Positions 1 to 47,175 of a stretch of DNA of 47,175 nucleotides are shown here, piece after piece. Numbering within the stretch: position 1 is the first letter of the stretch; every line of letters begins with the position of its first letter. This DNA comes from an uncultured archaeon (GTDB taxonomy: Archaea > Asgardarchaeota > Lokiarchaeia > Sigyniarchaeales > SOKP01): positions 1 to 47,175 of the forward strand of contig CAZGJX010000020.1 in the NCBI GenBank assembly GCA_964525635.1, given 5' to 3'. The position numbers and the translations under genes are program-made. The notes beneath the pieces were generated by a model that worked only from the letters and a program-made list of their open reading frames with translations, was not told the origin of the DNA and did not search any database.

Positions 1-130
1 CTACAAAAATAAGCAAAAAAAATGAAAAAGATTAAGAGTAAAATTTACTCAATTAATAATGAATCTTTCTCATAAGTTCAAAATCTAATTATTAAAATAT
101 AAAAATCCTCTTATCCTAATAATATCATAT

Positions 131-814
131 TTGTTAAATTTAAGAAATAAAAATATGTCTAACTCAAAAAATCTATCTGAAGATAATAATTTAAATCAAA
201 GTAAAAAGCATTCTACTGAGAAAAATTGGTATAGACTATTTTTGATATTGAATCTTATATTATTAATAATTTCTATAATAATTCCCTTAATTTTGGTAAA
301 TCTTAATCAAACAGGTAGTTGTCTTCATCATATAGAGGAGGAGGGGGGTTTCTCTTGGATTCTTGGTAGGGCTCTTGGTTTTAGTACACTGATTTGGTTT
401 ATTTTCTCAACATTTATTGGAGCCAAGACAAAAAAAATAGCAAAGTTATTTCATTCCTACCCAAAAGCTAAAAATTATCACTGTATAAGTGCTTTTATAA
501 CAAATATTTTATTTTTAATACATGTATTAGTATTACTCAATTCCGATCCTTGGGGACCTTTAATATTTGAAAGGGAATATAATCATATGCCCCCCGCATT
601 ATTTGCGATAAAAATCTGGACAGGAATTATATTTGGAATTGTTATGTTTTTATCATCATTTTTATTTTTATATCTCAAAGATGTCAAGAAATTGAAGAAA
701 TTTGGATATAAAAAGTTTATAAAAATTCATTATATTATGCTTATATTGACTATAGTACTAGCTATCCATATATTCTTCATAAATACAGAAATAATGATTA
801 TCTCTTGGGGTTAG
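131..814 (+). CDS. Ferric-reductase/cytochrome b-like transmembrane protein (true start perhaps ATG 155)
   Basis: About 5 hydrophobic helices with paired His in TM segments (YHCIS/IHVL and IHYI/IHIF), typical of di-heme TM domains. Confidence 0.55.
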   Translation: MLNLRNKNMSNSKNLSEDNNLNQSKKHSTEKNWYRLFLILNLILLIISIIIPLILVNLNQTGSCLHHIEEEGGFSWILGRALGFSTLIWFIFSTFIGAKTKKIAKLFHSYPKAKNYHCISAFITNILFLIHVLVLLNSDPWGPLIFEREYNHMPPALFAIKIWTGIIFGIVMFLSSFLFLYLKDVKKLKKFGYKKFIKIHYIMLILTIVLAIHIFFINTEIMIISWG

Positions 815-947
815 TTGAAGTCTAAAAAACCTTTAAAATAAATCGGAATCTCAATAATTTTCATAATACCAATATTCTATAAAATATAAAAATAAAAGGG
901 AAAGGAAAATTTAATAATTAATAGAATAATTCTCCAAAGTAATTTTT

Positions 948-1196
948 ATGAAAAAAATCGGATATATTATAATTTCATGCTTTATTCTTGTTTCAGCGTT
1001 ATCAGTTTTTGTTACTTTACAAAGTGGCAAAAGATTTGAGGATTATGATGATGATGATGATGACGACGATAATGGTGAGTATGAGAACTATATAAATTTC
1101 GAAAATAAGATTATTCAAGATTACTTTTTAAATAGAATCTTTATTAAAGGATATTTCCCTATTTTGTTAAATCCTATAAAGAATTTGATTATATGA
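948..1196 (+). CDS. Small membrane-anchored protein with poly-Asp tract
   Basis: MKK + hydrophobic helix, then EDYDDDDDDDDNGEYE. Confidence 0.5.
   Translation: MKKIGYIIISCFILVSALSVFVTLQSGKRFEDYDDDDDDDDNGEYENYINFENKIIQDYFLNRIFIKGYFPILLNPIKNLII
1041..1070 (+). repeat. GAT/GAC trinucleotide repeat encoding poly-Asp
   Basis: gattatgatgatgatgatgatgacgacgat seen directly. Confidence 0.8.
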
Positions 1197-1442
1197 ATTA
1201 AATTATAATGGTAATATAATAGAAACTGCCTATTATTGCTAATTTTTATAAATATATGCAAAATTTTAAATTATAAAATCTTATCTTTATTTCATTTTTT
1301 TAAGTTCTTAATTTCAAATAATCCAATTTCCTTTTTTAGCTAAAACATCTTTATGATTGAGTAAAAAGTTATGTATAAGAAAATAATTAATATTGATATA
1401 ATTGAAATGTAATCTATTTGCATTCTATAATTAATATCTTTA

Positions 1443-3017
1443 TTAGACTTTAGATTCTTGAATTTTCCTTAAAAAAAATATTTTACCAAATAAATCAAGA
1501 TCTCTAGGAATGCAGGAAATAACGAGTGAACGTTTTAAATTTATATCTCTAATAACAATATCATAATTTTTTTGAAATTTCTTATAATATATCGAAATTG
1601 TATTAATTGATTTTTTCTCAAAAATAATTTTACCAAATAATTTCTTTAAAATTATTCTTCTATCAGTAATAATGTAAGTATTGTTACTTTCCCATTTATT
1701 ATGATAATTTTTTGTAGAAGGATAAACACATAAATCTATAATAAGACAAAAACCACCCAATATTGTTAATATCTCTGATATAGATTCTGATTTAAATATG
1801 TCAAATCCAATGGAAATAAAACAAAATAATGCAAGAAAGAATATTGTTATCATAATAATTACATCAAAATATCCCTTAAGTATATTTAAGTTCAATTTAT
1901 GAAATGCGATAATTTTTTCATCAATATCAAAAATATTACTAAATTCTAACATCAAATTTCTATCAATAGAAATTTCATCAAATGTTTGAATTTGAACTGG
2001 TTTAAGATCATAATAGTGTGATTTCCTTCTCTTATAAGATATTTTAACAATTTCAATCTCTTGTTTATTGATTTTTAATTTCTCCAAGTCTTTCTGAGAA
2101 AAAAGAAATCCATTTTGTTTTTTCCATTCAAGAAAATAATACATTATTAAATTATACCATTGAATAGTATTATCAATTGGTCCAAAACCAATATATTTAC
2201 GAAGATTATTTGATGATATTATATTAAATCCATCGAAATTTTCAAATCTTGATAATCCAATACTTCTTACAAGATTACGATCAATCTTAACTAATTCGAT
2301 TTGAAAGTCAGAATTGAATTCAATGAATTCTGTATTTATCACTCCTAATATAGTTAATCCTTTTTCTTCTAATTTGATTGAAATATAATTATTTAAAGAA
2401 TATTTTTTTAAATATTTTAATTCATTCAATATCGTAGGAATTATAGCAATAATAGGAATGATTAATATTAATAGAATTATAAATAGAAATGCATTGTATT
2501 TGAGATAATTAAAACACAAGTAAAATAATAATAGAAGGATTAATTCAAATATAATACCCGTTATAGGAAGTAATTTTTTCTTTTTTGAAATATAATTTAA
2601 CCTTTCATTTGAAAGATTAATTTTGATTGGTTTTTCAAGATTAAATAATTTTTGAAATTTATTTGAATTATCTCTGAAATTACTGTAATTATAAATAATG
2701 GTGTCAAATAATTTTCTAAAATAATTAAAATCAGAAATCTCTATTCTAAATTCACTAATTTTTAAATAAGGTTTGTATATTATTTCTAATATACAATTAT
2801 GTTCTTTATAAAAACGATATCTCATAATAGAATTATATTCAATCCTATAGTTTAACTCTGATTTTCTAGCGCCTTCACTAACATCTTTATAAACTTGATA
2901 ATAAATGGCTTTATTTGTAAGAAGAATATATTTATTATTTCTATAATTAGAACAATAATAAATCGTTTCCTCATTAGGAATATATTTTAATAGAATTTCA
3001 GGAAATGATTGCATCAA
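1443..3017 (-). CDS. Membrane protein with repeated PH-like (bPH) domains
   Basis: Two TM hairpins; YILLTNKAIY and YIITDRRII motifs resemble bacterial PH domains. Confidence 0.45.
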   Translation of the reverse strand: MMQSFPEILLKYIPNEETIYYCSNYRNNKYILLTNKAIYYQVYKDVSEGARKSELNYRIEYNSIMRYRFYKEHNCILEIIYKPYLKISEFRIEISDFNYFRKLFDTIIYNYSNFRDNSNKFQKLFNLEKPIKINLSNERLNYISKKKKLLPITGIIFELILLLLFYLCFNYLKYNAFLFIILLILIIPIIAIIPTILNELKYLKKYSLNNYISIKLEEKGLTILGVINTEFIEFNSDFQIELVKIDRNLVRSIGLSRFENFDGFNIISSNNLRKYIGFGPIDNTIQWYNLIMYYFLEWKKQNGFLFSQKDLEKLKINKQEIEIVKISYKRRKSHYYDLKPVQIQTFDEISIDRNLMLEFSNIFDIDEKIIAFHKLNLNILKGYFDVIIMITIFFLALFCFISIGFDIFKSESISEILTILGGFCLIIDLCVYPSTKNYHNKWESNNTYIITDRRIILKKLFGKIIFEKKSINTISIYYKKFQKNYDIVIRDINLKRSLVISCIPRDLDLFGKIFFLRKIQESKV

Positions 3018-3241
3018 TTTGATATTTTTTTTTTAGTATTTCAAATCAAATCTAAAATATAAAAGAATTATTGATATTTATACTAATTCAATTAGAGTTC
3101 AGAAAATTATTGATGTTATTTATCAATAATCTATTTTCATTTTATAATTAATAACCTTAATATAGTTTTCCAGATAATTATAATAAATATATTTCTTTAA
3201 ATGATAAATTAATCATCATAAAAAATCTAAGTGTGATTTTT

Positions 3242-4543
3242 ATGGGTTTTCGCGAATATATAAAAAAGATAGAAGAAGAAGATATACTTCGAAAAGTAGA
3301 TATTGAAGTATCAAAACATTTAGAAATTTCGGGCATTCTAAAAGAACTGGAGCCTACTCCTGTAATTTTTAGTAAAATTAAAGATAATAATTATCGACTA
3401 ATAGGTAATCTATTTTGTACAAAACAATCAATTGCATCATATTTTAATGCTACTCCATCAGATTTAATACCAATGTTAACAAGCGCAATTGAAAATCATT
3501 CTGAACCTGAAGTTATAAATAATGCACCATGTCAAGAAATCGTACAATCCGAAGTTAATTTAGAAACACTACCAATACTATTTCATTGTGAAAAAGATGG
3601 AGGACCATATATTAGTTCTGCTGTTGTTGTAACACGAGATCCTGATTATGGCCAAAATTTAGATTTTCATAGAGCAATGCAATTTTCAAAAACTCAATTT
3701 GCAACTCGAATCGTTAGGGGTCGAGATTTTCATAAATTTTTAGAAAAAAATGGAGAGCTTGATGTTGCTTATTGTATAGGTAATACTCCAAATATTCTTA
3801 TAGCAGCAGCAACATCAGTGGATACTGGTATTAATGAGTTGCGTATTGCTAACGCACTTGAACCTATTCAAGTAACAAAAGCTAATTCAGTTGATTTATT
3901 AATACCAGCAGATAGCGAATTTGTGATAGAAGGTCGTGTATATTTAGAGGAAAAACATGCAGAAGGTCCTTTTGTTGATCTAACTGAAACATACGATATG
4001 ATAAGAGAAGAACCTATATTTGAGGTCAAGAAGATAACACATAAAAAGGATGCGATTTGGCAAGCTCTTCTTCCAGGTGCACTCGAACATAAAATATTAA
4101 TGGGTATGCCTCGAGAACCGACTATATTTAAAAAGGTAAATGAAAAAGATGTCAAATGTTTAGATGTAAATATAAATCCTGGAGGATGTTCATGGCTCCA
4201 TGCAATTGTTCAAATTGATAAGAGAAGCGATTCAGATGGTAAAAAGGCCATAGAAGGAGCTTTTGAAGGTCATAGAAGCTGTAAACATGTTTTCATTGTT
4301 GATAAAGATATAGATATTTATGATCCTCTTTCGGTAGAATGGGCAATGGCAACACGGTTTCAAGGGGATATCAATATGATAGTTAAGGATAAAGAACCTG
4401 GAAGCAGTTTAGATCCAAGTGCTGAACCAGGTACAAAATTAACAACAAAAATAGGATTTGATTTGACTGCGCCATTAGTTGTTAAAGGTAAAAGTTTTAG
4501 AAAAGCAGAGTTTCCAAAAGTGGATATAAATAAATATTTTTAA
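3242..4543 (+). CDS. UbiD-family decarboxylase, likely trans-anhydromevalonate 5-phosphate decarboxylase (AMPD)
   Basis: DGGPYI, EGPFVD, VDKDIDIYD..VEWAMATR and SSLDPS UbiD motifs; adjacent to PMDh subunits; SD-like GTGTGA before ATG 3242. Confidence 0.88.
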   Translation: MGFREYIKKIEEEDILRKVDIEVSKHLEISGILKELEPTPVIFSKIKDNNYRLIGNLFCTKQSIASYFNATPSDLIPMLTSAIENHSEPEVINNAPCQEIVQSEVNLETLPILFHCEKDGGPYISSAVVVTRDPDYGQNLDFHRAMQFSKTQFATRIVRGRDFHKFLEKNGELDVAYCIGNTPNILIAAATSVDTGINELRIANALEPIQVTKANSVDLLIPADSEFVIEGRVYLEEKHAEGPFVDLTETYDMIREEPIFEVKKITHKKDAIWQALLPGALEHKILMGMPREPTIFKKVNEKDVKCLDVNINPGGCSWLHAIVQIDKRSDSDGKKAIEGAFEGHRSCKHVFIVDKDIDIYDPLSVEWAMATRFQGDINMIVKDKEPGSSLDPSAEPGTKLTTKIGFDLTAPLVVKGKSFRKAEFPKVDINKYF

Positions 4544-4561
4544 TATAAAGGAGTTGATTAT

Positions 4562-5755
4562 ATGGACTTAACATCTGAAGAAAAAGATATGTTGGATGGT
4601 AAATATGGAAAAGCAACACAAAAATCTATGGAAATTTTAGCTACATTAGGAGATATTTATGAAGCAAAACGAATGATTGATGTTGAAAGTGTACAAATTT
4701 CAGGTGTATCATATGCAAACCTCAATGAAGCAGGATTAGATTTTCTTAGTGAAATGGCAATAGATGGTAAGACAAGAGTTCTTACTACATTAAATCCAGC
4801 TGGTATGGATCGTGATAATTGGCAAGCATTAGGAATTGAAGAAAGCTTTGCTATCAATCAAAATAGGGTTATAGATGCTTTTGCTAAAATGGAGGTAATT
4901 ACCACTTGTACATGTACACCTTATTTAATTGGCAACCTTCCTCATTACGGTCAACATGTCGCATGGGCAGAAAGTAGTGCTGTTTGTTTTTGTAATTCTG
5001 TTATTGGCGCTTTAACTAACCGTGAGGGAGGTCCAAGTGCTTTAGCTTCCGCATTAACTGGAAAAACACCAGAATATGGTTATCATTTAGAAGAAAACAG
5101 ACATGGTGAAGCTTTATTTGAAATAAAAGCAAAAATAAATGGAACTGATCAATTTGGAGTTCTTGGTAAAATAATTGGTGATAAATTAGGTGAACTTAAG
5201 AAAAAAATACCTTATATCACTGGAATTCCATCTGCAACTGTAGAAGAATTAAAATCATTCTGTGCCTCAGTGGCAACTTATGGAGGGACAGCTTTATTTC
5301 ATATGGAAGGGATAACGCCTGAATCACTAAAATATCCGAAACCGACTGACCCAAAAATAGAAATTAATGAAAAAAATATAGAAAAAACTCGAGCTGAATT
5401 AATTGATGAAGATATTGAAGTTGATTTTGTGAGTATAGGATGTCCTCATGCCTCTATTGCCGAAATAGCAAAAGTAGCTAAATTATTAGAAGGAAAAAAA
5501 GTTACTAAGGAGTTTTGGATTACAACTGGTCGCCCTACAAAGAAAATAGCGGATGAGGCGGGTTATACCAAAATTATTGAAGAAGCGGGCGCTAAATTTG
5601 CTGCAGATACTTGTTGTGTTGTAGCACCAATAAAAGGTAGATTCAAAGGAATTGTAGTAGATTCTGCAAAAGCATGCTATTATGGTAGAGCTAAAAATAA
5701 ATTTAAAGTAAAGATAGCTTCAATCGAAGATTGTGTTAAGGAGGCGATAATATAA
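4562..5755 (+). CDS. Phosphomevalonate dehydratase large subunit (aconitase X catalytic subunit)
   Basis: CTCTPY, WAESSA, NREGGPSAL, GCPHAS and DTCCVV AcnX motifs; operon context. Confidence 0.9.
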   Translation: MDLTSEEKDMLDGKYGKATQKSMEILATLGDIYEAKRMIDVESVQISGVSYANLNEAGLDFLSEMAIDGKTRVLTTLNPAGMDRDNWQALGIEESFAINQNRVIDAFAKMEVITTCTCTPYLIGNLPHYGQHVAWAESSAVCFCNSVIGALTNREGGPSALASALTGKTPEYGYHLEENRHGEALFEIKAKINGTDQFGVLGKIIGDKLGELKKKIPYITGIPSATVEELKSFCASVATYGGTALFHMEGITPESLKYPKPTDPKIEINEKNIEKTRAELIDEDIEVDFVSIGCPHASIAEIAKVAKLLEGKKVTKEFWITTGRPTKKIADEAGYTKIIEEAGAKFAADTCCVVAPIKGRFKGIVVDSAKACYYGRAKNKFKVKIASIEDCVKEAII

Positions 5756-5756
5756 A

Positions 5757-6149
5757 ATGAAATTAGAAGGAAGAAAAATCTATAAAGGAATTACCAGTGG
5801 TGAAGCTATTGTTACCTCTCAAGGAATTTCTTTCTTTGGAGGTGTTGATCCTATAACTGGAGAAGTCACAGAAAAAGGTCATGAATTAGAAGGTAAATCT
5901 GTCTCTGGGAAGGTCTTGGTTTTTTCCACAGGTAAAGGATCAACCGTTGGATCTTATACTATGTATCAAATGAAAAAAGGAAATAAGGCTCCAGTAGCTA
6001 TAATAAATGAAACTATTGATACTATTATAGCTGTGGGTTGCATAATTAGTGAAATTCCATGTGTAGATAAAATAGATATTAGTCTAATCAAAACAGGACA
6101 AAAAATTACTGTAAATGGAACAGAAGGAACAATTGAAATTGAAGAATAG
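5757..6149 (+). CDS. Phosphomevalonate dehydratase small subunit (AcnX swivel, DUF126)
   Basis: SFFGGVDP..G and GKGSTVGSY motifs. Confidence 0.9.
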   Translation: MKLEGRKIYKGITSGEAIVTSQGISFFGGVDPITGEVTEKGHELEGKSVSGKVLVFSTGKGSTVGSYTMYQMKKGNKAPVAIINETIDTIIAVGCIISEIPCVDKIDISLIKTGQKITVNGTEGTIEIEE

Positions 6150-6439
6150 TAAATATTAATTTATTTTATAAAAAAATATTTTTTAACATTTCTTTTTTTT
6201 ATTTCTTTTCTCTTACTTAAATAATAAATAAGAAACTCATATTAGTTTTTAATAAGTATTATTATAATTTTTTTTTATAAATAAAATATTATCTATAGCT
6301 ATTGAAATTCCCAATTTATAATTAAATAAATTACTAAACTCTTTTTAAATAAATTTTAAAATAATATAATAACTGCAATGAACTTTAAAGATAAGCTAAA
6401 CTTGGAAGAATATCAAAATTCTCTTTATCCATTCAAACT

Positions 6440-8146
6440 ATGAAAAGAAATTATAATAAGCAAAAGGATCTTTTAGAATTCTGTCAATTAGTAATGAGAT
6501 CTGTATATAATAAATTAAATACTAAAAATAATTTTAATAAGAAAAGAATTTTAGATTTATTTTTATCTAATGAAACATCTGAGGATTTATTCAGAGATTC
6601 TGGGTTAATAGAGGAGATTAGGACAAGAATCCAAGCTAAAAGATGTTTGCAAGTAATTTCCTTGGCTTTAATTAATTCATTTAACTATATAAATCTGAAA
6701 AAAAATTTAATAATACTTACAAATTTATTATCATCAAGAGTTTTAGATATAATAAAGACATATATACCACTTTTAAATGAAATTGATCAAGATTTGGAGA
6801 TTTCAAAATGGTTACCCAGAAGAAATCTTCCAAAAAAAATATTGGTAAATAAAAAGGTAAAAAAATGTAATAAATGTCTAAATTTATTACCAATTGATAA
6901 ATTTGAAAGAAAACATGGGAAAAGAGGAGAAAATGAAGGTATATCAAGTCATTGTTCAATTTGTAAAGAATGCAGAATTGAAAAAAGATTAATCAATCTA
7001 CTAAAGAAAAAATTAAAACTTATTTTAGAGTTATTTGATGGTAAATGTTATGAATGTGGTGTAGGTCTAGAATATATTGCTTCATTTGAGTTTCATCATC
7101 ATAATCCTAAAATTAAAAAAAATAGCTGGAATAAAGTAAAATTTAGGAGCTATGATTTCATTAGAAATTGGGCAATAAAAGAAGAAGTTGTACCTTTATG
7201 TGGAAATTGTCATTCGATGAAAAAAGCTTCTATATTCAATGATTTTAAAAATATTATTACTTTAAAAAATATTTTTAGCAAAAATGCAGAAGAAATAGAT
7301 TATTTAGTAAAAAAAGCAATTAATGATCATCCTAATTATATTCATCTTAAAGATTATAAAAGAACAATAAAAATCCAAATCAAGAAATATTTAAAAAAAA
7401 GATATATTTATACAAAACTATTTAAAGGGCGTTGTATAGCTTGTGAAGAAATAGTGATTAACGATTTCCTTCCAGCATTAGAACTACATCATCGAAAACA
7501 CCAAAATAATGAAAAGAAGTCAACTTGGCGTGAAATATCTTATGAAAATTGTAAAAATATTTCTTTCATAATTAGAATGGAGAATTGTATATGTCTTTGT
7601 ACTAATTGTCATAAATTAGTGAGATCCAAATTAAATATTCATATAGATAATATACTGAGAGAACTTAGACTTCCAAGAGATTTAAGTATTAATATAATAA
7701 ATAGATATAAATCTTTAATGAAAAAAATAAATGATTTTTTAATTCCCTATGATATTGATAATCCTAAATCTTGTTTAGAATTAGATTTTTCTTATCCATA
7801 TGATATTTGGAAAATCAGACTATTTCAATTATATAATTATACAATAAACAAAAAATCCAATATTTTTAGCATTAATGAATTGACAGAAATATTTGGATTT
7901 ATAAGAAAAAAAGTTAAATATAACATAGATCGGTTTAAATCGTTTAATTATGTGAAAGAATTTGAATTAAATGATTTGAATAAAGATAATGGAACTAAAA
8001 TTCAAAAATATTATTATATTACGGAGTTAGGTTTATTGAAAGCTCGAGATATTGAGAAAAATCATCCTGATATTACTAAAGAATTGAAATTAAATCTTTT
8101 AAGTATTGAAAAATATATAAAAAAACAAAAAAAATGGATTTTATAG
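6440..8146 (+). CDS. Free-standing protein with Zn finger, two tandem HNH-like modules and a C-terminal winged-helix-like region (putative endonuclease)
   Basis: CNKC..CKEC; repeated FxGxCxxC...EFHH/ELHH...LCxNCH; C-terminal YYITELG. Confidence 0.65.
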   Translation: MKRNYNKQKDLLEFCQLVMRSVYNKLNTKNNFNKKRILDLFLSNETSEDLFRDSGLIEEIRTRIQAKRCLQVISLALINSFNYINLKKNLIILTNLLSSRVLDIIKTYIPLLNEIDQDLEISKWLPRRNLPKKILVNKKVKKCNKCLNLLPIDKFERKHGKRGENEGISSHCSICKECRIEKRLINLLKKKLKLILELFDGKCYECGVGLEYIASFEFHHHNPKIKKNSWNKVKFRSYDFIRNWAIKEEVVPLCGNCHSMKKASIFNDFKNIITLKNIFSKNAEEIDYLVKKAINDHPNYIHLKDYKRTIKIQIKKYLKKRYIYTKLFKGRCIACEEIVINDFLPALELHHRKHQNNEKKSTWREISYENCKNISFIIRMENCICLCTNCHKLVRSKLNIHIDNILRELRLPRDLSINIINRYKSLMKKINDFLIPYDIDNPKSCLELDFSYPYDIWKIRLFQLYNYTINKKSNIFSINELTEIFGFIRKKVKYNIDRFKSFNYVKEFELNDLNKDNGTKIQKYYYITELGLLKARDIEKNHPDITKELKLNLLSIEKYIKKQKKWIL

Positions 8147-8250
8147 ATTTTTTATTTAATCAATAGAAAAAAAAAGATTTTCTAAAAAAGATCAAACTTT
8201 TTAGAAATCATTTATTAAATCCATCAAAATATCATTAAATAGGAGTGACA

Positions 8251-9229
8251 ATGAGTAATAAGAAAGGTTTTGGAAAAGGTTATGGTAAGACTATACTTTT
8301 TGGCGAGATTTATTTCTAATTTCGGAAATAAACGCAATCATTTTGTAGTTTATGGTCTTCCTGCGATTGCTTCTGCTTTAGGATCTTACACAACTGCAGA
8401 AGTTAAAGTTATAGAGGGTCAAGGCTGGAAAGTGAACGATAATAGACCAGCAACTCCAGGATATAAAAAGCAAAAATTCAATGAAGCTCAGCAATCAATT
8501 AAAAATGTTATAGAATTTCTAAATATAGCCACAGATAATCAACAATTAGAGTTAACTTTTGCTGGAGATCTCTATGCAGCAAGTGGAGTTGGAGCCTCAG
8601 CTGCCCAATGTACATCTTTAGCTCGTGCGATCAATGATGAATTCAGTCTTGGTTTAGATGATGAAAAAATAAATGAAGCTGCTTATGAAGGAGAAAAAGG
8701 GTATCATGGAACACCTTCAGGAATTGATAATACAGCATCCACTTATGGAGGTTTAATTTGGTTTGAGAAAAATCTCAGTGGTGGTAAAAATACAATTGAA
8801 AGACTTCAATCAAAAGAAAAAATGTACTTAGTCATAGGAAATACCGAGCTAACTGCTTCAACAACTGAAGTTGTAGGTGATGTGAAGAAATTAAAAGAGG
8901 AAAATCCAGAAAAGTTTGAAAATATATTCAATGCTTACAAAGATTTAGTTCGTAAAGCCAGGAATGCTTTAATTGATAGTGATGTTATTACGATTGGAAA
9001 ACTAATGAATGAAAATCATAAATTACTTCAAGAAATTACCGTTTCAGGAGAAGTTAATGATTTATTAGTTAAAATTGCACGGGATTGTGGCGCATTAGGT
9101 GCTAAAATGACAGGAACAGGTCGTGGCGGATTAGTGATTGCTTTAGCTCAAGATGAAACTATGCAAGAGAAGATATATAATGCGATCCAAGAAAAGGGTT
9201 ATATGGCTTGGAAAACTACAATTGGATAA
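8251..9229 (+). CDS. mvk: Mevalonate kinase interrupted by a 31-nt insert (join 8251..8307, 8339..9229; 315 aa)
   Basis: SD AGGAGTGA + ATG 8251 gives MSNKKGFGKGYGKTILFGE; after the insert HFVVYGLPAIA; GHMP motifs SGVGASAA, HGTPSGIDN and GAKMTGTGRGG. Confidence 0.9.
8308..8338 (+). other. Putative archaeal bulge-helix-bulge intron in mvk mRNA
   Basis: Contains in-frame TAA; internal 8-bp stem TTTATTTC/GAAATAAA; BHB cut sites coincide with the only 31-nt excision giving GEH. Confidence 0.75.
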
Positions 9230-9306
9230 TACGTAAATTATTTAAAAATCATTAATTTGCTAAATTAACAATTTTTCTTTTTTGATTATTAAGTCTAATG
9301 ATTTAA

Positions 9307-11205
9307 GTGTTGAATATGACTAAAAAAATCTCTTTATTAAAATTAGGGGGAAGCTTGCTAACTGATAAAAATAAACCATTTTCATTGAGAGAAGAAGTTA
9401 TAAAAAATACGATAAAACAAATAGCAGATAGTCAGGAAAAACTTATTATAATTCATGGAGGAGGATCTTTTGGCCACCCAGTTGCCAAAAAATATAATAT
9501 TTCTAATGGTTTAAATAATTCAATAGAAAATCAAATTTTAGGTCTTACTCAGACACATGAAGCAATGAATAAACTAAATACATTTATTATCAATGAATTT
9601 ATAGAAATGAATGTTCCTGCATTATCAATACAAACCTCTGGTATTTTTATTAAAGAGAATCAGAAATTCATAATGAAATCTGCTGATATTATTGAAAAAA
9701 GTTTAGATCTTGGTGTAATACCAGTTTTATATGGTGATATAATATTGCATAAATCTGATACTTTTTCTATTATTTCAGGGGATCAAATTATTTTAGAATT
9801 ATGTAAAAATTTGAGGAATTACCAAATAAAAAAAGTTATATTTGCTACTGAAATAGATGGAATTTATATTTATGAGAATAATAATACTGAAAATATAAAA
9901 TTAGCTACAAATCTCAACTATAGTGATCTAGACACTATAAAATTAGCTAACTTGGGTCAGAAGATAGATGTAACAGGTGGTATGAAAGGAAAAATAGAAT
10001 CAATTAAAGAAATATGTGAACAAAACCTTCCTATACAAATTATTAATGGTTTAAAGAACAATTATATTCTAAAAGCTTTAAAATCAGAAGAAATTGAAGG
10101 AACCTATATCAATTATGACACAGTAAAAGGTAAGAGAATTAGTAAAAGAAAAATAGAGCATATTAAAATACCTATTAATTATAATGTTCAACATTATACT
10201 AATTATTTTGATGATATAGAATTATTATATCATGCCTTCCCACAGATTAATTTTGATGATATTGATCTTTCAACTGATTTTTTTGGTAAAACCATATCAG
10301 CACCTATTTGTATAGCTGCTATAACTGGAGGTCATCCTGTATCCTATAAAATAAATAGGATTTTAGCAGAGGCTGCAGAAAATCAGACTATTATTATGAG
10401 TGTAGGAAGTCAACGTGCAGGATTAGTTGATCCTGAATTAAAAGAATCTTTTAGTATTGTTAGGGATGTAGCTCCAAATATTCCTATTATTGGCAATTTA
10501 GGAATAGGTCAATTAAGTAAACCTGATTTTAATCCTGATGAATTTATTGAATGTATTAATATGATTAAAGCAGACGTCATGGCTATCCATTTTAATGCTT
10601 TACATGAATTATTTCAAGAAAAAGGGGATCGTTCATATAATAATCTAGTCGATAATTTTAAAATAATTAGAAAATCAACACAGATTCCAATCATTGCTAA
10701 AGAGGTCGGATCTGGATTTAATCAAGAAGTTGCATTTACACTTGATAAACTTGGTTTTGATGGTTTTGATGTTGGAGGAGCAGGGGGTACTAGTTTTGCT
10801 GCAATTGAATCCTTTCGTAATAAAAAACTAGATGAAACTTATACTAGGAATCCCGCAGATCTATTTCGAGATTGGGGTATCCCTACACCTATAAGTATAG
10901 ATTATGTAAGAAAAGCATCTGAAAAATTAATAATTGCAACTGGGGGATTGAGAAATGGAATAGATATTACTAAATCAATTGCTTTAGGTGCCAATATAGC
11001 AGGTTTTGCATATAAATTTCTTTTAACAGCTTGGAATGATTATAATAATAATACCATTTTAAATTCAATTAAAGAAATTAAAACACTAAAAAATGAGTTA
11101 CGTTCATGCCTTTGGTTAATGAATGCAATTAACATAAGTGAAATCTTTAGAAAAAGAGAAAAACTTATTCTTTTAGGAAAGTTATATAAATGGTTCAATC
11201 AATAA
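9307..11205 (+). CDS. fni: Fused isopentenyl phosphate kinase + type 2 isopentenyl-diphosphate isomerase (IPK-Fni)
   Basis: N-half KLGGSLLTDK, HGGGSFGH, DVTGGM; C-half RKIEHI, AITGG, VGSQR, KEVGSG, GAGGTSFAAIE, WGIPT. Confidence 0.9.
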   Translation: MLNMTKKISLLKLGGSLLTDKNKPFSLREEVIKNTIKQIADSQEKLIIIHGGGSFGHPVAKKYNISNGLNNSIENQILGLTQTHEAMNKLNTFIINEFIEMNVPALSIQTSGIFIKENQKFIMKSADIIEKSLDLGVIPVLYGDIILHKSDTFSIISGDQIILELCKNLRNYQIKKVIFATEIDGIYIYENNNTENIKLATNLNYSDLDTIKLANLGQKIDVTGGMKGKIESIKEICEQNLPIQIINGLKNNYILKALKSEEIEGTYINYDTVKGKRISKRKIEHIKIPINYNVQHYTNYFDDIELLYHAFPQINFDDIDLSTDFFGKTISAPICIAAITGGHPVSYKINRILAEAAENQTIIMSVGSQRAGLVDPELKESFSIVRDVAPNIPIIGNLGIGQLSKPDFNPDEFIECINMIKADVMAIHFNALHELFQEKGDRSYNNLVDNFKIIRKSTQIPIIAKEVGSGFNQEVAFTLDKLGFDGFDVGGAGGTSFAAIESFRNKKLDETYTRNPADLFRDWGIPTPISIDYVRKASEKLIIATGGLRNGIDITKSIALGANIAGFAYKFLLTAWNDYNNNTILNSIKEIKTLKNELRSCLWLMNAINISEIFRKREKLILLGKLYKWFNQ

Positions 11206-11404
11206 TAAAATCTTTTAATTCAATAAAGACAATGAAAATTCAGCTTTTCATTAAGAAAATAACAATAAAGAAATAAATATAGTATTCATTAGATTGATAA
11301 AATCATTTTAACTAAAATTTATTTATTTTTTTTGTCGAGAGATATCTTTTTATAGATTAAGGTAGAATTATTTTTATAAATAAAAGTTAAATCTCTCTTA
11401 AAAG

Positions 11405-11932
11405 GTGATTAATATACCTATAGATTGGACAAAAGCTTCCAAATATCCAGAAAATTCTCAAAAAGTAGATGGAAAATATTTGTTAGAGTTAAAAATTAGA
11501 ATTAACGAATTAGAAAGGACGATAGAGAATTTAAATTTAAAATTACATAACTCTCAAAATACAGAAAATGAATTAAGAGAGGAATTAAAGATAAATGAAG
11601 AAGAATTAAATAGATTAGATAATTTAATTAAATATTTAAAGACTAAAACAAATTTAAGCAAAGCACTTATTGAAGATATGCAAACTAGATTATCTAATAA
11701 AGATTTACAAATCAAAAACCTCGAAAAATATTTGATTGCAAATATTAATCAAAATTATGATATCGCTCACAAATTAAAAAATTTAGCAAGATGTTTAGAT
11801 AAAGAGAAAAAGAATGAGAATGAATTGAATAGAGTAAAACAGATAATCAAAAATAAAGGATTTATTACTGAAAAAGAATTTGAAACAATTATGGGAAAGA
11901 AAAGCTTAGAAGAATTCCTAATAAGAAATTAA
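11405..11932 (+). CDS. Coiled-coil protein, paralog of 21844..22578 (likely start ATA 11414)
   Basis: Heptad-rich; shared N-terminal DWxKAxKxPE..QKxxGK and C-terminal KGFxxEKEFE. Confidence 0.7.
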   Translation: MINIPIDWTKASKYPENSQKVDGKYLLELKIRINELERTIENLNLKLHNSQNTENELREELKINEEELNRLDNLIKYLKTKTNLSKALIEDMQTRLSNKDLQIKNLEKYLIANINQNYDIAHKLKNLARCLDKEKKNENELNRVKQIIKNKGFITEKEFETIMGKKSLEEFLIRN

Positions 11933-11980
11933 GAACAAATAAATTAATCTTATTCTATAATAAGAGATTTTTTATTAAAA

Positions 11981-12532
11981 TTAAATTTCTCCCCATCGCT
12001 TAATATTGTTATCAATATTAAGTAAGTCTAGAATCCGTCCTACTATCTGCTTAGTAATTTCATCTACGTTTTTAGGTTTGATATAATAAGATGGTATTGG
12101 AGGGGCAATTATTGCACCTAATTTAGCCAAATTAAGCATATTCTTCAAATGAATGACGCTAAATGGACTTTCTCTAACTACAAGAATAAGATTTCTTTTT
12201 TCTTTTATAGTAACATCAGCTGCTCTTGTTATAAGATTATCTGCATAACCATGTGAGATTGCTGATAAAGTTTTCATTGTACAAGGTATAATAACCATTG
12301 AATTAAATAAATGAGAACCACTAGCAGGTGGTGCTGTCAAATCATTTTCTTCATAATAGTACGTTGCTAATTTTGTAATCTCAGAAAGATTATAATCAGT
12401 TTCGAGTCCAATTACTTTTTTTGCAACATTTGAAATGATTAATTCTGTTTCTATTGATTTTTCTTTTAAAATCATTAATAACTCAATAGCTAATGGAATT
12501 CCTGTAGCACCTGTTATTGCAATAATAATCAA
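11981..12532 (-). CDS. ubiX: Flavin prenyltransferase UbiX (supplies prFMN to UbiD/AMPD)
   Basis: AITGATG, ASGS, PCTMKTL, NLITRAADV..KE and RESP motifs. Confidence 0.92.
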   Translation of the reverse strand: MIIIAITGATGIPLAIELLMILKEKSIETELIISNVAKKVIGLETDYNLSEITKLATYYYEENDLTAPPASGSHLFNSMVIIPCTMKTLSAISHGYADNLITRAADVTIKEKRNLILVVRESPFSVIHLKNMLNLAKLGAIIAPPIPSYYIKPKNVDEITKQIVGRILDLLNIDNNIKRWGEI

Positions 12533-12753
12533 TAATTATCACATTAGTATTTTTTTTTTATTTTAATTAATCTACTATTATATAACAATTTTAATAATCC
12601 AGAATATCTTTTTTTTTATCCAAATTTCCAATTCTCTAAATATTTAAATTAAAACTATTATAATCTATTAAATAATCTTTAAAGTGATAATTTTGAGTGA
12701 AATATTAAATATTTCAATTATTATTATGTTCATTTTATTCTTTATTATTATAT

Positions 12754-13785
12754 TTGGTTTTTTTCTTATTTTATTTTCTCAAAACAAGACAAAAAATGTT
12801 TTTATATCTAATAATTTATTTCCTATCAGATAGTCTTTATAATCTATTAAGCATTGGACAAGTTATTTCAACAGAATTGGATATAATTATCTTTTTCTTT
12901 TTAATTAGTGAGATTTTCAATATTCTGACTATATATTCTTTGATATTACTTCTTGAATTTTTTGAAAAGAATATTCAATTCTCAAGAACACAAACTATAA
13001 TGACCATGTTAATTTTTACTCTAATAGGATTAATTCTATCCAATCCTGATGTTAATATTAATATTACTGGGGACATTTATGTTGATTCTTTTTATTATGA
13101 TAGTTTAATTATATATCTTGAAATGATATTTTATTTAATTGCAGGATTTTGGATAATTATAATATTATATAGAAGTAAAATAGCAGCAAAATCTCCTAAA
13201 CAAAAAAAATTAATTATTAATGTCATTTTAGGAGTATTTTTTGCAAATTATATTCCGTTTTTATTTATATTATATGAATTTTCTGAATTGGAATCAATCT
13301 TTATTTTACTTACTACAATAATTTTTATTTCTCAAAATTTAGGGATTATTTTTATTGGATTTGCATTTCTCCAAATAAGAAAATATCCATGGTTAATGCA
13401 AAAACAGAAAGTTTTTCTACTTTTAATTTACAATCAACATAGAATAAATCTATTTCATAAGATATATAGTAAAGAAATTAATCTAGGAGACTCCTCACTA
13501 CTTGCTGGAGGCTTTACCGCAGTAACTTCTTTAATTCAAGAAGCAACAAAATCAGAAAGTAAAGTTAAATCAATATTATTAGAAGAAAAAGAATTGAAAA
13601 TTATTAATCGTGAAGATTTTACATGTGCTCTTATTGTTGAATATTCTACTCAAGCATCTGAATTAGCACATATGAATTTTACAATTGACTTTGAAAAAAA
13701 ATTTTTAAAAGAATTAAAAGATTTTGATGGAGAAGTTTCAATATTCGAATCTTCTGAAGAAATAGCATTAAAATATTTTTCTTAA
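12754..13785 (+). CDS. Multi-pass (about 7TM) membrane protein with C-terminal longin-like domain; 5' end uncertain (12693-12754)
   Basis: Hydrophobic helices followed by LLAGGFTAVTSLIQE...FDGEVSIF, typical of Asgard longin-like domains. Confidence 0.6.
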   Translation: MVFFLFYFLKTRQKMFLYLIIYFLSDSLYNLLSIGQVISTELDIIIFFFLISEIFNILTIYSLILLLEFFEKNIQFSRTQTIMTMLIFTLIGLILSNPDVNINITGDIYVDSFYYDSLIIYLEMIFYLIAGFWIIIILYRSKIAAKSPKQKKLIINVILGVFFANYIPFLFILYEFSELESIFILLTTIIFISQNLGIIFIGFAFLQIRKYPWLMQKQKVFLLLIYNQHRINLFHKIYSKEINLGDSSLLAGGFTAVTSLIQEATKSESKVKSILLEEKELKIINREDFTCALIVEYSTQASELAHMNFTIDFEKKFLKELKDFDGEVSIFESSEEIALKYFS

Positions 13786-13953
13786 CGCTATTTTAATAAT
13801 AATTAAATCACAATATAATTTGAAAATTTTTGAAAAGAAAAAAGTATTAAAATTATTGTAACAATATACTTATTTTTATAAAAAGAAATTTTATTCAATT
13901 ATATTAAAATTATTTTATTCTTAAAATTATATAAAAAAGTAAAAAAGAAAAAA

Positions 13954-14148
13954 ATGATAAAAATGGCAGATGTAGAAGGAATAAAAACACCATTTGGAAT
14001 TTTTTGGCTACTTAGTATTGGATTCTTATGGCTATTTTGGGCAATAATGCCGGGAAATGTATTCGTTTGGCTTTGGATTGCGGGACTCTGGACTCTTATT
14101 GGATTTATTTTACTTCTTGGTCTTATTTTAATCAGTAGAAGAAAATAA
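13954..14148 (+). CDS. Small two-helix membrane protein
   Basis: Trp/Gly-rich hydrophobic hairpin, basic C-terminus, followed by T-tracts. Confidence 0.65.
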   Translation: MIKMADVEGIKTPFGIFWLLSIGFLWLFWAIMPGNVFVWLWIAGLWTLIGFILLLGLILISRRK

Positions 14149-14351
14149 ATATAAAATCACTTTTTTTGTACTCTTTTTTTTTTTATTATTTCTTTTATTA
14201 TAATTTTTAATGTTAAAAATGTTGAAATAAGTCAACACTTCCATATTTAGAAGACGAACTCAAAGTGGATTGACATTTTATTATTTGTGTGGTTAACAAT
14301 TTTAATTTGGAATTATTTTTATAATATATCATAAATTTAAGGATTAATTAT

Positions 14352-15137
14352 ATGGAAAATAAAGTAAGAATAGAAGAAGCAATGCTAAGCGAAGCAGAAA
14401 TTTTATCTAAATTATCAAAAGAAGCATATCATACTGATATAGATGTAGGAGCTCCTGGTGAACCTGGTGGTCCTCCAGGATATGATTCACCTGATTTCCA
14501 GATTTGGGCTATGAATTATCTAACCTATTATAAAATTCTATATAATGATGAAATCGTAGGAGGAATAATTCTAAATTCAAAAAATGTTAATCACCATATC
14601 TTAGAAGGTATATTTGTTGATCCAAGATATCATAACATAGGAATAGCAACAAAAGCAATGAATTTGGTTTTTAATAAATATCCAAAAGTAGTGTGGACAT
14701 TAGGTACACCAAAATGGAATGTAAGAACTAGACATTTTTATGAAAAATTGGGATTTAATCAAATTGGTTGGGAAGATGAGGGTTATGGTTTGGATTCAAG
14801 AGGTATATGGTATCAAAGAACAACAAATAAAATAACTTCCTCTGTTCAAAATATAATAGATTTGCGAGATGGAATGAATAAAGTAGTTGTAGAAGGTAAA
14901 ATAGTAAAAATGAATCCTTCTAGAAAATTTAAATCCAAAAAAGATGAGAAAGAACTTACTGTAGCAAATGCAATTCTATGTGATATTTCTGGAGAAATCA
15001 ACTTAGTATTATGGAATACACAAATTTCACGAGTAAAGATTGATGATAAAATAAGAATTGAATTTGGATATGTCAATTCTTACAATGGTAATCTTCAATT
15101 AAATATTGGTTATGGAAGGTTAATCAAACTTCTCTAA
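14352..15137 (+). CDS. GNAT acetyltransferase fused to RPA/SSB-like OB fold
   Basis: IFVDPRYHNIGIA and FYEKLGF (GNAT); VEGKIV..D.SGEINLVLWN..GYVNSYNGNLQLNIG (archaeal SSB OB fold). Confidence 0.8.
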   Translation: MENKVRIEEAMLSEAEILSKLSKEAYHTDIDVGAPGEPGGPPGYDSPDFQIWAMNYLTYYKILYNDEIVGGIILNSKNVNHHILEGIFVDPRYHNIGIATKAMNLVFNKYPKVVWTLGTPKWNVRTRHFYEKLGFNQIGWEDEGYGLDSRGIWYQRTTNKITSSVQNIIDLRDGMNKVVVEGKIVKMNPSRKFKSKKDEKELTVANAILCDISGEINLVLWNTQISRVKIDDKIRIEFGYVNSYNGNLQLNIGYGRLIKLL

Positions 15138-15140
15138 ATT

Positions 15141-15764
15141 TTAAAAATAAATATTCTTTTGTAAATAATCTTCGGGATTTTCGAATTGGTGAACAATTTT
15201 TTCTGCGGCTGTTCCCCTATATACTGCCTTAAATTTTGATTTAGGTTCAAAGGTAAGTTCCAATTTATTATTCTCCTCCTTATCATTTAAAGTACGAATC
15301 CTATTAATTGTCCAATCTAAATCGTTATTATAAATTATTGAATCCTGTTTTTTACGCTCACCTATTTGAAAACGTCCAAATTTTTCATATAACTTAATAA
15401 GACCCCTAGTAACTAAATTAAAATTTTTATAATGTTCACCATAGGCATATTCAGACATCAGAATGATCCTCTTTATTCCATTTTCTTTCATTGCATCCAC
15501 TACATTCTGAGTCCCTTCAGAGAATAGAGGAATGCGCTGAGTACGCATTCTCTATGAAATGAATGTAGCATCTACATCTTTGAGAGTCTCAATGATTTTT
15601 ACTTTATCAAACACATCTCCTACAATAACCTTGAGATTTTCATGTTCATATGTGATCTTTACAGGAGATCTCACATAAGCAATAATCTCATGACCCTTAG
15701 CTAACGCTTTGTCGAGGAATTGTTGTCCTAATCCTCCTGTGGCGCCAAATACTGCAATTTTCAT
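15141..15764 (-). pseudogene. NAD(P)H-binding (BVR-B/atypical SDR-like) gene split by one in-frame TAG at 15552-15554
   Basis: MKIAVFGATGGLG ... ATFIS*RMRTQRIPLFSEGTQNVVDAM; both ORFs are in the same frame. Confidence 0.75.
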
Positions 15765-15883
15765 AATTTCATCACTTTCTTTTTTCAATATCTTAATATT
15801 AGTTTTAAATTATAGGAAAAATCTTTTTCTGCTAATATAATATATATTAAATGTATTTAGTAATAAAAATGATATATTTTAAA

Positions 15884-16774
15884 ATGCCTAAAGCGAATGT
15901 AAATAATATAAAGATTGAATATGAGACAATCGGGAATCCAAACTCAAAACCATTATTATTGATAGCAGGGCTTGGAAGTCAATTACTCGCTTGGTCGAAT
16001 GAATTGTGCGAAAGTCTTATAAATAGTGGTTTTTATGTCATCAGATTCGACAATCGGGATGTTGGATTATCAACGAAACTTGAAGACTTTGGTTTACCGG
16101 ATTTTGTAGAAATTAATACTGCTTATGGTCGTGGAGGAACTCCTAAAGTATCATATACTTTAGAAGATATGGCCAATGATGCTATTGGTGTCTTAGATAC
16201 TATAAATATAGATAAAGCACATATTTGCGGTGCTTCAATGGGGGGTATGATCGCACAGATTCTAGCATATAAATATCCTTCTCGGGTACAATCTCTCACA
16301 GTAATTATGAGTACAACTGGAAATCCCGAGTTACCTCAAGGAAAACCAGAAATCATGGCGCAATTCTTTGCACCTGTTCCTTCTGAACGAGAGGCATATA
16401 TTGAGGAATCTATTAAACGCGACAAACTCATTTATGGAACATTTCCTTATGATGAAACTCTAGGAAGGGATTATAGAACAAAAGAATATGATCGCAGTTA
16501 TTATCCTGAAGGAGTAGCACGTCAATTGGCAGCAATGGCAGTACCTGGTAATCTAAAACCATACCTTAATACTATAAAGGCACCAACACTAGTTATTCAT
16601 GGAAGTGAGGATCCTTTTAATTCTGTTGAAGCAGGAAAAGATATCGCCTCATTAATACCTAGAGCAGAATTATTGATTTTAAAGGGAATGGGTCATAGCA
16701 TTCCAAGGGAAGTAATACCATGTGTTATTGACTCACTAGTTATAAATAGTAATAAATCAATAAATAATATATAA
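15884..16774 (+). CDS. Alpha/beta hydrolase (esterase/lipase family)
   Basis: RFDNRDVGLS, GASMGG nucleophile, HGSEDP, GMGH. Confidence 0.9.
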   Translation: MPKANVNNIKIEYETIGNPNSKPLLLIAGLGSQLLAWSNELCESLINSGFYVIRFDNRDVGLSTKLEDFGLPDFVEINTAYGRGGTPKVSYTLEDMANDAIGVLDTINIDKAHICGASMGGMIAQILAYKYPSRVQSLTVIMSTTGNPELPQGKPEIMAQFFAPVPSEREAYIEESIKRDKLIYGTFPYDETLGRDYRTKEYDRSYYPEGVARQLAAMAVPGNLKPYLNTIKAPTLVIHGSEDPFNSVEAGKDIASLIPRAELLILKGMGHSIPREVIPCVIDSLVINSNKSINNI

Positions 16775-16793
16775 TTTAAGAGAGGTTCTTATA

Positions 16794-17738
16794 ATGGACA
16801 TTTTTACTCATTTTGTTTTTGGATCCCTAATATATATCCTGTTTTTAAAAGAGGTGACTTTAGACTATATATATCTTGCAATATTTTTCTCAATTTTACC
16901 TGATTTAGATATTTTCATAACACCTTTAAAAAGAATTTTTAAATCAAATTATCTTGAGCATCGTGGAGGCTCCCATTCATATATTATTGGAATTATAATC
17001 TCTCTTATTTTAAGTATAATATATTCCATTTTAACACAACAATTATTTTTTATGTCTTGGATTATAAGTATGAGCTTTTATAGCTTACATGTATCTATGG
17101 ACCTTCTTACCACTACTAAAATTCCTTGCTTATATCCCCTTTCTAAAAAAGAATATAGTTTTTATGTTGAAAAAGCAGGTAGTTTATTTACACTGGTGAA
17201 TTCAGGAATTTTTCTTATATTATTAGGCTCATTATTTTATAATTCAGCAGATATATTCTTTTTCAATATACTTATTAATTTTTATACATCCTTTTTTATT
17301 ATTTATTACTTATATCGAATTATATCGAAAATTTGGCTATCTAAAAACCTTGAAAAAAATCAGAAATACTTTCCAGGAATTTTACCTTTTTATTACACTA
17401 TATATAATCATCATATTGTTGAAAATGAAATTTCATTAAGTATAGAAAGAAAATCTCATTTCTCGAAGACAAAGGGGATAAAAAATATAACTATTTTCCT
17501 AAATCCTGTAGAAATGGTTCTTTTCGAAAAGGTAATAGAAATGTGTAACTCGCATTACTATTATGCAAAATGGACTAAATTTCCAATATTTATCAGAAAT
17601 GAGGAGATTTTTTCTATCAGGTTTTTCTTTTTAGAAACCATGATGAGAAAAAGAACTATGTATATTCAATTTGATTTTGGTAAATTTACACAACAATTAA
17701 TTGGTGTCAATCGAGGATCTGGAAGTATAAAACCTTAG
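16794..17738 (+). CDS. Membrane-bound metal-dependent hydrolase (YdjM/LexA-binding family)
   Basis: MDIFTH, LPDLD, HRGGSHS and HVSMD motifs. Confidence 0.85.
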   Translation: MDIFTHFVFGSLIYILFLKEVTLDYIYLAIFFSILPDLDIFITPLKRIFKSNYLEHRGGSHSYIIGIIISLILSIIYSILTQQLFFMSWIISMSFYSLHVSMDLLTTTKIPCLYPLSKKEYSFYVEKAGSLFTLVNSGIFLILLGSLFYNSADIFFFNILINFYTSFFIIYYLYRIISKIWLSKNLEKNQKYFPGILPFYYTIYNHHIVENEISLSIERKSHFSKTKGIKNITIFLNPVEMVLFEKVIEMCNSHYYYAKWTKFPIFIRNEEIFSIRFFFLETMMRKRTMYIQFDFGKFTQQLIGVNRGSGSIKP

Positions 17739-17757
17739 AATTTTAATTTGAGAAATT
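17605..17757 (+). repeat. About 150-bp direct repeat, copy 1 (3' end of hydrolase gene)
   Basis: Near-identical to 21292..21443 (e.g. ttagaaaccatgatgagaaaaagaactatgtatattcaatttgatttt). Confidence 0.9.
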
Positions 17758-18072
17758 TTTTAAATAGTATTTAGATTGAATATTTTTAACTTATTATAGA
17801 TCTTGTAATAGAACCAACACTTAACTACTTATTATTCAACTACTTTTTTAAAAGGAAATAAATGGGGGAGAGAAAAGAAAAAATGTTAATAAAAATTTAG
17901 ATTAAAATAGGAATTAAAAGTACAAAACCTCAATTAAATCTATATAATATTCCTTAAATAGACATAGAAAAGAGCTCAGGAGATAATTATTATATCTAAT
18001 ATTCTATGCCAATACAGTTTAAAATCACTCTACCTAAAAACATTATTAGTACTGAAACTAAGAATGAATCAC

Positions 18073-18207
18073 TTAAAATGTGTAAGCAGCAATTATCTCA
18101 TCATCTATAAGTCTTGTTTTTTCACATAAACAACATACAAGAACTTTTTCATTCTTATTTTTAGAAGGTAGCATAATAGCTCCACAATCATTACAAAATT
18201 TTAACAT
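18073..18207 (-). CDS. 44-aa Zn-ribbon protein resembling the N-terminal domain of TFS/RpoM
   Basis: Manual translation MLKFCNDCGAIMLPSKNKNEKVLVCCLCEKTRLIDDEIIAAYTF*. Confidence 0.55.
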   Translation of the reverse strand: MLKFCNDCGAIMLPSKNKNEKVLVCCLCEKTRLIDDEIIAAYTF

Positions 18208-18598
18208 ATTTTCACACGTCCTACTTTTTTTTTATAAAAAACATTATTTTCCATTATTTTTATTTTCTTATTATATTATTTTTTAATATTTTATTTTAAA
18301 TCTTGTTGTATAAAGATAAGTTTCATTTAGTTCAATATCTCTTTTATTATATATTTCTTTTTCTCGAGTAGCTATTAATGAATAATAATTTAGATTTTTC
18401 CCTTGATATTATTTTTTTATTCCATCAAATATAGGATTTGACCATATTAATCGTACTTAATCTTTATTATCTTTCTTATTATCCATCATAAATAATATTT
18501 AACTCTAAATTTATAACTTTTCTTTTAATTCGATAAGTATTAATAATTTACCATTTAAATTAGATTAAAAATAAATAGTTATTGCTTAATCACTTTTT

Positions 18599-18880
18599 CT
18601 AATAAGATGCGATAAAAATTCTATTTGATAATGAGAAATCTTCATATTTTGTATCATTAGGGAAGGGTTGTCTTTTTTGTTTATTTAAAAAAGGCATCCT
18701 TATTACAATTTTTTCTTGTGTCACATAAACATTATTAAAATATTTATTTGTATTCTTATCATAATCTATGAACTTGTCTATAGATTTATCTTCGTGTATT
18801 TTTATACGATTGTAATTTAACTTATAATTTTTTCTTTTCATATTACTCGCCTTAAGTATTAATGGAGAGATTTCTATCAA
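18599..18880 (-). CDS. Hypothetical protein or gene remnant
   Basis: ORF track only, no recognisable motif. Confidence 0.25.
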   Translation of the reverse strand: MIEISPLILKASNMKRKNYKLNYNRIKIHEDKSIDKFIDYDKNTNKYFNNVYVTQEKIVIRMPFLNKQKRQPFPNDTKYEDFSLSNRIFIASY

Positions 18881-19412
18881 AAGATTATAATTGTTGTTTA
18901 ATAATCTTATATGATATATTATGGAAGTAAAAAATTAACTCTGTAATAAGTCATTAAAAAAAAAGAGATAGATTTCTTTCTATTTTTTTTTATATCTATA
19001 TATAAAATATCATGCATCTTATTTATTTCTTTGCTAAAAAAGAATAATATTTTCGATTATTTGGCTCAAAAATTTTAAGTCCTCTTTTTTTCAAGAAATA
19101 AATTAAAATTTATTCTTATGATCCAATTATTTAATAATTAGAAGGGTGCTCAAACTTTTTTTTCGAGTTTATTTTATTTTTCAATTTAATCTTGTTATTT
19201 AATGATCATTATGCTATATTCTTAAGATATTTACTAAAATAAAAAACTTAAACTTGATTAATATTAATCTAATAAGATTTTCTCTGTATTTCCTTTAGAG
19301 GATATCTATTTTGATTGATTTTATTATCATAATATTATATTAAAAGTATAAACTATAAAACTTGGAAAATCAGAATTTTATCCAAATTGGGAACTTTGAT
19401 AAATAAAGCAAA

Positions 19413-20423
19413 TTATGTAAAAATCTCTTTAATTAACCACTTTAAGGGTTCTATTAATAGCGGAGATTGTTCAGAAACATCTAATGAATAAAATTTAAAA
19501 GGAATATCTTTTTTATTTCTTATTTCTTTTAGTTTAAGGATTTTCTTAATTTCTCTTTCTCTTAAAATTTCCTTATTTTTAAATGTATTATTTATGATTA
19601 AAAGTGGAATTTTACCATGCATTTTGCTTGAATAAGAAGAGATAAAATTTTCCATAAATAAATTAACTTCATTAAAGGTGTCCTTATCTTTATTATTAAC
19701 CATATAAATTATAGCTTGAACATTCTTCAATTTAACCTTACCTTCTAAAAATCTGAATGTATTTGGAATAATAATATTATCAATTAATACAGATAGAATT
19801 CTGGTAGGAATGTCTAATTTTCTTTGACTATAAAACTGGATTGTTTCAATAGTTTTTAAAAAAGTATCTTTACCAGATCCTTTCGGTCCTAAGAGATAAA
19901 TTTTTTTTTGAAGACTAATGTCTTGTGTAATAATTTTAATCTCAGATTCTGGAAATACTAAATCATAATAACTATCATAAAGAGAAAAAAAATCCACATT
20001 ATCCTTTATGCAATATTCTGTAAATTGTTTTATAGTTGGATCTTTTTTATATTTATGCAAAACTAAGTTAAAATTTGGGAGTTTTTTCAACTCAGATGCG
20101 AAATTTTCTAAAATCGATTGTTTTAAATTTAAATATTTTAAGATATCAGTGAGTTCGTTTTTAAAATATGATGCTCGGATTATACAAGAAATCATGATTA
20201 AATCTTCCCCTCCTCTTGCAAGGTTAGATTCCATAAAGAAAATGGTATTTATCGTCTGAAATTTTCGAAAAGAAAATGTAAATGTGCCTTCAACAGTGCC
20301 AAATTCTAAAATCTTCGATAAATCGGGAAATTCATAGATATTACCTATATCTGATTTACTATAAAGTATATTAGGACCTATACGCATGTCAAAATATGAA
20401 ATAACTAAAAATTTTTCTATCAT
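19413..20423 (-). CDS. uDENN/longin-like N-terminal domain fused to a degenerate small GTPase
   Basis: SYFDMRIGP and LARGGEDLIMIS; P-loop GPKGSGKDT; no DxxG; NNT in place of NKxD. Confidence 0.6.
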   Translation of the reverse strand: MIEKFLVISYFDMRIGPNILYSKSDIGNIYEFPDLSKILEFGTVEGTFTFSFRKFQTINTIFFMESNLARGGEDLIMISCIIRASYFKNELTDILKYLNLKQSILENFASELKKLPNFNLVLHKYKKDPTIKQFTEYCIKDNVDFFSLYDSYYDLVFPESEIKIITQDISLQKKIYLLGPKGSGKDTFLKTIETIQFYSQRKLDIPTRILSVLIDNIIIPNTFRFLEGKVKLKNVQAIIYMVNNKDKDTFNEVNLFMENFISSYSSKMHGKIPLLIINNTFKNKEILREREIKKILKLKEIRNKKDIPFKFYSLDVSEQSPLLIEPLKWLIKEIFT

Positions 20424-20774
20424 TTTTTAATTTGATACTCAATTTCAATTTAATAACATAATAAAAATTCATAGTAATAGTTTTATTCTTTAAAAAATAT
20501 AAATCGATAATAAGGATCCTAAGAATCTTTCTTTTTAGTATATCCAACAGATTAGGTATGAAAAGAAATAGGAAAAAAGCTCCACCAGTGTGAGGAAAAT
20601 TAGATAAAGAAGACTTAAAAGAACTCTAACTCTAAAATCGATAAAATTTTAAAAAATTTAAGTATTTTTCTCTTAAAAATGCGATAATAAACCCAAAATT
20701 TAAATGTTTATTTAATTTTAAATTACTATTAACTAAAGTGAAAGATATATATAAAATAAGATTATTGATTACTT

Positions 20775-21176
20775 ATGTCTAAGGATTATATTAAAGGACA
20801 GATTAATGCAAAAGAAAGTGAAATAACTAGAATTGATGAAGAATCATCTAATCACCTAGCTTCTGCTGAAAAAGAAGTTGAAGAGGAATTTGATTCTAAT
20901 ATTGAGAAATTACAAACTAAATTTGATGAAGAAGAAAAATTAAGAGATGAGGCTATTCAAAAAGCAGAGGAATGGACACAAAAAAAGAAAGAAAAGATTA
21001 CATCTGCTAAGACTGTTGGAAAGGAGCTTACCCAATTAAAAAGCGAGAAAGAAAAAACTTTAAATGCTAAAATAAAAGAGATTAATACTAATAAGAAAAA
21101 TCAAATTCAAGAAGTTAAAAAAGAAATAAAAGTATTAGAAAAACAATTAGCAAGTTTAGAAAAGGAACAAGCTTAA
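20775..21176 (+). CDS. Charged coiled-coil protein
   Basis: E/K-rich heptads, followed by a T-tract. Confidence 0.7.
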   Translation: MSKDYIKGQINAKESEITRIDEESSNHLASAEKEVEEEFDSNIEKLQTKFDEEEKLRDEAIQKAEEWTQKKKEKITSAKTVGKELTQLKSEKEKTLNAKIKEINTNKKNQIQEVKKEIKVLEKQLASLEKEQA

Positions 21177-21291
21177 GCAGTTCACCAATAGGATCTCAAA
21201 TCTCTTTTTTTTTATCTATATAAAATGAGAAATTTTGTATAATTTATTAATTTTGTAATTAATCCGAGAAAATGTTCTAAATACACTTGAA

Positions 21292-21443
21292 AGATTTTTC
21301 TATCAAATTCTTCTTTTTAGAAACCATGATGAGAAAAAGAACTATGTATATTCAATTTGATTTTAGTAAATTTACACAAGAATTAATTGGTTTTAATCAA
21401 GGATCTGGAATTACATAATATTAGAATTCTAATTTGAGAAATT
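21292..21443 (+). repeat. About 150-bp direct repeat, copy 2 (orphan 3' fragment of hydrolase gene)
   Basis: Translates FSIKFFFLETMMRKRTMYIQFDFSKFTQELIGFNQGSGIT*. Confidence 0.9.
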
Positions 21444-21843
21444 CTTATTTGAAGATGATTTTTCAGTTTAAAATCAATTGTAAAGACTTAAATATTTATA
21501 GCTTTGCAACAAGTTGTATTTTTCCCAAAAATTCCACTAAAATCGGACGTTGAATTGATTTACAGAGATAGAATTGATATATTAAAAAATTTAAAATAAA
21601 AATTTTTTTTTTTTCCTCAACTTATGTAATTAGTTAGATATTAGATGGATTAAATAACTTACAAGATTTTTCTAAAGATTTGTTAACAATGAATAACACT
21701 TTTCTTAAACTTTTATATATGATAAAATTTTAATGAACACATAGAACAATTTTTAAAAATTGATATATCATAATGTTTATATCTAAAGAAATTAAAATCT
21801 CCTTTATAAATAATTACAATATATATAAATTGGTGTAATCAAA

Positions 21844-22578
21844 ATGAGTGTTGATTGGATAAAAGCTGAAAAAAATCCAGAAGCAAAACAGAAAATATCA
21901 GGAAAATTTATGATCGATATTAGAACCAAGGTAAATGACCTTGAAAAAGAATTAGCAGGTCTAAAACATAGTTTTAAGCAAAAGGCCATAGATTTAAAAG
22001 AATCTAATGAAAAACTTGAAGAAACTGAAGAACAATTAGATGAGTTAAAAACTGAATTTATAGAAAAGATGGAATTATTAACTGAACTAAAAAAAAAAAA
22101 AGAAAATTTAAATCATAAAATATCAGAGTTGGAGAATAATTTAATCAAATCAAATAATACTCTAAATAATTTTGAGCAAAAGGTCTCTGAATTACAAAAT
22201 CAATTGAATGAATCAGAGAAGAACAAGGAAGAATTAAAAAATGTGTTGATAAAGACAGAAACATGGGGCAAAGATTTTGAAAATCAACTTAATGAGAAAA
22301 ATAATCAAATAGAAGAATTAAGTAAGAGAATTGATGAAAAAAATGAACTAATTGAAACCAAAAAAGATGAACTAAAAAAAAATAAGAATATAATTAATGA
22401 ATTGGAGGAGAGGATTGAACAAAAAGATAGAGAGTTTGAATTAAAAAATCAAGAAATTGAATTGGATTCTTTAAATCTGATTTTCCAGAAAATTAAACAA
22501 ATGATGGAGCTTAAAGGATTTGTTTCAGAAAAAGAGTTTGAAAAATTTTTGCGGGAAGAAAATATTCCTGTATTCTAA
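21844..22578 (+). CDS. Coiled-coil protein, paralog of 11405..11932
   Basis: MSVDWIKAEKNPEAKQKISGK ... KGFVSEKEFE. Confidence 0.75.
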   Translation: MSVDWIKAEKNPEAKQKISGKFMIDIRTKVNDLEKELAGLKHSFKQKAIDLKESNEKLEETEEQLDELKTEFIEKMELLTELKKKKENLNHKISELENNLIKSNNTLNNFEQKVSELQNQLNESEKNKEELKNVLIKTETWGKDFENQLNEKNNQIEELSKRIDEKNELIETKKDELKKNKNIINELEERIEQKDREFELKNQEIELDSLNLIFQKIKQMMELKGFVSEKEFEKFLREENIPVF

Positions 22579-22788
22579 TTCTAAATTTATGCTGATATTA
22601 TTATAATAAGCTGAAAAACATATTTTATATTCTTTATATTTATCTTATTAAGATTTTAGAGTTGAATTCATATATTATAGTAGTAAAGATATAGCATAAT
22701 ATCATATTTCAATAGAGAGTTAATCAAAAAACTGATATAATAAGCATGAATTACTAAATTATAATATTTTAAAAAACAATAAAATAAT

Positions 22789-23058
22789 ATGAAAGCAATT
22801 GTAAGTGTAGTTGGATTGGATAAACCAGGAATTGTTGCTACTGTTTCTACTACTTTAGCAAAGCATAATATAAATATTATAGATATAACTCAATCCTATG
22901 CTCATGATTTTTTCACAATGATTTTAATAGTTGATTTTGAAAAGAGTGATATTACCTTGAAAGAAATTTCAGATGAGTTAAGAGAAGAGGGAGAAAAAAT
23001 TGGAGTATTCATAACAATTCAACATGAAGATATTTTTCGTGCAATGCATAGAATATAA
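22789..23058 (+). CDS. ACT-domain protein (UPF0237)
   Basis: VVGLDKPGIVA, NIIDITQ, IQHEDIFRAMHRI; usual partner of UPF0210. Confidence 0.9.
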   Translation: MKAIVSVVGLDKPGIVATVSTTLAKHNINIIDITQSYAHDFFTMILIVDFEKSDITLKEISDELREEGEKIGVFITIQHEDIFRAMHRI

Positions 23059-23075
23059 AATTAAAGGTGAGTTAA

Positions 23076-24536
23076 ATAGAATCATATACAACTACGGAAA
23101 TTTTTGAAACAAAACGTATGATTGAAGAGCAAGGATTAGATGTAAGAACTATAACAATGGGAACTAATTTATTAGATTGTGCTGATTCATCTTTAGATAA
23201 AATGAAAGAAAAAATTGATTCTAAAATTTATTCTTTAGCGAAAAAATTATCTGAAGTAGCAACTTCAATAGAGGATGATTATGGCATACCAATAATTAAT
23301 AGAAGAATAACTGTAACACCAATTTCATTATTATTAGGAGCATTGGATTCAGTTCAAGAAATGCCTTTAGATGATATTCAAAAATTTAATGATCCATTAT
23401 TTCAAAAATATAATATAAGAGAACCAAAGATAAGTCAAGACGCATTAAATTCATCTAAGGAAATAGCAGAATGCCTTGATAATGTTGCTAAAAAAGTAAA
23501 TGTTGATTTTCTTGGAGGTTTCTCAGCTTTAGTTCACAAAGGATTTACTCGTGCAGATTTATGTTTAATTCAAAGTTTACCAGAGATTTTATCTTCAACA
23601 GAAAGAGTTTGTAGTTCAATAAATCTTGCATCAACTCGATCTGGTATGAACATGAATGCTGTTAAAATAATGGGTAATATAATTCATCAAATAGCTATGA
23701 ATACAAGAGATAATAATTCTATAGGTTGTGCAAAATTAGTTGTATTTGCTAATGCTGTAGAAGATAATCCATTTATGGCAGGAGGATTTCATGGTGTAGG
23801 AGAATCTGAATGTTGTATCAATGTAGGTATTTCAGGTCCAGGTGTTATTAGGAATATTGTTAAACATCAAAAAAAAGTAGATTTTGAAAGTTTAGCAGAG
23901 TCTATTAAAAAAACTGCTTTTAAAATAACTAGAATGGGTCAGCTGGTAGCTCAACAGGCTGCAAAACGATTAAATATCCCTTTTGGAATTGTTGATATCT
24001 CATTAGCCCCAACAACTCGCCCTTTTGATAGTGTTGCGGGAATCCTAGAAGAAATGGGTATTGAAATCACAGGAGGACCTGGTACTACGGCAGCGTTAGC
24101 TTTACTAACTGATGCAGTTAAAAAAGGAGGATTAATGGCATCATCTTATGTTGGAGGATTATCAGGGGCTTTCATTCCTGTTAGTGAAGATAAATTTATG
24201 ACAGAAGCTGCTAGAAAAAACATTCTAACAATAGAAAAACTTGAGGCTATGACATCTGTATGTTCAGTAGGCTTAGACATGGTCTGCATTCCTGGCTCAA
24301 CATCACCAGCAACTATTTCTGGAATAATTGCAGATGAAGCTGCCATAGGAATGATTAATAACAAAACTACAGGAGTTAGAATAATTCCAGTAATAGGAAA
24401 GAAAACTGGAGAGGAAGTAGAATTTGGGGGACTACTTGGAAAATCTATTATAATGCCAGTAAAACAGAGTTCTTGTGAAACATTTATCAATAGGCAAGGG
24501 AGAATACCTGCTCCAGTCCATTCACAAAGGAACTAG
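23076..24536 (+). CDS. UPF0210/DUF711 PFL-like protein (probable ATA start at 23076; first ATG 23118)
   Basis: EIFETKRMI..LDVRTITMG, EDNPFMAG, GGLSGAFIPVSED, CSVGLDM. Confidence 0.9.
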   Translation: MESYTTTEIFETKRMIEEQGLDVRTITMGTNLLDCADSSLDKMKEKIDSKIYSLAKKLSEVATSIEDDYGIPIINRRITVTPISLLLGALDSVQEMPLDDIQKFNDPLFQKYNIREPKISQDALNSSKEIAECLDNVAKKVNVDFLGGFSALVHKGFTRADLCLIQSLPEILSSTERVCSSINLASTRSGMNMNAVKIMGNIIHQIAMNTRDNNSIGCAKLVVFANAVEDNPFMAGGFHGVGESECCINVGISGPGVIRNIVKHQKKVDFESLAESIKKTAFKITRMGQLVAQQAAKRLNIPFGIVDISLAPTTRPFDSVAGILEEMGIEITGGPGTTAALALLTDAVKKGGLMASSYVGGLSGAFIPVSEDKFMTEAARKNILTIEKLEAMTSVCSVGLDMVCIPGSTSPATISGIIADEAAIGMINNKTTGVRIIPVIGKKTGEEVEFGGLLGKSIIMPVKQSSCETFINRQGRIPAPVHSQRN

Positions 24537-24593
24537 AGATATTCAAATATCAAAAAAGAAGATAAAATTAATAGATTGCAGAAGAAATTTAAG

Positions 24594-25661
24594 TTAAAAA
24601 TCTCGCTCATAGACAAATGATAATAGATCATCAAATACTTCAAATTCATCGAAGTTTATTGAGGATTTTAACTTATTCAAAGCTTCTTTAGCTTCTTGAT
24701 AATATGTATCAGCTAATTTTTTACAAGATGATAATACATTTGCTTCATTATATAATTCCTTTACTCTCTCTACTTCTTCCTCACTTATATTTGGTTTTTC
24801 AAAAATCTCTAAAAGTTCATTTTTCTTATTATTGTCTAATTGATTAAGTGCTTCAATTAATAAACAAGTTTTTTTTCCTTCTTTAATATCACTATCCGCT
24901 GGTTTTCCAGTTTTTTCTTCATTTCCAAAAGTTCCTAAGATGTCATCTTTAATTTGAAAAATTATTCCCAAATCCATACCATAAATACTTAATAATTGTT
25001 TGTTTTCTTCACCAGCATTCGCATATGTCGCCCCAATTAATATTGATTTTTCAATTAATGCTCCAGTTTTTAAGGATATCATTTCAATGTAATCATCCAT
25101 AGCAAGATCTCTTTGATTTACCATATCAATTTCTATTAATACTCCATTAGCAATTTCTATGAAAGCTTGTTTGTAAAGGAACAGGGCTTCGAAGTTTATT
25201 TTTTCATTGAATTCATTTTCTAAATAAGGTTCCATACCAATAAAATAAGCTGAATCCCCTCCAACAATTCCCATTGAATTTCCAAACTCAGTTATTTGCA
25301 TTCTTTTTAAATTATATTTTTTATGGAATTGTTGATAACGATAATGGAAAGTTGGTTTTCCTCTTCTAAAATCATCATTATCAATAATATCATCATGTAT
25401 TAGTGAGGCATTATGGAGAAATTCTGTACCTACACAGGGAATTAAAATTTTTTCATCTTTTTTTTTGGAAAAAGCATTATATGCTACGATGCATAAAAGA
25501 GGTCTAATTCGCTTTCCTCCACTTAAAAAATAATCTTTTAATTCAGAATAATACCTCTTAAGGAATTCATTACGAACTAAATTAATTTTGTTATCATAGA
25601 AAGTACTGATAACTTTATTTATTTTTGATTTATAAATCTCTGTATATTCTAAAAATTTCAT
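24594..25661 (-). CDS. Trans-polyprenyl diphosphate synthase (GGPP synthase-like)
   Basis: GGKRIRP, HDDIID..RRG, KTG, FQIKDD, DIKEGK. Confidence 0.9.
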   Translation of the reverse strand: MKFLEYTEIYKSKINKVISTFYDNKINLVRNEFLKRYYSELKDYFLSGGKRIRPLLCIVAYNAFSKKKDEKILIPCVGTEFLHNASLIHDDIIDNDDFRRGKPTFHYRYQQFHKKYNLKRMQITEFGNSMGIVGGDSAYFIGMEPYLENEFNEKINFEALFLYKQAFIEIANGVLIEIDMVNQRDLAMDDYIEMISLKTGALIEKSILIGATYANAGEENKQLLSIYGMDLGIIFQIKDDILGTFGNEEKTGKPADSDIKEGKKTCLLIEALNQLDNNKKNELLEIFEKPNISEEEVERVKELYNEANVLSSCKKLADTYYQEAKEALNKLKSSINFDEFEVFDDLLSFVYERDF

Positions 25662-25769
25662 TAATATTCATTTATCAACTCAAATAATTAGACATTTAAA
25701 TTATTGATAAGAATTAAATTTATCGACTGAGATGGATGTATTCATATTTTCAAGATATTTTAAATTCTT

Positions 25770-26738
25770 TTAAATTAAAGGACTATTTGGAAGTAATGCC
25801 TTTAATATATTTCTATCCCATAACTTGGTTTTTAAATTAATAATACCAAAAAGATCTTCACAAAAATTCCAATATGCCCAACCTATGCTCCGTTTCTCAG
25901 CTTCTTCTCTGATATAAGTCGTCCAACGGACTCGAGAATTATAATCTGCATGAATTATAGCTCCAAATTCTCCCAAAAAAAGTGGAATATTATTATTATT
26001 TCTTGCCCACTCAACAGCCTGATCAAATGCTAAACTAATAGCTAGTTTTTGTTGAGTTGTACCTTCCCACGTATTCCCTAACCACTGATTACTATCTAAT
26101 TCCCAACTTGCTCCTTGATGAGTAAATTCAAATGGTTCATAGAAATGAAAATTTATTACAATGTTATTATCATTTTCAGGCACTTCTAGCATATTTAAAT
26201 ATCTTAATTTATTATAGAAAACAGGACCATAGATAATCTTCCTATTCGGATTTGTTCTTCTAATAACAGGAATAACTTCTTTAAGATATTGATTCCAGAG
26301 ATAAGGATTTCTATCAAATTCCTCAAATGGTTCATTTAAAAGTTCAAAAAATATATTAGTTGGTGCATTTTGGTAATGTGTTGATATCTGTTCCCATAAT
26401 GAAAGGAATCGAGTCTTATGGGCTTCTGGGAAAAGCATTAATTCCTTATAATGATGAATGTCTAATATAGCGGTCAATCCTCTCGAGAGGGCATTTTGAA
26501 CAACCCAATCAATTCTTTCAAAAAAAGAAGAATCGATTCTGTAAGGTGAATTTATATCAGCATGACTGGACCATCTTATTGGAATTCTAACTAGATTAAA
26601 ACCTGCTTTTTGTACAAGGTCAAAGAATTCTTCTTGTAAAAATAATCCCCAATCACCCTCTTTTGGTGCATCTAAGATATTTCCTAAATTAATTCCTCGT
26701 AAACTATGTAATAAAATATGATTATTATTTAAGTCCAT
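25770..26738 (-). CDS. Glycoside hydrolase family 5 (endoglucanase-like)
   Basis: RGINLGN, VRIPIRW, ELLNEP (acid/base), HFYEPFEFTHQGA, LGEFG (nucleophile). Confidence 0.9.
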   Translation of the reverse strand: MDLNNNHILLHSLRGINLGNILDAPKEGDWGLFLQEEFFDLVQKAGFNLVRIPIRWSSHADINSPYRIDSSFFERIDWVVQNALSRGLTAILDIHHYKELMLFPEAHKTRFLSLWEQISTHYQNAPTNIFFELLNEPFEEFDRNPYLWNQYLKEVIPVIRRTNPNRKIIYGPVFYNKLRYLNMLEVPENDNNIVINFHFYEPFEFTHQGASWELDSNQWLGNTWEGTTQQKLAISLAFDQAVEWARNNNNIPLFLGEFGAIIHADYNSRVRWTTYIREEAEKRSIGWAYWNFCEDLFGIINLKTKLWDRNILKALLPNSPLI

Positions 26739-26883
26739 ATAAATCAGATATAAATTAATTATTAAAAAGGATTTAGATTTAATTAGTCATCATTTATCTA
26801 AAACTTCTATGATTCTTCATTTATTAGTTTTTCTTCTTTTCTGGTATAATTAAATTATACAATAATAATACTAAGCTAATTTT

Positions 26884-27804
26884 TTAAGGTTTGAAGAAAT
26901 CTATCAACCTCTTTTCTATATTATGCATTAATTCATCCAATTTCCTTTCATTAAAGCTTTCAGAAATACCAATAAGATATTCTAAGTTTGACTTGAGAAA
27001 ATTCAATCTCAATATTCTCACAATGCGTATTTTATTATCAGTTTTAAATATATGACTTTCATTATCTAAAAAAGATTCTATTCCAAATTTTTCTTTAAGA
27101 TGATTAAAGGTTTCGAAAGAATCACATATTAGATTAATATTATAATCATTAGATTTCGATTGTGTAATAATTTTATTTTGGTTATCAATAACTATAGTTA
27201 GAATATGTGAATATTTTTTAATTAAATCATCTAATAATTTTTTAATTTGATGGGTTATTTCTGAGAAACTACTGAGAATATCTGAAAATGTATTGTGTAC
27301 GCTGTAGATTAAATCTTCATATATACTTGTATAATAGACATATAATTCAATAGGCAAATCGAATAAATTTTGAATCTGGTGTGGCATAAGTCTAATATTA
27401 TTTTGAATTAGTTTGGGAATTCTATCTATTTTATGATAAATTAAAATTAAACGTGCTTTTTTACAGATACTTCTCATTTTTTTATACACAATTTGTACTT
27501 CTTGAATTATTTTCTGCGTATTTTCTTTAAGGATTTCAAAATCAAATATATATAAAACAATATCTACATTTTCAAATGCTTTTAACAGAGTTTCATCCTT
27601 TAAAGGAGGATCATTCTCCTTGTTTGGAAGATCTAATATAGTTAATTCAATATTTAACCAATCATATTCATTTGATTCAACACCTTTTGTGGATTCCAAT
27701 GGTTCTTTAAATAAAGTATTAGGATTTAAGTTTTCAAAAATAATCCTTTTTAAACTTGTCTTACCCACACCAATCCTTCCAACAAAAAGAATTTTATGTT
27801 CTAT
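26884..27804 (-). CDS. Rag/Gtr-like small GTPase with C-terminal roadblock-like domain, degenerate G3 (start extended to ATA 27804)
   Basis: Upstream in-frame KILFVGRIGVGKTS completes the P-loop; DLPN at G3; HKID G4; YTSI G5. Confidence 0.7.
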   Translation of the reverse strand: MEHKILFVGRIGVGKTSLKRIIFENLNPNTLFKEPLESTKGVESNEYDWLNIELTILDLPNKENDPPLKDETLLKAFENVDIVLYIFDFEILKENTQKIIQEVQIVYKKMRSICKKARLILIYHKIDRIPKLIQNNIRLMPHQIQNLFDLPIELYVYYTSIYEDLIYSVHNTFSDILSSFSEITHQIKKLLDDLIKKYSHILTIVIDNQNKIITQSKSNDYNINLICDSFETFNHLKEKFGIESFLDNESHIFKTDNKIRIVRILRLNFLKSNLEYLIGISESFNERKLDELMHNIEKRLIDFFKP

Positions 27805-27949
27805 GTTTTATCAACTATTTATAAAAATAAATTCAAATTAAATTGAATAATTTAATATATAATTATACTCTCTATTAAAACTCTTCATACAAATTTCTTG
27901 TATATAATCAGATATTATCTTTGAAAATAAATATGATAGATTCTCTATA

Positions 27950-28873
27950 TTATTTAAAATAGCTAATTAAGTTTGATTTTATTCTATGAATTACTTTATC
28001 CAAGTTTATTTCATTAAAATTGTCAGAAATACCAATTAGATATTGTAAATTTGATTTAAGAAATTTAAGTTTCGCTATTTTAACCACAAATATTTTATCA
28101 TTTGAATTAAATAGATGACTTTCCATATCTGAATATTCTTCTAACTTATTTTGTTCCCATAGATTGTAAAATATAATAAAAGAATCATAAATAAGATTTA
28201 TATTAAAGCTCTGAGTTTTTGATTGTGTAATTACTTTATTCTGGTCATCAGTTATCAAACAGAGAACATTAGATTCATTTTGTATGGAATCATCCAAAAT
28301 CTTTTTTATAGAATGAGTATTGCTTGAAAAGCTACTAAGTAATTCTGAAAAAGTGTTATGAACACTATATATAAAATCCTCTTTTATACTCGTAAAATAA
28401 ATATTTGGTTTTATAGGAAGGTTGATGAGAAATTGAACTTGATTTGTTAAAATTCGGAGATTATTTTGAAGTAATTTAGGTATTAGATCAATTTTATGAT
28501 ATATTAAAATTAATTTTGCTTTATTATTTATTTTTTTCATAATTTTATATATTTTTTGTATTTCTTCTATTATTTCTTGGGAATTTTTCATTAGAATAGT
28601 ATAATCAAACATATATATGATAAGATCCGCTTTTTCAAAAGCATTTAATTGATTTTCACCTTCCTTAAAAAGATTTTGAATTTCTTGTCCAGACGTATCA
28701 AATATACTTAGTTTTACATCTAACCATGTATATTCAGTTGTCTCAATTCCGCGGGTTGGTTCCAAAGAATCTTGAATTAGAGTACTTGGTTTAGAATTTT
28801 CAAATATAATTTTTTTTAAGGATGTTTTTCCCACTCCTGCTCTTCCAATAAAAAGTATTTTATTTATAATTAT
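27950..28873 (-). CDS. Rag/Gtr-like small GTPase with C-terminal roadblock-like domain (start at ATA/ATT 28867-28873)
   Basis: KILFIGRAGVGKTS, LEPT, DTSGQ, HKID, FTSI. Confidence 0.8.
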   Translation of the reverse strand: MIINKILFIGRAGVGKTSLKKIIFENSKPSTLIQDSLEPTRGIETTEYTWLDVKLSIFDTSGQEIQNLFKEGENQLNAFEKADLIIYMFDYTILMKNSQEIIEEIQKIYKIMKKINNKAKLILIYHKIDLIPKLLQNNLRILTNQVQFLINLPIKPNIYFTSIKEDFIYSVHNTFSELLSSFSSNTHSIKKILDDSIQNESNVLCLITDDQNKVITQSKTQSFNINLIYDSFIIFYNLWEQNKLEEYSDMESHLFNSNDKIFVVKIAKLKFLKSNLQYLIGISDNFNEINLDKVIHRIKSNLISYFK

Positions 28874-29107
28874 AGATCATCTGCTAAAAAAATGAAAATA
28901 TTAAAAAAATTAGTTTTTTAATAATCATTTTAGCTTTTAAATATCACTAAAACAAAAAATTTATATTTCAATATTTTAAAATCTTTCTTATTTAATAGAT
29001 TAAGATGATAATTTTATCCTTATTAACAGAATTTTAGTTTAATAATAGGTTAATTATCAATAAAATTTAAGAAGAAATTATAAAAATTTCTATTTGAGTG
29101 TATTTTT

Positions 29108-30322
29108 TTGTTTAAAATAACAGAACCTGTGATTTATTATAAATCATCTGAAAATATGCAAGAAATATCAGATAATTCTGTGCAATTAATCGTAACTTCT
29201 CCCCCTTATGGAAATATAAAAGATTATGGAATTGTTGACCAAATTGGATATTCAGATTCCTTTGAAGAATATTTTACTAGATTAGAAAAAGTTTGGAGTG
29301 AATGCTACCGAATTCTTGAGCCTCAATGTCGAATGGTTATTAATATAGGAGATCAATATTTAAGGACATCTGAACATGGTCGATATAGAATAATTTCAAT
29401 AGCAAGTAAAATTATTGAAACTTGCAAGAAAATAGGATTTGACTTTTTAGGAGATATCATTTGGCAAAAAGTAAGTACTACAAATACAACAGGAGGGTGT
29501 TCTTTAATGGGTTCAATATACTATCCTAGAAATGGTCTATTAACTTATGATTATGAACATATATTAATATTTAAAAAATTTAAGGGAAAATCAAAAAAAG
29601 TTGATAAAGAAAGAAAGGAATTATCAAAAATATCATTAAGTGAATGGAAAAAATGGTATGTTGGACATTGGAAATTTCCAGGCATAATACAGAAAGAACA
29701 CATTGCTATGTATCCCGAGGAATTACCTTATAGAATAATTAGGATGTTTTCATTTGTAGGAGATTTTATATTGGATCCTTTTACGGGTTCAGGAACAACC
29801 TTAAAAGTAGCTAAATCTCTATTTAGAAAAGGATTAGGATATGAAATTAATGAAAAATTTAAAGATATTATAGAAAATAAAATAGAAGAAGCAAAAGCGG
29901 GGTATTTCAATGACTATCAATATTTAATCTACAGATTATATCAAAAATCAATAAAAGAAGATTTTATTTTTGATTTAGAAGCCCAAATCCGTAAGGGGAT
30001 AATAATTCTTAAAAATCCCCAAGATCAAAGAATAATAATAGATTATCTGATAGTACCATCAAAAGAAATTAAAAATATAGGATTTCAAAATGAAATTAAA
30101 GCTAAATTTGATGAAAATGAAATTAAAAATTATTTAAAAATCATAGATGATAACAGTAATTTTGATAAATATGTTATTGTTTTTAACTATATCAATCCTA
30201 TTTCTGTCAATTTTGATGAGATTGTTAACTTTATCAGAGAGGAATTAAAAATATCTAATAAAATAAAATTAGTATTGTTTAATGATATTATAAAAGAAGA
30301 TTTTAATATTTTTAATATATAG
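29108..30322 (+). CDS. Beta-class N4-C/N6-A DNA methyltransferase with extra C-terminal domain
   Basis: VTSPPY (motif IV) before LDPFTGSGTT (motif I); HIAMYP. Confidence 0.85.
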   Translation: MFKITEPVIYYKSSENMQEISDNSVQLIVTSPPYGNIKDYGIVDQIGYSDSFEEYFTRLEKVWSECYRILEPQCRMVINIGDQYLRTSEHGRYRIISIASKIIETCKKIGFDFLGDIIWQKVSTTNTTGGCSLMGSIYYPRNGLLTYDYEHILIFKKFKGKSKKVDKERKELSKISLSEWKKWYVGHWKFPGIIQKEHIAMYPEELPYRIIRMFSFVGDFILDPFTGSGTTLKVAKSLFRKGLGYEINEKFKDIIENKIEEAKAGYFNDYQYLIYRLYQKSIKEDFIFDLEAQIRKGIIILKNPQDQRIIIDYLIVPSKEIKNIGFQNEIKAKFDENEIKNYLKIIDDNSNFDKYVIVFNYINPISVNFDEIVNFIREELKISNKIKLVLFNDIIKEDFNIFNI

Positions 30323-30359
30323 AATAATATATTTCATCTAAATTGACTTGAAAAATATT

Positions 30360-30370
30360 AAAAAAAAAAA
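30360..30370 (-). terminator. Oligo-T archaeal terminator after the putative ncRNA
   Basis: A-run on + strand immediately after the closing stem. Confidence 0.5.
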
Positions 30371-30600
30371 TTGCGTATTAGAATCCGCAGGATAATTCCC
30401 AAGGTTTTTCTCCTTAAACCTATAAGATAAAAAATCGAGAAAATTTTTAAGCTTTAATCTTTAATCCTTCAAAATAATCAAAAAAGCTATAATCTATAAA
30501 GCCTCAATAGTACGGAGTCGAACCGTTGAGCCCAACAGGAGGGCACACCCTCAAGCTTCCCGTCTCCTATCTATAGATTTTACGGTTTATTCTACGCGTA
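30371..30600 (-). ncRNA. Putative structured ncRNA with tRNA-like domain downstream of the DIP1984-like gene
   Basis: GC-enriched island; 5' and 3' ends pair; nested stems; CGG-TTCGACT-CCG T-arm; ends in a long U-tract. Confidence 0.65.
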
Positions 30601-30613
30601 GTTAAAATGACAC

Positions 30614-31072
30614 TCATTCAATAAGTTCAGTAGACCAATTTTTTGCTTGTAATAGTTTATCCATATCCGATTTTTTTTTTTCAAAATCAGATATTATGTT
30701 AGCTATTTCATCTTGCCTTTTTTGAGGAATGTATTCAACTGCTTGACCTCCAAGATAAACTGGACCACGTGGTTTTAAATATTCTAATCTTGCTAAACTT
30801 GATCTGAGATCAGCTATTAAAAAGATCATCTCTTGAATTGTAATTTTTTTGCCATCAAACTCAATTTGAGTAAGAATATTTGTTTTAGCTATTTTCACTT
30901 TAAGACTTCGTATATTATCAACTAAATCTTCTATCTCGTTTGTTACTTCATCAAAGTCAACTTCGGTTTTCTTATTTTCCAAAACATTAAAGGTTTCACT
31001 TCTTAAATTATATAATCGCGCTAATTTACTTTGTAGTATTTTTAATTCTTGTAATGCTGCTCCTAATTTCAT
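30614..31072 (-). CDS. DIP1984/DUF6847-like helical-hairpin protein
   Basis: MKLGAAL..., LKVKIAKTN..T and C-terminal D..LQAKNWSTEL match the family pattern as I recall it. Confidence 0.7.
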   Translation of the reverse strand: MKLGAALQELKILQSKLARLYNLRSETFNVLENKKTEVDFDEVTNEIEDLVDNIRSLKVKIAKTNILTQIEFDGKKITIQEMIFLIADLRSSLARLEYLKPRGPVYLGGQAVEYIPQKRQDEIANIISDFEKKKSDMDKLLQAKNWSTELIE

Positions 31073-31163
31073 ATTAACATCAATATTGTATTATAATTGG
31101 TTATCTATAGGAAAGACAAAATATTATAAAATATAAATTTTATTAGATTTTATTTTAGGACAT

Positions 31164-31781
31164 TTAGTTCTCTATTATAATAACTCTCGCAGGGGCTCCA
31201 TCACTTTCCAGTCTTAATGGTAATCCTATAAATAAATAATTGCCAGGGACGATATTAGATAAATCTAATCCTTCAAAAAGAGTCATATTGTTTATAATTA
31301 ATTCATGAACTTCATTATCTCCTCCAAATTTTTTCACACTAAGATAATCAACACCAAGAGTCTTTATTTTTTTTTTTATTAAATATTCAGCTGCATCTCT
31401 TTTAACATAAATAAAATCTTTTCGAAATTCTTTATAACCTCTCAGGGAATTTTTAGTTTTTAAAAGAATAATATCATCCTTGAGAATTTGAAATTTTTCT
31501 AAATCTTCTCTATGAATTTCAAGATCAATATCAGTAAGGTCTAAGACTTTACAATTACCATAAAATGTATTTAATGATATTTCATCAGCCATTTTCCCAT
31601 TATTATTAATATGACGAGGAGCATCAACATGAGTTCCTGTATGGCAACCAAATTTGATCCAAGACTCATTTACAGAATTAATTGGAATTGAAGTATATTG
31701 ATGGATTGAAATTTTCTCATTTCCGGGATATACTATTGTATCATTATTTATTTTTAAAGAAATATCATAAATTCTAACCAT
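31164..31781 (-). CDS. Cyclase family (kynurenine formamidase-like) metal hydrolase
   Basis: HTGTHVDAPRH, GVDYLS, DGAPARV. Confidence 0.9.
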   Translation of the reverse strand: MVRIYDISLKINNDTIVYPGNEKISIHQYTSIPINSVNESWIKFGCHTGTHVDAPRHINNNGKMADEISLNTFYGNCKVLDLTDIDLEIHREDLEKFQILKDDIILLKTKNSLRGYKEFRKDFIYVKRDAAEYLIKKKIKTLGVDYLSVKKFGGDNEVHELIINNMTLFEGLDLSNIVPGNYLFIGLPLRLESDGAPARVIIIEN

Positions 31782-32166
31782 AATTCATCAATTTTTTTAT
31801 AATTTTATTAGTTAAAAAAAAATATTGCTTTTAGAAAAAAATCAAGATTTTAAAATATATTCAAGAAATTTAATTCAAGAAGATTAATGGTAATATATTA
31901 AAATTAAATATATCACATGACTAATTATAATAATATCCATAAATACAATTTTTGAACTTCTATAATAAGATTTAATAATATAACTAATGAATAAATAAAA
32001 AATATTGTACCTATAGTACATTACTAATCATATAAGAAATGGTTTTTTTTTTATAAAATTATCAACTGATGAATTCTTTATATATGATTTTTAAAAAAAA
32101 AAATAAAAAATAGTAATTTTTAAATATTGGTCAGATTAATATAGTTTATCCTAATTTTAATAAAAA

Positions 32167-32646
32167 GTGTTTAAAAAAATGAGTCGATCAAGTTTTAATT
32201 TTACTCAAATGGATTACCAAAAAGCTCAAAAATATATAATGTTAGGTTTTTTGATTGCTATAATAGCTATAGCAGTTATGTTTGCTAGTCAAGCTTTGGC
32301 TGCTAATGCACAGGATTGGGCTGATTTTAAGATCGCACGTTTAGGTGAGGAAGTCAATTGGGGCGTTATAACAGATAATGATCGTGATGTACAAGTTGAT
32401 GCTATTAATTTTTGGGTAGAAATTATGGAAACCATGCAGGCTAGTTTTATAGATTTAATATGTAATTTTATTATGTATGTAGCACTAGCATTTGTTTTTA
32501 TTGGTTTCGTTGGATTAGCATTTACCGGAACAGGAGATGAGAAAACAAGGAGATTCTTGTTAATGTTTGCTGCTTTCCTTCTGTTTTTAATGATATTCGC
32601 CTTGCTTTTCCCAAATTGGGGATTTTCATTAAACGTTGGTCCCTAA
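32167..32646 (+). CDS. Hypothetical membrane protein (3 TM)
   Basis: Three hydrophobic segments, followed by a T-tract. Confidence 0.7.
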   Translation: MFKKMSRSSFNFTQMDYQKAQKYIMLGFLIAIIAIAVMFASQALAANAQDWADFKIARLGEEVNWGVITDNDRDVQVDAINFWVEIMETMQASFIDLICNFIMYVALAFVFIGFVGLAFTGTGDEKTRRFLLMFAAFLLFLMIFALLFPNWGFSLNVGP

Positions 32647-32880
32647 AACAATATTTAACTCTCTTTTTTTTTTATTTAATTTTATTTATTCAATAAAATA
32701 GAAATAGAAATTTGTATATATGTGATTTTGATATATGATGCTTTTTCATAAAGTTTAATATGAATATCATTTGCTTATTGATAGTGGAAACGTTTTATTT
32801 ATGAAGATATAGATTTTAAATATGTTATGATAATGAGTTAATTTTTTTGGTCTTATAATATTCCATAATTCAGCTAGCTT

Positions 32881-33453
32881 ATGAATGAATTTATTATTAA
32901 TGAGTTTCTTAAACTTAAGTTGGAAGGAGGAAAAACAATAATATATGTAAACAATCAGAAAGTAATTCAGTGTAAATACTTATTATTGTATGATGTAAAG
33001 ATAAAGAATAAAAAATCCAAACATAGGGCAAACAATATAACTATAGATGTTCAAGCTGAGAAATTAGATCATACCTTAGAACGTAATGATGATAATAAAG
33101 TAAACATTCCACCTGAAACAGAGTTTTGGGCACATTCATCTAATTTACAAGTGTGGTATGAAAATAATTATGATACAGAAGTACTTCATACGAATTTAGC
33201 TTTTCCACTCTTGAGAAGGTTAACTAAAGCTGGAGATGAGATAGCAAAGGAAGTATTTAAAAAAGAGATAATTAAGAGATTTAGAAGTGGAAATCTAAAT
33301 GTTATGACTTTTTTGATAAAAGAGGGATATTTAAATCATTTAGATATTGATGATGCAGATATATTATATCAAGAATTAGATTTTGAAGAGTATAAGAAAC
33401 TTCAAAACCTATTAAAAAAATCTAGTAAAATTAAAGAAGGATTTATATTATAA
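32881..33453 (+). CDS. Lokiarchaeal multicopy hypothetical domain (often associated with LRR proteins)
   Basis: LKLEGGKTIIYVN, PETEFWAHSSNLQVW.E..YDT..LH.NLAFPLL. Confidence 0.65.
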   Translation: MNEFIINEFLKLKLEGGKTIIYVNNQKVIQCKYLLLYDVKIKNKKSKHRANNITIDVQAEKLDHTLERNDDNKVNIPPETEFWAHSSNLQVWYENNYDTEVLHTNLAFPLLRRLTKAGDEIAKEVFKKEIIKRFRSGNLNVMTFLIKEGYLNHLDIDDADILYQELDFEEYKKLQNLLKKSSKIKEGFIL

Positions 33454-33488
33454 CAGTTTAATATATAATAGAATACCTGCGCATAGGT

Positions 33489-33540
33489 TATTCATCAAAT
33501 AACTTCCCTGTGAAGGGTTTCTTTATTTGAATCATCATAT
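33489..33540 (-). promoter_or_regulatory. Putative eukaryote-like SECIS element (K-turn hairpin) in the 3' UTR
   Basis: AUGA-U-UCAAAUAA-AGAAA-CCCU-UCAC-AGGG-AAG-UUAUUUGA-U-GA, core starting about 10 nt after the stop of a gene with an in-frame UGA. Confidence 0.7.
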
Positions 33541-33545
33541 TAAAA

Positions 33546-34481
33546 TTATTTGCCACAATCTTCAGCTTTTTGTAAATTTAATTTTTGAAAAGCTTCTTCT
33601 TGTTTATTTCTCAGCCTTGTTTTTATATTTCTATTTACTTGTTTTAGATATTTAATTGCATTAATCTTTCCGCTTTTGATATTGTCGAATAATTCTTGTT
33701 TATTAGAACCTCCAGATATTGTCAATGCTGTCTGAAAAGTCTGTGATGGTTTTAATGTTTTAAATTCAATTTGCAGAGCAGATAGAATTTCTCCAGGTTG
33801 ATCATGTAATGTATTTGATAAATCTAATTTTTCTTGTTCTAAATTAAATTCATTAACTAAACATGATTCATAATATGTAGATTTTGATATTGGAGAAAAT
33901 CCTGCGTATAAATTACTTTTATCAAATTGATAAATTATGTCATTTTTTTCATCATATCCAGATAAATCATTTTCAAATCCTTCTAAACCGTTGATATCAA
34001 AATCAAAAATGAAATAAATATTGAAATCAATTAGATCAAATTCTGAGATGTTTTGAAAAGTAAAATATGTATTAATGTAAGGTAAGTGTGGTTTAGAGAA
34101 AATATCAATATATAACCGGATATATGGATTATTTTCACTTAAATCATAAGTATTCAAATTATCTTTTCGAGACAATTTTTTCAAATATTCTTGAATATCA
34201 AAATCTAATGTTATTCTATCGATGGATTTACCTTTTCTACTATTAATTAATTTGTAAATAGGTGTTGGTTCGATATTCTTAAGGATTATTGGCACATTTC
34301 CTATTTTATTCCCAGATAATTTAAACCTAAACCAAGGGCCTGCTAATTCTTGTTTGGTTAAATATAATAGATATTTATTATTATATATTAATTCCTTTAT
34401 TGAAAATCCCATTAAATATCCAGATGTATTTCATGTGGCAAGTATCTCGTTAAATTTTGCAATGATTGAGTTAATTATCAA
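33546..34481 (-). CDS. Candidate selenoprotein (in-frame TGA 34431-34433); beta-rich, loosely like GH15/trehalase N-terminal domains
   Basis: Frame open upstream of the track ORF: (M)IINSIIAKFNEILAT-U-NTSGYLMGFS; SD GAGAGGT; SECIS-like hairpin downstream. Confidence 0.7.
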
Positions 34482-34579
34482 TACCTCTCTCTCTTTTTTT
34501 TGACCTCCATTTTATTATTTATATAAAAAAGATATCTTCAGAAGATTAAAAATCAATTATTTTAAGAGTTAAATTTTTA

Positions 34580-35539
34580 TTAAACTCTCTCTAATACTTT
34601 ATGAGCGATATAAGAAAAGGCCTCATTAACATTCTCTCCTGTCTTAGCCGATGTTAATATATAATTATAATCATATTGATCTGATATATTTTTAATGTCT
34701 TCTTCCGTTATAACAATATCACCTATACGATCACTTTTATTCCCAACGATAACCATTGGAATCTTTTCTTCAATTGATTCAGTTATATCATCATGCCATT
34801 TTTTAACGCTTAATAAAGTTCTTTCTCTTGTTCTATCTACAACAATCATGGCGCAGTGAGCTCCATTATAAAATTTCTTTCTATAGTTAATAAAAGTGCC
34901 CTGCCCCCCTACATCCCAAATGATAAAATTAACTGATGTCTTTTCATTTAGTTCCTCAGTATGTTTAGTTATATCGACGCCTATAGTTGAAGTGTAATCT
35001 TCTAAAAACTTTTTTTTTACAAATCTTCTAATGAGGGAAGTTTTTCCAACTTGAAAATCACCAATTAATATCAATTTTGTTGAGAATTCACCTTCTGGTA
35101 ATTTTCCACCTCGAGTTTCTGAGAGAACTTTAATGATTTGAGGTATCTCTAAACTTACATTCTCTTTTCTATCTAATAATAATTCAACTTTTCCAGCTAT
35201 ATGTTCTGAAAAGACTTTTAATTTTATATCTGAAGTCTCAGGTTGGGATAATGTAGTTAGTATTGAATTAGGACCTTGAGAACAGAATGCAAACTTTTTA
35301 TCTCCTGTGGTTGTGATATTAAAGAAACTACTTTCTGTATCAAACTCTTGTTTAATTCTATCAATATAACCATCAAGCATGGATGAAATTGCTCCTATTA
35401 CCGCATCTGAATCTTCTTTCATATCCTCCTTATTTTCAGATGTGATAATTAACCCATTTCTGTCAACAATAGCTACAGCAATAATTCCTTCAACATTGTT
35501 GATATAATTTTTTAATAAGATATTAAGAGATCTTTCCAT
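34580..35539 (-). CDS. Roadblock/LC7 domain fused to Rab-like small GTPase
   Basis: VEGIIAVAIVDRNGLII (roadblock); GDFQVGKTS, TIGVD, WDVGGQ, GNKSD, TSAK. Confidence 0.88.
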   Translation of the reverse strand: MERSLNILLKNYINNVEGIIAVAIVDRNGLIITSENKEDMKEDSDAVIGAISSMLDGYIDRIKQEFDTESSFFNITTTGDKKFAFCSQGPNSILTTLSQPETSDIKLKVFSEHIAGKVELLLDRKENVSLEIPQIIKVLSETRGGKLPEGEFSTKLILIGDFQVGKTSLIRRFVKKKFLEDYTSTIGVDITKHTEELNEKTSVNFIIWDVGGQGTFINYRKKFYNGAHCAMIVVDRTRERTLLSVKKWHDDITESIEEKIPMVIVGNKSDRIGDIVITEEDIKNISDQYDYNYILTSAKTGENVNEAFSYIAHKVLERV

Positions 35540-35720
35540 ACTTATCAGAATTTCTCTATTCTTCTAGTTCCTTATCATTATTATTTAATTTATTCAATTT
35601 AAATATGTTTAATAAGATAAAATAAAATTAGATAATTCTTCATAAAAAAAAAAAAATGTGATCCTATTAGATAGAGGCCCTTTTTTTCTAAATAAAATTG
35701 AAATAATCAATAATTTTTAT

Positions 35721-36635
35721 TCATTTCATTGAGATTTTATAAATTTCTTGTGTAATTTCCCGATATACTTTTTCAAGTACAATAGCAAAAGCTTTTGGAT
35801 ATTCTAAATTATTAGGTAAGCCTAAGTTTTGTAAAGTTTCAATATATTTACCAGGTTTCTTAAAATGAAAAGTTATATCTTCTTTTCCTTTTAAAAAAGT
35901 GTCTTCTTTTTGTAACTCTTTAAAATGATATTTAGGTACATTAAATGAAAAATAATCATCACTATCTTTTCCTTTTTTTTTACGTGGAGATTCTCTCTCA
36001 TCGGAAGTTTTAAGAGTTGTTCCGATTTTTAATTCAGATAAAAGTTCTTTTTTATTTTTTCCTCTTAATTTCAGCAAAATTAAGGGATTATAATCTATCA
36101 CTCTTGAAATATAGAGTATTGTTGCTGCTATATGCTTACAAGGGATAGCTTTATCTGGGCAGGAGCATGATGCGTTTAATACCTCTGAAACATCAGGAAA
36201 TAAGGATTGATTATTCTTTTCAAAAAGATTAATAATATCTTCTGTTAATTTCCCCTGTAATAAAGTCATTAAATTGAATAAATTACTTCCAAGTTCTTTG
36301 ATGATCGTAGACCATTCATCATCAGGAATTATGTTAAATATCACTTTTACTCTATATGGTGTAGGGGCGGTTCCTTGAACTAATGAAAATATTTGTCCCT
36401 TGCTAATAAGCAAATTATTTATTCTCTCTTCATCTTTTGCATATAGAATACCACGACGCATTCTATAAGGCCGTCCAATTTGAAGAATTGAAAATATCCA
36501 TTTTTTACCCCAGGATGTTTTAGCATAATTCACTAAATCTTTTTTAATTTGTTTTACTTCATTTTCTTTTTTCTTTCTATCTAAAGTAAAATTCTCATTA
36601 CTAGGTTTTTTTTTGTAGTTTTTTAAATCTCTCAC
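35721..36635 (-). CDS. SWIM zinc-finger protein (SNF2-associated)
   Basis: VQGT..PYRV, CSCPD...CKH, PLILLKLRG. Confidence 0.88.
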   Translation of the reverse strand: MRDLKNYKKKPSNENFTLDRKKKENEVKQIKKDLVNYAKTSWGKKWIFSILQIGRPYRMRRGILYAKDEERINNLLISKGQIFSLVQGTAPTPYRVKVIFNIIPDDEWSTIIKELGSNLFNLMTLLQGKLTEDIINLFEKNNQSLFPDVSEVLNASCSCPDKAIPCKHIAATILYISRVIDYNPLILLKLRGKNKKELLSELKIGTTLKTSDERESPRKKKGKDSDDYFSFNVPKYHFKELQKEDTFLKGKEDITFHFKKPGKYIETLQNLGLPNNLEYPKAFAIVLEKVYREITQEIYKISMK

Positions 36636-36661
36636 TTATGATCACTCTAACTATTTTCATT

Positions 36662-39600
36662 TTAAAGATTTAATGAAATTAATTCTTTTAATTTATCATC
36701 ATTCAATTGAGATAGCCAAGACTCTCCACTTGTAATTATTGATTCAGCTAATTCCTTTTTCTCCTCTATTAAAGCATCTATTTTTTCCTCAATTGTTCCT
36801 AAAGTAATAAATTTATAGACATTTACATTTTTAGTTTGTCCTATTCGATACGCCCTATCTGTTGCTTGTTTTTCCACTGCGGGATTCCACCACCTGTCGT
36901 AATGAAACACAGTAGTTGCTTTAGTTAAATTTAAACCTGTTCCTCCTGCTTTAATAGAAAGAATTAATATAGGAGAACTATTTAAGTCATCAGATTGAAA
37001 TTCTTCAATTAATTTTTCTCTTTTTTTAGCGGGAACACTTCCATGAAAATAAAGAATTGGAAAATTATACTTATTATTTAAAATTACTTCTAATAAATCT
37101 CCCATTTGAGTAAATTGAGTAAAAATAATAACTTTTTCACCATTCATGATCACATTATCAATCATTTCAAGTAATCTTTTTAATTTTGGAGATTGGGAAA
37201 TAAGATCTTTATAATCTTTATCTGAGATTCCAGATGGGATAGATTTATGCAAATATTGATAGGGATGATTACATATTTGTTTAAATTTGGTTAATAAATT
37301 TAAAATTAACATATTTTTAGTTTTATTATTAGAAGATGAGCTTTCAAATTGTTCCAAAGCTTCCTTAGCAAGGTTTTGATATAATGACGATTGTTCTTTA
37401 CTTAAGTTAATGTATATCTTCATTTCATTTTTATCAGGTAAATCTTTAATAATAGACTTATCCGTTTTTACTCTTCTAAGGATAAAAGGAGCAATAATTT
37501 TCTTTAATTTTAAAATAACATCTTGATCATAATATCTTTCAATTGGGATTATAAAGTTTTCTTGAAAATGGGTCCTATTACCAAGTAATCCTGGATTTAA
37601 AAAATTAAATAATGTCCATAGTTCTATTAATCTGTTTTCAATTGGCGTGCCACTCAAACAGATTCTATACTGTCCCTGTAATTTGTATATTGCTTGAGTT
37701 TGTTGAGCTTCATAATTTTTCATGTTTTGAGATTCATCAATAATTATCCCACTAAAAGGAATAGTCTTTAATAAATCGATATCATTTCTTACAGTAGCAT
37801 ATGATGTTAATATTATTCGATGTGGTTGTATGCATTTAGCAAATTTAGATATATCTTTTTCTCTATTAGATCCATGATGAAGTAGGATATCTAACTCTGG
37901 AGCAAACTTATTTAATTCAAGTTTCCAATTGTATAATACAGATGTAGGGCAAATTATTAATGTACTACCTAATTCCATTGGATATTTCTCTTTAAAATAT
38001 AATAATAATGCAATTACTTCAATAGTTTTTCCCAATCCCATATCATCTGCTAAACATAATCCGAAATTTAATTCACACATATTGGCCATCCAAGTTAAAC
38101 CATCTTTTTGGTAAGGTCTTAATTCTCCATTAAAGTTTTTAGGAGCAGATTTTTTCTCAAATTTATTTAGAAATTTAATTTTATTAATGATTTCATTAAA
38201 ATCACCTTCCATAATAACTTCATAATCAATTCCATTATCTTCTAACTGAATATTTCCAGATAGACCTAATTTAAGAGCTTCCATATAATTAATCTTACCC
38301 TCTGGTTTATTAAAGTCTCCAGAACTAATAGACGGATTAAGAATTCTTTTTAAATTGATGATATCTTGTTGTTCTACTAAAATCCACTCACCTCTCCAAT
38401 TAATTAATGGATGGTCTGATTCTATAATATTTTTTATTTCATTCTCTTTTAATATCTCACTACCAAGTTCAACTTTCCATTTATAATTCAAAATATCTTG
38501 CAATTGAAAAATCGGACTTATTGAACTTGTTTTAGGCTTAATTTTATCTTTTTTAGGTATAGAGATGACCATTTTTGTTGATAATCGTTGTTTACCTCCA
38601 ATATTAAAGACTTCTGGTAATATAACATTAAATCCACTTTGAATCAATAAATCCTTTGGATAACTCAGAAAGTTCATTACTTCTTCTGAAGTACAAATGA
38701 CTTCTTTTGGATATTCATCATTTAAAGCTTTTTTCAAAGGGGGGTATATTTTTATTGCTATATATAAGCTCTTTAATATGGATTCAATTAGTTGTTCTCT
38801 GCTTTCAACAAGTTGATATATTTTATTTCCTATATTTTTACCTCTCCAGAACTCATCTAATGAAATAAGATCATCTGTATTTTGAGATGAAATATAAAAC
38901 TTCAACAACCACTCATTTTGATTATTTTTAGGATAATCTAATTTTAAAATAAGTGAGATTCCAAACCTAGTTGTTGATATTTGGGTTGTATTTGTCCAAT
39001 TATTAATCAGTTTAGGAATAATCGTCTCATGAAATCTTGAAATTTTAAAGATATTATCCTTTTTTAACAAGGATTTTAGGAATTTATAATCCCAACTTAG
39101 ATTTAAATCTCTTTTTTTTTCTTTGAGGATCTCTGGATTGTAAAATTCTTCAAAAGTTCCAAATTTTTTTGATTTTAAAATAAAACGAATCAATAGATCT
39201 CCAATAGTATTCATATAATTAGTGAATAAGAATGAAGGGTGCCATAACTCTTCTGTATAATATTTTTCTTCTAAATTAGAACTATTTTTTAAAATTCTAA
39301 AATTTGCTGGTAAATTATGAGCCTCCCATGAACAATTTTCTATTATTTTTTTAAATCTTTCATTATCATATTGGTTTTTAAGAAATATATGCCAATTACC
39401 TTTAAAATTTACCTCTGTTTTTTTCTCTAAGGAAGGAATAAAATTACTCCTATTTAACATTTCAAATACTAATTTAGTTAATAAGGCCCATGTAATAATT
39501 GAATTATTATATTTAATGGATGATTTATTTATTTCTTCACTCTCATATATTTCTAATTGATTTAATAATCTTGCTGCTGGTATTATAGGAAGAATTTTAG

Positions 39601-39871
39601 CATAGATTTTTTGTACAACAAAATTATTTTCATTATAAATTGCTAAATTTATATTACATGATATTAATGAATCTATAGGGATTTTAGGAAAAGTTTCTTT
39701 AATTTTACTAATTAAATGTTCTTCAGTTGGATTATTTGGGATCCATAGGATAAAGAAATTAGTGTCTTGGGGAATTTTGGTTTTTTTAGGATACACAGAG
39801 AATTCACTAATATCAGCATTCCAATAACTTGAAAGGATATAAGTTAATTGTAAATTAGAATTTGGTTTCAT
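36662..39871 (-). CDS. SNF2-family helicase/ATPase
   Basis: LADDMGLGKT, DESQ, SGTPIEN, FTQF, GGTGLNL, QATDRAYRIGQ. Confidence 0.93.
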   Translation of the reverse strand: MKPNSNLQLTYILSSYWNADISEFSVYPKKTKIPQDTNFFILWIPNNPTEEHLISKIKETFPKIPIDSLISCNINLAIYNENNFVVQKIYAKILPIIPAARLLNQLEIYESEEINKSSIKYNNSIITWALLTKLVFEMLNRSNFIPSLEKKTEVNFKGNWHIFLKNQYDNERFKKIIENCSWEAHNLPANFRILKNSSNLEEKYYTEELWHPSFLFTNYMNTIGDLLIRFILKSKKFGTFEEFYNPEILKEKKRDLNLSWDYKFLKSLLKKDNIFKISRFHETIIPKLINNWTNTTQISTTRFGISLILKLDYPKNNQNEWLLKFYISSQNTDDLISLDEFWRGKNIGNKIYQLVESREQLIESILKSLYIAIKIYPPLKKALNDEYPKEVICTSEEVMNFLSYPKDLLIQSGFNVILPEVFNIGGKQRLSTKMVISIPKKDKIKPKTSSISPIFQLQDILNYKWKVELGSEILKENEIKNIIESDHPLINWRGEWILVEQQDIINLKRILNPSISSGDFNKPEGKINYMEALKLGLSGNIQLEDNGIDYEVIMEGDFNEIINKIKFLNKFEKKSAPKNFNGELRPYQKDGLTWMANMCELNFGLCLADDMGLGKTIEVIALLLYFKEKYPMELGSTLIICPTSVLYNWKLELNKFAPELDILLHHGSNREKDISKFAKCIQPHRIILTSYATVRNDIDLLKTIPFSGIIIDESQNMKNYEAQQTQAIYKLQGQYRICLSGTPIENRLIELWTLFNFLNPGLLGNRTHFQENFIIPIERYYDQDVILKLKKIIAPFILRRVKTDKSIIKDLPDKNEMKIYINLSKEQSSLYQNLAKEALEQFESSSSNNKTKNMLILNLLTKFKQICNHPYQYLHKSIPSGISDKDYKDLISQSPKLKRLLEMIDNVIMNGEKVIIFTQFTQMGDLLEVILNNKYNFPILYFHGSVPAKKREKLIEEFQSDDLNSSPILILSIKAGGTGLNLTKATTVFHYDRWWNPAVEKQATDRAYRIGQTKNVNVYKFITLGTIEEKIDALIEEKKELAESIITSGESWLSQLNDDKLKELISLNL

Positions 39872-39965
39872 TTAATCAAAGGACTCCAAAAGTTATATTC
39901 TCAATATATAAGATTTCTCAGATTTAATAAAATTTTCGAAAATATGGATGAATTTACTTAGTTAG

Positions 39966-40538
39966 TTAAAGAACACCTTTAGTAGAAGGGATTTCAGATC
40001 CTATAATTTTGATTGCTTCCTTTATTGCTCTTGCCAATGCTTTAAAAGCAGCTTCAACCTTATGGTGTTGATCTTCTCCATAAAGAATATGTAGATGTAA
40101 ATTCATTTTCACATTCTCTGAAAAAGAATTGAAAAAATGGAGTATATCTTCAACAGCAACATCTTCGATATTACATTCATTTAATTTTAGATCTATAATT
40201 AATGCTTTACGACCACAAAAATCTATAACACAACGAGCTAACGACTCATCCATAGGGATTAGAGCTGAACCATATCGATTTATTCCTTTTTTATCACCTA
40301 ATGCTTTAAAAAGACATTGACCAAGTGAAATTCCTATATCCTCAATTATATGATGTGTTAAATCTCCTGATGCTTTAATCTCTAAATCAATTCTAGAGTG
40401 TTTTGATAATAAAACAAGCATATGATCAATGAATTTAAATCCTGTATCAATTTCACTTTTACCTTTACCATCTAGATTTAATTTAACAAAAATATCTGTT
40501 TCTGTTGTCTTCCTTTTTAATTCAGCAGTTCTTGCCAT
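39966..40538 (-). CDS. hisB: Imidazoleglycerol-phosphate dehydratase
   Basis: RKTTETDI, HHIIED, PMDESL, HHKVEAAFKA, PSTKGVL. Confidence 0.95.
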   Translation of the reverse strand: MARTAELKRKTTETDIFVKLNLDGKGKSEIDTGFKFIDHMLVLLSKHSRIDLEIKASGDLTHHIIEDIGISLGQCLFKALGDKKGINRYGSALIPMDESLARCVIDFCGRKALIIDLKLNECNIEDVAVEDILHFFNSFSENVKMNLHLHILYGEDQHHKVEAAFKALARAIKEAIKIIGSEIPSTKGVL

Positions 40539-40679
40539 ATTATTATGTACCTCTTTTAATTCTCTTTTTAAATATGCTATAATTATTTTTAGTCAGAGTT
40601 TTATTTTAAATTATTTAAAATTTTTTCAAATATTTTTTTTTTTGTTATTTAAATAATTATAGTCTCATTAAAAGAATTA

Positions 40680-42581
40680 TTAAGTCATTTTAAAGTATTG
40701 CTCAATATATTCTCGATTACTATTCTCAATTTGATACAAATCATATATTTCATAATTAATCAATTTTTGAATTTTTTGCTGCTGTTTTGATTGATCATCT
40801 AAATCCAATAATATCTTTACATTAGATCTAATCCTCTGAGCCTTTATTTTTTCATTTTTATTTTCTGGAATCTTTATTGGTAAAAATTTAATTTTTTCAA
40901 TTAATATCCGTGGAAACAATTTTTTATACGAACCAAAAGATTTCATAAAGAAATAGGATAAGAGATGAGAATTAATTAAGCCCAGAAGAAAAAGATTATC
41001 AAATTCTTTAATTGGAGAATCTATTACCTTTAAATTATAAAAACTTTGTGAGCATAATGATAGATCATTATCATAAGATGCACATATTAAATTATTTTGA
41101 TTAATTTGCCTTATGATAATTCGATTTTTGTAATTATCCAAGTTCTTATACTGAATTCCTTTTTTTTTCATATTTATATATTTATAAGTTTTTATTTTAT
41201 ATCGCTTTAAAGAATAAATATATGGCTTATAATCGCTTATTTCTCTAATAGGGGGTTTATCCAATATTATTTTTTCAGTTTGATCTTCTGTGAATCGTTC
41301 TCCACATATTCTACAATTTTCTTTATTTTTCGGAAGGGGATAATATTTCTGACAGGTATTGCAATAAAAAACTAATCCTTCTTTAGAGAGTTCTACTCCT
41401 CTATTTAATTCGATTTTAAATCGATCTTCTTCTATAAGATTTTTAACCTTTGGAAAGTGATCAATTAAATGGTTAAGAATTATATTATCTTTAAAATTCA
41501 AATGAATTAGAAATTGATTATCCCAATTTTCAAGTTCTGTTTGTATAATTTTGTGAGGATTCTCAAATTTAGAATTAGCTATATTAATATGTATTTTGTT
41601 ATTATTTCTCATTGATTCTTCTTTTTCTTTTTGAAAAATTATTATTATATTTGAAACAACCGAATTCTCAAATTTTGGTCCAGTATAGAAGATTTCTATA
41701 ATTTTTGTAGTATTTTTTACATAATTTCTTATAGGTGCTCTATTTGAAAGTGCTAACAATGAATCAGGAACAATATACCCCAAATATCCCTTATCCTTTA
41801 ATAATTTTATTCCCAATTCAATAAAAATTTGAAAATAATCATATTGACCTATATTTGTTTCAAATTCTTGATTTTTAATGATAGTTCTCTGATTTTTTGG
41901 GATATCTCTTATAAATAGATAAGGAGGATTCCCCACAATAAAGTCATACTCATTTTTTTTTGAAATTCTTAATGAATTCTTATTGTATATGTCAAAAATA
42001 GGAATACAATAATCATATTCACTTTCTAGAATTTTGTTAAAAATGTTATATAAAATCAGGTAAATATTAATTTGACAAATTATACAAGCAATAGGATTAA
42101 TATCTACTCCAATTATATTTTTCTTTAAATTCTTTATAATATTTTTTAATATATTTGCATCTAATTTGATTATATCATTTACTTTATATAAGATATGATA
42201 TCTTTCAATATATCTTTTTATTGCTTCTAAAATAAAACTTCCTGAACCACAACTAAGGTCAATAATCTTCTTATTTTCAATTGACTCATAAGGAATATAT
42301 TCAATTTTATCTAAAATATAGTCCACAGTTGATTTAGGTGTGTAAATCTCTCCAGATAATTTTCTTTTTTCATAAGGAATTATTTTTTCATAAATTTTCC
42401 CTAAATCATAAAATTCTATCCTTTTTTCCAATGTGATATGTTTAGTATATATTTTAATTATATTACTAATAATTTCATTAATGTGATTTTTAATATTTTT
42501 ATCTAGAAAAGAGTTTACGTAATGATTAATTAATTCCAACTTATTTTTCCCAAGAAATTCAATATAATTATTGATATTCAT
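40680..42581 (-). CDS. Gamma-class N6-adenine DNA methyltransferase (TaqI/Eco57I-like) with CxxC-CxxC insert
   Basis: GEIYTP, DLSCGSG, VGNPPY, GLINS; CNTC..CRIC. Confidence 0.85.
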   Translation of the reverse strand: MNINNYIEFLGKNKLELINHYVNSFLDKNIKNHINEIISNIIKIYTKHITLEKRIEFYDLGKIYEKIIPYEKRKLSGEIYTPKSTVDYILDKIEYIPYESIENKKIIDLSCGSGSFILEAIKRYIERYHILYKVNDIIKLDANILKNIIKNLKKNIIGVDINPIACIICQINIYLILYNIFNKILESEYDYCIPIFDIYNKNSLRISKKNEYDFIVGNPPYLFIRDIPKNQRTIIKNQEFETNIGQYDYFQIFIELGIKLLKDKGYLGYIVPDSLLALSNRAPIRNYVKNTTKIIEIFYTGPKFENSVVSNIIIIFQKEKEESMRNNNKIHINIANSKFENPHKIIQTELENWDNQFLIHLNFKDNIILNHLIDHFPKVKNLIEEDRFKIELNRGVELSKEGLVFYCNTCQKYYPLPKNKENCRICGERFTEDQTEKIILDKPPIREISDYKPYIYSLKRYKIKTYKYINMKKKGIQYKNLDNYKNRIIIRQINQNNLICASYDNDLSLCSQSFYNLKVIDSPIKEFDNLFLLGLINSHLLSYFFMKSFGSYKKLFPRILIEKIKFLPIKIPENKNEKIKAQRIRSNVKILLDLDDQSKQQQKIQKLINYEIYDLYQIENSNREYIEQYFKMT

Positions 42582-42858
42582 TTTATATTTTATGTCAATA
42601 AAGTTAGATATGTTTTTTATAGTTTATTTTTTCAATTATATTAAATCTATGATAATATTCTGAATTATAATTCTTATTATTTTTAAATTAATAGTTAATT
42701 CAAATATGATTATCATTTTTTAAAATATGATAATATAAGTTATCATAATTCTAAAACAAATGATAAAATGTATTTTTTTAAAAAAAAATATTTTTAAAAT
42801 ATAAAGATATATAGAATATGATAAAGAGATGCAGTAAATTTTCCTTTGAGAAAAAATT

Positions 42859-43962
42859 ATGATTGAAAATATAATTTTAATAATAATAGCTATTGTTCTA
42901 TCAATTATTGGAATGGCAAATTTATTTATTAACAAGGATAAACATGTTATGGAAGGATTAGACTTTACATTTATATTTCTCTATTATATAGATGAAATTA
43001 TTTATTTTTTCTTTTTTAATTTGTCATTCGATTCCATTTTTACCATAGAAACTGTAAACATATTCTATAATATATCCATTGTATTGAGAGTAATTAAGTT
43101 AGCTTTGCTAGGTTCTATCCATAGTTATGTTTTAATTGAGAGTAAAATAAAATATTTACCTGCATTTATATATTCATTTTTGAGTGGAGTAATTGGAATT
43201 CAAATATTTCTGTTCAATGCATTTGAAATAACTCTTATTCAATCTAGTTATGTTTTCAGATTAAGGGACTATTTATTATTTTCACTTATAATATCATTTA
43301 ACGCAATTATGTTAATTTTCCCCGCTTTTATTCAGAGAATATGTTCAAAAAATATAGGTTCAAAAAAAAAGAGGAGTCTTTTTAATTTATGCATAATCTA
43401 CTATTTGATAGATGTATTTGTATATATAATTTATTTCTTTCATCCAATTGTTAATTTAAGGTATTTACATTCTTTATTTTTTCTTAGTTTTCTTGTATTT
43501 ATTGATATTGTTAGTTTAAGAAATTTTGATTTATTCATTATTTTGACGAATAAAATTTATGATTTTTCAGTATTTCATAGATCAGGTGTTTTATTATTTT
43601 CATACAATTTTGAGAGAGGGGAGGAAATAGAAGATTCTATGTTAAAAGGTTCTATTTTAATTGGAATTAATCATATTCTTTCTAATTTTATTGATAAAAA
43701 AGATAAATTAAATCTTATTAAAATGAAAGATAGGGATATAATATTCGATTATAATGATAAATTTGGTTTTGGTATTTTAATAATAGCAAAAAATAAAAAT
43801 AAGACACTATCCAAAGCAGTCAAACTATTTATGGAAAGTTTTTTAGATGAATATCAAGAGATTTTAAAAAAAATCAATGAACAAAGTAGAATTATTGATA
43901 TTTCACAATTTAATATGACTAAAAACCTAGTAAAAGCATATTTTAATCCATTTATCCCATAA
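42859..43962 (+). CDS. About 7TM membrane protein with C-terminal longin-like domain
   Basis: Seven hydrophobic segments then VFHRSGVLLFSYNF...LIGINHILSNF. Confidence 0.7.
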   Translation: MIENIILIIIAIVLSIIGMANLFINKDKHVMEGLDFTFIFLYYIDEIIYFFFFNLSFDSIFTIETVNIFYNISIVLRVIKLALLGSIHSYVLIESKIKYLPAFIYSFLSGVIGIQIFLFNAFEITLIQSSYVFRLRDYLLFSLIISFNAIMLIFPAFIQRICSKNIGSKKKRSLFNLCIIYYLIDVFVYIIYFFHPIVNLRYLHSLFFLSFLVFIDIVSLRNFDLFIILTNKIYDFSVFHRSGVLLFSYNFERGEEIEDSMLKGSILIGINHILSNFIDKKDKLNLIKMKDRDIIFDYNDKFGFGILIIAKNKNKTLSKAVKLFMESFLDEYQEILKKINEQSRIIDISQFNMTKNLVKAYFNPFIP

Positions 43963-44067
43963 TCATTCTATTAAATTTAAAATTTAAATTTTTTTAATGG
44001 AATATTTTATCTTTTTTTTATTATCGAAGATTTAATAACCATGAACACTAATTAATAAAATAGTAAA

Positions 44068-45186
44068 ATGAATAGTGTTTTATCGATATCCCTATATATT
44101 GGATTTTTAACTTGTATATGTGTAAGTATCACTACTATTATTCATTTATCTATAAATCATAAAAAATATGGAATTAAAACTATATCTATATTAAATATCA
44201 TAATTCTTTTGTTTATAGGTATTCTTTTTCAAGTTCATTATTATGCATCGATAGAAATATATTATTCTGATATTATTAACAGAATTATTTTTAAATATAC
44301 TATTATTACAGAATGTATTTCTTTACTTCTTTATACAATAGCTTTTAGTTTTTTAAGACGATATGGCAAAATTCCAATGGTTAAATTTCTATTTTTTACA
44401 TTTATTTACAGCTTAGTAGTAGGAAATTTAATCTCAGACAGTTCTATTTATGTAAAATTATTATCTAATCAAGATATCTTTTATTATTTTGATAATTTAA
44501 CTAAAGTTTTAATCATTACATTCAATTCTTGCGTCTTAATTTTTATTATTTATAACTCAGTCAAAATTAGAAAAATCACAAATTTTGAGAAATTTGGTAA
44601 TGGACTTATTATTTACACTATAATCCTATCTATTTCAATTCTATTTTTTTGTATTTATATTTTATCTGAAATTATATCAATTAGAATCTTATTTCTTCCT
44701 TTTTTATGGATTTCAATTATAATTCAATGTATTTTTATAATTTTAAAACCAAAAATGTTCTTGAGATTTACTAATAAAATCTATTTTATTCATATCTATC
44801 ATAAAACAGGTATTTTACTTTATTCATATAAGTTTGAAAAATCAATTGATATAAATGGAGAATCAACTATTTGGGGAAATATTTTAATAGGGATAAATCA
44901 TATTCTCTCTGAATTTACAAACAAAACAGATCAAATTGATATACTTCAAACAATAAATTCTGACATTTTTGTTAATTATAGTAAGAAATATGGTTTTGCT
45001 GTATTAGCAATAACTAATCAAAGAAATACTTATATCGAAAATCTTGTAGACAAATTAACCAAAGATTTCAAAGAAAGATATAAGAATGAATTAAATGAGT
45101 TAAAAGACATAAATAAGATAATAAATGTGTCGGAATTTGAGGATGCTAAAAAGATAATAGAGAAAAATTTCAAAATCTATATATAA
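44068..45186 (+). CDS. About 7TM membrane protein with C-terminal longin-like domain (tandem paralog)
   Basis: IYHKTGILLYSYKF...LIGINHILSEF. Confidence 0.7.
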   Translation: MNSVLSISLYIGFLTCICVSITTIIHLSINHKKYGIKTISILNIIILLFIGILFQVHYYASIEIYYSDIINRIIFKYTIITECISLLLYTIAFSFLRRYGKIPMVKFLFFTFIYSLVVGNLISDSSIYVKLLSNQDIFYYFDNLTKVLIITFNSCVLIFIIYNSVKIRKITNFEKFGNGLIIYTIILSISILFFCIYILSEIISIRILFLPFLWISIIIQCIFIILKPKMFLRFTNKIYFIHIYHKTGILLYSYKFEKSIDINGESTIWGNILIGINHILSEFTNKTDQIDILQTINSDIFVNYSKKYGFAVLAITNQRNTYIENLVDKLTKDFKERYKNELNELKDINKIINVSEFEDAKKIIEKNFKIYI

Positions 45187-45236
45187 TCATCTTGTTTATA
45201 TAAATCAAAATTTAATGATTCAAAATCTAAGAATTA

Positions 45237-46835
45237 TTACCAATTTTTTTTATCTTTTAATAATTTAAATATATAGGAATCAACAAGCGCATCCCATGAT
45301 GCTACAATAATATTTTCATGAGCACCTATCGTTCCCCAACTATCATTCTCATCATGTGTTTCTGCTAAGACTCTAACCTTTGATTCCGTTCCTTCTTGAT
45401 TTATAATTCTTACTTTAAAATCTGATAAATCAATTTCACTAATACTTGGATAAAAATAAATTAAGGCCTTTTTAAGTGCATTATCAAGAGCATTAACTGG
45501 ACCATTACCCTCCGCGGCTGTATGAAAAAATTCTTTTCCCACATTTACTTTAATTGTTGCTTCTGAAATAAGATTATCTTTATACATCTCTGTAAATACT
45601 CTGAAACCTTCAAGATTAAAGAATTTCTTACGGTAATAATTTGGATCTTGTATATTCATATCCATGCTTCTCATTAATATTTCTAATGACCCCTCTGCTC
45701 CTTCAAATGAATAACCTTGATTTTCCTTTTCCTTTATTATCTTTAATATCGCAGCTAACTTTGGACTCTCCTCATTTAAAGGGAGATTAAATTTCTTTGC
45801 CATATGTAATATCGAACTTTTTCCTGCTAATTCAGAAACTTTAATATTTCGAGAATTACCTACTAATTCAGGATTTATATGCTCATAAGTTTTATAATTT
45901 TTTAACATTGCAGAAATATGAATTCCTCCTTTATGAGAAAAAGCATTTTTTCCAACAAAAGGTTGATCTATTTGGCTAGGTAGATTTGCCATTTCATAAA
46001 TAAAGTGAGAAACATCAGTTAAGTTTTTCAAATTCTCAGATTTTATGGAATCAATTTTAAATTTAATATTAAAGATTGGAATAATTGTTGTTAAATCTGT
46101 ATTTCCACATCTCTCACCAAAACCATTCATAGTTCCTTGAATTAAAGGTACCCCTTCTCTCCAAGCTTGTATTGCAATAGCATTTGCTAAACCACAATCA
46201 TTGTGTGCATGAATTCCTAATGGAGTATCCCCTATTATTTTTTTAACTTCTGCAATAATTGGTGAAATTTCACTTGGTAATGATCCTCCGTTTGTATCAC
46301 ATAAAACAATCCAAGAAGCGCCTGCTTCTTTTGCAGTCAAAATAGTCTTTAAAGTATAATCTTTATTATTTTTAAAACCATCAAAAAAATGCTCAGCATC
46401 AAACATAATATCAATATTATTATCAATCAGATAGGTTATTGTGTCTTTTATCATATTGAGATTTTCATCTAAAGATGTTTCTAAAGCATCTCTAACATGT
46501 AAATCCCAAGTCTTGCCAACGATTGTAGCCTGTTCTGATTCTGTATCTAAGATAGCCTTTATGCTTATGTCATTTTCAACTTTTGTTTTCTTTCTTCTTG
46601 TACTGCTAAATGGATATATTTTTGAATTACCTAAATGTATATCCTTAATTCTATTAAATAACTCTATATCCTTTGGATTAGATCCTGGCCAACCTGCTTC
46701 AATCATAGGTATTTCAAGATCATTAACTAGTCTCTCAATTATCCTTATTTTATCTTCAATAGAAAATGCTATTCCAGTTTTTTGGGATCCTTCTCTAAGT
46801 GTTGCATCATATATATATAGTTCTTTATTTTCCAT
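45237..46835 (-). CDS. cimA: Citramalate synthase (LeuA/CimA family, bacterial-type)
   Basis: DATLREG, EAGWPGSNPKD, DAEHFFDG, HAHND, GERCGN, HKGGIH, EGNGPVNALD. Confidence 0.88.
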   Translation of the reverse strand: MENKELYIYDATLREGSQKTGIAFSIEDKIRIIERLVNDLEIPMIEAGWPGSNPKDIELFNRIKDIHLGNSKIYPFSSTRRKKTKVENDISIKAILDTESEQATIVGKTWDLHVRDALETSLDENLNMIKDTITYLIDNNIDIMFDAEHFFDGFKNNKDYTLKTILTAKEAGASWIVLCDTNGGSLPSEISPIIAEVKKIIGDTPLGIHAHNDCGLANAIAIQAWREGVPLIQGTMNGFGERCGNTDLTTIIPIFNIKFKIDSIKSENLKNLTDVSHFIYEMANLPSQIDQPFVGKNAFSHKGGIHISAMLKNYKTYEHINPELVGNSRNIKVSELAGKSSILHMAKKFNLPLNEESPKLAAILKIIKEKENQGYSFEGAEGSLEILMRSMDMNIQDPNYYRKKFFNLEGFRVFTEMYKDNLISEATIKVNVGKEFFHTAAEGNGPVNALDNALKKALIYFYPSISEIDLSDFKVRIINQEGTESKVRVLAETHDENDSWGTIGAHENIIVASWDALVDSYIFKLLKDKKNW

Positions 46836-47175
46836 CGTTGTTTATTCACATTTTTCTTTTTTTTTATAAATATAAGAAATTTTAAACATAGGAATTCTTA
46901 TAACAGAAAAATTAAATCGTAGAATAAGTTTAAAATTTCTTTTATGAATTTAAATAATTCCATCAATGATAATAATTACTATTGGAATTATTGTTTTTTT
47001 CATAATTATAATGAAAATAGCAATTATAATTTTTAATTTTTATTATATTTAAATACAAAAATAAGAGAAAATATAATATTATCAATTTTATACATGTTTC
47101 TCCTAATTGATTAAGTAATGAAAAAAGAAAAAAAACTCCTTGCGAACTAAAGTTCGCTTCTAATCACAAAACTTT

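What the first reader, a model, noticed from the sequence alone, without database searches (positions are those of the whole stretch)
8251..8351. 31-nt bulge-helix-bulge intron inside the mevalonate kinase mRNA
Seen: ATG 8251 (SD AGGAGTGA) gives ...GKTILFGE, then ATT TAT TTC TAA; the motif resumes in another frame at 8339 with HFVVYG. Removing exactly 8308..8338 restores frame and the MVK motif GKxILFGEHxVVYG, whereas 31-nt excisions shifted by 1-3 nt put D or N into the motif. The RNA folds as follows: inner stem UUUAUUUC(8309-16)/GAAAUAAA(8325-32); 5' bulge AGA(8306-08); central helix GGCG/CGCA (3 G-C pairs + G.A); 3' bulge AUC(8337-39); exon-exon stem AGACUAUA(8288-95)/UGUAGUUU(8344-51). 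Established: archaeal splicing endonuclease cuts after the second nucleotide of each 3-nt bulge, which here means after 8307 and 8338, exactly the predicted junctions. BHB introns in mRNA are well known mainly from crenarchaeal cbf5. Inference: a core lipid-pathway gene in an Asgard archaeon needs tRNA-type splicing, which may be regulatory.
Basis: partly seen in the sequence, partly recalled or inferred. Interest (0 to 1): 0.9.

Follow-up and report, generated by a model that had tools for sequence, protein, structure and literature searches.

The report
tRNA-type mini-intron in Asgard mevalonate kinase
The only mevalonate kinase gene of this Asgard archaeon is broken in its active-site motif by a 31-base insert shaped like a tRNA intron and kept in 54 of 91 related copies, so its mRNA very probably has to be cut and rejoined, something the papers I could search confirm for the coding part of only one archaeal gene (cbf5).

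Summary
Confirmed, with one correction. Insert 8308-8338 splits motif 1 (GE|H) of the single mvk of a Promethearchaeota genome. It lies at the same site in 54 of 91 family orthologues (28-31 nt); 37 lack it cleanly. Genes carrying it are under purifying selection (dN/dS 0.13). Both junctions fall after base 2 of 3-nt bulges around a central helix. An exon-intron pair of that helix changes C-G to U-A in at least 3 lineages. The motif is relaxed, not canonical. The genome encodes a two-subunit EndA with the broad-specificity loop, and RtcB. A single frameshift is impossible in 20 of 54 genes; assembly error and pseudogene are rejected. Added here: in one genus, intron state switched through a ~0.8-kb DNA tract exchange; five other G000 genes show similar inserts. 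No spliced RNA was available, and regulation is unsupported. This scan already reported the same mvk intron on other genomes.

The parts
8241..8248 (+). Shine-Dalgarno-like AGGAGTGA, 2 nt before the ATG
   Evidence: sequence
8251..8307 (+). mvk exon 1 (19 codons; holds the catalytic Lys and the Glu of motif 1)
   Evidence: last 11 codons pN/pS 0.066 across insert-bearing genes
8308..8338 (+). 31-nt intron; stop TAA at 8317-8319 in the exon-1 frame
   Evidence: 54 of 91 orthologues; a frame-0 stop inside the insert in 54 of 54
8339..9229 (+). mvk exon 2 (296 codons, starts at the substrate-binding His)
   Evidence: TIGR00549 215 bits, over the cut-off, profile positions 11-276; dN/dS 0.13
8302..8305 (+). 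central helix H, exon strand
   Evidence: pairs 2-4 formed in 54 of 54; pair 1 is G.A 33, G-U 20, G-C 1
8333..8336 (+). central helix H, intron strand
   Evidence: C-G to U-A double change in 4 genomes, one clade rejected (p-AU 0.0003)
8306..8308 (+). 5' bulge; predicted cut after 8307
   Evidence: matches the junction fixed by 37 insert-free orthologues
8337..8339 (+). 3' bulge or loop; predicted cut after 8338; first base A in 54 of 54
8309..8332 (+). intron hairpin h' (8309-8317 with 8324-8332, 6-nt loop)
   Evidence: 82% of cells paired, 5 of 9 pairs with double changes; pair probability about 0.87 here
8287..8295 (+). distal exon-exon helix, 5' strand
   Evidence: pair probability about 1.0; goes with the insert in about 10 of 11 independent pairs
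8351..8359 (+). distal exon-exon helix, 3' strand
8301..8301 (+). single outer pair U8301-A8340
   Evidence: 54 of 54 with insert vs 15 of 37 without
3233..6149 (+). context: UbiD-family decarboxylase and AcnX large and small subunits (archaeal modified mevalonate route)
9307..11205 (+). context: isopentenyl phosphate kinase fused to type 2 IPP isomerase
6440..8146 (+). context: HNH-like ORF, at this place only in this genome; not part of the intron

Best explanation
8308-8338 is a small intron in the mvk mRNA, removed by the tRNA-splicing machinery. SHOWN: the gene is single-copy, broken, and conserved in broken form; a precise 28-31-nt removal is the only single operation that restores it in all 54 genes; the RNA pairings around the junctions are under selection. 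INFERRED: a strong exon-exon helix (8287-95/8351-59) brings the junction regions together; the intron hairpin and the 3-4-bp central helix form a relaxed bulge-helix-bulge/loop; the two-subunit EndA, which has the Crenarchaea-type specificity loop, cuts after 8307 and 8338; RtcB joins the exons, giving a 315-aa kinase. Unspliced RNA gives a 22-residue peptide. The intron looks like a tolerated passenger, inherited vertically within clades and swapped at least sometimes with a long DNA tract by recombination.
For: Same site in 54 of 91 orthologues, lengths 31/30/28, clean GE|H in 37. Central pairs 2-4 formed in 54 of 54; the Gly codon is confined to GGC/GGT although GGA is the commonest Gly codon in exon 2; compensatory exon-intron change in at least 3 lineages. 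Covariation above 500 of 500 shuffles and above slid controls. dN/dS 0.129 vs 0.122 in insert-free genes; catalytic motifs intact in 52-53 of 53. No second mvk: the other hit is HddA-like. EndA alpha keeps the Aeropyrum triad Y/H/K, R157, W183 and loop K44 (PMC3241643); a second EndA paralogue and RtcB are present. Five other G000 genes are restored by the same cut rule.
Against: No spliced read or circular intron seen. The central helix is thermodynamically marginal: pair probability about 0.3, the drawn fold is 3.9 kcal/mol above the minimum, and RNAalifold did not recover it. The strict motif is not met. The distal helix is conserved but has no double changes, and part of its link to the insert may be shared tract ancestry. 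Related sequences inflate the shuffle test.
Confidence: 0.88

Rival explanations
1. Ribosomal recoding: a +1 frameshift, or a translational hop over the hairpin, makes MVK without splicing.
For: 31 = 3n+1; in this genome the exon-2 frame is open through the insert; a hairpin with an early stop recalls known bypass sites (own knowledge).
Against: In 20 of 54 genes an exon-2-frame stop lies at or after the frame-0 stop, so no single slip works; inserts of 30 nt with in-frame stops exist. The codon before His varies (AAT, TAT, AAA, TAA, TAG) and does not match the take-off Glu codon. Pairing between exon and the far end of the insert has the EndA geometry.
Confidence: 0.04
2. The insert is removed by another route (another nuclease/ligase, or excision at the DNA level), and the BHB shape is incidental.
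For: The motif is relaxed and weakly stable; cleavage by Asgard EndA has not been shown even for tRNA introns (bioRxiv 10.64898/2026.10.13.758758).
Against: Six G000 sites obey the cut-after-base-2 rule. The DNA contigs laid show no joint. No Rfam family matches, and 31 nt is too short for self-splicing.
Confidence: 0.04
3. A read-through protein from ATG 8282 (315 aa, as databases call it) is the real product.
For: Open in 22 of 54 genes; 24 of the top 120 database proteins are called this way.
Against: It lacks the catalytic Lys and the Glu of motif 1 (PMC1851959). The frame is stopped inside the insert in 22 of 54. pN/pS is 1.12 in that frame vs 0.066 in the exon-1 frame.
Confidence: 0.02
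4. Assembly error or decaying pseudogene.
For: The reading frame is broken in a metagenome-assembled genome.
Against: Identical in further DNA runs; 56 genomes of 5 genera; purifying selection; sole mvk in an intact pathway cluster.
Confidence: 0.01
5. Add-on to the best explanation: splicing is a regulatory gate on isoprenoid synthesis.
For: The intron sits 19 codons in with an early stop; a regulatory role was proposed for the cbf5 intron (PMC2738675).
Against: 37 of 91 orthologues lack it, with 11-18 changes of state; similar inserts occur in unrelated genes; nothing condition-specific was found.
Confidence: 0.15

Closest known systems
cbf5 pre-mRNA intron of Desulfurococcales and Sulfolobales (Watanabe 2002; Yokobori 2009, PMC2738675)
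   Same: Short (16-44 nt) intron in a coding sequence at a catalytic motif; unconventional BHB; cuts between bulge bases 2 and 3; hetero-oligomeric EndA; patchy loss; mis-annotated in databases.
   Different: Another gene and phylum; splicing shown by cDNA for cbf5, not here; here it is one of several such genes in one genome; far more changes of state, at least one by DNA tract exchange.
Haloferax volcanii HVO_1309 5' UTR intron (Schwarz 2020, PMC7714728)
   Same: mRNA substrate of the tRNA splicing endonuclease.
   Different: Lies in the UTR and does not break a reading frame.
Non-canonical tRNA introns of Asgard archaea (bioRxiv 10.64898/2026.10.13.758758)
   Same: Same archaeal group, same motif, repeated gains, two-subunit EndA.
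   Different: tRNA genes only; the text does not mention mRNA or cbf5.
Mevalonate kinase, TIGR00549; nearest structure Leishmania major MK 2HFS
   Same: Motif 1 with the catalytic Lys, Glu and His.
   Different: The intron splits the Glu and His codons.

Membership tests
Archaeal EndA-type intron, relaxed motif (cbf5 type) | Both junctions lie after the second base of 3-nt bulges on opposite strands of a central helix | tested here: met
   Junction fixed by 37 insert-free orthologues equals the structural prediction
Archaeal EndA-type intron, relaxed motif (cbf5 type) | Exon-intron central helix and intron-side helix kept by selection | tested here: met
   Pairs 2-4 in 54 of 54; double changes in H and h'
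Archaeal EndA-type intron, relaxed motif (cbf5 type) | Host has a broad-specificity splicing endonuclease and a ligase | tested here: met
   Two EndA paralogues, alpha with triad and loop Lys; RtcB. By sequence only.
Archaeal EndA-type intron, relaxed motif (cbf5 type) | Removal restores a protein under selection | tested here: met
Archaeal EndA-type intron, relaxed motif (cbf5 type) | Spliced mRNA or excised circular intron exists in the cell | not testable with these tools
   No RNA holder listed; indirect searches found nothing
Archaeal EndA-type intron, relaxed motif (cbf5 type) | Cleavage by EndA in vitro | not testable with these tools
   bench experiment
Strict canonical hBHBh' motif | Four paired bases in H and an exon-exon helix directly outside the 3' bulge | tested here: not met
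   First pair G.A in 33 of 54; only one outer pair, then an internal loop
Programmed +1 frameshift or translational bypass | A slip window open in both frames, or matched take-off and landing codons | tested here: not met
   Impossible in 20 of 54 genes; codons do not match
Group I / group II intron | Catalytic RNA core of hundreds of bases | tested here: not met
   28-31 nt; no Rfam match
Mevalonate kinase TIGR00549 | Score above the curated cut-off | tested here: met
   215 vs 163 bits

The most novel reading that the evidence does not exclude
This is one member of a population of EndA-spliced micro-introns in essential protein genes of a Promethearchaeota family (here mvk, aIF2-gamma, RNase HII, an E1-like gene, AMP phosphorylase, an LsrF-like aldolase), so routine multi-gene mRNA splicing without a spliceosome exists in close relatives of eukaryotes, with introns moving between lineages inside recombined DNA tracts.
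Probability: 0.7. Interest if true: 0.9.

Novelty: new variant of a known kind. Interest (0 to 1): 0.77.

Why it matters
Published archaeal mRNA splicing rests on cbf5 and one UTR. An intron in a core lipid-precursor enzyme, conserved in dozens of Asgard species and accompanied by others in the same genome, would make tRNA-type splicing a general step of gene expression in this lineage. It bears on how intron-containing mRNAs could be tolerated before a nucleus and spliceosome existed, since translation starts 19 codons before the intron. It also means Asgard proteomes are mis-annotated (24 of 120 top database proteins carry a wrong N-terminus). The 79-nt substrate is directly testable with host EndA.

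Tried and rejected
RNA evidence: no RNA holder listed, which says nothing on expression. Two metagenome scans for a joined junction with the flank signature of insert-bearing genes found 0. Six short Logan contigs with intact mvk were ordinary insert-free alleles. RNAalifold gave no useful consensus. A loose genome-wide BHB scan was not enriched (148 loci vs 112-142 in controls; one search timed out); only the tight scan was (9 vs 1-5), and its rules were set after seeing mvk. Two of its nine hits look false (C48: separate glutamate synthase genes; C63, not checked) and C23 is unresolved. The upstream HNH-like ORF as the intron's homing partner: it sits at this place only in G000, among 40 loci, and its family is scattered over other loci in 52 relatives, so a link is not supported. 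Precise loss through cDNA: group II-type reverse transcriptases exist, but only 1 of 37 insert-free alleles keeps 8 or more distal pairs and the closest discordant pairs differ by about 24% in the flanks. Eight literature searches found no report of mRNA introns in Asgard archaea; most subscription papers are not covered.

Full report
OBSERVATION. The window reads SD 8241-8248, ATG 8251, 19 codons ending GKTILFGE, then I-Y-F-stop; the motif resumes at 8339 as HFVVYG in another frame. Of nine possible 31-nt excisions only 8308-8338 gives GE-H. Exon 2 scores 215 bits on TIGR00549 from profile position 11. It is the only mvk of the genome; the second hit is an HddA-like kinase below the cut-off. 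It sits in the archaeal mevalonate cluster, between UbiD/AcnX genes and an IPK-IDI2 fusion. Contigs of two further DNA runs span the insert without a difference. Named relatives are Promethearchaeota/Lokiarchaeota.

DISTRIBUTION. Of 91 family orthologues, 54 carry an insert at the same junction (50 of 31 nt, 3 of 30, 1 of 28) and 37 read straight through; 16 more distant homologues lack it. A pattern search found it in 56 of 161 genomes of the class, all in one family, in 5 genera; the pattern may miss divergent genes. All 54 inserts hold a stop in the exon-1 frame. Genes with the insert are as constrained as those without (exon 2 dN/dS 0.129 vs 0.122; exon 1 pN/pS 0.066), and their catalytic motifs are intact. 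Exon 1 carries the Lys and Glu equivalent to Lys18 and Glu24 of Leishmania MK, and exon 2 begins with the His25 equivalent (PMC1851959). So the exons must be joined for a working enzyme.

STRUCTURE. The central helix 8302-05/8333-36 has pairs 2-4 formed in 54 of 54 genes; pair 1 is G.A (33), G-U (20) or G-C (1). The exon Gly codon is GGC or GGT in all 54, although GGA is the commonest Gly codon in exon 2 and 21 of 37 insert-free genes use GGA/GGG. Four genomes with GGT have the matching intron change (C-G to U-A), and these are not one clade (p-AU 0.0003 on three of them). The intron hairpin shows double changes in 5 of 9 pairs. Overall 87.5% of cells pair vs about 40% in slid registers, and no shuffle of 500 reached the covariation score (kinship inflates this test). 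The first base of the 3' bulge is A in all 54. Outside it there is one invariant U-A pair, then a loop, then a 9-bp exon-exon helix 8287-95/8351-59 with pair probability near 1. The motif is therefore relaxed (bulge-helix-loop-like). Its core is weak on its own (probability about 0.3; not found by RNAalifold), so enzyme binding must help to form it (inference).

MACHINERY. The genome has two EndA paralogues and RtcB. The alpha subunit matches Aeropyrum EndA best and keeps the catalytic Tyr/His/Lys, the Arg/Trp recognition pair and the loop Lys44 that allows cleavage of relaxed motifs (PMC3241643). Two-subunit EndA is common in Asgard archaea. cbf5 introns also use unconventional motifs and such an enzyme.

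RIVALS. A single frameshift is impossible in 20 of 54 genes, and take-off and landing codons do not match. The read-through ORF from 8282 lacks the catalytic Lys, is stopped in 22 of 54 genes and evolves neutrally (pN/pS 1.12); yet 24 of 120 top database proteins are called that way. Pseudogene and assembly error fail on selection and recurrence. Regulation is unsupported.

EVOLUTION. The exon-2 tree needs 11-18 changes of state. Insert distance follows gene distance (rho 0.40), so inheritance is partly vertical. In genus g8 the insert-bearing L008 is 2-5% from three insert-free sisters over most of the gene but 13-32% from them over about 0.8 kb around the site, while those sisters are 0-4% apart there. 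The state thus switched by exchange of a DNA tract. Distances lean towards replacement by a foreign intron-free tract, but the direction is unsure and a chimeric assembly is not excluded. Insert-free alleles share odd flank codons (TTC in 22 of 37 vs about 17% expected), which fits tract exchange better than precise loss via cDNA. The HNH-like ORF upstream is at this place only in G000 and is not linked.

NOT ALONE. A tight scan for the same geometry plus reading-frame repair gave 9 loci in G000 against 1-5 for wrong geometries (rules set after seeing mvk; a loose scan was not enriched). Five besides mvk restore known motifs: aIF2-gamma, RNase HII, an E1-like gene, an LsrF-like aldolase and AMP phosphorylase, whose two parts match profile positions 1-165 and 167-500. 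The aIF2-gamma and aldolase inserts recur in same-genus genomes.

KNOWN AND NEW. It works like the cbf5 intron and meets every sequence-testable feature of that relaxed kind; it fails the strict canonical motif. The papers I could search give cbf5 and a Haloferax UTR as the archaeal mRNA cases and nothing for Asgard mRNA. This scan has noted the same mvk intron on other genomes; I count those notes as leads only. No RNA data were reachable, so splicing remains inferred. Verdict: very probably a real EndA-spliced mRNA intron (0.88); new variant of a known kind; interest 0.77.

Noticed in passing
window 6440-8146 (+): 568-aa ORF with two CxxC..HH..CxNCH modules inserted between the AcnX small subunit and mvk only in this genome; features resemble viral HNH proteins; homologues at other loci in 52 of 134 family genomes.
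   Followed up: partly
L201:1167-1196 (G000 C109:3066-3095, -): 30-nt BHB-shaped insert in AMP phosphorylase; the two parts match TIGR03327 positions 1-165 and 167-500.
   Followed up: partly
L199:329-358 (G000 C3:4428-4457, +): 30-nt insert with a stop in an LsrF-like aldolase after the DHG motif, self-complementary CATG central helix, present in G001 and G002; the G002 match has further stops.
   Followed up: partly
L196:1368-1396, L197:865-894, L198:268-297: 29-30-nt BHB-shaped inserts in aIF2-gamma (P-loop), RNase HII and an E1-like gene of the same genome.
   Followed up: partly
L008 vs L007, L040, L068: About 0.8-kb recombination tract around the intron site; L011/L045 also look mosaic.
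   Followed up: partly
window 8251-9229: This mvk clade is much closer to Leishmania MK (2HFS, E 2e-74) than to archaeal MK structures (E about 1e-27); other genera of the family have a more distant mvk of about 30-35% identity.
   Followed up: no
L218-L221 (G000 C58, C73, C36): Four reverse transcriptase ORFs of about 490 aa, two in tandem; the one tested matches group II RT/maturase below the cut-off.
   Followed up: no
L006, L008, L011, L012 start codon: mvk seems to start at ACG or TTG in place of ATG in several relatives.
   Followed up: no
whole genome: ARAGORN finds a large cluster of about 22 mostly intron-free tRNAs on one contig; many other tRNAs carry introns.
   Followed up: no
window 26884-28834 (-): Two tandem small-GTPase-like paralogues.
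   Followed up: no

Follow-up and report, generated by a model that had tools for sequence, protein, structure and literature searches.

On the minus strand of the window, i.e., the whole stretch of 47,175 nucleotides analysed here, a 288-aa open reading frame runs from an ATG at 34412 to a TAA stop codon at 33548-33546. Upstream of this ATG the same frame is free of TAA and TAG as far as a TTG at 34481 and contains one in-frame TGA (34433-34431), and the extension can be read as (L/M)IINSIIAKFNEILAT-U-NTSGYLM, just as the initial annotation of the locus had claimed. With this TGA taken as a selenocysteine (Sec) codon, the complete coding sequence, stop included, occupies positions 33546-34481 (minus strand) and has ca. 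309-311 codons, an extent given by the single-TGA open frame and by orthologs that align from residue 3-10. Numbered from the TTG, the UGA (34431-34433) is residue 17, a reading based on ortholog conservation and on the alignment with cysteine. The ATG taken as start by public annotation (34410-34412) becomes an internal methionine, residue 24, and a cysteine that is invariant in the alignment (codon 33555-33557, residue 309) lies within DCGK, the protein end that had already been noted and that we confirmed.

A ribosome-binding region was recognized by sequence at 34483-34508 (minus strand). It comprises AGAGGT at 34488-34483, in agreement with the Shine-Dalgarno sequence previously proposed for the extended start, plus a perfect GGAGGT at 34508-34503. 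When the sequence was inspected, nothing resembling a Shine-Dalgarno motif was seen ahead of ATG 34412, and our re-reading thus matches the earlier one. Three start candidates are present in the window, i.e., TTG 34481, ATA 34478 and ATT 34475; the extended gene starts ca. 20 codons ahead of the annotated start, at one or other of these. Four other salt-marsh samples yielded contigs that show no difference from the stretch over any part that they cover, and one of these contigs spans the TGA. DNA nearly identical to window positions 33300-35600 is also found in numerous 2019 metagenome runs from salt marshes; of the runs listed, none is recorded as RNA.

Conservation of the UGA codon

A six-frame search of 40 related genomes with the extended protein gave 24 matches within the taxonomic family of the window, and all 24 have exactly one TGA, share 45-70% protein identity and align from residue 3-10. 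In a wider sample (301 genomes of the phylum) the gene was found in 63 of the 68 genomes belonging to the window's Loki-type family. One TGA is present in 61 of these 63 orthologs, and the remaining two also carry TGA, followed by a small insert. A shorter homolog occurs in 50 of the 61 genomes of a second Asgard family, probably Thorarchaeota, where every full-length match listed has one TGA, placed within V-E-C-x-x-U-G.

The flanks of the UGA are conserved as protein (FN-x-I-L-A-T-U-N-x-x-G-Y-L-M-G-F-S), and this protein-level conservation includes the six codons between TGA and ATG. The codons upstream of the TGA vary like coding sequence: across the ten codons preceding it, pairwise differences are 0.33, 0.19 and 0.63 at codon positions 1, 2 and 3, and the corresponding values in the leader are 0.63, 0.63 and 0.56. 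The N-terminal extension, for which conservation among homologs had been an open question in the initial annotation, is therefore conserved as protein, with third codon positions varying. As for its start, the codon 13 positions ahead of the UGA is ATA in 16 of the 24 orthologs (ATG once, ATC once). Since this ATA sits 8-11 nt after a GGAGGT and is aligned with the ATG of the cysteine-containing forms, AUA is likely to be the start codon in the orthologs, as far as can be judged from sequence. In two orthologs (G010 and G020) the codon at the position of the annotated start is TTC (Phe), and the annotated ATG therefore cannot be the start there.

Homologs outside the family place a cysteine opposite the UGA. 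Seven of them, from another family of the same order, lack any stop and show I-C-x-N-C-x-x-K-G-Y, so that the Sec column holds Cys (CxxC); their ATG lies exactly 13 codons upstream, and the N-terminal segment runs straight on into the rest of the protein. In a further family, three homologs have F-D-Y-V-C-x-x-U, and CxxU is found at the Sec column in two other Asgard families in all, this one included. Trp, Arg or Gly, any of which had been named beforehand as evidence against recoding, never occur at this column, where homologs have either TGA or Cys. Only two Cys/Sec columns are invariant in a 32-sequence alignment (A4), i.e., the Sec column itself (C or U) and the cysteine located three residues from the C-terminus. 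The window protein reads L-A-T-U at this site, without a classical CxxU motif, and the first Cys of CxxU is lost in most members of its family.

The two orthologs with a small insert (L059, G291:C161, and L060, G271:C29) carry 31 or 28 nt right after an intact UGA, which shifts the frame, and an apparent ‘Arg’ at the Sec column in two homologs was rejected as a frame artefact of this 28/31-nt insert. In the fold of the inserted RNA, CUUG pairs with CAAG over 4 bp, a 3-nt bulge (AAU) leads into an inner helix of 10 or 8 bp, and AAA comes after it. Cuts placed 2 nt into each 3-nt stretch remove exactly 31 or 28 nt, restoring T-U-N-x-x-G-Y, and the insert thus looks like a tRNA-type (bulge-helix-bulge-like) mini-intron in mRNA. 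The SECIS is kept at both loci.

The RNA element behind the gene

An RNA element (33457-33544, minus strand) fills the gap between two convergent genes, ca. 0.9 kb downstream of the UGA. Its SECIS core (33488-33540, minus strand) consists of AUGA (33535-33532), beginning 10 nt past the stop codon, U, a helix pairing 33530-33523 with 33502-33495, AGAAA, a mini-stem CCCU/AGGG (33517-33514 with 33509-33506) closed by the loop UCAC, and then AAG, U and GA (33493-33492). The initial annotation had described a hairpin with an AUGA/GA core, an 8-bp helix, unpaired As and a capping mini-stem, and this same fold is the minimum free energy structure given by RNAfold, with an energy that is not unusual (z = -1.17). 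Single-sequence folds place a second small hairpin, CCU-AUGCGC-AGG (33476-33487, minus strand), directly 3' of the core, and a likely lower stem (33544-33536/33465-33457) encloses the entire element. Our own loose AUGA-stem-GA pattern matches at about 50 places in this genome of 25% GC, a value close to that of the window itself (about 25%); the shape alone is therefore no evidence, and the case rests on comparative data. The same scan also recovered the SECIS elements behind both UGA-containing VhuD genes. A further match in the window, at 26451-26500 (plus strand) and with a GC-rich mini-stem, was judged to be due to chance, as it lies inside a minus-strand ORF (25770-26738) and three of its eight pairs are G-U.

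Among the aligned orthologs, AUGA is invariant (23 of 23) and the helix is followed by GA in 22, with AA in one. The main helix has 8 bp and a U.U position that varies, AGAAA or AAAAA opens the apical region, and AAG or AG closes it in most sequences. Across these 23 orthologs 94.7% of the cells are paired, and none of 500 shuffles reaches the observed values; changes on both sides are seen in five pairs, of which three belong to the main helix and two are the mini-stem pairs tested, i.e., both of them. A covariance model built by us from the aligned orthologs (R1) gave the window element as its only significant match in the 4.45-Mb genome (62.1 bits), and the element is therefore no repeat. 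Two orthologs held out of model building scored 60.8 and 57.5 bits. The initial annotation had raised the possibility that TGA-bearing homologs might lack the hairpin, but within the window's family R1 scores 25 of 26 loci that carry the UGA. It scores no Cys-form locus, nor does it match at loci of other CxxU families, SelD or VhuD. One ortholog left unscored by R1 (G024) has a divergent stem between AUGA and GA. The model is gene-specific and misses other SECIS elements.

Lokiarchaeal SECIS elements (lokiSECIS) have been described as having a main helix of about 9 positions that is flanked by AUGA on its 5' side and GA on its 3' side, and an apical region that opens A-rich and closes with a G next to a preceding A (PMC4989117). 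The window element matches this published description, and its mini-stem resembles that of the SPS type (PMC4989117, PMC11227280). The type-2 SECIS architecture suggested at the outset is thus supported by conservation, by compensatory changes and by the lokiSECIS criteria of PMC4989117. The outer parts of the element were judged from single-sequence folds and from a helix search, the latter covering 20 of the 23 orthologs. The second hairpin is present in most ortholog folds, with stems that vary (CCU/AGG, CUC/GAG, CCA/UGG and GCU/AGC). The best lower stem in the window has 9 bp, the lower stem often takes in the stop codon, and a stem of the AAAUCC/GGAUUU type or a changed-but-paired version of it (e.g., AAUUAUAU/AUAUAAUU) was found in 12 of the 20 orthologs scored. 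Changed-but-paired variants are thus seen for both the putative lower stem and the second hairpin.

Rfam at gathering thresholds gave no match anywhere in the window, and a tRNA scan of the window likewise returned none. A permissive Rfam scan of the element found no SECIS family and yielded sub-threshold matches only, mostly C/D-box snoRNA look-alikes together with a few unrelated families. The want of a match to the eukaryotic SECIS of Rfam counts against the SECIS reading, but would be expected given the shorter archaeal helix. Different conserved 3' hairpins, built around CCCAAG-UxGC-CUUGGG or GGG-AAGCA-CCC, were observed behind the CxxU forms of the two other Asgard families (L038, L044, L045, L056-L058 and L061). 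These are without the AUGA-helix-GA layout and have no R1 match.

Protein fold and gene neighbourhood

Pfam and NCBIfam (E <= 1) returned nothing for the protein or for its homologs. Database searches gave 392 homologs with E <= 0.001, and the 120 listed are about 273-292 aa long (mostly 286-289), cover 88-93% of the extended query and all begin at the methionine after the UGA. The named ones among these 120 are all ‘hypothetical protein’, mostly from metagenome-assembled genomes of Promethearchaeota/Lokiarchaeota. A confident AlphaFold2 model computed from the 32-sequence alignment (pLDDT 90.2, pTM 0.89) is an all-beta sandwich with C-terminal helices; its strands take in residues 6-25, and the C-terminal tail is of low confidence. 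Foldseek matched it to GH15/GH94 N-domains (E 2e-9), and VIA-align gave Z 18-20 and rmsd 2.6-2.9 Å over 217-238 residues (mostly about 220-230). The structures matched come from bacterial glucoamylase, glucodextranase, GH94 phosphorylases and GH116, in each case from the N-terminal beta-supersandwich domain. The loose likeness to GH15 N-terminal domains initially suspected for this beta-rich protein is hence borne out by the fold search, the N-domain of 1lf6 reaching Z 19.2. In the ESM Atlas, the 288-aa form found Asgard clusters only, plus a weak GH94-supersandwich lead. A thioredoxin fold was ruled out, the model being all-beta and its best structural matches being N-domains of glycoside hydrolases and phosphorylases. 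The model thus predicts a stand-alone beta-supersandwich domain with a short helical tail, whose likeness to GH15/GH94 is one of fold only.

Directly upstream and co-directional lies a Roadblock-Ras GTPase gene (34580-35539, minus strand). What the initial annotation had called a roadblock-Rab GTPase holds as to position and Ras domain (Pfam Ras, E 1.3e-40), but the Roadblock part is less firm, with a weak Robl_LC7 (Roadblock/LC7) match of 20.3 bits that falls under the 23-bit cut-off. In the two families of this order, nearly every locus has this gene as its immediate upstream neighbour, and this holds for the Cys forms too. With the window GTPase as query, none was found beside the homologs in two other families checked, which are outside the window's order. 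The conserved pairing suggests a joint function of the protein with the Roadblock-Ras GTPase.

Decoding of the UGA and comparison with known systems

The genome encodes the whole set of components whose presence the initial annotation had asked to be confirmed, i.e., tRNA-Sec, SelD, PSTK, SepSecS and EF-Sec. The tRNA-Sec gene (59.9 bits) is adjoined by SepSecS (485.6 bits), and EF-Sec (255.9 bits) is located on the same contig as both. PSTK was recovered as a full-length match (E 3.6e-52), its 178 bits being below the NCBI cut-off of 290.5 bits. SelD has its UGA at the canonical site (HG-U-SCKLG), and two VhuD genes with two UGA codons each are followed by type I SECIS elements. The 3' UTR of SelD in this genome (G000, contig C26, about 34713-34790) contains AUGA-U-AUAAGC...GCUUAU-U-GA, after which come another hairpin (CACCUGCAAGGUG) and a lower stem that closes the structure, a three-helix layout like that of the window element.

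Given the conserved UGA, the Cys/Sec pairing, the covarying SECIS and the Sec machinery, we conclude with high confidence that positions 33546-34481 (minus strand) encode a selenoprotein of ca. 310 residues, in which the UGA at 34433-34431 is read as Sec under the direction of the SECIS. Were the UGA a true stop, it would end a conserved 16-codon uORF or leader, the protein would start at ATG 34412, and the hairpin would act as a terminator or stabiliser common to convergent genes. Such a reading can draw on the 288-aa ORF being called everywhere in public annotation, on a hairpin that is indeed located between convergent genes and has an unexceptional folding energy, and on the frequency of AUGA-stem-GA shapes in an AT-rich genome. 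However, in the Cys forms the same N-terminal segment is joined to the protein, from an ATG 13 codons before the Cys, the six codons from TGA to ATG are conserved as protein, Phe replaces the supposed start Met in two orthologs, and the AlphaFold2 model places residues 6-25 within the sandwich. Moreover, R1 scores the hairpin only in UGA loci of the window's family, where the AUGA (and GA/AA) core is fixed and the stems covary. We thus consider a true stop extremely unlikely.

The full Sec pathway of the genome, the UGA-encoded Sec of SelD at its canonical site, the SECIS core motifs of the element and the identity of the aligned residue, Cys, the one that usually corresponds to Sec, also make it very unlikely that decoding of the UGA has some outcome instead of, or in addition to, Sec insertion. 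This could happen by near-cognate insertion of Cys or Trp, or through a selenium-dependent choice between termination and read-through that gives two products, and the internal AUG without a Shine-Dalgarno sequence could yield the shorter form. No known system, to our knowledge, decodes Sec with full efficiency, which counts in favour of such a mixed outcome. As for the 3' element, its permissive Rfam matches are mostly to C/D-box snoRNA, at about 16-21 bits against cut-offs of 38-80, and reflect the AUGAUGA sequence. The probability that it belongs among the C/D-box small RNAs or other kink-turn RNAs and has no tie to recoding is close to nil, as the orthologs carry AAUGAU rather than the RUGAUGA of a C box, there is neither a CUGA D box nor a guide-like conserved spacer, and the element occurs once in the genome, always right behind this gene.

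For the SECIS-directed selenoprotein that we favour, translation would start at a non-AUG codon (TTG, AUA or AUU) behind the Shine-Dalgarno sequence. On meeting the UGA, the ribosome would be supplied with Sec-tRNA(Sec) by archaeal EF-Sec, and the eukaryote-like type II SECIS past the stop codon would direct Sec insertion. The Sec would lie within the first beta-strands and occupy the place of an ancestral CxxC/CxxU motif near the N-terminus, which we infer to be a redox or metal site. Relatives of the protein and the invariant C-terminal Cys suggest that the Sec would serve as redox centre. It may cycle with this Cys in the window's family, because the first Cys of CxxU is mostly lost there and the C-terminal Cys is invariant. 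A partnership of the protein with the neighbouring Roadblock-Ras GTPase is also possible. A more specific scenario, which we regard as speculative and rather unlikely, is a selenium-based redox switch acting with this GTPase, in which a reversible bond between Sec and the C-terminal Cys would control binding of the supersandwich to the GTPase or to a glycan/lipid ligand. If true, Asgard archaea would couple their eukaryote-like small-GTPase signalling to redox state or to the supply of selenium. The conserved gene pair makes a functional link a testable possibility.

Dedicated surveys recognise seven selenoprotein families in Asgard archaea, all of them found by homology to known families (PMC11227280, PMC13188914). 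The window family is absent from the seven families of Huang et al. 2024 (PMC11227280), from a 2026 review (PMC13188914) and from the other Asgard literature searched, in keeping with the early suggestion of a new family unlike the recognised ones. It is a widespread Sec family with a sugar-enzyme-type beta fold that does not appear in the published lists searched, and its UGA is almost certainly read as Sec. The gene, mis-annotated everywhere as a shortened hypothetical protein, adds to the Asgard surveys a lineage-specific selenoprotein family of a different kind, and the beta-supersandwich fold is unreported for a selenoprotein in the literature searched.

Like the window gene, lokiarchaeal SelD/SPS with its type II lokiSECIS (Mariotti et al. 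2016, PMC4989117; Huang et al. 2024, PMC11227280) has one in-frame UGA, and the two elements share the AUGA...GA core, the A-rich bulge, the apical mini-stem, the lower stem and the location in the 3' UTR. In the same genome, a further small hairpin follows the core of the SelD element on its 3' side, as it does in the window element. However, the proteins are unrelated, and the element of the window is gene-specific in sequence, R1 being without a match at the SelD and VhuD loci. Its main helix of 8 bp plus U.U has the length reported for type I lokiSECIS, whereas the SelD element of this genome has 6 bp. The ca. 25 further natural variants of a eukaryote-like SECIS recovered here, with their covariation, could be of use for studying how this element works without SBP2.

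The Asgard redox selenoproteins of CxxU/UxxC type, e.g., the Prx-like, DsbA-like and AhpF N-terminal homologs (PMC11227280), form Sec/Cys pairs with Cys-form homologs, as is the case here, and combine a eukaryote-like SECIS with CxxU, a motif present in part of the homologs of the window gene. They have a thioredoxin fold and the window protein a beta-supersandwich, and the window family outnumbers by far the DsbA-like cases (2 sequences) and the AhpF-like ones (4 sequences). Its fold is held in common with the N-domains of GH15 glucoamylase/glucodextranase and of GH94 enzymes (1lf6, 1ulv, 8bou, 2cqs and 8rf9), but identity to these is 10-14%, the window protein is without the catalytic (alpha/alpha)6 domain, and the N-domains, unlike the window protein, carry no Sec or Cys centre. 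By analogy with the C-terminal redox tails of the thioredoxin reductase type, the invariant Cys on a flexible tail could reach a second redox residue, although in the window protein the Sec would be N-terminal with the Cys on the tail, and there is no flavin or NAD(P)H domain.
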